DNA of 43,151 bases from Leptospirales bacterium (GTDB lineage: Bacteria > Spirochaetota > Leptospiria > Turneriellales > JAOUFE01), in NCBI GenBank assembly GCA_040326155.1, contig JBEQLE010000033.1, forward strand, positions 1 to 43,151, given 5' to 3'. Under the pieces are notes generated by a model that had not been told where the DNA came from, ran no database searches, and saw only the letters and a program-made list of their open reading frames with translations. This document shows positions 1-43,151 of this stretch, in pieces. Each line of letters begins with the position of its first letter. Position 1 is the first letter of the stretch. The translations under genes were made by a program, and so were the position numbers.

Positions 1-258
1 ATTTACAGGATTATGCATGATTTAAGATACACACCTTGTACTTACCGTTCACCACATCCCAATCCTGTAAATCATGTTAATCCTGTCTAAACCTCTTAAA
101 TAACTAAAATACAAAATCAAAGAAAAGACAATTTTGACAGGATTTACAGGATTATGCATGATTTAAGATACACACCTTGTACTTACCGTTCACCACATCC
201 CAATCCTGTAAATCATGTCAATCCTGTCTAACCCTCTTCAACCACAAAAATACAAAAT
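1..258. repeat. Tandem 141-bp repeat (~2 copies, may continue off the left edge) with internal inverted arms
   Basis: Sequence at 1 recurs at 142; arms GACAGGATTTACAGGATT (136-153) and AATCCTGTAAATCATGTCAATCCTGTC (202-228). Confidence 0.95.
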
Positions 259-2879
259 CAAGCGGAGTTTCTGCTGGCGTTAATATTGCCATATAAAGAC
301 CGTTTAACTATTTTTTTGTAAAAATCTTCTTTCTCAGCATCGCTTTCTTCAAAACCAATTTCGAGTTTTTGTAAGGCGTATTGTTGAATAATCAGAAGTG
401 GCAAAATAATTTCTTCTCTAATGTCTATGGAGTTTTTAGATTCAACTTCTTCTTGCATTAAAACTGTTTGCTCAGAAATTAAAAGAAGCATCTCTTTGCT
501 GAGTTTGTATTCATCGTACAGAATATTTCGGAACTCTCCATATGTTTTATCTTTTGCAATATAGTTTGTTAAAGAAAAATTGCATTTGTACAAAGACATC
601 ATGCTGTTTGAAAGCATGGCTCTAAAAACAGGAACTTCCTTAAAACACTCTTTTAACTCGTCGAGTTTGCCAGCATTTACGAGCGATTGAATCGCTGTGC
701 CGATGCCAAAGTAACCGGGAACGTTTTGTTTTAACTGGCTCCAGGAACCCACAAAAGGGATAGCTCGCAAGTCAGTTAATTCCAGTTTTTTCTTATTTCC
801 TCTTTTGCTGGGCCTGCTGCCTATATTTGTTTGACCATAGTATTTTAAGACACTTTTATCTTCCAGATAAGGCAAAAACAGAGAATGATTTTTTAATTCA
901 CGATACTTCGCAAAACTTATTTCAGATAGTTCATCAATCAACAATCGATGTTCTTTAGAAATGACATTTTTCTTTTCAAATAGAGTATGCGATAAACCAG
1001 CCGTAAGAAGTTGTTCACAATTATGCGTAAAGTGTTCTTTGGTGCCATACTTACTGGTTATGGTTTGACCTTGGATGGTCAATTGAATCGCATGATTGGC
1101 AATTTTCTCAGTTTGCGCTGCATAAAACCGGTGTGTTTTACCACCTCCGCGAGCGGGGGGACCGCCACGACCATCAAAAAAAACAGCTTTAATGTTGAAC
1201 TCATCACAAAGGGCAGATAACGTTTCTTTGGTTTTAAATATAGACCAGTTGGCCTTTAAATACCCACCATCTTTTGTTCCATCAGAAAAGCCCAGCATGA
1301 TGGTTTGCTCATCTTGCCTTTGCTTCAAATGCAACCTGTACTCGGGAATATTGAAAAGTTCTCTCATTATGGTTTCTGAATTTTTTATACCTTCCATCGA
1401 TTCAAAAAGTGGAATAATATCAAAAGGAATTTTACCCTGCGACCAGCCGCACCATCGAAAAAGAGCATAGACAAACAAAACAGAGTATACGTCTTCGGAG
1501 TTACTGATGATGTAACGGTTACACCCCTGCTCTCCATTTTTGCTTTGTATATCTTTCAATTGAGTAATATTTTCTATTGTATCAAATATGGCATCCACAC
1601 TCTTATTGGAATCGGCACTATACAATTTGTCTCGCATATGTTCCAAATCGAGAGTCAAGTTTTTTGGTATCTCTTTTGACATTAATATCGAAATCAATTT
1701 TTCTTTTGGTAACTCTTCCAGAGAATTTGTAATAATATTGTTTTCTATGAGTATGGCTTCTATGGTTTGCTTGTGGACTAAATGGTTTTGCCTGATGTCC
1801 ATTGTGGCAAAGTGCGTTTTAAATATTTTAACTTTATCAATAACACTTTCGAGTTCTTCGACATATAAGCCATTGTATGTGGCCAGTAAGGATGCTTTAA
1901 TATCTACTAAAGCTGTTAAAATTTTTTCATAAGTAAGTGTATTCAACCCGGAATCAAACATATTTTCATAAAGCAGATTCTTAAGTTCTTTGAGCGGCTC
2001 TTCGACTTCCCGAAAAGTCAGCATCTGCGAAAGTTTTTTCACATCATGGTAATAACATTTCAAAAGACTCATGCGCAATTCATCGGCAACGTCCATGGTT
2101 ATTGCAGAAGTCACAAAAGGATTACCGTCACGATCACCGCCGGGCCAGAACCCAAGGCGAAAAACACCTGTGTTGTCGAAAGATTCATTTGGCAGATTTT
2201 GTCGAATATTAGAATAAAGCTCACCAAGCGCGTCGTAGTATACATTGCGCAATAAGTGAATAACATTTTTAGCTTCGTCCAACGGTGTGGGTTTACTGGT
2301 ATTAATGAGTGAGGTCATTCCAAGTTGGTGTAAAGAAAGATCAATTCCGCTAATATCATTTTTTTTAATAAGTTCCCTTAATTTAGACATAATGTCTAAT
2401 ACAGAAGGCGAATAAAACTGAGTGGGATGAGATGTTAAAACAATACGCGCGCTGAAAGTAGACAGCTTTTCCGATAGTTTTTCAGAAAAATGTACATTTG
2501 TTTTGTCATCGTCTTTTATATGAAGATAATCTTTAAGAGGCCTGTGTTTAGAGAATTGAAGCAGATCAGAAAAGGCCGCATCTTCGACACTATCATAAAG
2601 TACAATTTGCCTTTCAATGTATTGAATAATACGAAACATAAAGTCAATTTTATCTTGTTCGGTTTGCACCTTAACATGATCAGTAAAAAATGAGTCGAGA
2701 ATTTGCATTGGTTCTAGACCACTCGAAAGACCTTGCCTGCAAGATTGTTGTAAAAGGGGAACAAGAATACCAATGTTGCTTACTTTATGAAAAGGCAGAT
2801 TTAAAAACAAGCTGTTGTACACATTAAACTTATTTTTCACTAACCTTTTGAAACTGTTTTCCATCACTGTTTGTTTCAT
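258..2879 (-). CDS. ppc: Phosphoenolpyruvate carboxylase
   Basis: 873 aa; motifs VLTSHPTQ, WPGGDRDGNPFVT, MLGFSDGTKDGG, GRGGPPARGGG, LRAIPF, C-terminal RNSA. Confidence 0.97.
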   Translation of the reverse strand: MKQTVMENSFKRLVKNKFNVYNSLFLNLPFHKVSNIGILVPLLQQSCRQGLSSGLEPMQILDSFFTDHVKVQTEQDKIDFMFRIIQYIERQIVLYDSVEDAAFSDLLQFSKHRPLKDYLHIKDDDKTNVHFSEKLSEKLSTFSARIVLTSHPTQFYSPSVLDIMSKLRELIKKNDISGIDLSLHQLGMTSLINTSKPTPLDEAKNVIHLLRNVYYDALGELYSNIRQNLPNESFDNTGVFRLGFWPGGDRDGNPFVTSAITMDVADELRMSLLKCYYHDVKKLSQMLTFREVEEPLKELKNLLYENMFDSGLNTLTYEKILTALVDIKASLLATYNGLYVEELESVIDKVKIFKTHFATMDIRQNHLVHKQTIEAILIENNIITNSLEELPKEKLISILMSKEIPKNLTLDLEHMRDKLYSADSNKSVDAIFDTIENITQLKDIQSKNGEQGCNRYIISNSEDVYSVLFVYALFRWCGWSQGKIPFDIIPLFESMEGIKNSETIMRELFNIPEYRLHLKQRQDEQTIMLGFSDGTKDGGYLKANWSIFKTKETLSALCDEFNIKAVFFDGRGGPPARGGGKTHRFYAAQTEKIANHAIQLTIQGQTITSKYGTKEHFTHNCEQLLTAGLSHTLFEKKNVISKEHRLLIDELSEISFAKYRELKNHSLFLPYLEDKSVLKYYGQTNIGSRPSKRGNKKKLELTDLRAIPFVGSWSQLKQNVPGYFGIGTAIQSLVNAGKLDELKECFKEVPVFRAMLSNSMMSLYKCNFSLTNYIAKDKTYGEFRNILYDEYKLSKEMLLLISEQTVLMQEEVESKNSIDIREEIILPLLIIQQYALQKLEIGFEESDAEKEDFYKKIVKRSLYGNINASRNSA

Positions 2880-2893
2880 TTTTTTTATTAGAG

Positions 2894-3352
2894 CTATTCC
2901 CGGTATTCCAACTGGAGCCCTTTCAGAAAATTACGCAGTATCTGATCTTTGCACTCTTGGTAGTGTTTATGGCCGGGCCTGCGAAAAAACGCGCTTAATT
3001 CATGTTTACTTATCACAAAACCAACAAAGGAGAGTATCTCCAGTACATCGTCGGCTTTCAAGTTGAACGCGATTTTTAATTTCATAAAAATCATGTTATT
3101 GGTTAACTGCTTTTCTGGCTCAGATTGCGCCCCCTCTTTTTTCCCGCGTTTCTCATTAATTAAACCATTGAGAAAGGTCGCCAGCTGGATGTCGCTACAC
3201 GTTTCATACACAGGGTCCTCCTCTTTCTTCAACCATTTCACGATCTGCTCCGGCGTTACTCGCCCTTCGGCCAACGCAAATACCTCGGTCATTTTCAGGT
3301 CGTCAAAATTTAAAGTATACCGAAGACGGCGCAAAACATCATTATTCGTCAT
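2894..3352 (-). CDS. DUF1456 family protein (YehS-like)
   Basis: MTNNDVLRRLRY...FLNGLI...SKHELSAFFRRPGHKHYQECKDQILRNFLKGL; start placed at the MTNN ATG. Confidence 0.92.
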   Translation of the reverse strand: MTNNDVLRRLRYTLNFDDLKMTEVFALAEGRVTPEQIVKWLKKEEDPVYETCSDIQLATFLNGLINEKRGKKEGAQSEPEKQLTNNMIFMKLKIAFNLKADDVLEILSFVGFVISKHELSAFFRRPGHKHYQECKDQILRNFLKGLQLEYRE

Positions 3353-3443
3353 AAGCTTCACATGAGCGAAAGCACAAGTAGCTGCAAGAACTTTTTTCAG
3401 AAATAAGATAAATATATTTGTAATAGATTGGACCCCTCAACCC

Positions 3444-4044
3444 TTAAGGTTGGTCAAATCCTATTTTTCTATTACTACTTTCCTCCTTATGGGGTGTTGA
3501 CTCTTCGATGGCGGCAAATATGGTTTCAATATCTTCTTTGTTTTTATTGCCCTGACTTGCAATCTCGCGGATTTGGCGATAGAGCGTGACCTGGTTTCGT
3601 AAAAGCTCACTGGTTTTAACAAACACGCATCTGCTCTCACCATCCCTGGTTTCGCAGATTAATGGCCATCCATGGCCCACTAATAATCTGAATATTTACT
3701 TCAATGGCCTTTGCGTTATTGAGAACAGATGAGAGCATCGCGATTCCGTTTTGGGTAAAGACGTGCGGTATTTTTCGAGTTCCGCCCCAACTTGAAGTCA
3801 CAGATTGTGACTTCAAGTTGGGTTCGTCTAAGGTCGCAATTTGTGACCTTAGACGAACCCATTCTTCAACGGACAATTTAAACATAAAATCTTGCGGAAA
3901 CCTTTCTAAATTTCTTTTTACCGCCTGGTTTAATGCGTTCGTTTTAACGCCATACAGCTGCGCCAGATCAAAATCAAACATCACTTTTTGATTTCGAATT
4001 ACATAGATTTTACTTTGTATGGTCTCTAAATCTGTTTGGTTCAT
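3444..4044 (-). pseudogene. ORF6N domain DNA-binding protein, frameshifted by a ~50-bp insertion
   Basis: N-part IRNQKVMFDFDLAQLYGV...RFPQDFMF...FTQNGIAMLSSVL...IEVNIQII (3637-4044); C-part VFVK...RKIGF in another frame (3444-3630). Confidence 0.88.
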
Positions 4045-4176
4045 AATACTCCTCTCAATACCTTAATAGGGCGTTCGGGAGTTTTTTTACATGGTTTGGG
4101 AAAAAAGTGAACTGTATTTTTTTGGGTTTCTTAAAAGGGGCTTAGCGCGCCCCTCGCTGCAAATTTTTCATTTTTT

Positions 4177-4323
4177 CTATTTAAAAATAAATGAAAAGAT
4201 TTTCCGCGACCCCACGCGTATTGTCATGTCGGCTTCAACATGGCAGCCCTGGAAAGCGGGGCTCTTCGCATAGTAGCCACCCTCTTCGATAATAATTTTG
4301 AAATTATACTCTTTATCTGCCAT
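4177..4323 (-). pseudogene. HicB-family antitoxin N-terminal fragment
   Basis: Manual translation MADKEYNFKIIIEEGGYYAKSPAFQGCHVEAD..., 48 aa, matches the HicB start motif and then degenerates. Confidence 0.7.
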
Positions 4324-4339
4324 TGGTTAAATATAATCT

Positions 4340-4565
4340 TTATCCATATACTGTGTTAACATTATTCCGAGTGGCTTCGCGGGCCATTTCTCTAAATAAC
4401 TCAGAGGGCTTCAAAGCCTTATCTGCGAAATTATGCATCTTCTCGCTTAAGAACTTATAAAAAATAAACCCCAGTATATAATCACGAAATTCATCCGCCC
4501 CCATTTTACCTCGCAGGGTATCGGCGATATTCCAAAGCTTTTGTTCGAGTTGTTATTTTTGAGTT
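4340..4565 (-). pseudogene. hsdM: Type I R-M methyltransferase (HsdM) N-terminal relic
   Basis: Manual translation QK*QLEQKLWNIADTLRGKMGADEFRDYILGFIFYKFLSEKMH..LKPSELF; in-frame stop, no start, truncated. Confidence 0.9.
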
Positions 4566-4721
4566 TGTCAATCGCAATAGAAGTTGAATATTCAAGAAGA
4601 TTTGAACACCCACACCAAATGTACAATCGACGCGTTAAGGTAAAAACCAGCGGTGTAAGGTCGTACGTAAAGCGACCGAGGTACAGAAGTGTATTCCATT
4701 TTAAATATACTTCAAAAATTT

Positions 4722-5648
4722 CTACACCGATGCTTTTTCTTGCTCAGGATTCTGTTGGAGTAATGCATTTTTCAATTTCATCAACCCAATAAATGAAGTT
4801 AAAATTAACTGTGCCTCATCGCGCGACCACTCAGCATCATCGTTTTCGGTATGATGAGCCTGGTGTGCCAGATTTTTCAAACCCTTATAAAAACGTACCC
4901 AACGCTCATTCCGATTTAAAGATTTATCCTTTTTGTTATTGTCGATTTGTAAATTATTAAATTTCTCTAAGTGATTCACGGCATCTCGTATAGACGCTAC
5001 ACAACCGCGCCACCCCATCGGTCCACCCTGCTCAAAATTAGTAATGGCTTCATTAATCGACTTTGTTATTTTTATATTTTCTTCGGAATCAGACAAACTA
5101 TTTGGCAATTCAACCACTTGATAATTATACAATCTGGTTTGATTCAAAGCATCTACCCAACGGTCCCGGTTCAATTTTACAGTGAGATTTGCGCCGCGCC
5201 GGTAAGTGCGTAACTTTTTAATATACTCTCTATGTTCACCGAATTGGTGAGCACTTACATAAAAGTCATCAAGGTGAAATTCGAAAACAGGCTCTTGTCC
5301 CTTTCTCAATTTCTCCCACTCTATTAAATCTGCCACATTTATTTCTGCAGTTATATTGAATTGATAATCATCTGAAGGGGATCCCAATTCAATCCGATGG
5401 GGATACCCCACCCGACCTAATAAATATTTTTCTCCGGTTACAGTATATTTTCCGTATAAAAATCCATTCATTCCATGTATAAGAGGCTGATATAAGTTTT
5501 CTGGTCCAAACCATTTCAACTCAATTTCAGCAGGAAATTCTATAAACACCGTAGACTTGTTTTTTTCAAATTTAATCTCTTTGTCACTATGAACCTGTAG
5601 GGTGCCTATCCGATAATCAGAGTAACTTATATCACTTTTGTTTTGCAT
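4722..5648 (-). CDS. Hypothetical protein (C-terminal helical domain, possibly HEPN-like)
   Basis: Long ORF; likely start MQNKSD; C-terminal LKNLAHQAHH...EWSRDEA. Confidence 0.7.
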   Translation of the reverse strand: MQNKSDISYSDYRIGTLQVHSDKEIKFEKNKSTVFIEFPAEIELKWFGPENLYQPLIHGMNGFLYGKYTVTGEKYLLGRVGYPHRIELGSPSDDYQFNITAEINVADLIEWEKLRKGQEPVFEFHLDDFYVSAHQFGEHREYIKKLRTYRRGANLTVKLNRDRWVDALNQTRLYNYQVVELPNSLSDSEENIKITKSINEAITNFEQGGPMGWRGCVASIRDAVNHLEKFNNLQIDNNKKDKSLNRNERWVRFYKGLKNLAHQAHHTENDDAEWSRDEAQLILTSFIGLMKLKNALLQQNPEQEKASV

Positions 5649-5871
5649 AATAATAAATAGACAAATTTGCAGCGTGGGGTACGAAGAAAAGCAAATTCTA
5701 CTCATGGGGAATGAGCTGGCAGCCATGTGCCCCCCGACTATACCATTATTGAAAATACATTGCTTATATTATTGTAATTTGATTGTGCGTACAAGTAAAA
5801 TTTTTGCTTTTTATTCTCACACACGACGTCGCTCTCACTCTACTTTTGAATACTCTTCTAGCGGCTCAAAA

Positions 5872-6645
5872 TCACTCGACCTTCTCAGAAGCGCCTTTTT
5901 TTATATCTCGCTCCCTTGCCCATTGCAGTAGTGCTTTTCTGTATTCCGTAAGGCCTTTCGTATAATATTGGTGTGCTTCTTTTTTATTTTTACGTTCATT
6001 TATTTTTCGTTTTTGCATGGCGACCTTCGTCGATACCCAGGTGAAAACGCCGATTTTAAAACTCAAAGATCGGACATCTTTTTCAATCTGGCATAAAACT
6101 TTTTTTTGTAATTTTTCTAAATGATACTTTGCATGAAAATCAGCCACCTCTTTCTGATATTCCTCAGATTTCACAGATTTACGCATTGCCTTTTTTAAAA
6201 AAGCCCTGTGGTGGTTTTCGGCGTCCGTAAGAGCATAAAACGCATTTTCGTGAGCTGTCAACGAAAAGGCAAAGGTGGGCAAATCTCCGGATATTTTTGT
6301 TACAACTTCGTCGTACGTAGCAATCAGGTTGACATCAAAATCTTTATAATCTCGCAAAGATTTCATCAACTCTTTCGCTTCTTTACCGGACTTGTCGGTG
6401 TCAACTTTAAGATTCGGAGCTAACTTTGTGAACACTTCTCTGTTATTTTTCTCCAACACTTCATAGTCAACCAATAGAATCATTCTAAAACAATACCACA
6501 GACGCAGCAGAATATAAAGAGCTTCACGAAGGTTTCTCTTTTTGTCCTTTCTTGCTCTGTACAAGTACCCCACGGCAATAAGAGTGGGGCCAATAACGGC
6601 GGCCGTCAAACCAGCATGTTCCAGTAAAATTTTTGAAATGTTCAT
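5872..6645 (-). CDS. Hypothetical membrane-anchored protein
   Basis: 257-aa ORF with N-terminal hydrophobic helix. Confidence 0.7.
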   Translation of the reverse strand: MNISKILLEHAGLTAAVIGPTLIAVGYLYRARKDKKRNLREALYILLRLWYCFRMILLVDYEVLEKNNREVFTKLAPNLKVDTDKSGKEAKELMKSLRDYKDFDVNLIATYDEVVTKISGDLPTFAFSLTAHENAFYALTDAENHHRAFLKKAMRKSVKSEEYQKEVADFHAKYHLEKLQKKVLCQIEKDVRSLSFKIGVFTWVSTKVAMQKRKINERKNKKEAHQYYTKGLTEYRKALLQWARERDIKKGASEKVE

Positions 6646-6810
6646 ATTCGCCCTGGTAAATAGTTAATTTTTTTTATATTTACAGAACTTAATGCACTGT
6701 CAATGGCATTATTTTAACGAGATTTGTTTCCCGGTTATAAAAGTCCACGGCCGGCAGAAATGTCTAAAAGAGATCTTATATTCTGGGACTTAATCCAGAT
6801 TCTTTCACAC

Positions 6811-6874
6811 CCAAATCCAAATCCTGTAAATCATGTTCATCCTGTCTACCCCTCTTCAACCAAGAAAATACAAA
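6811..6874. repeat. Solo right half of the 141-bp repeat
   Basis: AATCCTGTAAATCATGTTCATCCTGTCTACCCCTCTTCAACCAAGAAAATACAAA matches 202-256 closely. Confidence 0.9.
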
Positions 6875-7053
6875 CAACCGAAAAATGTAGAGTTATTTTT
6901 TGGTTGACGAACAACAACATACCCGAAGTAGTACGCAATTGTCACGATTATGAATTAAGTACGCAACTGTCTTTATTTGAATTAACGAAAAAGTAATTAC
7001 TATGACAATGCATAGAATGTGAAATTTTTAAAAAGCAAAACAAGGAGAGTGAG

Positions 7054-7629
7054 ATGGTAGAAGAAATTACAAAAACAGCCGAGAAGGCACTGGGTATAGT
7101 GCAAAACATAAAGGATGAGAAACAAAAAATTGTTCTCGTCCGTAATTTAATATTGCACGAAGCCAAGTACAACCAGGACATACTCAGGATTCTGCAATTG
7201 AAAAGCATGTCGGGAGCAGAGAAAGATGAGCATAGAGACGCACTGATACGCAAAATGGATACGTCTTCTCTGGATGTGATTAAGCTTACGAATGTTCTCT
7301 ATGACAATTTTTTTAAATCGCAAACTCTGGAAAAAATATTAAATACGGTGAAGGGTATTATTAATTTCGATGACAATGAAGATGATGAACCAGTGGTGGC
7401 TAAAGAACCACAAAAAATAATCTTACCCGAACTAAAAGAAAGTATAAACAATTCAAAGCTGGGGCAAATCTATGAGTTCTACATTCGAAAGGTAAAAGTA
7501 CTCCAATTAATTACCGGTGAAAAAGTATACATAGGTACAAAAATAAATATAAAAACACGTTTAAAGAATGTTAACCAGGCCCTTGATATCTTAATACCTG
7601 CCATGGAAAAATTGAATAGTAAAAAATGA
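7054..7629 (+). CDS. Hypothetical protein
   Basis: 191-aa ORF with AGGAG upstream. Confidence 0.75.
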   Translation: MVEEITKTAEKALGIVQNIKDEKQKIVLVRNLILHEAKYNQDILRILQLKSMSGAEKDEHRDALIRKMDTSSLDVIKLTNVLYDNFFKSQTLEKILNTVKGIINFDDNEDDEPVVAKEPQKIILPELKESINNSKLGQIYEFYIRKVKVLQLITGEKVYIGTKINIKTRLKNVNQALDILIPAMEKLNSKK

Positions 7630-7681
7630 AACAACGTCTGTCCGCATTCGCCGAAACAAACAACACCCCGTCCATTCACAC

Positions 7682-7707
7682 AAAATGTCGCACCGGTGCG
7701 ACATTTT
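7682..7707. repeat. Perfect 26-bp palindrome
   Basis: AAAATGTCGCACCGGTGCGACATTTT between convergent ORFs. Confidence 0.9.
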
Positions 7708-8198
7708 ACGGCCTCTCCAGTTTATCTTCAATATAGGCTTCAATTTCGGTAGACGCCATGGTGGGTTTTATGTGATTTAATAACTCCATGATCAGATCTT
7801 CTTTTTGTATTTCCCCTGTGCCTTTTTTGTCCTTCGTTTCAACAAAAGATTTCTCAATTGCGTTTACTCCTTCCGTTATATAACGCATTTTCTTATGACC
7901 AAATTCAATAACTTTTTCGCGGGTAAATAATCGGGGGTATCGTGAAACGAGTTTTAAGATAGAAATATAAACATAGATCGTTTGCCTCGAAAACCCGAGT
8001 CGTATATTCGACTTCGTCGCCCCGGTCTTGCCGATTTAAGATTTTATCATTTCGCGCCATTTTGGAACTCCTTGTTCCTATTATAGCCGTTTTTTGGATT
8101 TTTTTTCACGAAACACTGCTTTTTAAAAGAAAATGTAAAAGTTTTATAAACTTTCTGTGCCAACTTTCTGTGTACCAACCTCGAATCGATTTCGTTCA

Positions 8199-8289
8199 AT
8201 ACGTCGGGGGTGGCTTAGGCTCTTTGGGTATGTGTAGCATATATGCGACACATACTTAAAAGCCGTTGCCAGGGGGCAGACTTGCCCCC
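8199..8289. repeat. REP-like module 1, inverted relative to the full copies
   Basis: ACGTCGGGGGTGG-hairpin-AGGGGGCAGACTTGCCCCC; reverse-complement homologue of 39787-39876. Confidence 0.85.
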
Positions 8290-8390
8290 AACATTACAAA
8301 AACATAATATTTTAATAGACAGCACATGTTATTTTATAAAATCTGATCGGGTCAGCCGAAACAAAATAAAAAACAATAAAAGGAAACACT

Positions 8391-9026
8391 ATGCACAAAC
8401 GCAACAATACATTAAAAATTTCAGCAGCACTATTTATACTCTTCAGTCTATTTCTGGTTTCTTGTAAAAAATTAGACCCTAAGAAAATAACCCTGAATGA
8501 AAAACTGACTCAGGAAGCCATATCACAACTTGCCCCGGCCATGATGAAAAACTTGCATGAGAAAGTACAATCAGAGGGCTATGCAGGTGCGGTAGAATTT
8601 TGCAATATCTTTTCACCCCGTCATGGGAAACAAAAAAACCAGGAGATTCTCGAAGAGTTTAAAAAGACCTACGGTGTTGAAGAGTTTTCTATACGCAGAA
8701 TTTCTTTAAAAAATCGTAACCCCAAAGCCGCTCCGGATAAAACCATGACTGAAGTTTTACAAACCTGGGAAGATGACCTGCAGAAAAATCCAGCTGGCCC
8801 TGTGCAGCTAGAGACAAAAACATATTATGAAGACGACCATTACACCACTATGACGCCTATCCGAATTCCCGGTAACTTTTGCCTGGGCTGCCATGGGACG
8901 CCAGAAACAAGAGACACCAAAGCTTATACCAAAATTAAAGAACTCTACCCAGAAGATAAAGCCACTGACTACAGTGTTGGCGATCTGCGCGGAGCCTTTG
9001 TTGTTAAAATAAAATACTCCAAATAA
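8391..9026 (+). CDS. DUF3365/Tll0287-like c-type haem lipoprotein
   Basis: Lipobox-like LVSC; RRISLKNRNP; CxxCH (CLGCH); YPEDKATDYSVGDLRGAF. Confidence 0.9.
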   Translation: MHKRNNTLKISAALFILFSLFLVSCKKLDPKKITLNEKLTQEAISQLAPAMMKNLHEKVQSEGYAGAVEFCNIFSPRHGKQKNQEILEEFKKTYGVEEFSIRRISLKNRNPKAAPDKTMTEVLQTWEDDLQKNPAGPVQLETKTYYEDDHYTTMTPIRIPGNFCLGCHGTPETRDTKAYTKIKELYPEDKATDYSVGDLRGAFVVKIKYSK

Positions 9027-9063
9027 GCTTTAATGGCAAACTAATTTTGAAATAGGAGAAAAT

Positions 9064-9450
9064 ATGTTTGAACCGATTCATATACCGGCTGACGCTGTGA
9101 TGTTGTTTAACAAAGTTAAATTGAAAGAGGGTGTGTCCATGGAAGATGTGGAACTCACCATTGGCGAAATGTGTAATGTCGTAAAAAATACATACGGCAA
9201 TGACAGTGGCGGTTTTATAGCCGGGCAGGTATTTAAATATGCCGGTTTTGTTTCTGACGAAGGTAGCCTGGGTGAACATGGCCCTGAAGAAGATCATATT
9301 GTTATTGTGACCTACTGGAAGAGTTTTGCGCTACATGAGAAATCTCACGCCGACAATGCCTTTAAAGAAAAATTTGACGCTCTGGTAGAATTTGCAAGGG
9401 AATCAAAAGAGCTTGGATATGAAATAGAGTGGCAGGGAACCCCCGAATAA
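9064..9450 (+). CDS. Dimeric alpha-beta barrel protein, SOR-domain-like
   Basis: 128 aa, AGGAG RBS; VTYWKSFALHEKSH is an ABM-type W-x5-H-x3-H motif. Confidence 0.8.
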   Translation: MFEPIHIPADAVMLFNKVKLKEGVSMEDVELTIGEMCNVVKNTYGNDSGGFIAGQVFKYAGFVSDEGSLGEHGPEEDHIVIVTYWKSFALHEKSHADNAFKEKFDALVEFARESKELGYEIEWQGTPE

Positions 9451-9484
9451 ATAGATTTGGCTTAGAGAGTGACTCTTTGAGCCG

Positions 9485-9724
9485 TTAATCCGTAAATTTA
9501 ATTTCGCCACTCTGAAGATCTTTTTGGGCTTTTTCCATAGCCATGCTTATTACGTTTTTGGAAAATCGGGCTCCGGCAGCTTGAAGTTTTTCAACGCTAA
9601 CAGGTATTAATAACTTTGAATAAAACTGATTGGCAAGCGTAAGTATTTTCAAACGATAGAAGGCATCTAAAAATGTTGTATCTACTATAAGAATCCGATT
9701 ATTCATAAAAATCATCGTCGTCAT
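9485..9724 (-). pseudogene. PIN-domain (DUF3368-like) toxin with internal deletion
   Basis: ILIVDTTFL...LLIPVSV joined directly to a C-terminal-type segment EKLQAAGARFSKNVI; only ~73-79 aa. Confidence 0.65.
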
Positions 9725-9975
9725 TATCGTCGCCGTCGTCTGACTTGCTGAGTCCCCATAACAAAAGAAGCCCCTTTCCCATCATCTAGTATTATACTTT
9801 TACTTATTTATTTAGTAATAAAAAAATATCGGGGGGTTAAGCGGAAAAGTCGCAGGCTTTGTAGCGGAAGGGGGGCTCCCCCTTTTTAAATTGTAACTAC
9901 CCGGTATAAAGCCAAAGCTCGCGCAATGAATCGAGAATCTTTGAAAGAAACAATTTTCTATCGTTCCGAACTTGT

Positions 9976-12156
9976 TTATACGTCAATGGCAACGGCACAG
10001 ATATCATCAAGTACGGAGCCATTGCTGGTTTCTAGTATTTTCTTGCTCATTTTTGCGATCAAATCTCTATTGGAATACTCCAATGCATGGCATAAAATTC
10101 CATAGACGCAAGTGTGGCGAAACGAGTCAAGGCCGGTTTCCATATTCTCGTAATCATAGAATATTGTGTCAGTGAATCCATCGCTATAAAAAAGGAGCTT
10201 GGTGTCTTTTTGAAGTTTAATAATTTTGTTTTTGTATGTTACCTTGTGGCCGACACTTTTTGCAAACACCCCCAGCGGCGGACCTTGAGGTGATATATTC
10301 ATAAAGTCCAGGTGCACACTTCTGGTATCTTGTGTCGTAGTTTTGCTCTTGCTCTCAGATAAAACAATGGGTGGGGGATGAGCGGCGCTTGAAAATTCAA
10401 TTTCCATTTTTGTTTTATCGATAATTCCATAAAATGCGGAAACAAAATTTCCATCTAAAAAAGAATAAAGATTTTCATTTAATAAAGTAAGAAACTTTTT
10501 AGGTGAGTTTAATATCTCATCTGAGTCTTCGTTTTTAATTGCATTCCTTATTACACCATTGATCATGACTGTAATCAATGCCGCCGTCACTCCATGGCCT
10601 GAAACATCACTGATGAATATTCCGATTTTATTTTTATCTTCTTCGAAGCGAATGATATCAAAATAGTCCCCACCAATTTGCTCCATCGGTAAATACACGC
10701 AGCCTATATTTTCATTTTTATCTAATGACGGAATCAGGCCCTTTTGAATTCTGCGTGCTTTGTCTAAATCTTTTTCGAGTAATTCTTTATGCAGATTCAA
10801 CATCTCATTGTGAAACCGTGTTTCAGCAACTTCTTTTTCCTGGTTTACATAACTAACTTGAAGTTGTTCTTTTTCTGCGCGCAGAATATTAATTCTATCT
10901 GCCAGAGCGATGCTGAGAAGAAGTGCTTCCAGGGCGACTCCACATTGCATCCCATACTCTGTAATAAAATTAATAGGCAATATTCCAGTAAATTTTAGCA
11001 TAAGGGCAAACATACCAAAGATCAGCACGCCCCAGGCTATTAAATAATACCTGGCTGGTTTATATCCACGATGTAAAAAGTATATTCCGGCAACAATCGA
11101 CAAAACTCCGCCTAATATCCCCGAAAACGCCCATGGTCCCAGAAAAATATCCATAGGCAAAAAAGCATAAAAGATCGAAGAGACTATGTAATATATCAAA
11201 AGACCACGGGCAGAGTAATACAAAAACCTCGTCTCTTTTGTCAGGTTTAAAAAACTTCCCATAAATAGAATTGTGCCTGCTAAAGAGATGTTTGAGGTGA
11301 AAAACGCAGAATAATTTTTCCACCATACCGAAGAATCTGGCCACAAAAAGTGATCGCCGTATCCCCTGTACACAGCAGTAGTAAGAGTGATTCCGGTTAA
11401 ATAGATACAGTAATAGAGAAAACTTTTATCTTTAATTCCAAAATATAAAAACGAATTGTATAAAAGCATCACGAGTAAAATCCCAAAAAATATCCCCATC
11501 ACCAGGGTCTCTATGCTTGAATTTTCATGGTAGTCTAACTCCTCCCATAAGTAAAGAGGAAGTTTAGCCAGGCCCGCATCTTGTATATAAATGTATATTT
11601 GCGCTTTCTCGCCAGGTTGTATCGATATGGGAAAGGCGGGGTTTTGTTTTTTGAAATGGAGATCGTCATAATGAACTTTTTGGCCCGCCTTAAAGCTCTG
11701 AATTTCTCCATTTTGGTGTATTGCAAAAAACTGAACATCATCAATATTGGCTAACTGAAATTCAAAAACCCAATCTGTAATATCTGTATCATTAAAAACC
11801 TGGGTTTGAAACCAATGCCCTTTGTTCGTAATTCCAAAATTCGGGATATCACCATCTGCTTTCTCAAATTCAGATGTGTCCTTTTGAGAGATCTCTTTAA
11901 ATGAAATAACTTTGGTGACTTCTGAAAAAACTAACATTTTTGATCCAACTAGTTTACCGCGATACTCACTTGTTTTCAAGGTTGGCGCATCAGACAATGA
12001 TTTACTGGCTTGTATGGGAAAAGAGCTAAAAATTAAAAATACCACTAACCATATGAAGAATATCGTCCATGGAGCAATGCCTCTTTTTAGTCTATGTAGG
12101 AGTACATTATAAATAGATAAACGAATCGAATTATAATTTACAAAAGGCAATCTCAT
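9976..12156 (-). CDS. 7TM-DISM receptor / SpoIIE (PP2C-type) phosphatase
   Basis: Extracellular DISMED2-like region, seven TM helices, IGGDYFD, ISDVSGHG, YSDGFTD, DDI. Confidence 0.93.
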   Translation of the reverse strand: MRLPFVNYNSIRLSIYNVLLHRLKRGIAPWTIFFIWLVVFLIFSSFPIQASKSLSDAPTLKTSEYRGKLVGSKMLVFSEVTKVISFKEISQKDTSEFEKADGDIPNFGITNKGHWFQTQVFNDTDITDWVFEFQLANIDDVQFFAIHQNGEIQSFKAGQKVHYDDLHFKKQNPAFPISIQPGEKAQIYIYIQDAGLAKLPLYLWEELDYHENSSIETLVMGIFFGILLVMLLYNSFLYFGIKDKSFLYYCIYLTGITLTTAVYRGYGDHFLWPDSSVWWKNYSAFFTSNISLAGTILFMGSFLNLTKETRFLYYSARGLLIYYIVSSIFYAFLPMDIFLGPWAFSGILGGVLSIVAGIYFLHRGYKPARYYLIAWGVLIFGMFALMLKFTGILPINFITEYGMQCGVALEALLLSIALADRINILRAEKEQLQVSYVNQEKEVAETRFHNEMLNLHKELLEKDLDKARRIQKGLIPSLDKNENIGCVYLPMEQIGGDYFDIIRFEEDKNKIGIFISDVSGHGVTAALITVMINGVIRNAIKNEDSDEILNSPKKFLTLLNENLYSFLDGNFVSAFYGIIDKTKMEIEFSSAAHPPPIVLSESKSKTTTQDTRSVHLDFMNISPQGPPLGVFAKSVGHKVTYKNKIIKLQKDTKLLFYSDGFTDTIFYDYENMETGLDSFRHTCVYGILCHALEYSNRDLIAKMSKKILETSNGSVLDDICAVAIDV

Positions 12157-12182
12157 TTAATGACCAAACACGAATAAAGCAC

Positions 12183-12326
12183 TCAAGAACAAGCAGAATT
12201 TACATCGGATACAAACTTTACGGCGTCGGTTGCATAAAGCAGGATATCCAAAAGATACACTTCTTCCGGGTTTTCCAGGGTAGTTTTTTCAATTAAATTC
12301 AGATTTTCGGTAATAATTGCCTGCAT
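12183..12326 (-). pseudogene. Collapsed MNT-HEPN (nucleotidyltransferase/DUF86) TA relic
   Basis: Manual translation MQAIITENL|NLIEKTTLENP|EEVYLLDILLYATDAVKFVSD resembles MNT start, MNT end and DUF86 start fused. Confidence 0.55.
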
Positions 12327-12802
12327 ATTTCAAACTGTCACTTTTATATTCCCGGTCAACATTATTTTACATCCATTCGTGAATAAAGTTGGCGACGTTT
12401 ATGTGATCAAGACTCTTTCTTTATTTGTATCGGGCTTGTCGTCGCTTACCCAGAATCATCTTCGTTATCTAACCTGCTGAGTCACCCGGACGATGTTTAC
12501 GGAACTGTTACCAACCTGAATTCTACCTATACGGTCAAAGTCTACAACTCAACTCCATATACATTTGAAAACGTAACGATAAACGGAACAAACCTTGGCA
12601 GGTTAGGCGAATTGAGTTCTACAACATCGGGGGTGAATACTCTCGACACGGATATTAAACTATTCTATCAATTGGAAACTTATTATATGGGCATTTGCGC
12701 ATATCAGGATAAAAGTTGCAGCATTTCTTTGGTCGGTAAAGGTCTACACACATATTTTATTCATGTTATAGATCTTGGAAATAGTTGCATACTAAAATAG
12801 TT

Positions 12803-12877
12803 TCAGCTTTTTCCCAGGGTACTCTTTTCGATTAAATCTACGCCTCTTTTAAAAGCTGTTTCAAGTTCTTCTTTCAA
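12803..12877 (-). pseudogene. MNT nucleotidyltransferase C-terminal fragment
   Basis: LKEELETAFKRGVDLIEKSTL. Confidence 0.6.
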
Positions 12878-13224
12878 CTTGCCACACTTCCGATACGCCC
12901 TGACTGTGAATATATTATAGTCCGAATGTGCAATAAATAAAGTTATTATTCGCGGATATTAATATTTTATGAACGAAGGTATAAATATTTCTAAGATTAA
13001 AATAAATTGTGAAAGTTCAAATATTTGCATACACAATGTACAGAATAAACCATATCGAATTTGCAGGGGTCCTATGTAATAGTAAATAGACAATATAACA
13101 GTGCGTGGTACGAAGGAAAGCTAATTCTAAGTGTGGGTCGAACAGATATGCAGCAGGGCAATGTAGTCGCATAAAAAAGTATTATTATTCCGGTCAAAAT
13201 AATAAGCTAAATTCTTAATCTTGT

Positions 13225-14127
13225 TTAATTGAAATATTTTACTTTGGTAATTTGCTCAGATATGTCCCAGAGTTTTTTAGCATCTTCTTTATTATGGGAG
13301 CCTTTACTTGAAATTATCGACACCGGAAAACCTGTCGCCATTTTGTGAGGACCATAGAAGTCTCCGCCTTTTACATCAATGCCAACGCATGCCCGAATCT
13401 GCGGCAAAGCTCCCCGGGCAGTGGTTTGAGCTATAACAGGAAGCAGAAACTTGATTACCGGAGTGTGACGGGTCAAATCTGATATCGCAGCTCCGGGGTG
13501 AGCCCCGACAACAATAGTGTCGATTTTATGTTCTTCAAATTTTCGTTGTAATTCGTATGTAAATAATAAGTTGGAGAGTTTCGAGCGGTTATATGCTTTC
13601 ATGGGAGCATATTGTTTTCCATTTTCATAAAGCAGGTTTGAAAAATCCATTTTGCCAAACCGATGTGCGCCACTACTGACATTGACCACGCGGGATTTGG
13701 GAGTTTTTATAATCAAATCAAGAAGTAGACCAGTTAACATATAAGGACCAAAGTGGTTTACCCCCATTTGACCTTCAAGACCCTCGCCTGTTAGAAAATA
13801 AGGAGTACCCATAATTCCTGCATTGTTCAACAGAACATCAATTTTTGAATGCTTTTTATGAATACCCTCTGCAAATTTTTCGATTGAGCCGAAATCCTGC
13901 AAGTCGAGTTCTTTGACTGTAATATTGCCTTTGATGTTACCGGAGTCGATCTCACTTTTTGCTTTCTTGCCTTTCTCAACCGAACGACAAGCCAGAATGA
14001 CTTCGGCCCCTTTTTCGGCAAAAGCTTTGACTGATTCAAAACCAAGACCTGAGTTTCCCCCGGTTACTATAATGACTTTTCCGGTTAAATCAGGAATATT
14101 TTCAGTGGTCCATTTATCGTTTCGCAT
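13225..14127 (-). CDS. SDR family oxidoreductase (retinol-dehydrogenase-like)
   Basis: TGGNSGLG, NNAG, YNRSK. Confidence 0.95.
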   Translation of the reverse strand: MRNDKWTTENIPDLTGKVIIVTGGNSGLGFESVKAFAEKGAEVILACRSVEKGKKAKSEIDSGNIKGNITVKELDLQDFGSIEKFAEGIHKKHSKIDVLLNNAGIMGTPYFLTGEGLEGQMGVNHFGPYMLTGLLLDLIIKTPKSRVVNVSSGAHRFGKMDFSNLLYENGKQYAPMKAYNRSKLSNLLFTYELQRKFEEHKIDTIVVGAHPGAAISDLTRHTPVIKFLLPVIAQTTARGALPQIRACVGIDVKGGDFYGPHKMATGFPVSIISSKGSHNKEDAKKLWDISEQITKVKYFN

Positions 14128-14265
14128 CCGTTAGCTCCTGCGTGACCTACCGTTTCTATTATGGATTGCGAGCGTCCAACGCTTCACCTGGATAAAAAAT
14201 CCTTCTTTCCGGTATTTTAATCACTGTTTTTTATTGATTTTGCCACAGTTCAGAAACCTATATCA

Positions 14266-14294
14266 TTGACAATAGTTTTTATATAAGTTATAAA
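14266..14294 (+). promoter_or_regulatory. Sigma70-like promoter upstream of msrB
   Basis: TTGACA-17 bp-TATAAA. Confidence 0.5.
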
Positions 14295-14583
14295 TTTCAA
14301 ACTAAAATCCAACTGTTACCATAGGCCAAAATTTCCGTTCGTGGAATTTGAAGGGCCTTGCAGTCTGACGCTTCCGCTTACGCCTGCTACGGCCTGCCGC
14401 TGAGTCTTCGCTCTATGGACCACTTACAACCTTACCCGCCACTGGGGCGATCGCTTTACGCACGACCCTCCAAAGATGTTAAATACGCTCACTGCTACTG
14501 GTTTTCAGTTTTGTGGGCGTCTGAATTCTTCATCTTTCGGCTTGCCGATTTTGTCTTAGTAATATAGTTTATAATAATACGAT

Positions 14584-15189
14584 ATGGAGAATCAAACATA
14601 TTCTAAAAAACATAGATGGACGCTACACGTTGTTGGTTATTGCCTTCTGGGTTTAGTTCTATATCTGTCTATATACAACGGCAACATTGGGGCGAATAAA
14701 TTGGGCGTCGTGCAAGAGGCATCTAATTCAACAGAATTTAATGCCTCAGAATCTCAAGCGGCAAAAGGTAAATTTATGAAACATGAAAACAACTCTGCGA
14801 AAAATCCTGTTTTAACGGAAGGAAATTATAACAACCTGAGTTCCGAAGAAGAAAGGGTGCTCTTGCAAAAGGGAACCGAAAAACCTTTTACCGGAAAATA
14901 CAACGACCACGAAAAGAACGGAATCTACGCCTGCCGCCGCTGCAACGCTGCGTTGTATCGCTCCGACTCAAAATTTAATTCACACTGCGGTTGGCCGAGT
15001 TTTGACGACGAAATAAAAGGCTCGGTGAATAGAGTCCCCGACCCGGATGGAAGCAGAACGGAAATTACCTGCGCCAACTGCGGAGCCCACCTCGGGCATG
15101 TTTTCGTTGGTGAAGGAATGACCCCGAAAAATCTGCGCCATTGTGTAAATTCCCTATCACTGCAATTTATACCTGGTACAGTAGATTAG
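14584..15189 (+). CDS. msrB: Methionine-R-sulfoxide reductase with N-terminal membrane anchor
   Basis: GTEKPFTG, CRRC, CGWPSF, CANCGAHLGHVF, RHCVNS. Confidence 0.95.
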   Translation: MENQTYSKKHRWTLHVVGYCLLGLVLYLSIYNGNIGANKLGVVQEASNSTEFNASESQAAKGKFMKHENNSAKNPVLTEGNYNNLSSEEERVLLQKGTEKPFTGKYNDHEKNGIYACRRCNAALYRSDSKFNSHCGWPSFDDEIKGSVNRVPDPDGSRTEITCANCGAHLGHVFVGEGMTPKNLRHCVNSLSLQFIPGTVD

Positions 15190-15240
15190 GAATACAAAAA
15201 AACTTCTCTATTCCTCCCCATCATGCTTTCTTTATAATGC

Positions 15241-16332
15241 CTAGTATTTATTCAGGGTTTCGAGTTTTACCGGTGTTTCCGGTGGCTGATTTTTGTATAT
15301 TTTTCTGTACCATTCATAATAAGCAAGACCTCTTGGAGCGTTATGCGGCGATCCTGGCGCGTCATAATATTCCCGGTAGCGTCCAAGCAGGTGGCCAAAC
15401 TCATGCACGGCCATCATGGCTATAATATAAACAACCCGATGTTCAGGAATCGACCCTCGGGCTTCTTGAAAAAAATCTTCGTGGGATATAAATGGAAAAA
15501 GGGTCATAGCAATCGTTCCCTGAAATTCATTATAAATACTGTTTTCTGTAATCGCTGAAGTGACTCCGCCGCGATTAATAACATAAACAGGCATCCCTTC
15601 GTCCGCGCCAGCAATAATTGAATTTGTTATTACCAAATCGGCCTCACGAATATTCATTAAAAGCGCAGACCAGTACATATACTGTTGTGTAATTTCGTAT
15701 TGCCCATCGCGCAAAGGTGTGGGCTTTAAAGTATTCGTACTTCCAATCTCATTATGTTTGCGTAAAAACTCCGCATAAAAATAATCAACGGTTTTTTTAT
15801 GTGTATTGATTTCACTTCTTTTTTCGACAGGAATATAATTTGTCACAATCTTCGGCGATCGATGTTTAATTTCATTTGAGATTGTTTCGCGTAACCTCTC
15901 GCGATCTTTATCGAGGTTTAAACGCAGGTAGTGATTTCCCACCCAAAACCGAAACGGGGGTTGCATAAACGCCTCCGAAAAAGAGGCAAAAAACGAGATA
16001 ATCTCTTTTTGACCAACCTCTTCTAACTGTATGGTATAACCCAGGTATTTTTTTACACCAATTTCAATTTCCCTGTACAACTCTTCATATTCAGAGCTGC
16101 TAAAATCGGGCAGGCGCTCATCTTGCACCCTCAAAACACGAATCTTATACGTTTTCGTTTTATCCAATGGTTTCAATTCGGGAATAGCGTTATAATATGA
16201 ATCCCACGCCGCTTCGTCCCCACTTTGCACCGACTCACGATTTAGAGACGGTATCTCTTTTTTTTTAAATTTATCGCAGTTTACAGATAATAAACATAAT
16301 GACATTAACAAAAAACAAGTCCACAACTTCAT
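15241..16332 (-). CDS. Putative zincin-like metalloprotease lipoprotein
   Basis: Signal peptide ending SVNC; HEFGHLLG motif; start after GGGGGA. Confidence 0.75.
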   Translation of the reverse strand: MKLWTCFLLMSLCLLSVNCDKFKKKEIPSLNRESVQSGDEAAWDSYYNAIPELKPLDKTKTYKIRVLRVQDERLPDFSSSEYEELYREIEIGVKKYLGYTIQLEEVGQKEIISFFASFSEAFMQPPFRFWVGNHYLRLNLDKDRERLRETISNEIKHRSPKIVTNYIPVEKRSEINTHKKTVDYFYAEFLRKHNEIGSTNTLKPTPLRDGQYEITQQYMYWSALLMNIREADLVITNSIIAGADEGMPVYVINRGGVTSAITENSIYNEFQGTIAMTLFPFISHEDFFQEARGSIPEHRVVYIIAMMAVHEFGHLLGRYREYYDAPGSPHNAPRGLAYYEWYRKIYKNQPPETPVKLETLNKY

Positions 16333-16432
16333 ACATCCCCCAGATTCTACTGTTTCTACCGTTAATATTTTACACGCTCTCTTGCCAGTCAAGAAGGAAA
16401 ATAAAGCTTCTCCTTGTTTTAACTTTTCTTTT

Positions 16433-18826
16433 TCAAAGTTTATACTTTTTAGCAAATTCAGCTTTTTGTTCTTCTAAAATAGCTTTTCCCGTTTTCGCAC
16501 CGTGTTGAAGTAACAGATCAATAATAGGAGTATCTTTAGAAGGGTATTGAGCAATATCCAGCATCGTTATATAACTGCGCATTATACTTTGAATATGGTT
16601 TATATCATCTACATGAGTCAAAAGAATTTTCACTAAATTTGTGGCGCCATTAGAAATGGCCTTTTTTATCGGTGTGTCATGCGCGGATGAATAGTGCACA
16701 ACAAGAGGATTTGGAAAATATCCACGATACAATAATTTGCTTAAAAAATAGTTATATTTTGAAAACACAGCCCAATACACCAATGGATATTCCAGATTAT
16801 GGCGCGGGGCATTTATAAGCACTTGCATAAGCTGGTGACTCCCTTTGTCAATTGCATAGGCAAGTAATTTAAAACCGACAACCAATCCGTTATTCAAGTA
16901 CTTTTTTACAACCTCCGTGTCATTCGAATCCATAGCTTTCCAGAACTTTAAATCATTTTCATTGGCTCCGGCTTCTATAAGCAACTTCATCATTTCCGCA
17001 TGACCTCCCATATAAGCATACACCAGTGGTGAATACCCTTCCAGAAGTTGGACGTCAACGTTTACCCTATATTTAATTAGTAATTTGACAAGCGGAATTG
17101 AACCTGACCTGACTGCGATAACAATTGGCACAGGACGCCCGGCATTTGGGTCCAGGCCCAACTCCAGAAGCTTCTCGATTGTTTCCATAAATTCTGGAAT
17201 ATATTTTGAATCGGCTCTAGTTCGAACCAAAGAGGAAACATAAGATGACAATAATGTGTCGCCATTATAATAAGAAGCGTTTAAATTATAACCTGCCCGC
17301 CCCATCTCATAAATCATCTGAATTTCTTTTTCATGATGTCCCATTACATCCCTATACAATAAAAATAAATTGTGTTGCTCACTAGCTAAGGGAAACCTGT
17401 TTTTCAACATCCAATCGATAATTTTATAATCACCAGACCGATAAATTACTCTATACCAGTCAATCTCATCTTTTCTTGATTTAAGTTTATCTAAAAATGA
17501 AATTTGAATTTTAAGAGAACAATTTTTAATAATTTTCCTGGCAATACGGGTAATCGTATCCTTATTCATGTCTGATGGATTCCATGTGTAAATATATTTA
17601 GACATTAAATTTTCTTTTTTTAAGCGACACGCAATCGTAGGTTCCACATCCATTATTTCAGGAATAAAAACATTCTGATCTTGCATAAATTGCACAAGCT
17701 TTGTCGCCTCCCGGGATTCATAGTAAAACTGATTCCACTCATACAATGATATAAAATTTTTCATATTAACTTTAGGAATTAATTTTAAGTATTTTTCATA
17801 ATCATTGTTATTTACCGCGTTGTATAGATCTATATGGTATTTGTTAAAACCGGATTTTGCGCCATGACCGGAAAGCAGTTTCAAGTATTTTTCAGGCTTG
17901 TATTTTCGCATCGCTAAATCGTAGGCAGTTAAACCATCTTTATTTTTATGATTCAACAACTTTGTTCGTTTACAAATAACTTCAATGAGCTCTAATTTTT
18001 TATCAACCCTCCACTCCTGGTTGTACACCCATGATATCAGTAAACGCTGCAAATATGTATTACCCATATTGTCAATTCTGTCCACATTTGCCCCATTTTG
18101 AATCAAAGTTAAAGCATTTTCTGCCCAGAAGCTCAAATCCAGAGCGTCTTTACCACCTTTGGTTTTTGCCAAAATATCTGCGCCATGTTTTATTAACATT
18201 TTCGTAGTTTGCTCATCTCTACTAAGCATCAAGGCGGTGACTCCGATATTTGTTTGCGCGTTAACGTCTACTCCTTTTACAATAAAATATTCCATCAGGT
18301 CCGGATAACGCCACGAAGCCATTACGATGTTATAACCACTTTTGGCTTTTACATGTATATTGGCTCCCTTTTGTAAAAGCAAATCTACAATATTATAATA
18401 CCCTTTGTACGCCGCCACATAAAGTGGTGTATATCCTTTGTTACCAGGATTTTCAATATTTGCCCCATTTTCAATTAAAAATTTTACAAGCTCATAATGC
18501 CCGAGATAAGAGGCGCTCAATAAAGCGCTCTCAGCACGATCGTCTATTGCATTAATATCTGCGCCATGTTCTAAAAGAAGTTTTACAGTTTCAACGTCGC
18601 CATTTGCGGCAGCTTTCAGAAGAGGCGTTTCACCCTCATCGCCTGCTTTAATATCTTTGGAATTGACATTTGCCCCCTTTTTTAAAGCGCGCAATATTCC
18701 ATCGCCATACCCATTTACGGAATGAAACAAAATTGACTCATCGGCAATAGATAAAACTTTTTTAGTATTCGCCTGCAATGAAAAATTTACCACCAGGATT
18801 AAAACGAATGAAGTGAAAAAGCGCAT
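16433..18826 (-). CDS. Secreted ankyrin repeat protein
   Basis: Signal peptide and many GxTPL..AA..G...VKLLLxxGADIN repeats. Confidence 0.93.
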   Translation of the reverse strand: MRFFTSFVLILVVNFSLQANTKKVLSIADESILFHSVNGYGDGILRALKKGANVNSKDIKAGDEGETPLLKAAANGDVETVKLLLEHGADINAIDDRAESALLSASYLGHYELVKFLIENGANIENPGNKGYTPLYVAAYKGYYNIVDLLLQKGANIHVKAKSGYNIVMASWRYPDLMEYFIVKGVDVNAQTNIGVTALMLSRDEQTTKMLIKHGADILAKTKGGKDALDLSFWAENALTLIQNGANVDRIDNMGNTYLQRLLISWVYNQEWRVDKKLELIEVICKRTKLLNHKNKDGLTAYDLAMRKYKPEKYLKLLSGHGAKSGFNKYHIDLYNAVNNNDYEKYLKLIPKVNMKNFISLYEWNQFYYESREATKLVQFMQDQNVFIPEIMDVEPTIACRLKKENLMSKYIYTWNPSDMNKDTITRIARKIIKNCSLKIQISFLDKLKSRKDEIDWYRVIYRSGDYKIIDWMLKNRFPLASEQHNLFLLYRDVMGHHEKEIQMIYEMGRAGYNLNASYYNGDTLLSSYVSSLVRTRADSKYIPEFMETIEKLLELGLDPNAGRPVPIVIAVRSGSIPLVKLLIKYRVNVDVQLLEGYSPLVYAYMGGHAEMMKLLIEAGANENDLKFWKAMDSNDTEVVKKYLNNGLVVGFKLLAYAIDKGSHQLMQVLINAPRHNLEYPLVYWAVFSKYNYFLSKLLYRGYFPNPLVVHYSSAHDTPIKKAISNGATNLVKILLTHVDDINHIQSIMRSYITMLDIAQYPSKDTPIIDLLLQHGAKTGKAILEEQKAEFAKKYKL

Positions 18827-19038
18827 ACATCATTATCGGCCTTCAAATCTAACACAATTATCAATTTCATAAAAATTATATTCTTCGGTACAGGTTTTAT
18901 ATGAGTTAAAGTACAAATAATTACAAAAACTACATTAGAGATATAAGAATTTAAAGCGACCGCAACAGTCTACCAGGACGTTCCTGATTCCATAATCTTC
19001 TTGCTGTATGAACTCACTCTTAATTTCATGTTTTCGTT

Positions 19039-19353
19039 ATGAGAAAAGAGAGTCGTTATCATCTATATTGGAAAAGAAACCTGCTCTATCTGACAGTATT
19101 ACTGTCAATCTGGTTTATCGTGTCGTTTGGGTTTGGAATTTTATTTGTCGATCAGCTGGATAAAATTCGCATCGGGGGTTTTGGACTGGGTTTCTGGTTT
19201 GCCCAGCAGGGTTCTATTTATATTTTTGTCGTTCTCATATTTATTTATGTATTCTTAATGAACCGTCTCGACAAAAAATACGATGTCGATGATGCAGAGC
19301 CCTCCGACAACACGAAAGACAAAAAAACCCTTGTAAAAGGATCATCAAAATGA
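19039..19353 (+). CDS. DUF4212 solute:sodium symporter small subunit
   Basis: YWKRNL...LGFWFAQQGSIYIFV; overlaps next gene (ATGA). Confidence 0.93.
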   Translation: MRKESRYHLYWKRNLLYLTVLLSIWFIVSFGFGILFVDQLDKIRIGGFGLGFWFAQQGSIYIFVVLIFIYVFLMNRLDKKYDVDDAEPSDNTKDKKTLVKGSSK

Positions 19354-21053
19354 ATGTTCAGGCCTGGACCTTCCTTTTGGTGGCAACCTCGTTTGCGCTT
19401 TATATTGGAATCGCCATCTGGTCTCGGGCGCGTACAACGGGTGACTTTTATATAGCAGGTGGTAACGTATCTCCTCTTTTTAACGGGATGGCAACAGCCG
19501 CCGATTGGATGAGCGCAGCTTCCTTTATTTCGATGGCTGGTTTAATCTCGTTTATGGGGCGCGACGGTTCCATCTATTTAATGGGATGGACCGGGGGTTA
19601 TGTACTTCTAGCGCTTTTACTGGCTCCGTACCTACGTAAATTTGGTAAATACACAGTCCCCGATTTTATAGGCGACAGATATTACTCCCAAAGCGCTCGT
19701 GTTGTGGCGGTGGTCTGCGCAATTTTCATCTCGTTTACATACGTTGCCGGACAGATGCGCGGTGTGGGAATTGTCTTTTCACGATTTCTCGACGTCGATA
19801 TTGACGCGGGGGTCTTAATCGGCATGGCAATTGTCCTTTTTTACGCAGTTCTCGGTGGGATGAAAGGTATCACCTACACTCAGGTGGCCCAATACTGTCT
19901 TCTTATATTTGCCTATATGGTTCCCGCCATTTTTATTTCCATTCACATGACCGGCAATCCGATACCACAACTTGGATTCGGAAGTGAAATTATCGGGGGC
20001 TCGGAGTACCTGCTCGACAAACTAAACGGTCTACACGAACAACTTGGTTTTGCGACTTACACCAGTGGGACAAAAAGTACCCTTGATGTCTTTTTTATTA
20101 CGGCGGCTCTGATGGTCGGTACAGCCGGTCTCCCCCATGTAATCGTCCGTTTCTACACCGTAAAAAAAGTTTCGGCAGCGCGAGTTTCTGCGGGGTGGGC
20201 TCTGGTTTTTATCGCCATCTTATACACAACAGCGCCAGCCGTAGCAGCGTTTGCCCGTGCAAATTTATTGACCACAGTATCCGACACAAAATACACAGAG
20301 GCCCCTGCATGGTTTCAAAAATGGGAGAATACAGGTCTAATCAAATTTGAAGATAAAAACAACGACGGTAAAATTCAATACACCGGTTCGGCCTCGCAAA
20401 CCCCCAACGAACTGACCATCGACCGCGACATTATGGTATTGGCAAACCCTGAAATTGCTAAACTACCCAACTGGGTCATCGCGCTTGTCGCCGCAGGAGG
20501 GTTAGCCGCCGCCCTATCAACCGCCGCAGGTCTCCTACTCGTCATTTCCACCGCCATCGCGCACGATCTTTTAAAACGCAGTTTCAAACACGACATCACC
20601 GAAAAACAAGAGCTGCGTTACGCCCGCCTGGCCGCAGGTGTCGCCGTCTGCATCGCGGGATACTTTGGTATAAACCCGCCCGGTTTCGTGGCCCAGGTCG
20701 TAGCCTTCGCCTTTGGTCTCGCCGCCGCTTCATTTTTTCCCGCCATCGTCATGGGCATATTCTCACGACGCATGAACAAAGAAGGAGCCATCGCAGGTAT
20801 GGTCACAGGCATCACCTTCACCGCCGCCTATATAATCTACTTTAAATTCATCAGCCCCGAATTAAACACCACCGAGCACTGGTGGTTCGGTATTTCCCCC
20901 GAAGGTATCGGTACACTCGGTATGCTTTTGAACTTCACCGTATCGATATTGGTATCAAGCCGCACAAAAAAGCCACCACCAAATGTCCGCGAAATGGTCG
21001 AACAAATACGAATCCCCCGAGCAGCCGGTAAATCTCACGAACTCGAAGTTTAA
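19350..21053 (+). CDS. Sodium:solute symporter (ActP-like)
   Basis: NGMATAADWMSAASF, GTAGLPHVIVRFYT, AALSTAAGLLL. Confidence 0.95.
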   Translation: MNVQAWTFLLVATSFALYIGIAIWSRARTTGDFYIAGGNVSPLFNGMATAADWMSAASFISMAGLISFMGRDGSIYLMGWTGGYVLLALLLAPYLRKFGKYTVPDFIGDRYYSQSARVVAVVCAIFISFTYVAGQMRGVGIVFSRFLDVDIDAGVLIGMAIVLFYAVLGGMKGITYTQVAQYCLLIFAYMVPAIFISIHMTGNPIPQLGFGSEIIGGSEYLLDKLNGLHEQLGFATYTSGTKSTLDVFFITAALMVGTAGLPHVIVRFYTVKKVSAARVSAGWALVFIAILYTTAPAVAAFARANLLTTVSDTKYTEAPAWFQKWENTGLIKFEDKNNDGKIQYTGSASQTPNELTIDRDIMVLANPEIAKLPNWVIALVAAGGLAAALSTAAGLLLVISTAIAHDLLKRSFKHDITEKQELRYARLAAGVAVCIAGYFGINPPGFVAQVVAFAFGLAAASFFPAIVMGIFSRRMNKEGAIAGMVTGITFTAAYIIYFKFISPELNTTEHWWFGISPEGIGTLGMLLNFTVSILVSSRTKKPPPNVREMVEQIRIPRAAGKSHELEV

Positions 21054-21054
21054 A

Positions 21055-21325
21055 GGGGGCCAAGTCTGCCCCCTAGACCGCACACGGTTGCGGTCTACCC
21101 CCCACGTTTTTTTCAAAACTTGTTAACTTCGTTTTCGAATTTTTCTTTATACAATATTTATATCTTATGCCCGGCTGACCGCCGGGGAGTGTCACTTTTC
21201 TTTTCCGCAAAAGAAAAGTAACCAAAAGAAAACGTCCCATCCCGCCACCGTCCTGGCGGGGGGATGGGAGATATTGAGCCTCCCGGTATTGGTTCACTTA
21301 TGGAAGATTTCTGGCTTCGCGTTTT
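21055..21325. repeat. Modular palindromic element, copy A
   Basis: Homologous to 25752-26013 and 39787-40047; core GTCACTTTTCTTTT-loop-AAAAGAAAAGTAACCAAAAGAAAA. Confidence 0.93.
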
Positions 21326-21376
21326 TTAGAACCTTCCGGTATTGGTTCTGGTGGGTGGTTTATTTTGGGGCTTCGC

Positions 21377-21505
21377 GTTATATAGAAAATTCACCTGATG
21401 GAATCGCCGAGAGGAAATACCATTCAAACGCGACCTATCGGGGCGAAGTTAAAATCGAAGCGTGTGTTGAATGGGTTGCATCATATTTATTATTGGTCGG
21501 GAAAT
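21377..21505 (+). pseudogene. C-terminal relic of an rve/integrase-core transposase
   Basis: KLKSKRVLNGLHHIYYW resembles the LGGLHHxY tail of this family. Confidence 0.55.
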
Positions 21506-21534
21506 AAATCTGGCCTGCTTGATTTTAAGAAAGT

Positions 21535-21606
21535 CGCCCTCCTTGCCGGGGAAATTGGAATCATCGAGCCTCCAGGTATTGGTTCATCTATGGAAGGTTT
21601 ATGGCT
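21535..21606. repeat. Partial 3' copy of the modular element
   Basis: GAGCCTCCAGGTATTGGTTCATCTATGGAAGGTTTATGGCT matches 21276-21316. Confidence 0.85.
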
Positions 21607-21639
21607 GGTTTACTATTATTACAAAGATCAGCTAAAAAA

Positions 21640-22086
21640 ATGAATAAATGGTTATTTGTTGTTCCTTTGCTGTTTGGCCCCATGATAGCTGTCATATCTG
21701 GCCCCTATGTTTCTTTCATTAATGCTTTATTACCTCCACAGAGATCGGTATTGTTAAAAACCAAAGTGGTTAAAAAGTATATAGATAAAATTTTTGTTCA
21801 ATCGACCACATTGAGTCTCCCATATATTGTCATTGATTACAAAGATCCATTTGGTGAAAACTACAAGATACAAGTGCAAAAGGATGAATTCAACAAAATT
21901 TCCATTGGAGATACAATTGAGAAAAATTACTACATTGGAGGCCTTGGGTATATTTATTATTATAAAAAGCAAAGAGATACAGAAAAAATGCAAAATTATC
22001 AACAGATGTATAAAACTCAAAAAGAGATTCAAGAACTTCAGCAACGTAAATATTTTTTCAAGCAACCGTTTAAGGGTGATAATTAA
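21640..22086 (+). CDS. Hypothetical membrane protein (possibly 5'-truncated)
   Basis: ORF with N-terminal hydrophobic segment; alternative ATG at 21601 lies inside the repeat. Confidence 0.65.
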   Translation: MNKWLFVVPLLFGPMIAVISGPYVSFINALLPPQRSVLLKTKVVKKYIDKIFVQSTTLSLPYIVIDYKDPFGENYKIQVQKDEFNKISIGDTIEKNYYIGGLGYIYYYKKQRDTEKMQNYQQMYKTQKEIQELQQRKYFFKQPFKGDN

Positions 22087-22262
22087 AAATAGGGGAAAAT
22101 TATTTATGTTTGGCAATCTGGATAAAGCGATTGAAAAAATTTGATCCAACAATCATATATTTCAATGACACTGACAGGATTAAAAACAATCTTCTTATTA
22201 AGGACAACTCTATAATTCCTAATGACCCGAGTTCAAATAAATAAATTTGCTATTATTGCATT

Positions 22263-22290
22263 ACTTCGCATAAGAATAGTTATCGAAAAT
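22263..22290 (+). other. Collapsed attC-like relic
   Basis: ACTTCGCATAAG-AATA-GTTATCGAAAAT resembles both ends of the attC family (42078-42088, 40093-40104) with the interior lost. Confidence 0.5.
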
Positions 22291-22390
22291 AATTGTGTAC
22301 ATAAGTCAGCGCACCCGTCCATGGGCGCTACAGAAAAAGAAAGAATTGTAATGATTGACAACACTACTGTCTATCTACATTTACATTTTC

Positions 22391-22747
22391 ATGAACCAGC
22401 ACGAGAAAATAAATTATATCGAACTGCCCTGTAGAGATTTCGACGCTACAAAATCATTTTTCGAACAGGTATTCAATTGGCAGTTCAAAGACTATGGGCC
22501 TGAGTATATTGCATTTTCAAATGCGGGAATTGAAGGTGGATTTTATAAATCTAAATTAAAGGTGTCTACGAATTCGGGGAGTGCATTGATTGTGTTTTTC
22601 AGCACTGACCTGGACAGTACATTGTCTAAACTAATGGAAGCTGGTGGTTCTTTAATTAAACCTATCTTTGATTTTCCTGGTGGACGAAGGTTTCACTTTG
22701 CCGATCCAAGCGGTAATGAATATGCAGTTTGGTCCGATCAATCATAG
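22391..22747 (+). CDS. VOC/glyoxalase family protein
   Basis: HEKINYIELP...FPGGRRFHFADPSGNEYAVWS. Confidence 0.93.
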   Translation: MNQHEKINYIELPCRDFDATKSFFEQVFNWQFKDYGPEYIAFSNAGIEGGFYKSKLKVSTNSGSALIVFFSTDLDSTLSKLMEAGGSLIKPIFDFPGGRRFHFADPSGNEYAVWSDQS

Positions 22748-22772
22748 ATCATAATGTCATGTTGGGATTATA

Positions 22773-23339
22773 ATGATGAATTTATTCGATGACCCAGAAA
22801 AAGTAATTGAATATATCAAAATGAGTAAGGGCTATAATGGTCGCAGCTTAATAGAAAAGTTGAGGGAGTATTTGCCTCATGGTTCCTCCTTGTTAGAAAT
22901 CGGAATGGGCCCAGGCAAGGATCTTGATATATTAAGTGAGGTTTACCATGCGACAGGGTCGGACAGATCTAAGTTATTTGTGAATCGCTATAATGCTATG
23001 CACCCAAACTCTGAAGCTGTTTTGTTAAATGCAGTCGATTTAAACATTGATAGAACCTTTCAAGGGATTTACTCCAACAAAGTACTTATTCATTTGAATA
23101 AAAACGAATTGGAGCAGTCATTTCAAAGCCAGTTAAATATTTTAGAGACAGGGGGCATTGCTTTTCATTCATTTTGGCGAGGAGATAAAGAAGAGTCTTT
23201 TGACGGTCTAAGGTTCGTGTATTACACAATCGAAACGATTTCTCCTTTGATCCCGCCTAAATTAAAATTGATTTATCATTATAACTACAAAGAGGATAGT
23301 GATAATGATTCTTTCGCTATTATTCTCAAGAAGATTTAG
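22773..23339 (+). CDS. Class I SAM-dependent methyltransferase
   Basis: LLEIGMGPGKD motif I; IYSNKVLIHL. Confidence 0.9.
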   Translation: MMNLFDDPEKVIEYIKMSKGYNGRSLIEKLREYLPHGSSLLEIGMGPGKDLDILSEVYHATGSDRSKLFVNRYNAMHPNSEAVLLNAVDLNIDRTFQGIYSNKVLIHLNKNELEQSFQSQLNILETGGIAFHSFWRGDKEESFDGLRFVYYTIETISPLIPPKLKLIYHYNYKEDSDNDSFAIILKKI

Positions 23340-23424
23340 TTTTAACAAATTTGACCTCCATGTCAAATTTGCGTTTGATTATACAGACAATTACATCAGA
23401 AAAAATTAAAACGTTATGTGTAAT
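23340..23424 (+). other. Degenerate attC-like site
   Basis: Directly after a stop: TTTTAACAAATTTGACCT ... ACATCAGAAAAAATTAAAACGTTATGT, matching both arms of 42082-42349. Confidence 0.65.
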
Positions 23425-23428
23425 ATAC

Positions 23429-23561
23429 TTGATGGTAGAAGAACAGAACCTGAGGATTGGAGCTCTGCCCTGGGGAGTGGTTAAGGGTATCCTCACGCGA
23501 GGTCAGTCTAGAAAGCGGTGTAGTTGGAAGGATCAAGAATATCGCTGAAGACAAAACATAG
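23429..23561 (+). pseudogene. YwbE (DUF2196) family relic
   Basis: Fragments DGRR, GVVKGILT and LESGVVGRIKNI across shifted frames. Confidence 0.65.
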
Positions 23562-23572
23562 GCACATTCAGA

Positions 23573-24575
23573 CTAATCAATAAGTCTCCATTTAAACCCG
23601 GGGCTTTCCCCCATGGTATACCTGAACTCTATTTCACTGGCATTTTCAGGCCTGCCAATGTCTCTCAAAGGCAGGGGCAGCATCTTCTGGTACCTGTACT
23701 GAAACTGCCGGAAAAAAGGAGTACCCCGAACCATCTCTAACTACTTTCTTCCTAAGTTCACAAGCGCTCTCAGCAGTGAAATCGAGAAGCCTACCAAGGG
23801 CTATTCTCCTCCTGTTGTTACCTGGCTCTTTCAAGTCAGCTTCCGGTATCTCCGAGTTGGCAGGGTAGAGCGTTATTTCTCTACTATTATCTGCTAGACA
23901 GGCATCGATCACTACCCTTTGAGGAATAAATATACCTCCATGACAGAGTTGCCCTGCCAGGTTTAAGGTGATTTCGACCTGCGGCTCCACTTCGAATGCC
24001 CGCAGCATTGTTTCAGTAACGATAATGTTGAATTGCTTTCCTTCAGAATGACGATAAGTCGTTGCGTCGCTGGGAACATAATCGGATACATAATTATTAT
24101 TAGAAAAAAGATCTATTAGGCGCTTTGCCGACTCGAGGGCAGTTTCGTTAATCTCGAGCAGTGTGAACTTTACCTCTTCAGGAGAAAACCTATCCATAAG
24201 CGGCAGAACAAGAGTGGCATACGGTCCGCACCCGGCATAGAGCACTTCGACAGGGCCGCCCCCTTTCCTCTCTATTGAATCAGCTATGGCATCATGCAAT
24301 CCCCTCAGGTATTTTGAAGTCCTGGAATATTCTGTAACACAGCGGCCCGCTGCCCAACTGGAAATGGCCTTACCGCTTTTAAGCATAATATCTTCCTGTT
24401 CTTCCCTTTGGTCCAGTTCACCGCTTCCGACTCCGCTTACATCGATGAATAATTGGTGCATTTCATTGCATGCATCCAGAAGTTCTCCAGGGTGTGTTGT
24501 CTGGTCGAGAATCGTTTCGCTTGTTTTCCGGAGCTTACTACGGGCTATTTCAATTTCGCTGTTTGAATGTTCCAT
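23573..24575 (-). pseudogene. SAM-dependent methyltransferase (PRMT5-like), frameshifted near C-terminus
   Basis: VLYAGCGPYATL, IIVTETML..EPQV; tail ...IEFRYTMGESPGFKWRLID* continues in another frame to 23573. Confidence 0.7.
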
Positions 24576-24788
24576 AAGATTTTTAAAAAGTATATTCAAA
24601 AGCAAGCCTATTGTCCAGCTAAATTAAATGATTGAAAAATATTGTTGTTTAACTCTTGCCATGATCACAACTGAGATAACACTTTCCAAGCAAGACATCT
24701 ATGAAGATTCCTTCCACACTGATCCTAACAAATTATTAATAAAAACTATTCGTATTTATATGGTTCTGAAAAGATGTTAATTCTTGAC

Positions 24789-24836
24789 GCGATCGGATGA
24801 TTCCGGAATGGGTGGTAGAATGTACCGGAATATGTA
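24789..24836. mobile_element. Isolated IS21-like terminal sequence
   Basis: TCCGGAATGGGTGGTAGAATGTACCGGAATATGTA, repeated CCGGAAT units as in IS21-family ends; no istA/istB present. Confidence 0.45.
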
Positions 24837-24913
24837 ATTGACCATTTTTGATTAAATAACTTACGCCAATATATTCTTAACAGTCCAATCTTCGAATAGT
24901 GTGTAAAAACGAA

Positions 24914-25690
24914 ATGAAAATAAATTACTTCTTATTAATTCTTATTATAATCTCTGTAAATATATTTGCAGGCAATCGATCCATTGAGGAAAAAATGGAA
25001 TATGTTGCGAAAGGACCAGAAAAGTGCGTTAAGGGCGATTTTGTCAGACGCAGAAAACAACCGAATGTAAAATCAACAATCCTTGCAAATCATTTTTGGG
25101 GTGATGCTTTTCCCACTGTCACGCAAATTGGAAATAAAATTACAATTGGCAAGCAAACTAATTATTGGTATCAAGTAAGTTTTGATGATGGTTTGATGGA
25201 ACCGAACCCGGTTATCAATGGCGGTTTTATTTTTGGCGCCTTTTTAGATGATTGCGATAAAATGAACAAATTGCTTTTCAAAAAAATATATAACAGCTCA
25301 ACTTTGGAAGAAAAATTAACTTATCGGCGACTTTACGTAGGTGAGCGTTTATTGCCAAATGGGAAATCGACACGAACAATAGGTCAAAATGTAGGATGTT
25401 GTGGGAATGACCTGATTATAACTAGCTGGTTTACCTGGAAACGTGTTAAAAAAGGTATCGAATTTAATATTTTTTATGAAGAAAGTAATGATTATGCTGG
25501 CACCCATATAAAATATAAAACATCATGTGTTATAACTGACGTTGCAGTTTCTATTATAAAAGAAAGAGAAACTAAGTTTACACCCTATTACTTAGAATAT
25601 ATTGAATTACTATTTCATACTACAGGCAAATCGAAACATTGTAGCCTCAAACCATTCCATTTTCATAAAACATCAAAGACCATGAAATAG
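24914..25690 (+). CDS. Secreted SH3-like domain protein
   Basis: Signal peptide; VRRRKQPNVKS...WYQV...GGFIFGAFL bacterial SH3 pattern. Confidence 0.75.
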   Translation: MKINYFLLILIIISVNIFAGNRSIEEKMEYVAKGPEKCVKGDFVRRRKQPNVKSTILANHFWGDAFPTVTQIGNKITIGKQTNYWYQVSFDDGLMEPNPVINGGFIFGAFLDDCDKMNKLLFKKIYNSSTLEEKLTYRRLYVGERLLPNGKSTRTIGQNVGCCGNDLIITSWFTWKRVKKGIEFNIFYEESNDYAGTHIKYKTSCVITDVAVSIIKERETKFTPYYLEYIELLFHTTGKSKHCSLKPFHFHKTSKTMK

Positions 25691-25751
25691 AATAATAATT
25701 TATTTGGGCTCTTCAAAACCATCATCTTCGCCTAACAGACTCCATGTTTTA

Positions 25752-26013
25752 GTTGCAAACAGTGGTTGCGACAGTGATCAACCCCCCACATTTTTTTTCA
25801 AAACTTGTAAACTTCGTTTTCGAATTTTGTTATACAATATTTATATTTACTTTTCCGGCGACCGCCGGGGAAGTGTCACTTTTCTTTTTCCACAAAAAGA
25901 AAAGTAACCAAAAGAAAAACGTCCAATCCCGCCACCCTCCATGGTGGGGGGATTGGAAATATTGGGCATCCAGGTATTTGTTCTCTAACAGGAGGTATCT
26001 GGCTTCGCGGTTT
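25752..26013. repeat. Modular palindromic element, copy B
   Basis: Colinear with copy A, including the AT-rich spacer and three hairpins. Confidence 0.92.
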
Positions 26014-26068
26014 AGCAGAGGGGTGTGGGGGGGCTGCGCGGTTTGGTACTTGTTTGTCTTGTGACATT

Positions 26069-26194
26069 TCGTTTGATCGAGATGTAAAAACTATAGGCAA
26101 GCATATAGCAACTGTTTTAAAAGAAGAACTTAAAGGATTTTCAGTTGTCGCAAATTTTGCGACAACTGCTGCTGATGGTCTGAGTTCCAATTAG
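26069..26194 (+). pseudogene. RhuM-like virulence/DNA-binding protein relic, 5' piece
   Basis: FDRDVKTIGKHIATVLKEELKGFSVVANFATTAADG. Confidence 0.85.
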
Positions 26195-26203
26195 AATATT
26201 TTC

Positions 26204-26232
26204 TTGACAAGTTGACAACTTGTTGTTACGTT
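26204..26232 (+). promoter_or_regulatory. TA promoter with operator palindrome, probably leaderless
   Basis: TTGACA-17 bp-TACGTT; ACAAGTTG-A-CAACTTGT at 26207-26223; ATG 7 bp after the -10. Confidence 0.65.
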
Positions 26233-26238
26233 CAATGC

Positions 26239-26484
26239 ATGAAGGTTTTACAAGTAGGGGAACTAAAGGCCAATTTTTCGAAAATTATCGATGAGGTAAA
26301 ACATGGAGAAGAAGTAACAATTTCTTATGGCAGGAGACATGAAAAAGTTGCCGTAATTATACCCTACTCAAAATACCAAAACAAACCTGAAAGAACGCTT
26401 GGTATACTAAAAAATAAGGCATCGTGCAAAATATCAGATAGTTTCAAAATCGGTGATGACGAACTTCTTACCTCATTCTCATAA
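26239..26484 (+). CDS. Phd/YefM family antitoxin
   Basis: MKVLQVGELKANFSKIIDEVKHGEEVTISYGR...VAVIIP...RTLGILK. Confidence 0.92.
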   Translation: MKVLQVGELKANFSKIIDEVKHGEEVTISYGRRHEKVAVIIPYSKYQNKPERTLGILKNKASCKISDSFKIGDDELLTSFS

Positions 26485-26602
26485 AGATCCTTTTGATAGA
26501 TTGATTATTTGGCAATGCATTCAATCCGGATTTACCCTTTTAACCAAAGATTCTCAAATCGACGAATACAAGAAATACAAATTAAAAACTATTTGGAAGT
26601 AA
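26468..26602 (+). pseudogene. vapC: VapC PIN toxin, C-terminal third only
   Basis: LPHSHKDPFDRLIIWQCIQSGFTLLTKD...TIWK*; N-terminus missing. Confidence 0.9.
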
Positions 26603-26617
26603 AGCTGAATAAACAGT

Positions 26618-26662
26618 GCTGATGGCAAAACATGTCAGGTGAAGAATTTTACAATCTGAATT
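26618..26662 (+). pseudogene. RhuM-like relic, 3' piece
   Basis: ADGKTCQV then (shifted) EFYNL, the expected continuation after FATTAADG. Confidence 0.7.
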
Positions 26663-26765
26663 TTTGTGGAATTCCACGGGGACCGCCGGATTAAGATTTG
26701 ACATTTTGAATAGTTTATTTAGATTTCCGTAATCTATAGTAATCGAGTTTCGTCTAATACACAAT

Positions 26766-26822
26766 TTGATACACAAAAAGAAAATACAAGTGTTTATTGC
26801 TTCCACCGGTGATCTGAACTGA
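26766..26822 (+). pseudogene. DUF4062-like N-terminal fragment
   Basis: KKKIQVFIASTGDLN*; very short. Confidence 0.4.
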
Positions 26823-26906
26823 AAATCACTCTAAAATTTAATTATACTGTTGACAGTTTATACGTCACCTTAATCAATTACTATAAAAATCTAAGAGGAG
26901 AGTATT

Positions 26907-27704
26907 ATGAGAATTAAAATATTACGCATTACAATTTTATCAACGATAGCGATATTTGCATTTTCCTGCGTCAGTATCGTTAAACCGGGTGTAGAAAAGG
27001 TTAAAAAGGTAGCTCTAGTTTCATTTAAGTCTAACAAAGCCATGATCAACCGAAAAGACAGCACCACTATTACTTCGCTTGCAACACTTGGTGAGGGCCA
27101 GAAGAAGGGAGGCAATCCCATTCTTGCAAAGTTACTAAATAATACCAGTTCATTGTTCCTTAAAGAATTTGGAAGAATCGAACAATTTAAAATTATTTCG
27201 GGTTCTTCAGTTACAGGTTCCAATGCTTATAAAAAAATGGTTGCAGAGATGAAAACTATTTGGCGCAGCCTTGATCAGGGTTCAAAAGCTTTCTTTAACC
27301 AACCCCTGAGCGGTTACTCTGTAATCCCTTCAGGATTCGAAATAGGAAGAAACCTCTCAAAAAAGCACAAAGAAGGAAGCAAAAAAATCTTAGTCGAATT
27401 GGCTAAAGCCCTGAAAGTGGACGCAGTAATTCTGGTTGACCTCGACCTTGGTTATGAGCCAAGTGTAGCACTCGGGGGAACCGGAGCAGCGCGCGCTTCT
27501 GTATATATTACCGTATACATGATAAACAAAGACGGAGAAGAAGTGATCGTTGTATATCCCAGCAACAAATACAGTTCCAGTGGGGGAACACTTGGTATGA
27601 TCGGCGGCAATGTTTTATTTACCAAAAAAACAATGCCTGTCTTTGCCAAGGAGGCAAAAATAGCGATTCAAAAAGTTATCGAAGACATTAAAAAAGGGTT
27701 ATAA
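26907..27704 (+). CDS. Hypothetical lipoprotein
   Basis: GAGGAG RBS; lipobox-like AFSC; 265 aa. Confidence 0.85.
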   Translation: MRIKILRITILSTIAIFAFSCVSIVKPGVEKVKKVALVSFKSNKAMINRKDSTTITSLATLGEGQKKGGNPILAKLLNNTSSLFLKEFGRIEQFKIISGSSVTGSNAYKKMVAEMKTIWRSLDQGSKAFFNQPLSGYSVIPSGFEIGRNLSKKHKEGSKKILVELAKALKVDAVILVDLDLGYEPSVALGGTGAARASVYITVYMINKDGEEVIVVYPSNKYSSSGGTLGMIGGNVLFTKKTMPVFAKEAKIAIQKVIEDIKKGL

Positions 27705-27722
27705 AATATTTTAAAACTTCTA

Positions 27723-27749
27723 ACAAGCCGGGATAAATTCCCGGCTTGT
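27723..27749. terminator. Hairpin, likely terminator between convergent genes
   Basis: ACAAGCCGGGA-TAAAT-TCCCGGCTTGT. Confidence 0.65.
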
Positions 27750-27780
27750 ATTCTTCAGTCTCCAGATACGAAAAAATATA

Positions 27781-27841
27781 ATACGTCGGGGTAGCGCAAA
27801 CCGCCGCAAGCGGTTGATGTGAGGGGCAGACTTGCCCCCCC
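27781..27841. repeat. REP-like module 1, inverted, short hairpin variant
   Basis: ATACGTCGGGGTAG-hairpin-AGGGGCAGACTTGCCCCC, same flanks as 8199-8289. Confidence 0.85.
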
Positions 27842-27861
27842 AAAATTAATGAAGTTTGTCT

Positions 27862-29388
27862 TTACTTCGGAACGGGCAACAACTCTTTGATGTTGGAAAT
27901 TCCGTACTGGCTTCGGAGCGGGTAGTGAACGTCGACCTTGGCGGAAATGTCTACGCAGGCTTGTCTTTCGAAGATGACTACGCAGTCGGAGCCACCGAAT
28001 TGAAAGAAGGAGAACATTTCGCCTTTTTCGAGGTGTTTACCGACCATCTCTTTCTGGACCATTTCGTTGACTTTTTCGACCTGTTGGTCGTAGGTCATGT
28101 TTTTCTTCTCGTCTGCGGTCAATTCTATTGGTTTGTAAGTTCCGTCGGATTGTTTGCTGGCAAATACAACCGAAGATACTTGGGCCATTCCCATCGGTAA
28201 AATTGCTACTTTACCGATCGGGGTTTGAAGTACGATTAGTCCTCGGCACTGGACGAATTGGTAACCGGTCGGGTCTTCCGCGTCGAGCAGTCTTTGTGGA
28301 ATTACCGTTCGGGCGAGTTCGCCGTGAATTTCTTCAGGGTCAACATCTTTCAGGTTGACTTCAAGGTAGACCTGGCCAGGGATGAATTTTGCTTCGATAA
28401 CTTTTCCACCCATCGGTGTGTGTTGTCTGTGGTAGTCATAGGTGTTTAAAAAGCTGTGAACCAAAAGACCGCCCTCAAAATTTTCGGCGTATTCGCTGTC
28501 GGCGAGAAGTTCGTGAATGGGCCACTCAATGTGTTTAACCACAATGGAAGATTTAGCAGGCAACGGCTCGCCGACAGGAACAGTAATGGCACACTGCGTG
28601 ACAAAAGTAGACTCGGCGGGAAATACTATGACACGGTCGTTATCAGGTTGTGCCACGGGACGTTGTACGGCAATATCTTGAAATTGACGGGCAAAAAATG
28701 AGTTGAACGTTTTATAATCCTGGGGAGGATGCTGGAACTGCTGCCAGTCATACTCGGGGGCGTATTTAAAACTTTCAAGGTGTCTGGCCGATTTTTCAGT
28801 GTCGAGAAAGTCACCCCAGCTTACGGCAAAATCACGAAGCCATTTTGAAATAGGGGAAAGGTCTTTTCCTTTGACCGGATCAATCGGGCTTTGAATCGAT
28901 TCGAGTTCCGGTTGGTTGAAATAGTAGTAAAACTGGGTAATTCGCAGGTAAGGCGTTCTTTCGTGGTACGACTCACCATACATATCCCAGTGGCGAATTC
29001 CGGGTATCCAGGTTGCCAGACTGTCAACGTAATAGTAATACTGGTCCAGCGTTTTAATTTTTTTTAGCTCAGGAATTTTCTCTTCGGCGACTGTTGCAAT
29101 GGCCGCATCAAACAAACCCTGGTAGTAATTTTTCTCGATAATTTCTTTCAACTCTTTCGTTACTTTTTGTCTGGGTTCATAGCTTACACCTATTGGCGGA
29201 AGGTTCCATAAAAAAGGACGCTCCATAACCTTCAACCATGCGCTCAACCATTGGGAAGCTTCCTCGCCTAATGTATCTGGTTTCGCCGCCAGCAATTCGT
29301 CAACGTGCGCCAGGGCGCGGTTTTGGTCATGGACTCCGGCTACACGACTGAGCGCTTTGGCGGATCTTTTTTTTACATTTCTACTCAT
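27862..29388 (-). CDS. Phosphatidylserine decarboxylase family proenzyme
   Basis: FNSFFAR, PAES, FLNTYDYHRQH, GMAQVSS, FQFGGSD self-cleavage motif. Confidence 0.9.
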   Translation of the reverse strand: MSRNVKKRSAKALSRVAGVHDQNRALAHVDELLAAKPDTLGEEASQWLSAWLKVMERPFLWNLPPIGVSYEPRQKVTKELKEIIEKNYYQGLFDAAIATVAEEKIPELKKIKTLDQYYYYVDSLATWIPGIRHWDMYGESYHERTPYLRITQFYYYFNQPELESIQSPIDPVKGKDLSPISKWLRDFAVSWGDFLDTEKSARHLESFKYAPEYDWQQFQHPPQDYKTFNSFFARQFQDIAVQRPVAQPDNDRVIVFPAESTFVTQCAITVPVGEPLPAKSSIVVKHIEWPIHELLADSEYAENFEGGLLVHSFLNTYDYHRQHTPMGGKVIEAKFIPGQVYLEVNLKDVDPEEIHGELARTVIPQRLLDAEDPTGYQFVQCRGLIVLQTPIGKVAILPMGMAQVSSVVFASKQSDGTYKPIELTADEKKNMTYDQQVEKVNEMVQKEMVGKHLEKGEMFSFFQFGGSDCVVIFERQACVDISAKVDVHYPLRSQYGISNIKELLPVPK

Positions 29389-29620
29389 ATTATCTCCTTA
29401 AAACTTTAGTTTGTAAATTGTCTTTCAGGGATCAATTATACAAATGTCCTTACGAGTCAAATATATAAAATTAAATATAGTTTTTAAAAATTCAGGTATT
29501 AAACAGACCAGATAAAGTATTGACACTTTGAACTTAATATACAGATTTCCCTATAATACATAGTTTCATATCTAAACAGAAGCGGCAAAGTATATACAGG
29601 GAACGATCCAGGAGAATAAA

Positions 29621-29968
29621 ATGGCGACAACTCGTAAAACAATATTGGTAAAAAACCAGTCTATCCGTGAAGTTATTGATGCCAGTAAAACGCATCTAAG
29701 CTCTAAAGGATTTAGAATTCAAGATACGAATAATAATTTAATATGTACTCGTGGTAGCGGCCTCTTGACATCTCAACAACGGTTTATTTTAAAATTCACC
29801 CAGAAAGACGAAAGCTCCATTCAAATAGACGGGGAGTTCTTTACACTTTCCTATTATTTTTTAAAAAGCACTGTTGATGAAAAAGCAATATCGGGCGCTA
29901 TACCAAGACGCAAGGGGTATAAGTTGATGGAAGAATATATTTCGAGCATCGATGAAACAGTCGCTTAA
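29621..29968 (+). CDS. Hypothetical protein
   Basis: 115-aa ORF with AGGAG RBS. Confidence 0.75.
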   Translation: MATTRKTILVKNQSIREVIDASKTHLSSKGFRIQDTNNNLICTRGSGLLTSQQRFILKFTQKDESSIQIDGEFFTLSYYFLKSTVDEKAISGAIPRRKGYKLMEEYISSIDETVA

Positions 29969-30074
29969 AACCCGAAAGCCGGGTGCCTCTCTTCAAAAAT
30001 GTTTTATTTTTATGCTGCGTAATTAAATATGGTTCGTGGAATCAATTTTCCGGGAAAAAATCTAATACAGTATT

Positions 30075-30497
30075 ATGGACGAAATTAAAATTGGCGTTGC
30101 AGGGTACTCTGCCCAAAAATTCGATACATCTGAAGCTATAAAAATACTGAAAGAAGCGTATAATATTATTGCCGGCCAATTCGCGGGAAAATCGATTGTC
30201 GTGATTTCGGGCCTGACAGACATTGGAATTCCGGCGCTGGCATATAGAGAAGCGGTTTTAAGGGGTTGGCGAACCGTCGGGTTGGCTTGCGCGCTGGCGA
30301 AAGACTACGCCTGTTTTCCTGTTGATGAAGAAATTATTATGGGAAAAGAGTGGGGAGATGAAAGTCCCCACTTTTTAGAAATAATAGATGTGTTGGTCAG
30401 AGTCGGCGGAGGAAAACAGTCCTTGAAAGAAGCGGCGCAATTCAAAAAAAATGGACATCAGGTACTGGAGTATAATTTACCGGCCCTGCAAAAATGA
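30075..30497 (+). CDS. Standalone SLOG (Smf/DprA-LOG) superfamily protein
   Basis: IGVAGYS, VISGLTDIGIP, TVG, VRVGGGKQS. Confidence 0.7.
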   Translation: MDEIKIGVAGYSAQKFDTSEAIKILKEAYNIIAGQFAGKSIVVISGLTDIGIPALAYREAVLRGWRTVGLACALAKDYACFPVDEEIIMGKEWGDESPHFLEIIDVLVRVGGGKQSLKEAAQFKKNGHQVLEYNLPALQK

Positions 30498-30532
30498 ATT
30501 TACACTGCCGTTGGGCGAATTAAAAGGTTAAT

Positions 30533-31846
30533 ATGAGTAAGCTAAGCGAACAATTTAAAAAAAATAGTATCGGTGTAAAAATGGCTACTATTGCCGTATT
30601 GGCATTGCTTTTATTGATACCAGCGTTCATGATTAGTTCATTAATCCATGAGCGACAGTCCAGAAAAAATGAAGTGATTTCAGAAATCAGTTCGAAATGG
30701 GGTAATGTACAGGTAATTACCGGTCCGTTTCTTTCGGTCCCTTATAAGAGCCATTATCGCAATAAGGATGGTGCAAAAAAATCTATAATAGAATATTATC
30801 ATATTTTACCGGACAAGCTGAATTTTACAACCGATTTATCCAGTACTGTAAGGTATCGCGGTTTATATGAAACGGTTTTATACAGCGGCAATATACATAT
30901 TTCTGCAAAGTATTTACCAATTAAAGTAAAGAACCGGGAAATCAGTAGAGAAATTCTCTGGGACGAAATTTATCTTTCTCTGGGTATAAATGATTTAAAA
31001 GGAATTACCGAGCAAATTCATATATTGGTAAATAATAAAAAATATTTAATGGAACCGGGTCTTATACATGAAGATTTAGCAGATTCAGGTGTAAGTACAA
31101 CTTTACATAATTTCAATATTTCACGCCCAATAGAAATAGAGTTTGATGTTCAGTTAAACGGCAGCCGGTATATTCAATTTATTCCCCTGGGAAAAGAGAC
31201 AACCTCAGAAATAAAATCTGACTGGAATACGCCAAGTTTTTCCGGATCATTTTTGCCTGTGGATCATACTATTAATAAAGATGGTTTTTTGGCGAAATGG
31301 AAAATATTACACCTAAATAGAAATTACCCCCAGCAGTGGGCTGCAGATCAATATGATGTGGAAAATTCCGCCTTTGGCGTAGATTTAATAATTTTGGCAG
31401 ACGTTTATCAAAAGTCAATGCGAACATCAAAATATGCGATTCTGTTTATTGGATTAACATTTTGCGCTTTTTTCTTTTCTGAAATTTTTAACAAGCAAAG
31501 AATACATCCCGTACAATATTTATTTATCGGGTTTGCAATTGTAATTTTCTATATACTTCTAATCGCCATCGCTGAACATATTGGGTTTGGGTATGCCTAT
31601 TTGTTGGCCAGTTCGGCTATTATCGCTTTAATAACATTTTATTCTGTACCGATGCTCAAGAATAAAAAAGTATCTGCTATTATTTTTTCTTTAATGGCAA
31701 TACTGTATGGCCTTCTTTATATAATATTGCAGTTAGAAGACATGGCTTTATTATTAGGGTCGATCGCTATTTTTGGCGTACTTGCTGCAATCATGTACAT
31801 AACCAGAAAAATTGATTGGTACCTCATTAATCTTGACGAAAAGTAA
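30533..31846 (+). CDS. creD: Cell envelope integrity protein CreD
   Basis: ER..ISSKWG.Q.ITGP.L.VPY, PSFSGSFLP, KYAILFI, IHPVQY, MYITRKIDWY. Confidence 0.96.
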   Translation: MSKLSEQFKKNSIGVKMATIAVLALLLLIPAFMISSLIHERQSRKNEVISEISSKWGNVQVITGPFLSVPYKSHYRNKDGAKKSIIEYYHILPDKLNFTTDLSSTVRYRGLYETVLYSGNIHISAKYLPIKVKNREISREILWDEIYLSLGINDLKGITEQIHILVNNKKYLMEPGLIHEDLADSGVSTTLHNFNISRPIEIEFDVQLNGSRYIQFIPLGKETTSEIKSDWNTPSFSGSFLPVDHTINKDGFLAKWKILHLNRNYPQQWAADQYDVENSAFGVDLIILADVYQKSMRTSKYAILFIGLTFCAFFFSEIFNKQRIHPVQYLFIGFAIVIFYILLIAIAEHIGFGYAYLLASSAIIALITFYSVPMLKNKKVSAIIFSLMAILYGLLYIILQLEDMALLLGSIAIFGVLAAIMYITRKIDWYLINLDEK

Positions 31847-31989
31847 AAACTATATTTTATAATTCAAACGCTATGGAGGTTATTCCATACTGACGGTTTT
31901 GCGAATGAAATGGTTACAAAAATCGTGTTATTTAATGAATAAGAGAAATTGTTATAAGGCGCAGGAATTACGAAATACGAATTCGTCAA

Positions 31990-34065
31990 TTAAATATATA
32001 TAAAAAGGGATTTCCCGTAATCAGGATAAACATACTCTCTGTATTCTATTTCTTCGGAGACCTCATCGAACATAGGTGTAATCTGTTTGCCAGTTGTCTC
32101 ATGCAATATCATTACAATGTGGTTCGGCGTAGAGATAATAAGTTTTTCATTATATTTCATCAATTGTTCGCTTTCACTTTCAATGTAGCGAAGTTCTTCT
32201 TTATTCCACTGTCGTGTAACTTCAGCATGAAGCACAGTAATCGGACCTGTGCGCGTTAAAATAGCCCCTTTTAATTCTCGAAGCAACTCTTTATACTGGT
32301 AACGTGCGTGAAAATGTTGCCCGGTATGATAAGCCTTACGTAGAGCAGGAATAATTCCATGAATATATACATCACCGTGCACTCTCGAATACTCGCCCGC
32401 CCGCGATATCCACTCGTCGCCTTCTTCCTGGTCGCTTTTTTTATTGTATATGGCCAGTAGCAAGCCATTCATTTTAAAAGAGTGTAAAGGCACTGTGCGC
32501 AGGCCTGCGATGGACCCGATCTCTTCAGCTGGAAACCGTTTTGCAAAAAATGGATCGATTCGTTTTTCGCTTGCGATCGTTGTGTCACATACTTCTTCCG
32601 TCGAAACTTTAATAATAGGATCATTATACAATATGTATACATGGTGTCGCCAGAAATCTTCCACACCGGCGCCCATAATATAGGAATAACACCCGATCTG
32701 GTTGTCAAAAAACATGAGACACAAACCGTCCGCATGCATAGATTCTTTAATATAATGAAATGCCGCTTCCATCTCTTCGGTCGGCTCTGATGCCTCATAC
32801 AAACGTTGCAAAATTCTGCCATACTCACTAAAACGCATATCGGCAAATTGCTCTTCAAAAATTTCAACTTCTCTTCCTAAAGAGTCTACTACATCCTTTT
32901 TCCCTCTACCCACTTCGTCCATCAGGTTCATCAACTCATCAGAAAAAGCTCTCTGGCGTAACTCTTCCGCTTTTTCAATTTCTTTTAAGTCGAACTTTTC
33001 TTTCGCAGGAACCAGCCACTCTTCCTGCATCGGGTCAAGTAAAACAAATTGCATTTCAGGGGGTTCCATTTCTTCGCCCCACTCTTCCACAACCCTCATA
33101 TGAATGGGTTGAGCGGCGACTTGATTTTTTTCAAGAACAACACTGCCTTCCACCGGTTTTTCAATTTTAAAATCCTGTGGTTTCAAGGCATTCTCAATTT
33201 TGCCCATATTATTGCGCAAAATATCAAGAGAGTCCCGGTTTTTTTCCAGAATCATTCGTATAACATCGGAGTTTGTCATTACGTCTGTTTTCTCACGAAA
33301 AAAGATAAACCCAAGCAGAAAGAGTGAGATAATAAAGGCATATATGGAATAATACCCGTTCAAAGAAGGAGTCGGCAAAAGCAATCCTACGTAATTATCG
33401 CCTAACGGAATTCTCTTCCAGATAATTCTGTGCGGTCGGCCTAAGTCGACGCTGGTAAAAGATTCTTCAGAGAGTGAAACTTCAATTAGTTTTTGCTCAA
33501 TTTTCTTAATTTCATTTAGAGAAACTCTTTCTGGCTCATTTATTCGAATAAAATTTCTGGAAGGAGGAATAAAAAAAGTTACTGTTTCTGGATGATACGC
33601 TTTTATAGCGGTTTCAAATACAAGATACCCGATTGCTTTATCTCCATAGTAGCCCAACACTTTGTAAATGCCAAAAATTCCACCGGGCAATAGCGCCATT
33701 TTTGAAGAACCGTTATTTTTTAAACCCTTCAAATAGGGCAACAAAGATTCAATTTGAAAGTTCCCATTCGTTGAGGCGAAAACATGAAAATTTTTATCAA
33801 TTAAAACAACAGACTTCACCGCATGGTTAACGCTTTCTATTTCTTTTAAAGTATCTTCTGACAAACTATTAAGCCAGAAATAACGAGAAAATTTTCCCGA
33901 TTGAACTTCGGCCTCTATCTTTTCGTTAAAATTTTCGATCTCTGCAATGACCCCTGTAGAGTAATCACTCAGACCCCTCTCCAGCTCATTGTAGTTGCGA
34001 AACCAGTACTCCAGTACAACCAGAGAAAAGGTAACCAAAATCATTATGTATGCTATTCTTTTCAT
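31990..34065 (-). CDS. Two-TM membrane protein with periplasmic sensor-like and cytoplasmic GAF-like regions
   Basis: 691 aa; TM helices near residues 5-22 and 240-257; GAF-like pattern in the C-terminal half. Confidence 0.7.
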   Translation of the reverse strand: MKRIAYIMILVTFSLVVLEYWFRNYNELERGLSDYSTGVIAEIENFNEKIEAEVQSGKFSRYFWLNSLSEDTLKEIESVNHAVKSVVLIDKNFHVFASTNGNFQIESLLPYLKGLKNNGSSKMALLPGGIFGIYKVLGYYGDKAIGYLVFETAIKAYHPETVTFFIPPSRNFIRINEPERVSLNEIKKIEQKLIEVSLSEESFTSVDLGRPHRIIWKRIPLGDNYVGLLLPTPSLNGYYSIYAFIISLFLLGFIFFREKTDVMTNSDVIRMILEKNRDSLDILRNNMGKIENALKPQDFKIEKPVEGSVVLEKNQVAAQPIHMRVVEEWGEEMEPPEMQFVLLDPMQEEWLVPAKEKFDLKEIEKAEELRQRAFSDELMNLMDEVGRGKKDVVDSLGREVEIFEEQFADMRFSEYGRILQRLYEASEPTEEMEAAFHYIKESMHADGLCLMFFDNQIGCYSYIMGAGVEDFWRHHVYILYNDPIIKVSTEEVCDTTIASEKRIDPFFAKRFPAEEIGSIAGLRTVPLHSFKMNGLLLAIYNKKSDQEEGDEWISRAGEYSRVHGDVYIHGIIPALRKAYHTGQHFHARYQYKELLRELKGAILTRTGPITVLHAEVTRQWNKEELRYIESESEQLMKYNEKLIISTPNHIVMILHETTGKQITPMFDEVSEEIEYREYVYPDYGKSLFIYI

Positions 34066-34070
34066 ACCAA

Positions 34071-37000
34071 TTACAACCGGTCGAAGGTCATCCCTTTTGT
34101 AGATATTTTAATAACAAGTAACTCTTTGGCGCCCACCGCTTTTTTAAAAGAACGAGTAATTTTTGCGCGTGACGAAACAACAACTACCGCTGCGCCGGAA
34201 TTTGAAATAAACACTGTGTACCCTTTGTATTCACGAACTTCACGAAGCGAACGCGTGCGAACAAGATATTGTAAAAGCCTCTTTTGTAGCTCGCCTTTTC
34301 CGGCCCCATGCGAAAATGTCTGGCCCGTAATCTCAACCATCCTTTCATACGTTCTGGAATAACCGCTTTTAGAAATAAGAGAGAAGAGAGCCGCAGAAGG
34401 CACAAGAACCCGTTTTAAATTGCGAGGGTTCCGACCATTGTACGCCGCAATAACATCGGCAAGATTCTCGTTGCCAAGATAAACTTTAGCGGTTAATGAA
34501 TAACTTCGTATTTTGCCCGCCATAGGCACCCAGTAAAGACCGGGCTTGCCTGGTATTTTCGACGTAATTATACCGCTGGGGGAACCACGGCGAATAACGG
34601 GCCGCTCCTCAAGTTTTTGACGCAATCGGCTAATTTCTGCTCGAAGCATTTCTACTTCTTCAATCAAAGCGTCGGCGGGTACCTCAACCTTGGGATACTT
34701 TTTATTGTATTCCACGGTAAAAGAGCGAGAGACTCTGTTGCCTGCCAGGTCTTTTACAATAAAATCAATATTGTTTTCCCCTTCGTCCAGTTTTACTATG
34801 GCAGAGAATTCGCCCGTTTCCGGATTTATGTTTGTAATTTCAACATTCGGGTAACCAATTATTTCAAAAGAAGTATTATCAACCGCTCTTCCTTTTATAC
34901 GTAGTACATCGAGGCCAGTCTTTTCAGGCAACCTGCGAACATAAAGAATCGGCGGCTCTGCATCTAAAAACAGTTCTATTTTTTTTCGACCAACACGTCC
35001 CAGTTCGTCTACCCATGACAATGTTAAAACACTTTTACCATCTTTCAAAACAAAAGGTAGTCGAAAAGTACGAGTCTTCGCATCCATTACGGCGCTCTTT
35101 CCGCTTAAAATTATTTTAGTAATTCCTTTGTCATAAGTTCCCGTCAATTCCACTTCGCTTTTTATAAAACTCACAGAGTGGTCATCAAGTCGGGCGCTGA
35201 CTACCCCCGAACTCGATTCAATAATATAACTGTCCGTCTCTTTTCTTCCATCATCATATATTTTAGTTACAATAATTACATTTTTACCCTTCACAATCGG
35301 GATTTCAGTAGAAAAACTTTTATCTTCTTTTATCTCTATAGGAATTGTCTCACCGGTATCTTTCTTTATAACATAAAAACTTTTTAAAACGGGACCAAGT
35401 ATATTACCTGAAATAATCACTCGGTCTTTCAGCGTAAAGTCGGGTATCAGATCATTTCGTATTTCCACAATCGTAATTTTAGAAAGGAAATTGACCTCAA
35501 GCGATTTCACAGTAGACTTACCGCCCTTATCGGTTGCGCTGACCTGATACGTGTAAACACCTTCTTTTTTTATCGATGCTTTAGCGGTAAAACGATAAGA
35601 GTCGTTTCCTAGAGGTTCTAATTGCGCTTCAACCTGGTCGGGCAAAATAATTACTTTATCGATATTCTCATCTTTTACTGTTCCTGTAATAATTGCAATG
35701 TTGCCTGTTATTTTATCAACATCAACCGGGTCAACAACCAACTCGGGCGCAGCCTGGTCGATAATAAAATCACGTTGAACAACAGTTTTGTTAAAACCAA
35801 TATCAACCGCAGTAACCTTAATTTTTTCATTGCTGGAAAGAGGATACTCAAAACGAAAACGCCGTGTCTGGCGGTTCAAATTTCCTACAATTTTTCTGGT
35901 TCCTATGGAAATTTCAAGGCCGGTTAAATTCAGCTCCTGGTAGGAACCCGAAACCGTAGCTACGTTTGCGCCTGCTGGCGGTTCCCTGAAAAAAAGTTGT
36001 ATTTTGGGGCGCCGGTTATCTACAATTATAATTCCATAACTTGTATTCTCATCTCCGCTCTCATCTTTAGCCGTTACCGAAACCAGGTATTTTCCATCTT
36101 CAAGTTCAGTAGTATTCCACGTAACGATGGGAATTTCAAAACCTTCATGTTTGGAGTTTGTTTTTAATTTAATCCATTTCTGGGGTGTCTTTACCGCAGT
36201 GTAATCAAAATCATCCGCTTTGGCAATAAGCTTATAGGCAACATTCACAGCCTTAATTTTTTTATTGCTGCTAATAGTAGCAAAAATAGTTACCTCCCCT
36301 TTTTTTGTGTAGCCACTTTTAGACAAGTTAAAGTTTACCTGAGGGGCGTCTTTTTCCGATAAGAAAATTCCACCTCCATCCGTACCGGCAAAAACCGACC
36401 CACCTTCGACAAACCCGGAGGTAATAGAAAGTTCGGTAATACCACTTTTACTATCAAAATTCTTAAAAAGAAGGGTATTCTTATCCATCCGGCTGAGTCC
36501 ACCAAATGTTCCTATCCAGAGAAATTGTCCATCATCAAGCAGGTACTGGACGTTATCGTCAACGAGCCCTTCTTCCGAAGTATAAGGTTCAAAACGAAGA
36601 GTTTCACGGTCGAATCGGGAGATACCTCCGCCCATGGTTCCCACCCAGACCACATCGTGGTCAATTGTAATGCTTGTTATCAATAAACTATTGAGCCCAT
36701 TCCCGACTCCATAGCTGTCCCAGAAATCTTCGTTTGGGTCATAATAACTCAATCCGTCACCGCCGCCAGCCCAGACAAGAAGTCCATCCGAGACCAATAC
36801 CTGAACATTTCCACCGGCAAGCCCTTCAATGGCCGTGTAAGCCCTCCAGGTATTGTTTTCAATATTAAAAATATCGACTCCAAAAGAAGTACCCACAAAC
36901 AGTTCACCACGATGCAGGCATAACGTATTTACATTGTTGTCTGAAAGTTTACTATTTCTTTTATTGTATATAACAGTCTTTCCCGTTTTAAGGTCAATTC

Positions 37001-37319
37001 TGACAATTCCTTCTGGAGTTCCCGCCCAGGCTCCAGTTTCACCCGGCTCAACAACAACCGTTGAAACATAATTATCAGGCAAACCATTCGAGGTTGTATA
37101 AATTTTCGTCTTCCTGAAACTTCGATCAAACTGGGTTAAACCACCTGCTGTAGCCACCCAGTAATAATTAGTACTGAGTTTTATCTCTTTCACAAACAGA
37201 CTGGATATTTTTGGCTTCCATTTTAGAAAACTCTCAGCAGAAAGATTTGACGAAACGCCAACAAGAAGTAAGCAAAGAAAGCTACGTAAAAAATATTTTA
37301 TTAATACCGATTTATTCAT
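34071..37319 (-). CDS. Secreted beta-propeller + Ig-like repeat protein
   Basis: Signal peptide; GLxxNxV..WxGTxGG propeller repeats; VTAxDxxGN Ig-like repeats; coiled coil; LysM-like segment. Confidence 0.85.
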   Translation of the reverse strand: MNKSVLIKYFLRSFLCLLLVGVSSNLSAESFLKWKPKISSLFVKEIKLSTNYYWVATAGGLTQFDRSFRKTKIYTTSNGLPDNYVSTVVVEPGETGAWAGTPEGIVRIDLKTGKTVIYNKRNSKLSDNNVNTLCLHRGELFVGTSFGVDIFNIENNTWRAYTAIEGLAGGNVQVLVSDGLLVWAGGGDGLSYYDPNEDFWDSYGVGNGLNSLLITSITIDHDVVWVGTMGGGISRFDRETLRFEPYTSEEGLVDDNVQYLLDDGQFLWIGTFGGLSRMDKNTLLFKNFDSKSGITELSITSGFVEGGSVFAGTDGGGIFLSEKDAPQVNFNLSKSGYTKKGEVTIFATISSNKKIKAVNVAYKLIAKADDFDYTAVKTPQKWIKLKTNSKHEGFEIPIVTWNTTELEDGKYLVSVTAKDESGDENTSYGIIIVDNRRPKIQLFFREPPAGANVATVSGSYQELNLTGLEISIGTRKIVGNLNRQTRRFRFEYPLSSNEKIKVTAVDIGFNKTVVQRDFIIDQAAPELVVDPVDVDKITGNIAIITGTVKDENIDKVIILPDQVEAQLEPLGNDSYRFTAKASIKKEGVYTYQVSATDKGGKSTVKSLEVNFLSKITIVEIRNDLIPDFTLKDRVIISGNILGPVLKSFYVIKKDTGETIPIEIKEDKSFSTEIPIVKGKNVIIVTKIYDDGRKETDSYIIESSSGVVSARLDDHSVSFIKSEVELTGTYDKGITKIILSGKSAVMDAKTRTFRLPFVLKDGKSVLTLSWVDELGRVGRKKIELFLDAEPPILYVRRLPEKTGLDVLRIKGRAVDNTSFEIIGYPNVEITNINPETGEFSAIVKLDEGENNIDFIVKDLAGNRVSRSFTVEYNKKYPKVEVPADALIEEVEMLRAEISRLRQKLEERPVIRRGSPSGIITSKIPGKPGLYWVPMAGKIRSYSLTAKVYLGNENLADVIAAYNGRNPRNLKRVLVPSAALFSLISKSGYSRTYERMVEITGQTFSHGAGKGELQKRLLQYLVRTRSLREVREYKGYTVFISNSGAAVVVVSSRAKITRSFKKAVGAKELLVIKISTKGMTFDRL

Positions 37320-37418
37320 ATAACAGGACCGAAGCTGGAAAACGGCGTACGGGTTTCCTTTCTAAACTTACTATAGTATCGGTAAATTATGAAAAAACAA
37401 CATTATTTCCGGTAAGAA

Positions 37419-37865
37419 TCAATCTAACCAGGGGTAACTGACAAAAGATTCGGGGGTTTTTCCGGTTAATACATCTTTTATTTGCGAAATACAGAGGGGA
37501 TAAATCGTAAGTTGGTCCAATTCTTCAAAATCAGCCCAATAATGGCCAACCAGAGGTCCATCGGGAACAAGTTTTAATTCCCCCTGAATTGTATCAATTC
37601 GTAAAACCAGTTGCATTACCTGTCTTCGCTCAATTCCCTTATGTGGAACAGACTCTCCCGAAAACAAGAGTCCCGAAGAGACAATATCCACAGATAGCTC
37701 TTCTTGCATCTCTCGAGCAAGGGCCTGCGTAACGGTCTCGCCTTTTTCCTGGCCTCCGCCGGGTAATAAATAGTAATCTTTTCCGAATTTGTGGTGTTTT
37801 ACAAGCAGTAATTTACCGTTTTCTACATATAAACCAGCGACTCGAATTCGGATATCTTCCGACAT
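37419..37865 (-). CDS. NUDIX hydrolase
   Basis: LPGGGQEKGETVTQALAREMQEEL Nudix box. Confidence 0.93.
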   Translation of the reverse strand: MSEDIRIRVAGLYVENGKLLLVKHHKFGKDYYLLPGGGQEKGETVTQALAREMQEELSVDIVSSGLLFSGESVPHKGIERRQVMQLVLRIDTIQGELKLVPDGPLVGHYWADFEELDQLTIYPLCISQIKDVLTGKTPESFVSYPWLD

Positions 37866-39751
37866 TACACAGGTCCGGCATTTAAAATATCGTTCGCTTC
37901 CATAGAACCGTTTTGCAATGACTCGGCTGCGTGAATTTTAAACTCATTAAAAAGCTCGGTGGCGGCAACTTCATACTCTTTGCCCATTCCATTCTCCTGC
38001 CAGAGTTTTTCAGCATTAAACGAATTATTAATCTCTTTGGAAAGACCGGGTATTTGCTTTGGTCGAACAGAGGCTAATCGATCATTCGCCTCAAAGTCAT
38101 CCGGGGAATTTTTATAATGCTCCATTAGTGCACCCGTAACAAAAGATTTAGCCAATTCAAGGGTAAACGAGACAGGAAAGCGCTTATTAAAAGAGCTACC
38201 ATAAGGGCCACCACCCTCACCCGAATTCAGAAAAATTCCATCAACAGGATTATTATCGAGAAATTTACGAAAAGCTTTCATTATAAACTCATCTTTTAAA
38301 TCGTAAAAAGGGCCACCTTCCCATTTCGAATATGTGGGAATAGGTCGATTCACACCGGCTTCTGTTCCGGGGGTTTTCGAAGTGTAACCCAGATTAAGAT
38401 AATAAATAATCTGTTCTTTATTAAGAATATTAACGGGGTCCAAAATACCATTCACATCGCGAGAAAGTATAATAATTCTTTTTGGCATGGGGTATTTACC
38501 GCCTTGAATTGCGCCTTCCAGGGAAGTCAAGGGAATACTGACCCGCCCGTTATTTGTAGGGTCCGCAGCAAACACAACATGCCCAGAAGGACTCACTACA
38601 ATATTTTCATAAAGTGCAATATCATCATCTGGCATATTCTCCAGCGCGTTCAAAACTTTTTTTTCAGAAAGCAATCCGCCGGTCTTATAATAGTTACCAT
38701 TCTCAAGATTAAAAGTCTCTTTCGTATCGAGGTTCAAGGCGGTCTCATCGTCACTGAGCATATGCCCCCCTTCGACTCCAGAACTCACAGTAGATTTACC
38801 TGTTCCCGAAAGACCGAAAATCAGGGTAACGTCTTTAGAATCATCGTTATATACAGAAGAACAGTGCAGGCTCAGGTGACCTTTCAAAGGATAAATATGG
38901 TTAGCCACAGCAAACATTCCTTTTTTAATTTCACCGTTGTAACCGGTTCCGCCAATAATAATAATCCGTCGCTTGTAATTTGTAAATTTAAAAACTCCAT
39001 CAATAAAACGCTCTTCCCGGGGATGGCGAAAAGAAGGAGAATATAAAATAGTCCAGGGCTCTTGCGTCTCACCATCGGTTCCGGCGTCTTCGCGAAACAT
39101 ATTCATCGAAAAAGCGGCCTTCATGGGACGATCGGTTATAAGACGTACGGGAATAGCCAACTCACCCTGGCCGACAAAACGAGAAGTTTCGTAACAAACC
39201 CGAGAGCTTAAAAACTCCGTCATCATTTCAAAAACCTGTAAAAATTCCGTTTCACTAATCGAACCGCGAGTGTGCTTAAAATCTTCCACGTCACGAATTT
39301 CCTCCGTTTTTACAGGAAACGTTCCATTAGGGCTTCTACCGTGACGAGCCTCCGTTTTAAGAACGGCAAAACCACCCTTAACAGAAACAAGAGAACCCGA
39401 AGGCAGGGCTTTACGAATTTGATTAAAAACTTTTTTCTGAAACGCGGGCTGGCGGTATTGAGGGTACTTCTGATAAAATTCATCCAGACTATTCTCATAC
39501 TCAACAGAAGGCAGAAATTGTTTACTATCTATAATTTCAATAAATCTGGCGACTACAGGATTCCCATCAAAATAATCTTTCAGCAATCTATCATTCGGAG
39601 CAGCCTGCTCTTTCATAATTTGCTTCAAATCTTTCATCTGTAGATTTTTACGAATGCCAATGGCGCGGTCTAAACTCTTAAGCTTTATCTCAAAATCAGT
39701 CATGTATTCCCCCAAACCAGGACTCAAGATCCTGTTTCCTAACCATCCCAT
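37865..39751 (-). CDS. pckA: Phosphoenolpyruvate carboxykinase (ATP), divergent
   Basis: GTGYNGEIKKGMF, LHCS, FGLSGTGKST, SDDE, TNNGR, GYTSK. Confidence 0.9.
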   Translation of the reverse strand: MGWLGNRILSPGLGEYMTDFEIKLKSLDRAIGIRKNLQMKDLKQIMKEQAAPNDRLLKDYFDGNPVVARFIEIIDSKQFLPSVEYENSLDEFYQKYPQYRQPAFQKKVFNQIRKALPSGSLVSVKGGFAVLKTEARHGRSPNGTFPVKTEEIRDVEDFKHTRGSISETEFLQVFEMMTEFLSSRVCYETSRFVGQGELAIPVRLITDRPMKAAFSMNMFREDAGTDGETQEPWTILYSPSFRHPREERFIDGVFKFTNYKRRIIIIGGTGYNGEIKKGMFAVANHIYPLKGHLSLHCSSVYNDDSKDVTLIFGLSGTGKSTVSSGVEGGHMLSDDETALNLDTKETFNLENGNYYKTGGLLSEKKVLNALENMPDDDIALYENIVVSPSGHVVFAADPTNNGRVSIPLTSLEGAIQGGKYPMPKRIIILSRDVNGILDPVNILNKEQIIYYLNLGYTSKTPGTEAGVNRPIPTYSKWEGGPFYDLKDEFIMKAFRKFLDNNPVDGIFLNSGEGGGPYGSSFNKRFPVSFTLELAKSFVTGALMEHYKNSPDDFEANDRLASVRPKQIPGLSKEINNSFNAEKLWQENGMGKEYEVAATELFNEFKIHAAESLQNGSMEANDILNAGPV

Positions 39752-39786
39752 GGAACTCTACGAGATTAGGTGTCAACCAATATATT

Positions 39787-40047
39787 GGAGGGGTCAAGTT
39801 TCCCCCTCGCTATGGCTTTTTGTCGGTGTCGCATATATGCGACACCGACAAAAAGAGCCTCCGCTACCCCCAACGTTACTTTACTTTTCCGGCTGACCGC
39901 CGGGGAGGTTGTCACTTTTCTTTTGCCGTCAAAAGAAAAGTAACCAAAAGAAAAACGTCCCATCCCGCCGCCGTCCTGGCGGGGGGATGGGAGTAGCGAG
40001 CCTCCCGGTATCGGTTCAAATGGTATAGGTTTGTGGCTGCGCGTTTT
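39787..40047. repeat. Modular palindromic element, copy C
   Basis: Contains a perfect 40-bp palindrome (39816-39855) followed by the hairpins shared with copies A and B. Confidence 0.93.
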
Positions 40048-40108
40048 GCTGTGATGGGTGTGGTGGGGTGTGTAATTGGTCGCATGAGTGTAGTTATGCA
40101 AAATAATT

Positions 40109-42052
40109 TTATATGAATTTCTTTAAAAGTTCGCCCAAGAATTGACCATATGTAATAAACAACTCATCCAGTTTAAATGTTTTGTTTTCATCAATATACT
40201 TCCTCAGCTCGATTGGTATTTTATTTTTATACCCTTCCAGTAGATTTCTATTCTGTGGATAGTTTTTTTTGCAGAATATTGTCCAATTATTGATAACACC
40301 TGATGTTTCATCTGTTATTTGAAATTCTGTTTCAGTTTCTTTTTCAATTTCTTGGAGTCTAATATTGAAAAATTGACACATGAATTCTCTTGGCAATAAA
40401 TCCTCCAATGACGTGTTCTTTATTTTTTGTATGCTATCAACGTAGTCAGAGTAATATGTGAACTCACTATTATTAGTAACATAATCTTTGTCATATAAAA
40501 TCTTTTGTGAGTGTCCGCCACCGTCATTATCGGTTACGATCTGGAAATATCGATTATTGCCTGTTATCATTGTGTTTAGTGTGGTACACACTTTACTGAC
40601 ACTCGAACTCCAAGTAATTCCTATATTATCAATTAATTGAATGTTTTCTTGGCCTATACTTAATTTTTCCGTAAGTATTTTAAATACTTCTTTATCGGTC
40701 CAACCCTCAAATAATATATTTTTCTTTTTCAAAACATCAAATATGGAATGTCCTAAAGCATTGTATAATACTTCTTCTTCTGCAAAATTTTGATACGTAG
40801 TTTTAGTAATCTCTGTATTTTCTCCATTTTTATCTACAATTATATGGCGTTCAATGTTTTCTTTATCAATACAAAAAATCGAATGCGTCGCTATAAAGAT
40901 ATAATTGTTATTACTGAGCTTGAGCATCTCTTGTAATAGGTGACCGACAGCAGATGGGTGCAAACTTATATCAGGTTCATCTAATATTATAATATTATTT
41001 TTATTTTTTCTATTAGGAATACCTACTAATAGTAAAAAAGCAATAAAACGTTTATATCCTTCACTTCTAAATTTTAAGTTGATCGGGTTATGGGTATCCT
41101 GCACGCTTATATGTAACTTCCCGGCTACTTCACCAATGTAAAGATTTATATGTCGATACTCTGGCCATACTTCGTGTAAATACTCAGTAGCTTTTGTATA
41201 TAAGTGCTTTAATAATCTTTCGAATTTTTCGCCGGAAGTAAGTGCATTATCTATAGTTTCCTCAATATTATAAATATCAACTAAATGGAAAATGTTTTTA
41301 AGTGGTACTGAAATATTGGGATTTTTTTTAAAAGATTCGATGTTAATTTCTTCACTAAGTATTGAGCTCTCATTATATCTCCATTCTATAATTTCCGGTA
41401 AATTTTTTCGAACATATTCTGCTGCTTCATTACGTAGTAAATTATCGATATCCTTAATCTCAATATCTTTCAAAAATATTTGCAAATTTTTCCATTCTAC
41501 CAATTCTTCATTCGCTGCAAATATCTTTGTTTTTTCTTTATAAGCATGGCCAATCCCAGGTAAACTCATTCCTTTTTCTTCAGGGAATTTATCGGTAGGT
41601 ACAAAATAACCACTTCTCAAAATTAGCGATTCTGTATTAGTATTCATATTCACTGAATAATATTTGCCACCTTTCTCTAAAATTATATTGTAATCTATAC
41701 TACTCAGAATACTATCATAAAATTTCTGTAAACCGTCTTCATTCATTGCAATAGGCCATTTTTGAATATTATCCCCTAGAACTCTGTTGACAATACTTGT
41801 TTTATCATCTGAATCAAGTATAAAAGTATAGGTGATTATTGGATTCTCCTGTTCAAGCCGACCATCAATGGGTAGTTTTGCATCTGCATCGTAATCAAAG
41901 TTAAAATTACCATTCATACTTGTAATAGCTTTTAGAATGCTTGTTTTGCCTGTCTCATTAAAACCAATGAGTATTTTACACTTATGATCTATATCAATTT
42001 CTACCTTTTCTATTGACCGATAATTTTTAATTACTACTTTATTTAGTTCCAT
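40109..42052 (-). CDS. OLD-family ATP-dependent nuclease (ABC ATPase + TOPRIM)
   Basis: IKNYRSI, GFNETGKTS, RSEGYKR, LDEPDISLHP, ATHS, FEGWTD, TDND. Confidence 0.9.
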   Translation of the reverse strand: MELNKVVIKNYRSIEKVEIDIDHKCKILIGFNETGKTSILKAITSMNGNFNFDYDADAKLPIDGRLEQENPIITYTFILDSDDKTSIVNRVLGDNIQKWPIAMNEDGLQKFYDSILSSIDYNIILEKGGKYYSVNMNTNTESLILRSGYFVPTDKFPEEKGMSLPGIGHAYKEKTKIFAANEELVEWKNLQIFLKDIEIKDIDNLLRNEAAEYVRKNLPEIIEWRYNESSILSEEINIESFKKNPNISVPLKNIFHLVDIYNIEETIDNALTSGEKFERLLKHLYTKATEYLHEVWPEYRHINLYIGEVAGKLHISVQDTHNPINLKFRSEGYKRFIAFLLLVGIPNRKNKNNIIILDEPDISLHPSAVGHLLQEMLKLSNNNYIFIATHSIFCIDKENIERHIIVDKNGENTEITKTTYQNFAEEEVLYNALGHSIFDVLKKKNILFEGWTDKEVFKILTEKLSIGQENIQLIDNIGITWSSSVSKVCTTLNTMITGNNRYFQIVTDNDGGGHSQKILYDKDYVTNNSEFTYYSDYVDSIQKIKNTSLEDLLPREFMCQFFNIRLQEIEKETETEFQITDETSGVINNWTIFCKKNYPQNRNLLEGYKNKIPIELRKYIDENKTFKLDELFITYGQFLGELLKKFI

Positions 42053-42081
42053 ATATTATTCCATACCTATAAAATGACTTC

Positions 42082-42349
42082 GCATAACAAATTTTGATCT
42101 GCTCAGGCGCGACTGCGCGCGCCTTCGGGTCTCACAATTATATTTTACATCTGTTGTATGTACAGTAAAGACTATTTATCTTCTGAAGCATTATTGTAAT
42201 TGTTCGACCACATTTTGGGGCTACTTTCGTTTAACCGCCAAGCTCGCACGAAACTCTTTGGCAAATAGCCAAAGCCTACGGGAGGTTAGTTTGGTGCTCG
42301 CTTGGCTGACTTCGGAAGTCTCAAAACGTCAGATAAAATTGAAACGTTA
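42082..42349 (+). other. Long attC-like recombination site
   Basis: Arms GCATAAC-AAATTTTGATCTG and CAGATAAAATT-GAAAC-GTTA pair with one extrahelical base. Confidence 0.75.
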
Positions 42350-43151
42350 GTGCGCCAAGAAAGCTTGGCGTTTCTGGCCGGGTGAAAGTCCCGGTGAGTT
42401 AAGGACTAGCTGTCCACCTCTACCGAGTGTTGCGTCGAAACTGGTAACAGTAAGACGAAGCGTACACAGGGAAATTTGTTGGCCACAGGGGTGAGCGCCA
42501 CCCTGAAGAATATTCAGCCTCGAAAACGATATTAGGCGCGGATGGCGACGTATTTAACGTTACGGAAGCCAACACAAAAGAACCGTTATTGGCAAGGTTC
42601 TTAAGGTCCGTCGGGGTCAGAGAACGTGGCAAGCAAATAGAGAAACGTCGAGAACTTGGGAGACTCTGTAAGTTCCCGCTTTGACGGGTAGGTCCATCCA
42701 ATCGAAAAAAGAGGACGACCAAAAGTTTACAGGGAGTCGGATCAGCTCATAGTACTCTGAGGTCGGGAAAGCCGACTACATGGGAAAGGGGCTGACGGCG
42801 ATACGTAGTTTGCAAAGGAAACATTTACTGGATATGTAAAGCTGGATTAACAATGCTAACCTCACTGCAAGCAATAACAAACAAATCAAGAAGGGACAAG
42901 AAACACCGATTTCAAAATCTCGCTCGGAGTCTGAATGAAGATTTTCTTTTGGATTCTTGGCGGGGAATGAACCGAAAGGCGGCTACCGGGACTGACAAAG
43001 TAACGGTTCAGGAGTATGAAAAGAACCTGAAACGTAATGTTAAAAACCTGGTAACCTCCTGTAAGGAAAATCGATATCGGGCAAAACTGGTAAAACGGGT
43101 ATTTATACCCAAAACAGGTAGCGGGCAACGCCCATTGGGCATGCCCGCTAC
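42350..43151 (+). mobile_element. Group II intron, 5' part (truncated by window end)
   Basis: 5' GTGCG; CCGGGTGAAAGTCCCGG; GAAGCGTACACAG; EBS1 hairpin 42549-42564; DII/DIII GAGTCGGATCAGCTCATAGTAC...GGGAAAGGGGCTGA; RT ORF follows. Confidence 0.95.
42853..43151 (+). CDS. ltrA: Group II intron reverse transcriptase/maturase (partial)
   Basis: Manual translation MLTSLQAITNKSRRDKKHRFQNL...AATGTDKVT...YRAKLVKRVFIPKTGSGQRPLGMPA (RT0-RT2 start). Confidence 0.95.
   Translation, partial: MLTSLQAITNKSRRDKKHRFQNLARSLNEDFLLDSWRGMNRKAATGTDKVTVQEYEKNLKRNVKNLVTSCKENRYRAKLVKRVFIPKTGSGQRPLGMPA

Follow-up and report, generated by a model that had tools for sequence, protein, structure and literature searches.

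A probable class E group II intron in an attC-like repeat of a spirochaete, with relatives inserted at the R' core of attC sites

Results

A group II intron interrupts a structured repeat

The window, by which we mean the whole stretch of DNA analysed (43,151 nt from a Leptospirales bacterium; contig JBEQLE010000033.1 of GenBank assembly GCA_040326155.1), is one entire contig, C98, of a 4.26-Mb assembly in 171 contigs that is 94.7% complete. At its 3' end, with every feature on the + strand, a group II intron splits a structured repeat of 268 nt (42082..42349), which forms the 5' exon. Ribozyme domains I–III and the start of domain IV occupy 42350..42852, as placed by an RF02005 match and by nhmmer, and are followed by the N-terminus of the intron-encoded reverse transcriptase/maturase (42853..43151; 99 aa, last residues RPLGMPA), the reading frame of which is still open at the contig end. 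Domains V and VI are not in the window, which holds the first 800 nt of the intron.

The intron begins with GTGCG (42350-42354), directly after exon sequence that reads ...GAAACGTTA. Using Infernal with Rfam, we found that RF02005 (group-II-D1D4-6) matches 42385-42626 on the + strand at 142.5 bits (E 9e-41), the sole Rfam match within the window, so that the copy carries two marks of a group II intron, a GUGYG 5' end and a covariance fit across domains I–IV. In domain I, a stem-loop at 42549..42564, identified from the sequence, from the RF02005 fit and from covariation in relatives, corresponds to the model stem-loop that precedes GGAAGCCAACA. Its stem is formed by CGTA and TACG (42549-42552 / 42561-42564), and its loop, TTTAACGT (42553-42560), contains TAACGT (42555-42560), the exact complement of ACGTTA (42344-42349). 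We assign these last six bases of the 5' exon as IBS1, from the complementary loop and from the same CGTT(A/G)↓ junction in relatives (↓ marks the intron boundary), and the stem-loop as EBS1. The earlier note on this DNA, made from the sequence alone, had proposed a group II intron with a 6-bp EBS1-IBS1 pairing; the 142.5-bit match and the exact hexamer complement agree with it, and its coordinates for the 5' end, the hairpin, the two hexamers and a second ACGTTA at 23411-23416 all proved correct on the sequence. A 6-nt complement inside an 8-nt loop is expected by chance at about 3 in 4096, and the hexamer by itself carries no weight; the telling point is that, among relatives, EBS1 and the exon vary together. 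No EBS2-IBS2 pairing was visible in the window copy.

The interrupted repeat has the layout of an attC site. It opens with an R''-type core, GCATAAC (42082-42088), followed by AAA and an L''-type arm, TTTTGATCTG, with one extra G (42092-42101); at the other end, an L'-type arm, CAGATAAAA (42330-42338), is followed by the spacer TTGAAAC (42339-42345) and by an R'-type core, GTTA (42346-42349), which the intron splits. In the minimum-energy fold of both strands, TTTT-G-ATCTG pairs with CAGATAAAA, giving imperfect inverted L''/L' arms, the L'' arm with one base more, as is characteristic of attC sites. The repeat folds far better than its shuffles (z -5.5 and -6.6 for the two strands, 0/200 shuffles as good), with its two ends paired. 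Unoccupied copies elsewhere in the genome start with GCATAAC, GCCTAAC or AGATAAC and end with GTTATGC, GTTAAGC, GTTAGGC or GTTAGCC, some with T at position 5; judged by sequence, the repeat ends correspond to the RYYYAAC and GTTRRRY cores of attC.

Relatives insert mainly after CGTTR, and their EBS1 covaries with the exon

A one-genome-per-species scan returned 595 relatives from many phyla, from which 78 loci were kept. With the window ribozyme as query, nhmmer retrieves the 5' parts of relatives in alignments that start at model position 1-4; taking these as genome junctions and collapsing identical upstream flanks, we obtained 42 distinct junctions, comprising 20 GTTA↓, 5 GTT↓, 4 GTTB↓, 3 GT↓ and 10 others (32/42 at GTTA/GTT/GT). 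Two more CCGTTA↓ copies (L058) were dropped by the model-position filter. A second sample, drawn from metagenomes independently of the genome sample and blind to the exon, used only a pattern internal to the intron, with family membership set at >=25 bits to the window ribozyme. In this sample, 24/37 family junctions were at GTTR↓/GTT↓, compared with 3/38 among the non-family introns caught with the same pattern, and C preceded GTT in 23 of the 24. The expectation that homologues insert mainly at R' core-type sites is thus upheld by both samples (32/42 genome and 24/37 metagenome junctions). Junctions away from GTT (10/42 genome, 13/37 metagenome family) include some one-base variants of CGTTA and some that are truly retargeted.

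The EBS1 loop could be found by pattern in 18 relatives, and full 6-bp Watson-Crick pairing with the exon was present in 12/18, as against 3/286 mismatched exon/loop pairs. Exceptional targets covary with their loops (AATGCG/CGCATT, AAGAGT/ACTCTT and GGGTGG/CCACCC). A putative EBS2 run of >=6 nt was seen in 6/18 relatives and in 17/304 permuted pairs, an example being GUGGCU with AGCCAC in L046; from these sequences, an EBS2 in the lineage is only suggested. In the protein tree, no sub-branch lacks GTTA targets, and the exceptional targets are nested singly; several are one-base variants such as CGTGA and CGTCA. The sister group, comprising Bacillus and Paenibacillus relatives at 43-46% identity, has no GTTA exon. 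We also found that an AAC...GTT hairpin of <= -0.13 kcal/nt lies upstream of 13/23 junctions, versus 20/81 intron-internal control GTT sites (Mann-Whitney p = 0.003).

Relatives lie on the cassette strand of two bona fide integrons

Integron integrases scored above the cut-off in 6/10 relative-bearing genomes and in 0/14 control genomes, and two integrons, those of L103 and L226, were gone through in their entirety. In a Terriglobia MAG (L103), IntI scores 457 bits, the nine ORFs of >=70 aa that separate intI from the first intron all run in one direction, and textbook GCCTAAC...GTTAGGC sites directly follow several ORFs of the array. Two introns, both at 111.6 bits against RF02005, lie there on the ORF strand, each with the exon end CCGTTA↓: the first between ...AGCCACGATCCGTTA and GGCGTAC, the second between ...AGCCACCATCCGTTA and GACAGTC. 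A putative EBS2 in L103, GUGGCU, complements the AGCCAC of the L' arm. In a Desulfosudaceae MAG (L226), IntI (429 bits) diverges from an array of small, mostly co-oriented ORFs, and the intron sits ~7 kb into the array on the cassette strand, after ...CAGACGTTA. In an Akkermansia MAG (L092), the intron comes 150 nt after the end of IntI (361 bits). A Vecturithrix genome (G063) was considered as a further case and set aside, its four IntI genes lying 30-45 kb from two introns with no continuous array in a simple hairpin scan. The earlier proposal that this intron lineage uses the opposite strand and the opposite end of attC from the IIC-attC introns is supported by the relatives in L103 and L226, which occupy the R' end in cassette sense.

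Further pieces of the intron lie on other contigs

The 99-aa N-terminus is 92% identical to P0001, a metagenomic protein of 431 aa with PF00078; full-length relatives measure 428-434 aa, consist of RT and X, and end shortly past domain X without a D/En domain. Intron fragments lie elsewhere in the genome: C29:4640-4925, which is internally deleted, C81, which is 5'-truncated, C89, C58:1901-2100, and small pieces on C123 and C100. A 5' junction at a repeat end is present in three copies (C98, C29:4640 and C81, the last following GAAACGTT). Six copies terminate in a domain V-like hairpin beginning GAGCC and then in ...CCTACCGTGAC↓, three of these domain V-VI ends opening a contig (C29, C58 and C107) and three being internal to one (C81, C89 and C29). 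The six 3' exons open with GGCGAAA, TGCGAAA, TGTGCAA or TCGGAAA, resembling the bases after GTTA in unoccupied repeats. Joined across the intron, other copies of the genome thereby yield GTTA↓GGC, GTTA↓TGC and GTTA↓TGT, as had been predicted for a 3' exon that completes the core. A second intron in this genome, on C142, matches D1D4-2.

Because the intron is multi-copy in the genome, the assembly breaks at the end of C98, and the truncation of the window intron is due to this break and not to biology. The tail of C98 has no k-mer of 15-127 nt in common with any other contig, and the 3' half could not be joined; in four sequencing runs (word shares 0.06-0.13, no RNA run listed among them) nothing spans the C98 end for this organism, the pieces found being only from relatives (the longest with 71 differences over 808 nt) and from repeats, and 60 related genomes, queried with the intron DNA, gave no match beyond its own genome. 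Two contigs carry further stretches of protein similar to P0001: residues 371-430 map at 93% to C58:1901-2080, and residues 214-398 at about 93% (93.5%) to C157:1-555. On C157 the ORF is cut short by a stop and is not followed by a domain V, marking a truncated, dead copy, and the window copy may continue there. If it does, the window copy is itself a dead remnant without domains V and VI, a reading that we hold to be possible at somewhat under even odds and that suits a genome in which most other copies are fragments. Against it, C29, C58 and C107 begin in intact domain V-VI ends, any of which could continue C98, and the 5' 800 nt that the window contains are intact, with the reading frame still open. 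A dead window copy is compatible with the targeting mechanism in either event.

The target in this genome is attC-like

Copies of the repeat are numerous. BLAST with a 52-nt 5' module gave 46 matches on 34 contigs, and with a 144-nt 3' module 58 matches; strict anchors at both ends recovered 15 complete copies of 166-295 nt, 11/15 ending in GTTA. The repeat is modular, with optional inserts, and its copies are longer than attC sites, which usually measure about 57-141 nt. A degenerate, unoccupied copy of ~78 nt in the window (TTTTAAC...AAAACGTTATGT, 23343..23420), recognised by eye and not recovered by BLAST with the repeat modules, carries the second ACGTTA near its end and directly follows the stop of the ORF at 22773-23339. 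A second short element, traced to C149, interrupts four repeat copies; no ORF of >=90 aa was found behind its end on C149.

No protein in the assembly exceeded the cut-off for an integron integrase, the best reaching 102.7 bits against the 265 of TIGR02249. A recombinase on C12 lacks the IntI-specific insertion, and a tyrosine recombinase on C106 (299 aa), below the IntI cut-off, lies beside an array of three repeats, at its 'wrong' end. The repeats do form arrays of 2-4 (C106, C16), but the ORFs adjoining repeats run in both directions about equally, and after the six 3' junctions the ORFs share the orientation of the intron in only 3/6 cases. An integrase with a co-oriented array, by which an integron is recognised, was not found in this assembly, and we call the target in this genome attC-like only.

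These observations would also fit a lineage-specific REP- or MITE-like structured repeat that ends in ACGTTA by chance, with the intron homing by sequence and the integron link existing only elsewhere. The missing IntI, the long, modular copies with their inserts, the scatter across >=34 contigs and the flanking ORFs in both directions all speak for such a repeat. We nevertheless consider it unlikely, as its ends fit RYYYAAC ... GTTRRRY, its L arms pair with an extra 5'-arm base like those of the textbook attC sites in L103, small accessory ORFs, toxin-antitoxin pairs among them, are found between the copies, and IS110-family transposase genes lie beside three of them; moreover, with the assembly at 94.7% completeness in 171 contigs, intI could be absent from the assembly only.

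With ORF directions mixed, the cassette strand cannot be read from the genes of this genome, and for the window we infer the top strand from hairpin geometry and by analogy with relatives. On the intron-bearing strand, the 5' arm carries the extra base and the 3' arm the longer spacer, the same geometry as on the cassette-sense strand of attC in L103. The cores are palindromic (ATAAC/GTTAT), the gene adjoining the repeat (40109-42052) is on the opposite strand, and the C106 recombinase is placed as it would be for an inverted array, all of which would suit a bottom-strand intron placed at the R'' end like the classical IIC-attC introns. Given the shared geometry, the cassette-strand position of relatives in both integrons examined and the failure of the C106 protein to reach the IntI cut-off, we regard such a misassignment as quite improbable.

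The intron is most likely of class E

D1D4-6 is the best Rfam model for the window intron and for four relatives, IIC ribozymes presumably being described by another D1D4 model. P0001 scores 146/142 bits against IIC, 140 against IIB and 131 against IIA reverse transcriptases in the PDB, which does not discriminate among classes; the best plasmid-borne relatives are <=44% identical and carry no class label; and the protein tree comprises relatives with no class-labelled reference. P0001 and the H.ha.F1 protein, which its authors assign to class E and print in Additional file 1 of PMC7923331, share ~46% identity over ~200 aa in a by-eye comparison with this one supplement-printed sequence, a value within the range found inside the intron family. 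Of the class E traits, the lack of a D/En domain is seen in full-length relatives; of IIB-type exon recognition, an EBS1 of ~6 nt is seen (6-bp pairing in 12/18) and an EBS2 is suggested. On these sequence features, the intron is most likely an endonuclease-less, IIB-type intron of class E (IIE). The earlier description as class D/E-like therefore holds in its non-IIC part, through RF02005, the 431-aa RT + X relative and the 6-bp EBS1, while class E itself is only probable, on the by-eye likeness. That the intron is a divergent member of the IIC-attC lineage, with which it has in common the absence of an endonuclease domain, insertion at the 3' foot of a hairpin and an attC target, can be practically dismissed in view of the D1D4-6 fit in window and relatives, the similar scores of P0001 against IIC, IIB and IIA reverse transcriptases, the 6-bp EBS1-IBS1 and a sense orientation where IIC-attC introns are antisense (PMC3001079).

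Discussion

Members of the lineage insert at C-G-T-T-R↓ in cassette sense, 3 nt beyond the G/TT crossover; this position, complementarity of EBS1 to C-GTT-R, covariation of the two, sense orientation and the missing endonuclease domain are all directly observed. We put at roughly three in four the probability that 42350-43151 of the window is the first 800 nt of a IIB-type intron without an endonuclease, most likely of class E, that targets the attC R' core. On balance, we also favour the broader view that the lineage is an 'IIE-attC' sub-lineage of class E, an attC specialist independent of IIC-attC introns, with EBS1 fixed on C-GTT-R and with insertion in cassette sense just past the crossover, so that the intron would be co-transcribed, spliceable and carried along with the downstream cassette; it would inhabit integrons and orphan attC arrays in many phyla, and giant attC-like repeats in this integrase-less-looking spirochaete.

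Among the nearest known systems are the group IIC-attC introns (S.ma.I2 and relatives; Leon, Quiroga, Centron, Roy), which, in the portions available of PMC3001079, are likewise endonuclease-less and target attC, their insertion lying in a core box at the hairpin foot. They are of class C, lie at the R'' end between ORF and attC on the bottom strand, antisense to the cassettes, and express cassettes from an internal outward promoter, whereas the present intron is IIB-type, lies at the R' end, pairs a 6-bp EBS1 with C-GTTA and is in cassette sense, hence spliceable from the cassette transcript (PMC3001079). A review by Zimmerly & Semper (2015), in the sections available, assigns attC targeting to class C only (PMC4424553). 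The premise of the earlier note, that known attC introns are only IIC and on the bottom strand, has been overtaken by reports gathered in PMC7923331, as far as its accessible text goes: Sonbol & Siam (2021, Mob DNA 12:8) describe UHB.I2, a CL1/IIB1 intron that directly follows an attC and has the orientation of the cassettes, and H.ha.F1/H.ha.F2, class E fragments with hairpins upstream in a CALIN of Halorhodospira halochloris, and cite a 2012 report of a class C intron in the attC top strand, a single case that shares top-strand, cassette-sense insertion with the present intron but differs in class.

We regard Sonbol & Siam (2021) as a partial precedent, and it is the sole link of non-IIC introns to attC that we found in the literature covered, from which subscription journals were outside. 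In the Halorhodospira halochloris genome, as here, no intI was found. However, H.ha.F1/F2 are without a 5' end, so that no junction, EBS1 or IBS1 is visible and a role for the hairpins is speculative, and a lineage-wide CGTTR↓ target, EBS1-to-R' pairing and EBS1 covariation do not feature in the available text of that paper (PMC7923331). In the literature covered, which excludes subscription journals and bioRxiv supplements, we did not find the CGTTR↓-EBS1 rule or its lineage-wide spread stated. The IIE ribozymes of Nagy et al. (2013, RNA 19:1266), Cl.be.I2 among them, likewise have a IIB-like domain I, an apparent EBS2 and a protein without an endonuclease domain; in the text available, that work concerns splicing in vitro only, for which EBS1 was needed and EBS2 dispensable, and 'attC' has 0 occurrences (PMC3753933). 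A need for EBS1 and not for EBS2 fits entry into attC sites that differ upstream of the core.

These features suggest how the intron may spread. It would be co-transcribed with a cassette and, assisted by its protein, removed from the transcript by splicing; the resulting RNP would then reverse-splice into other attC R' cores, EBS1 reading a sequence common to all attC sites and, in some members, EBS2 also reading the L' arm. With no endonuclease, priming would be supplied by replication, as described for endonuclease-less introns in the accessible sections of PMC4424553. By geometry, an intron 3' of the crossover would belong to the downstream cassette upon excision, and insertion 3 nt past G/TT would let it leave with that cassette.

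If this view is correct, a second intron lineage has arrived at attC through simple base pairing, using the opposite strand and the opposite end, a case of convergence. A sense, spliceable intron need not silence the cassettes downstream of it and may ride along when they are excised. The EBS1-CGTTR rule, with EBS2 and the L' arm in some cases, lends itself to retargeting-style assays, and it could flag attC sites that might escape standard models, for instance the 166-295-nt repeats of this spirochaete.

Elements near and within the repeats

The assembly of this spirochaete contains three matches to IS110-family transposases (PF02371), and all three have a module of the attC-like structured repeat within ~900 nt: C97:6016–6264 (module at C97:6340–6507), C100:35282–35524 (C100:36368–36543) and C104:23530–23775 (C104:23172–23237). 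An IS1111 subgroup is known for targeting attC sites; if that preference applies here, these neighbors would be consistent with attC-like repeats.

The same assembly carries a second group II intron (C142:17880–19832, loci L015 and L006; RF01999 D1D4-2, 110.9 bits), which is unrelated to the window intron. It has an open frame of 447 aa, with domain V carried at the contig end. On the strand opposite to a neighboring repeat copy, it starts ~17 nt past that copy's R''-type end. C122:5668–5750 holds a 3' fragment from this second intron's family. For the main intron family, to which the window intron belongs, we observed a tandem or nested arrangement in a metagenome (L169), where an intron copy of this kind has a family member inserted immediately after its 3' end (...CCTACCGTGAT).

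Another short element, whose terminus is constant (TTATATGAAAAGCTACCC...), is present at C29:6387, C148:225, C161:483, C166:681 and C149:74356, and it splits at least four repeat copies, at an internal position that differs between copies. Two of the copies continue with ~200 nt of structured sequence; behind the element on C149, a search for ORFs of at least 90 aa found none.

Sequences adjoining and between the repeats

The R''-type end of the window repeat (42082–42349, plus strand) is adjoined by an OLD/Gabija-GajA/PARIS-AriA-like ATPase gene (40109–42052, minus strand; Pfam AAA_15, 94 bits; PADLOC Old, 100.7 bits), which is transcribed away from the repeat. It is an accessory gene of defense type, and such genes are frequent in cassette arrays.

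Several units between repeats have a putative promoter of their own (TTGACA-N17-TATAAT-like) ahead of small ORFs (C157:800–1330, C58:2150–2307, C107:200–300 and C29:4990–5040); if real, these promoters would free such units from dependence on an upstream integron promoter. The ORF pair on C157 (800–1330) appears toxin-antitoxin-like by eye.

At the end opposite to the intron, the contig start (window 1–200) carries another short repeat: the first 55 bases of the contig are found again at 142, with shorter matches on C35, C113 and C130.
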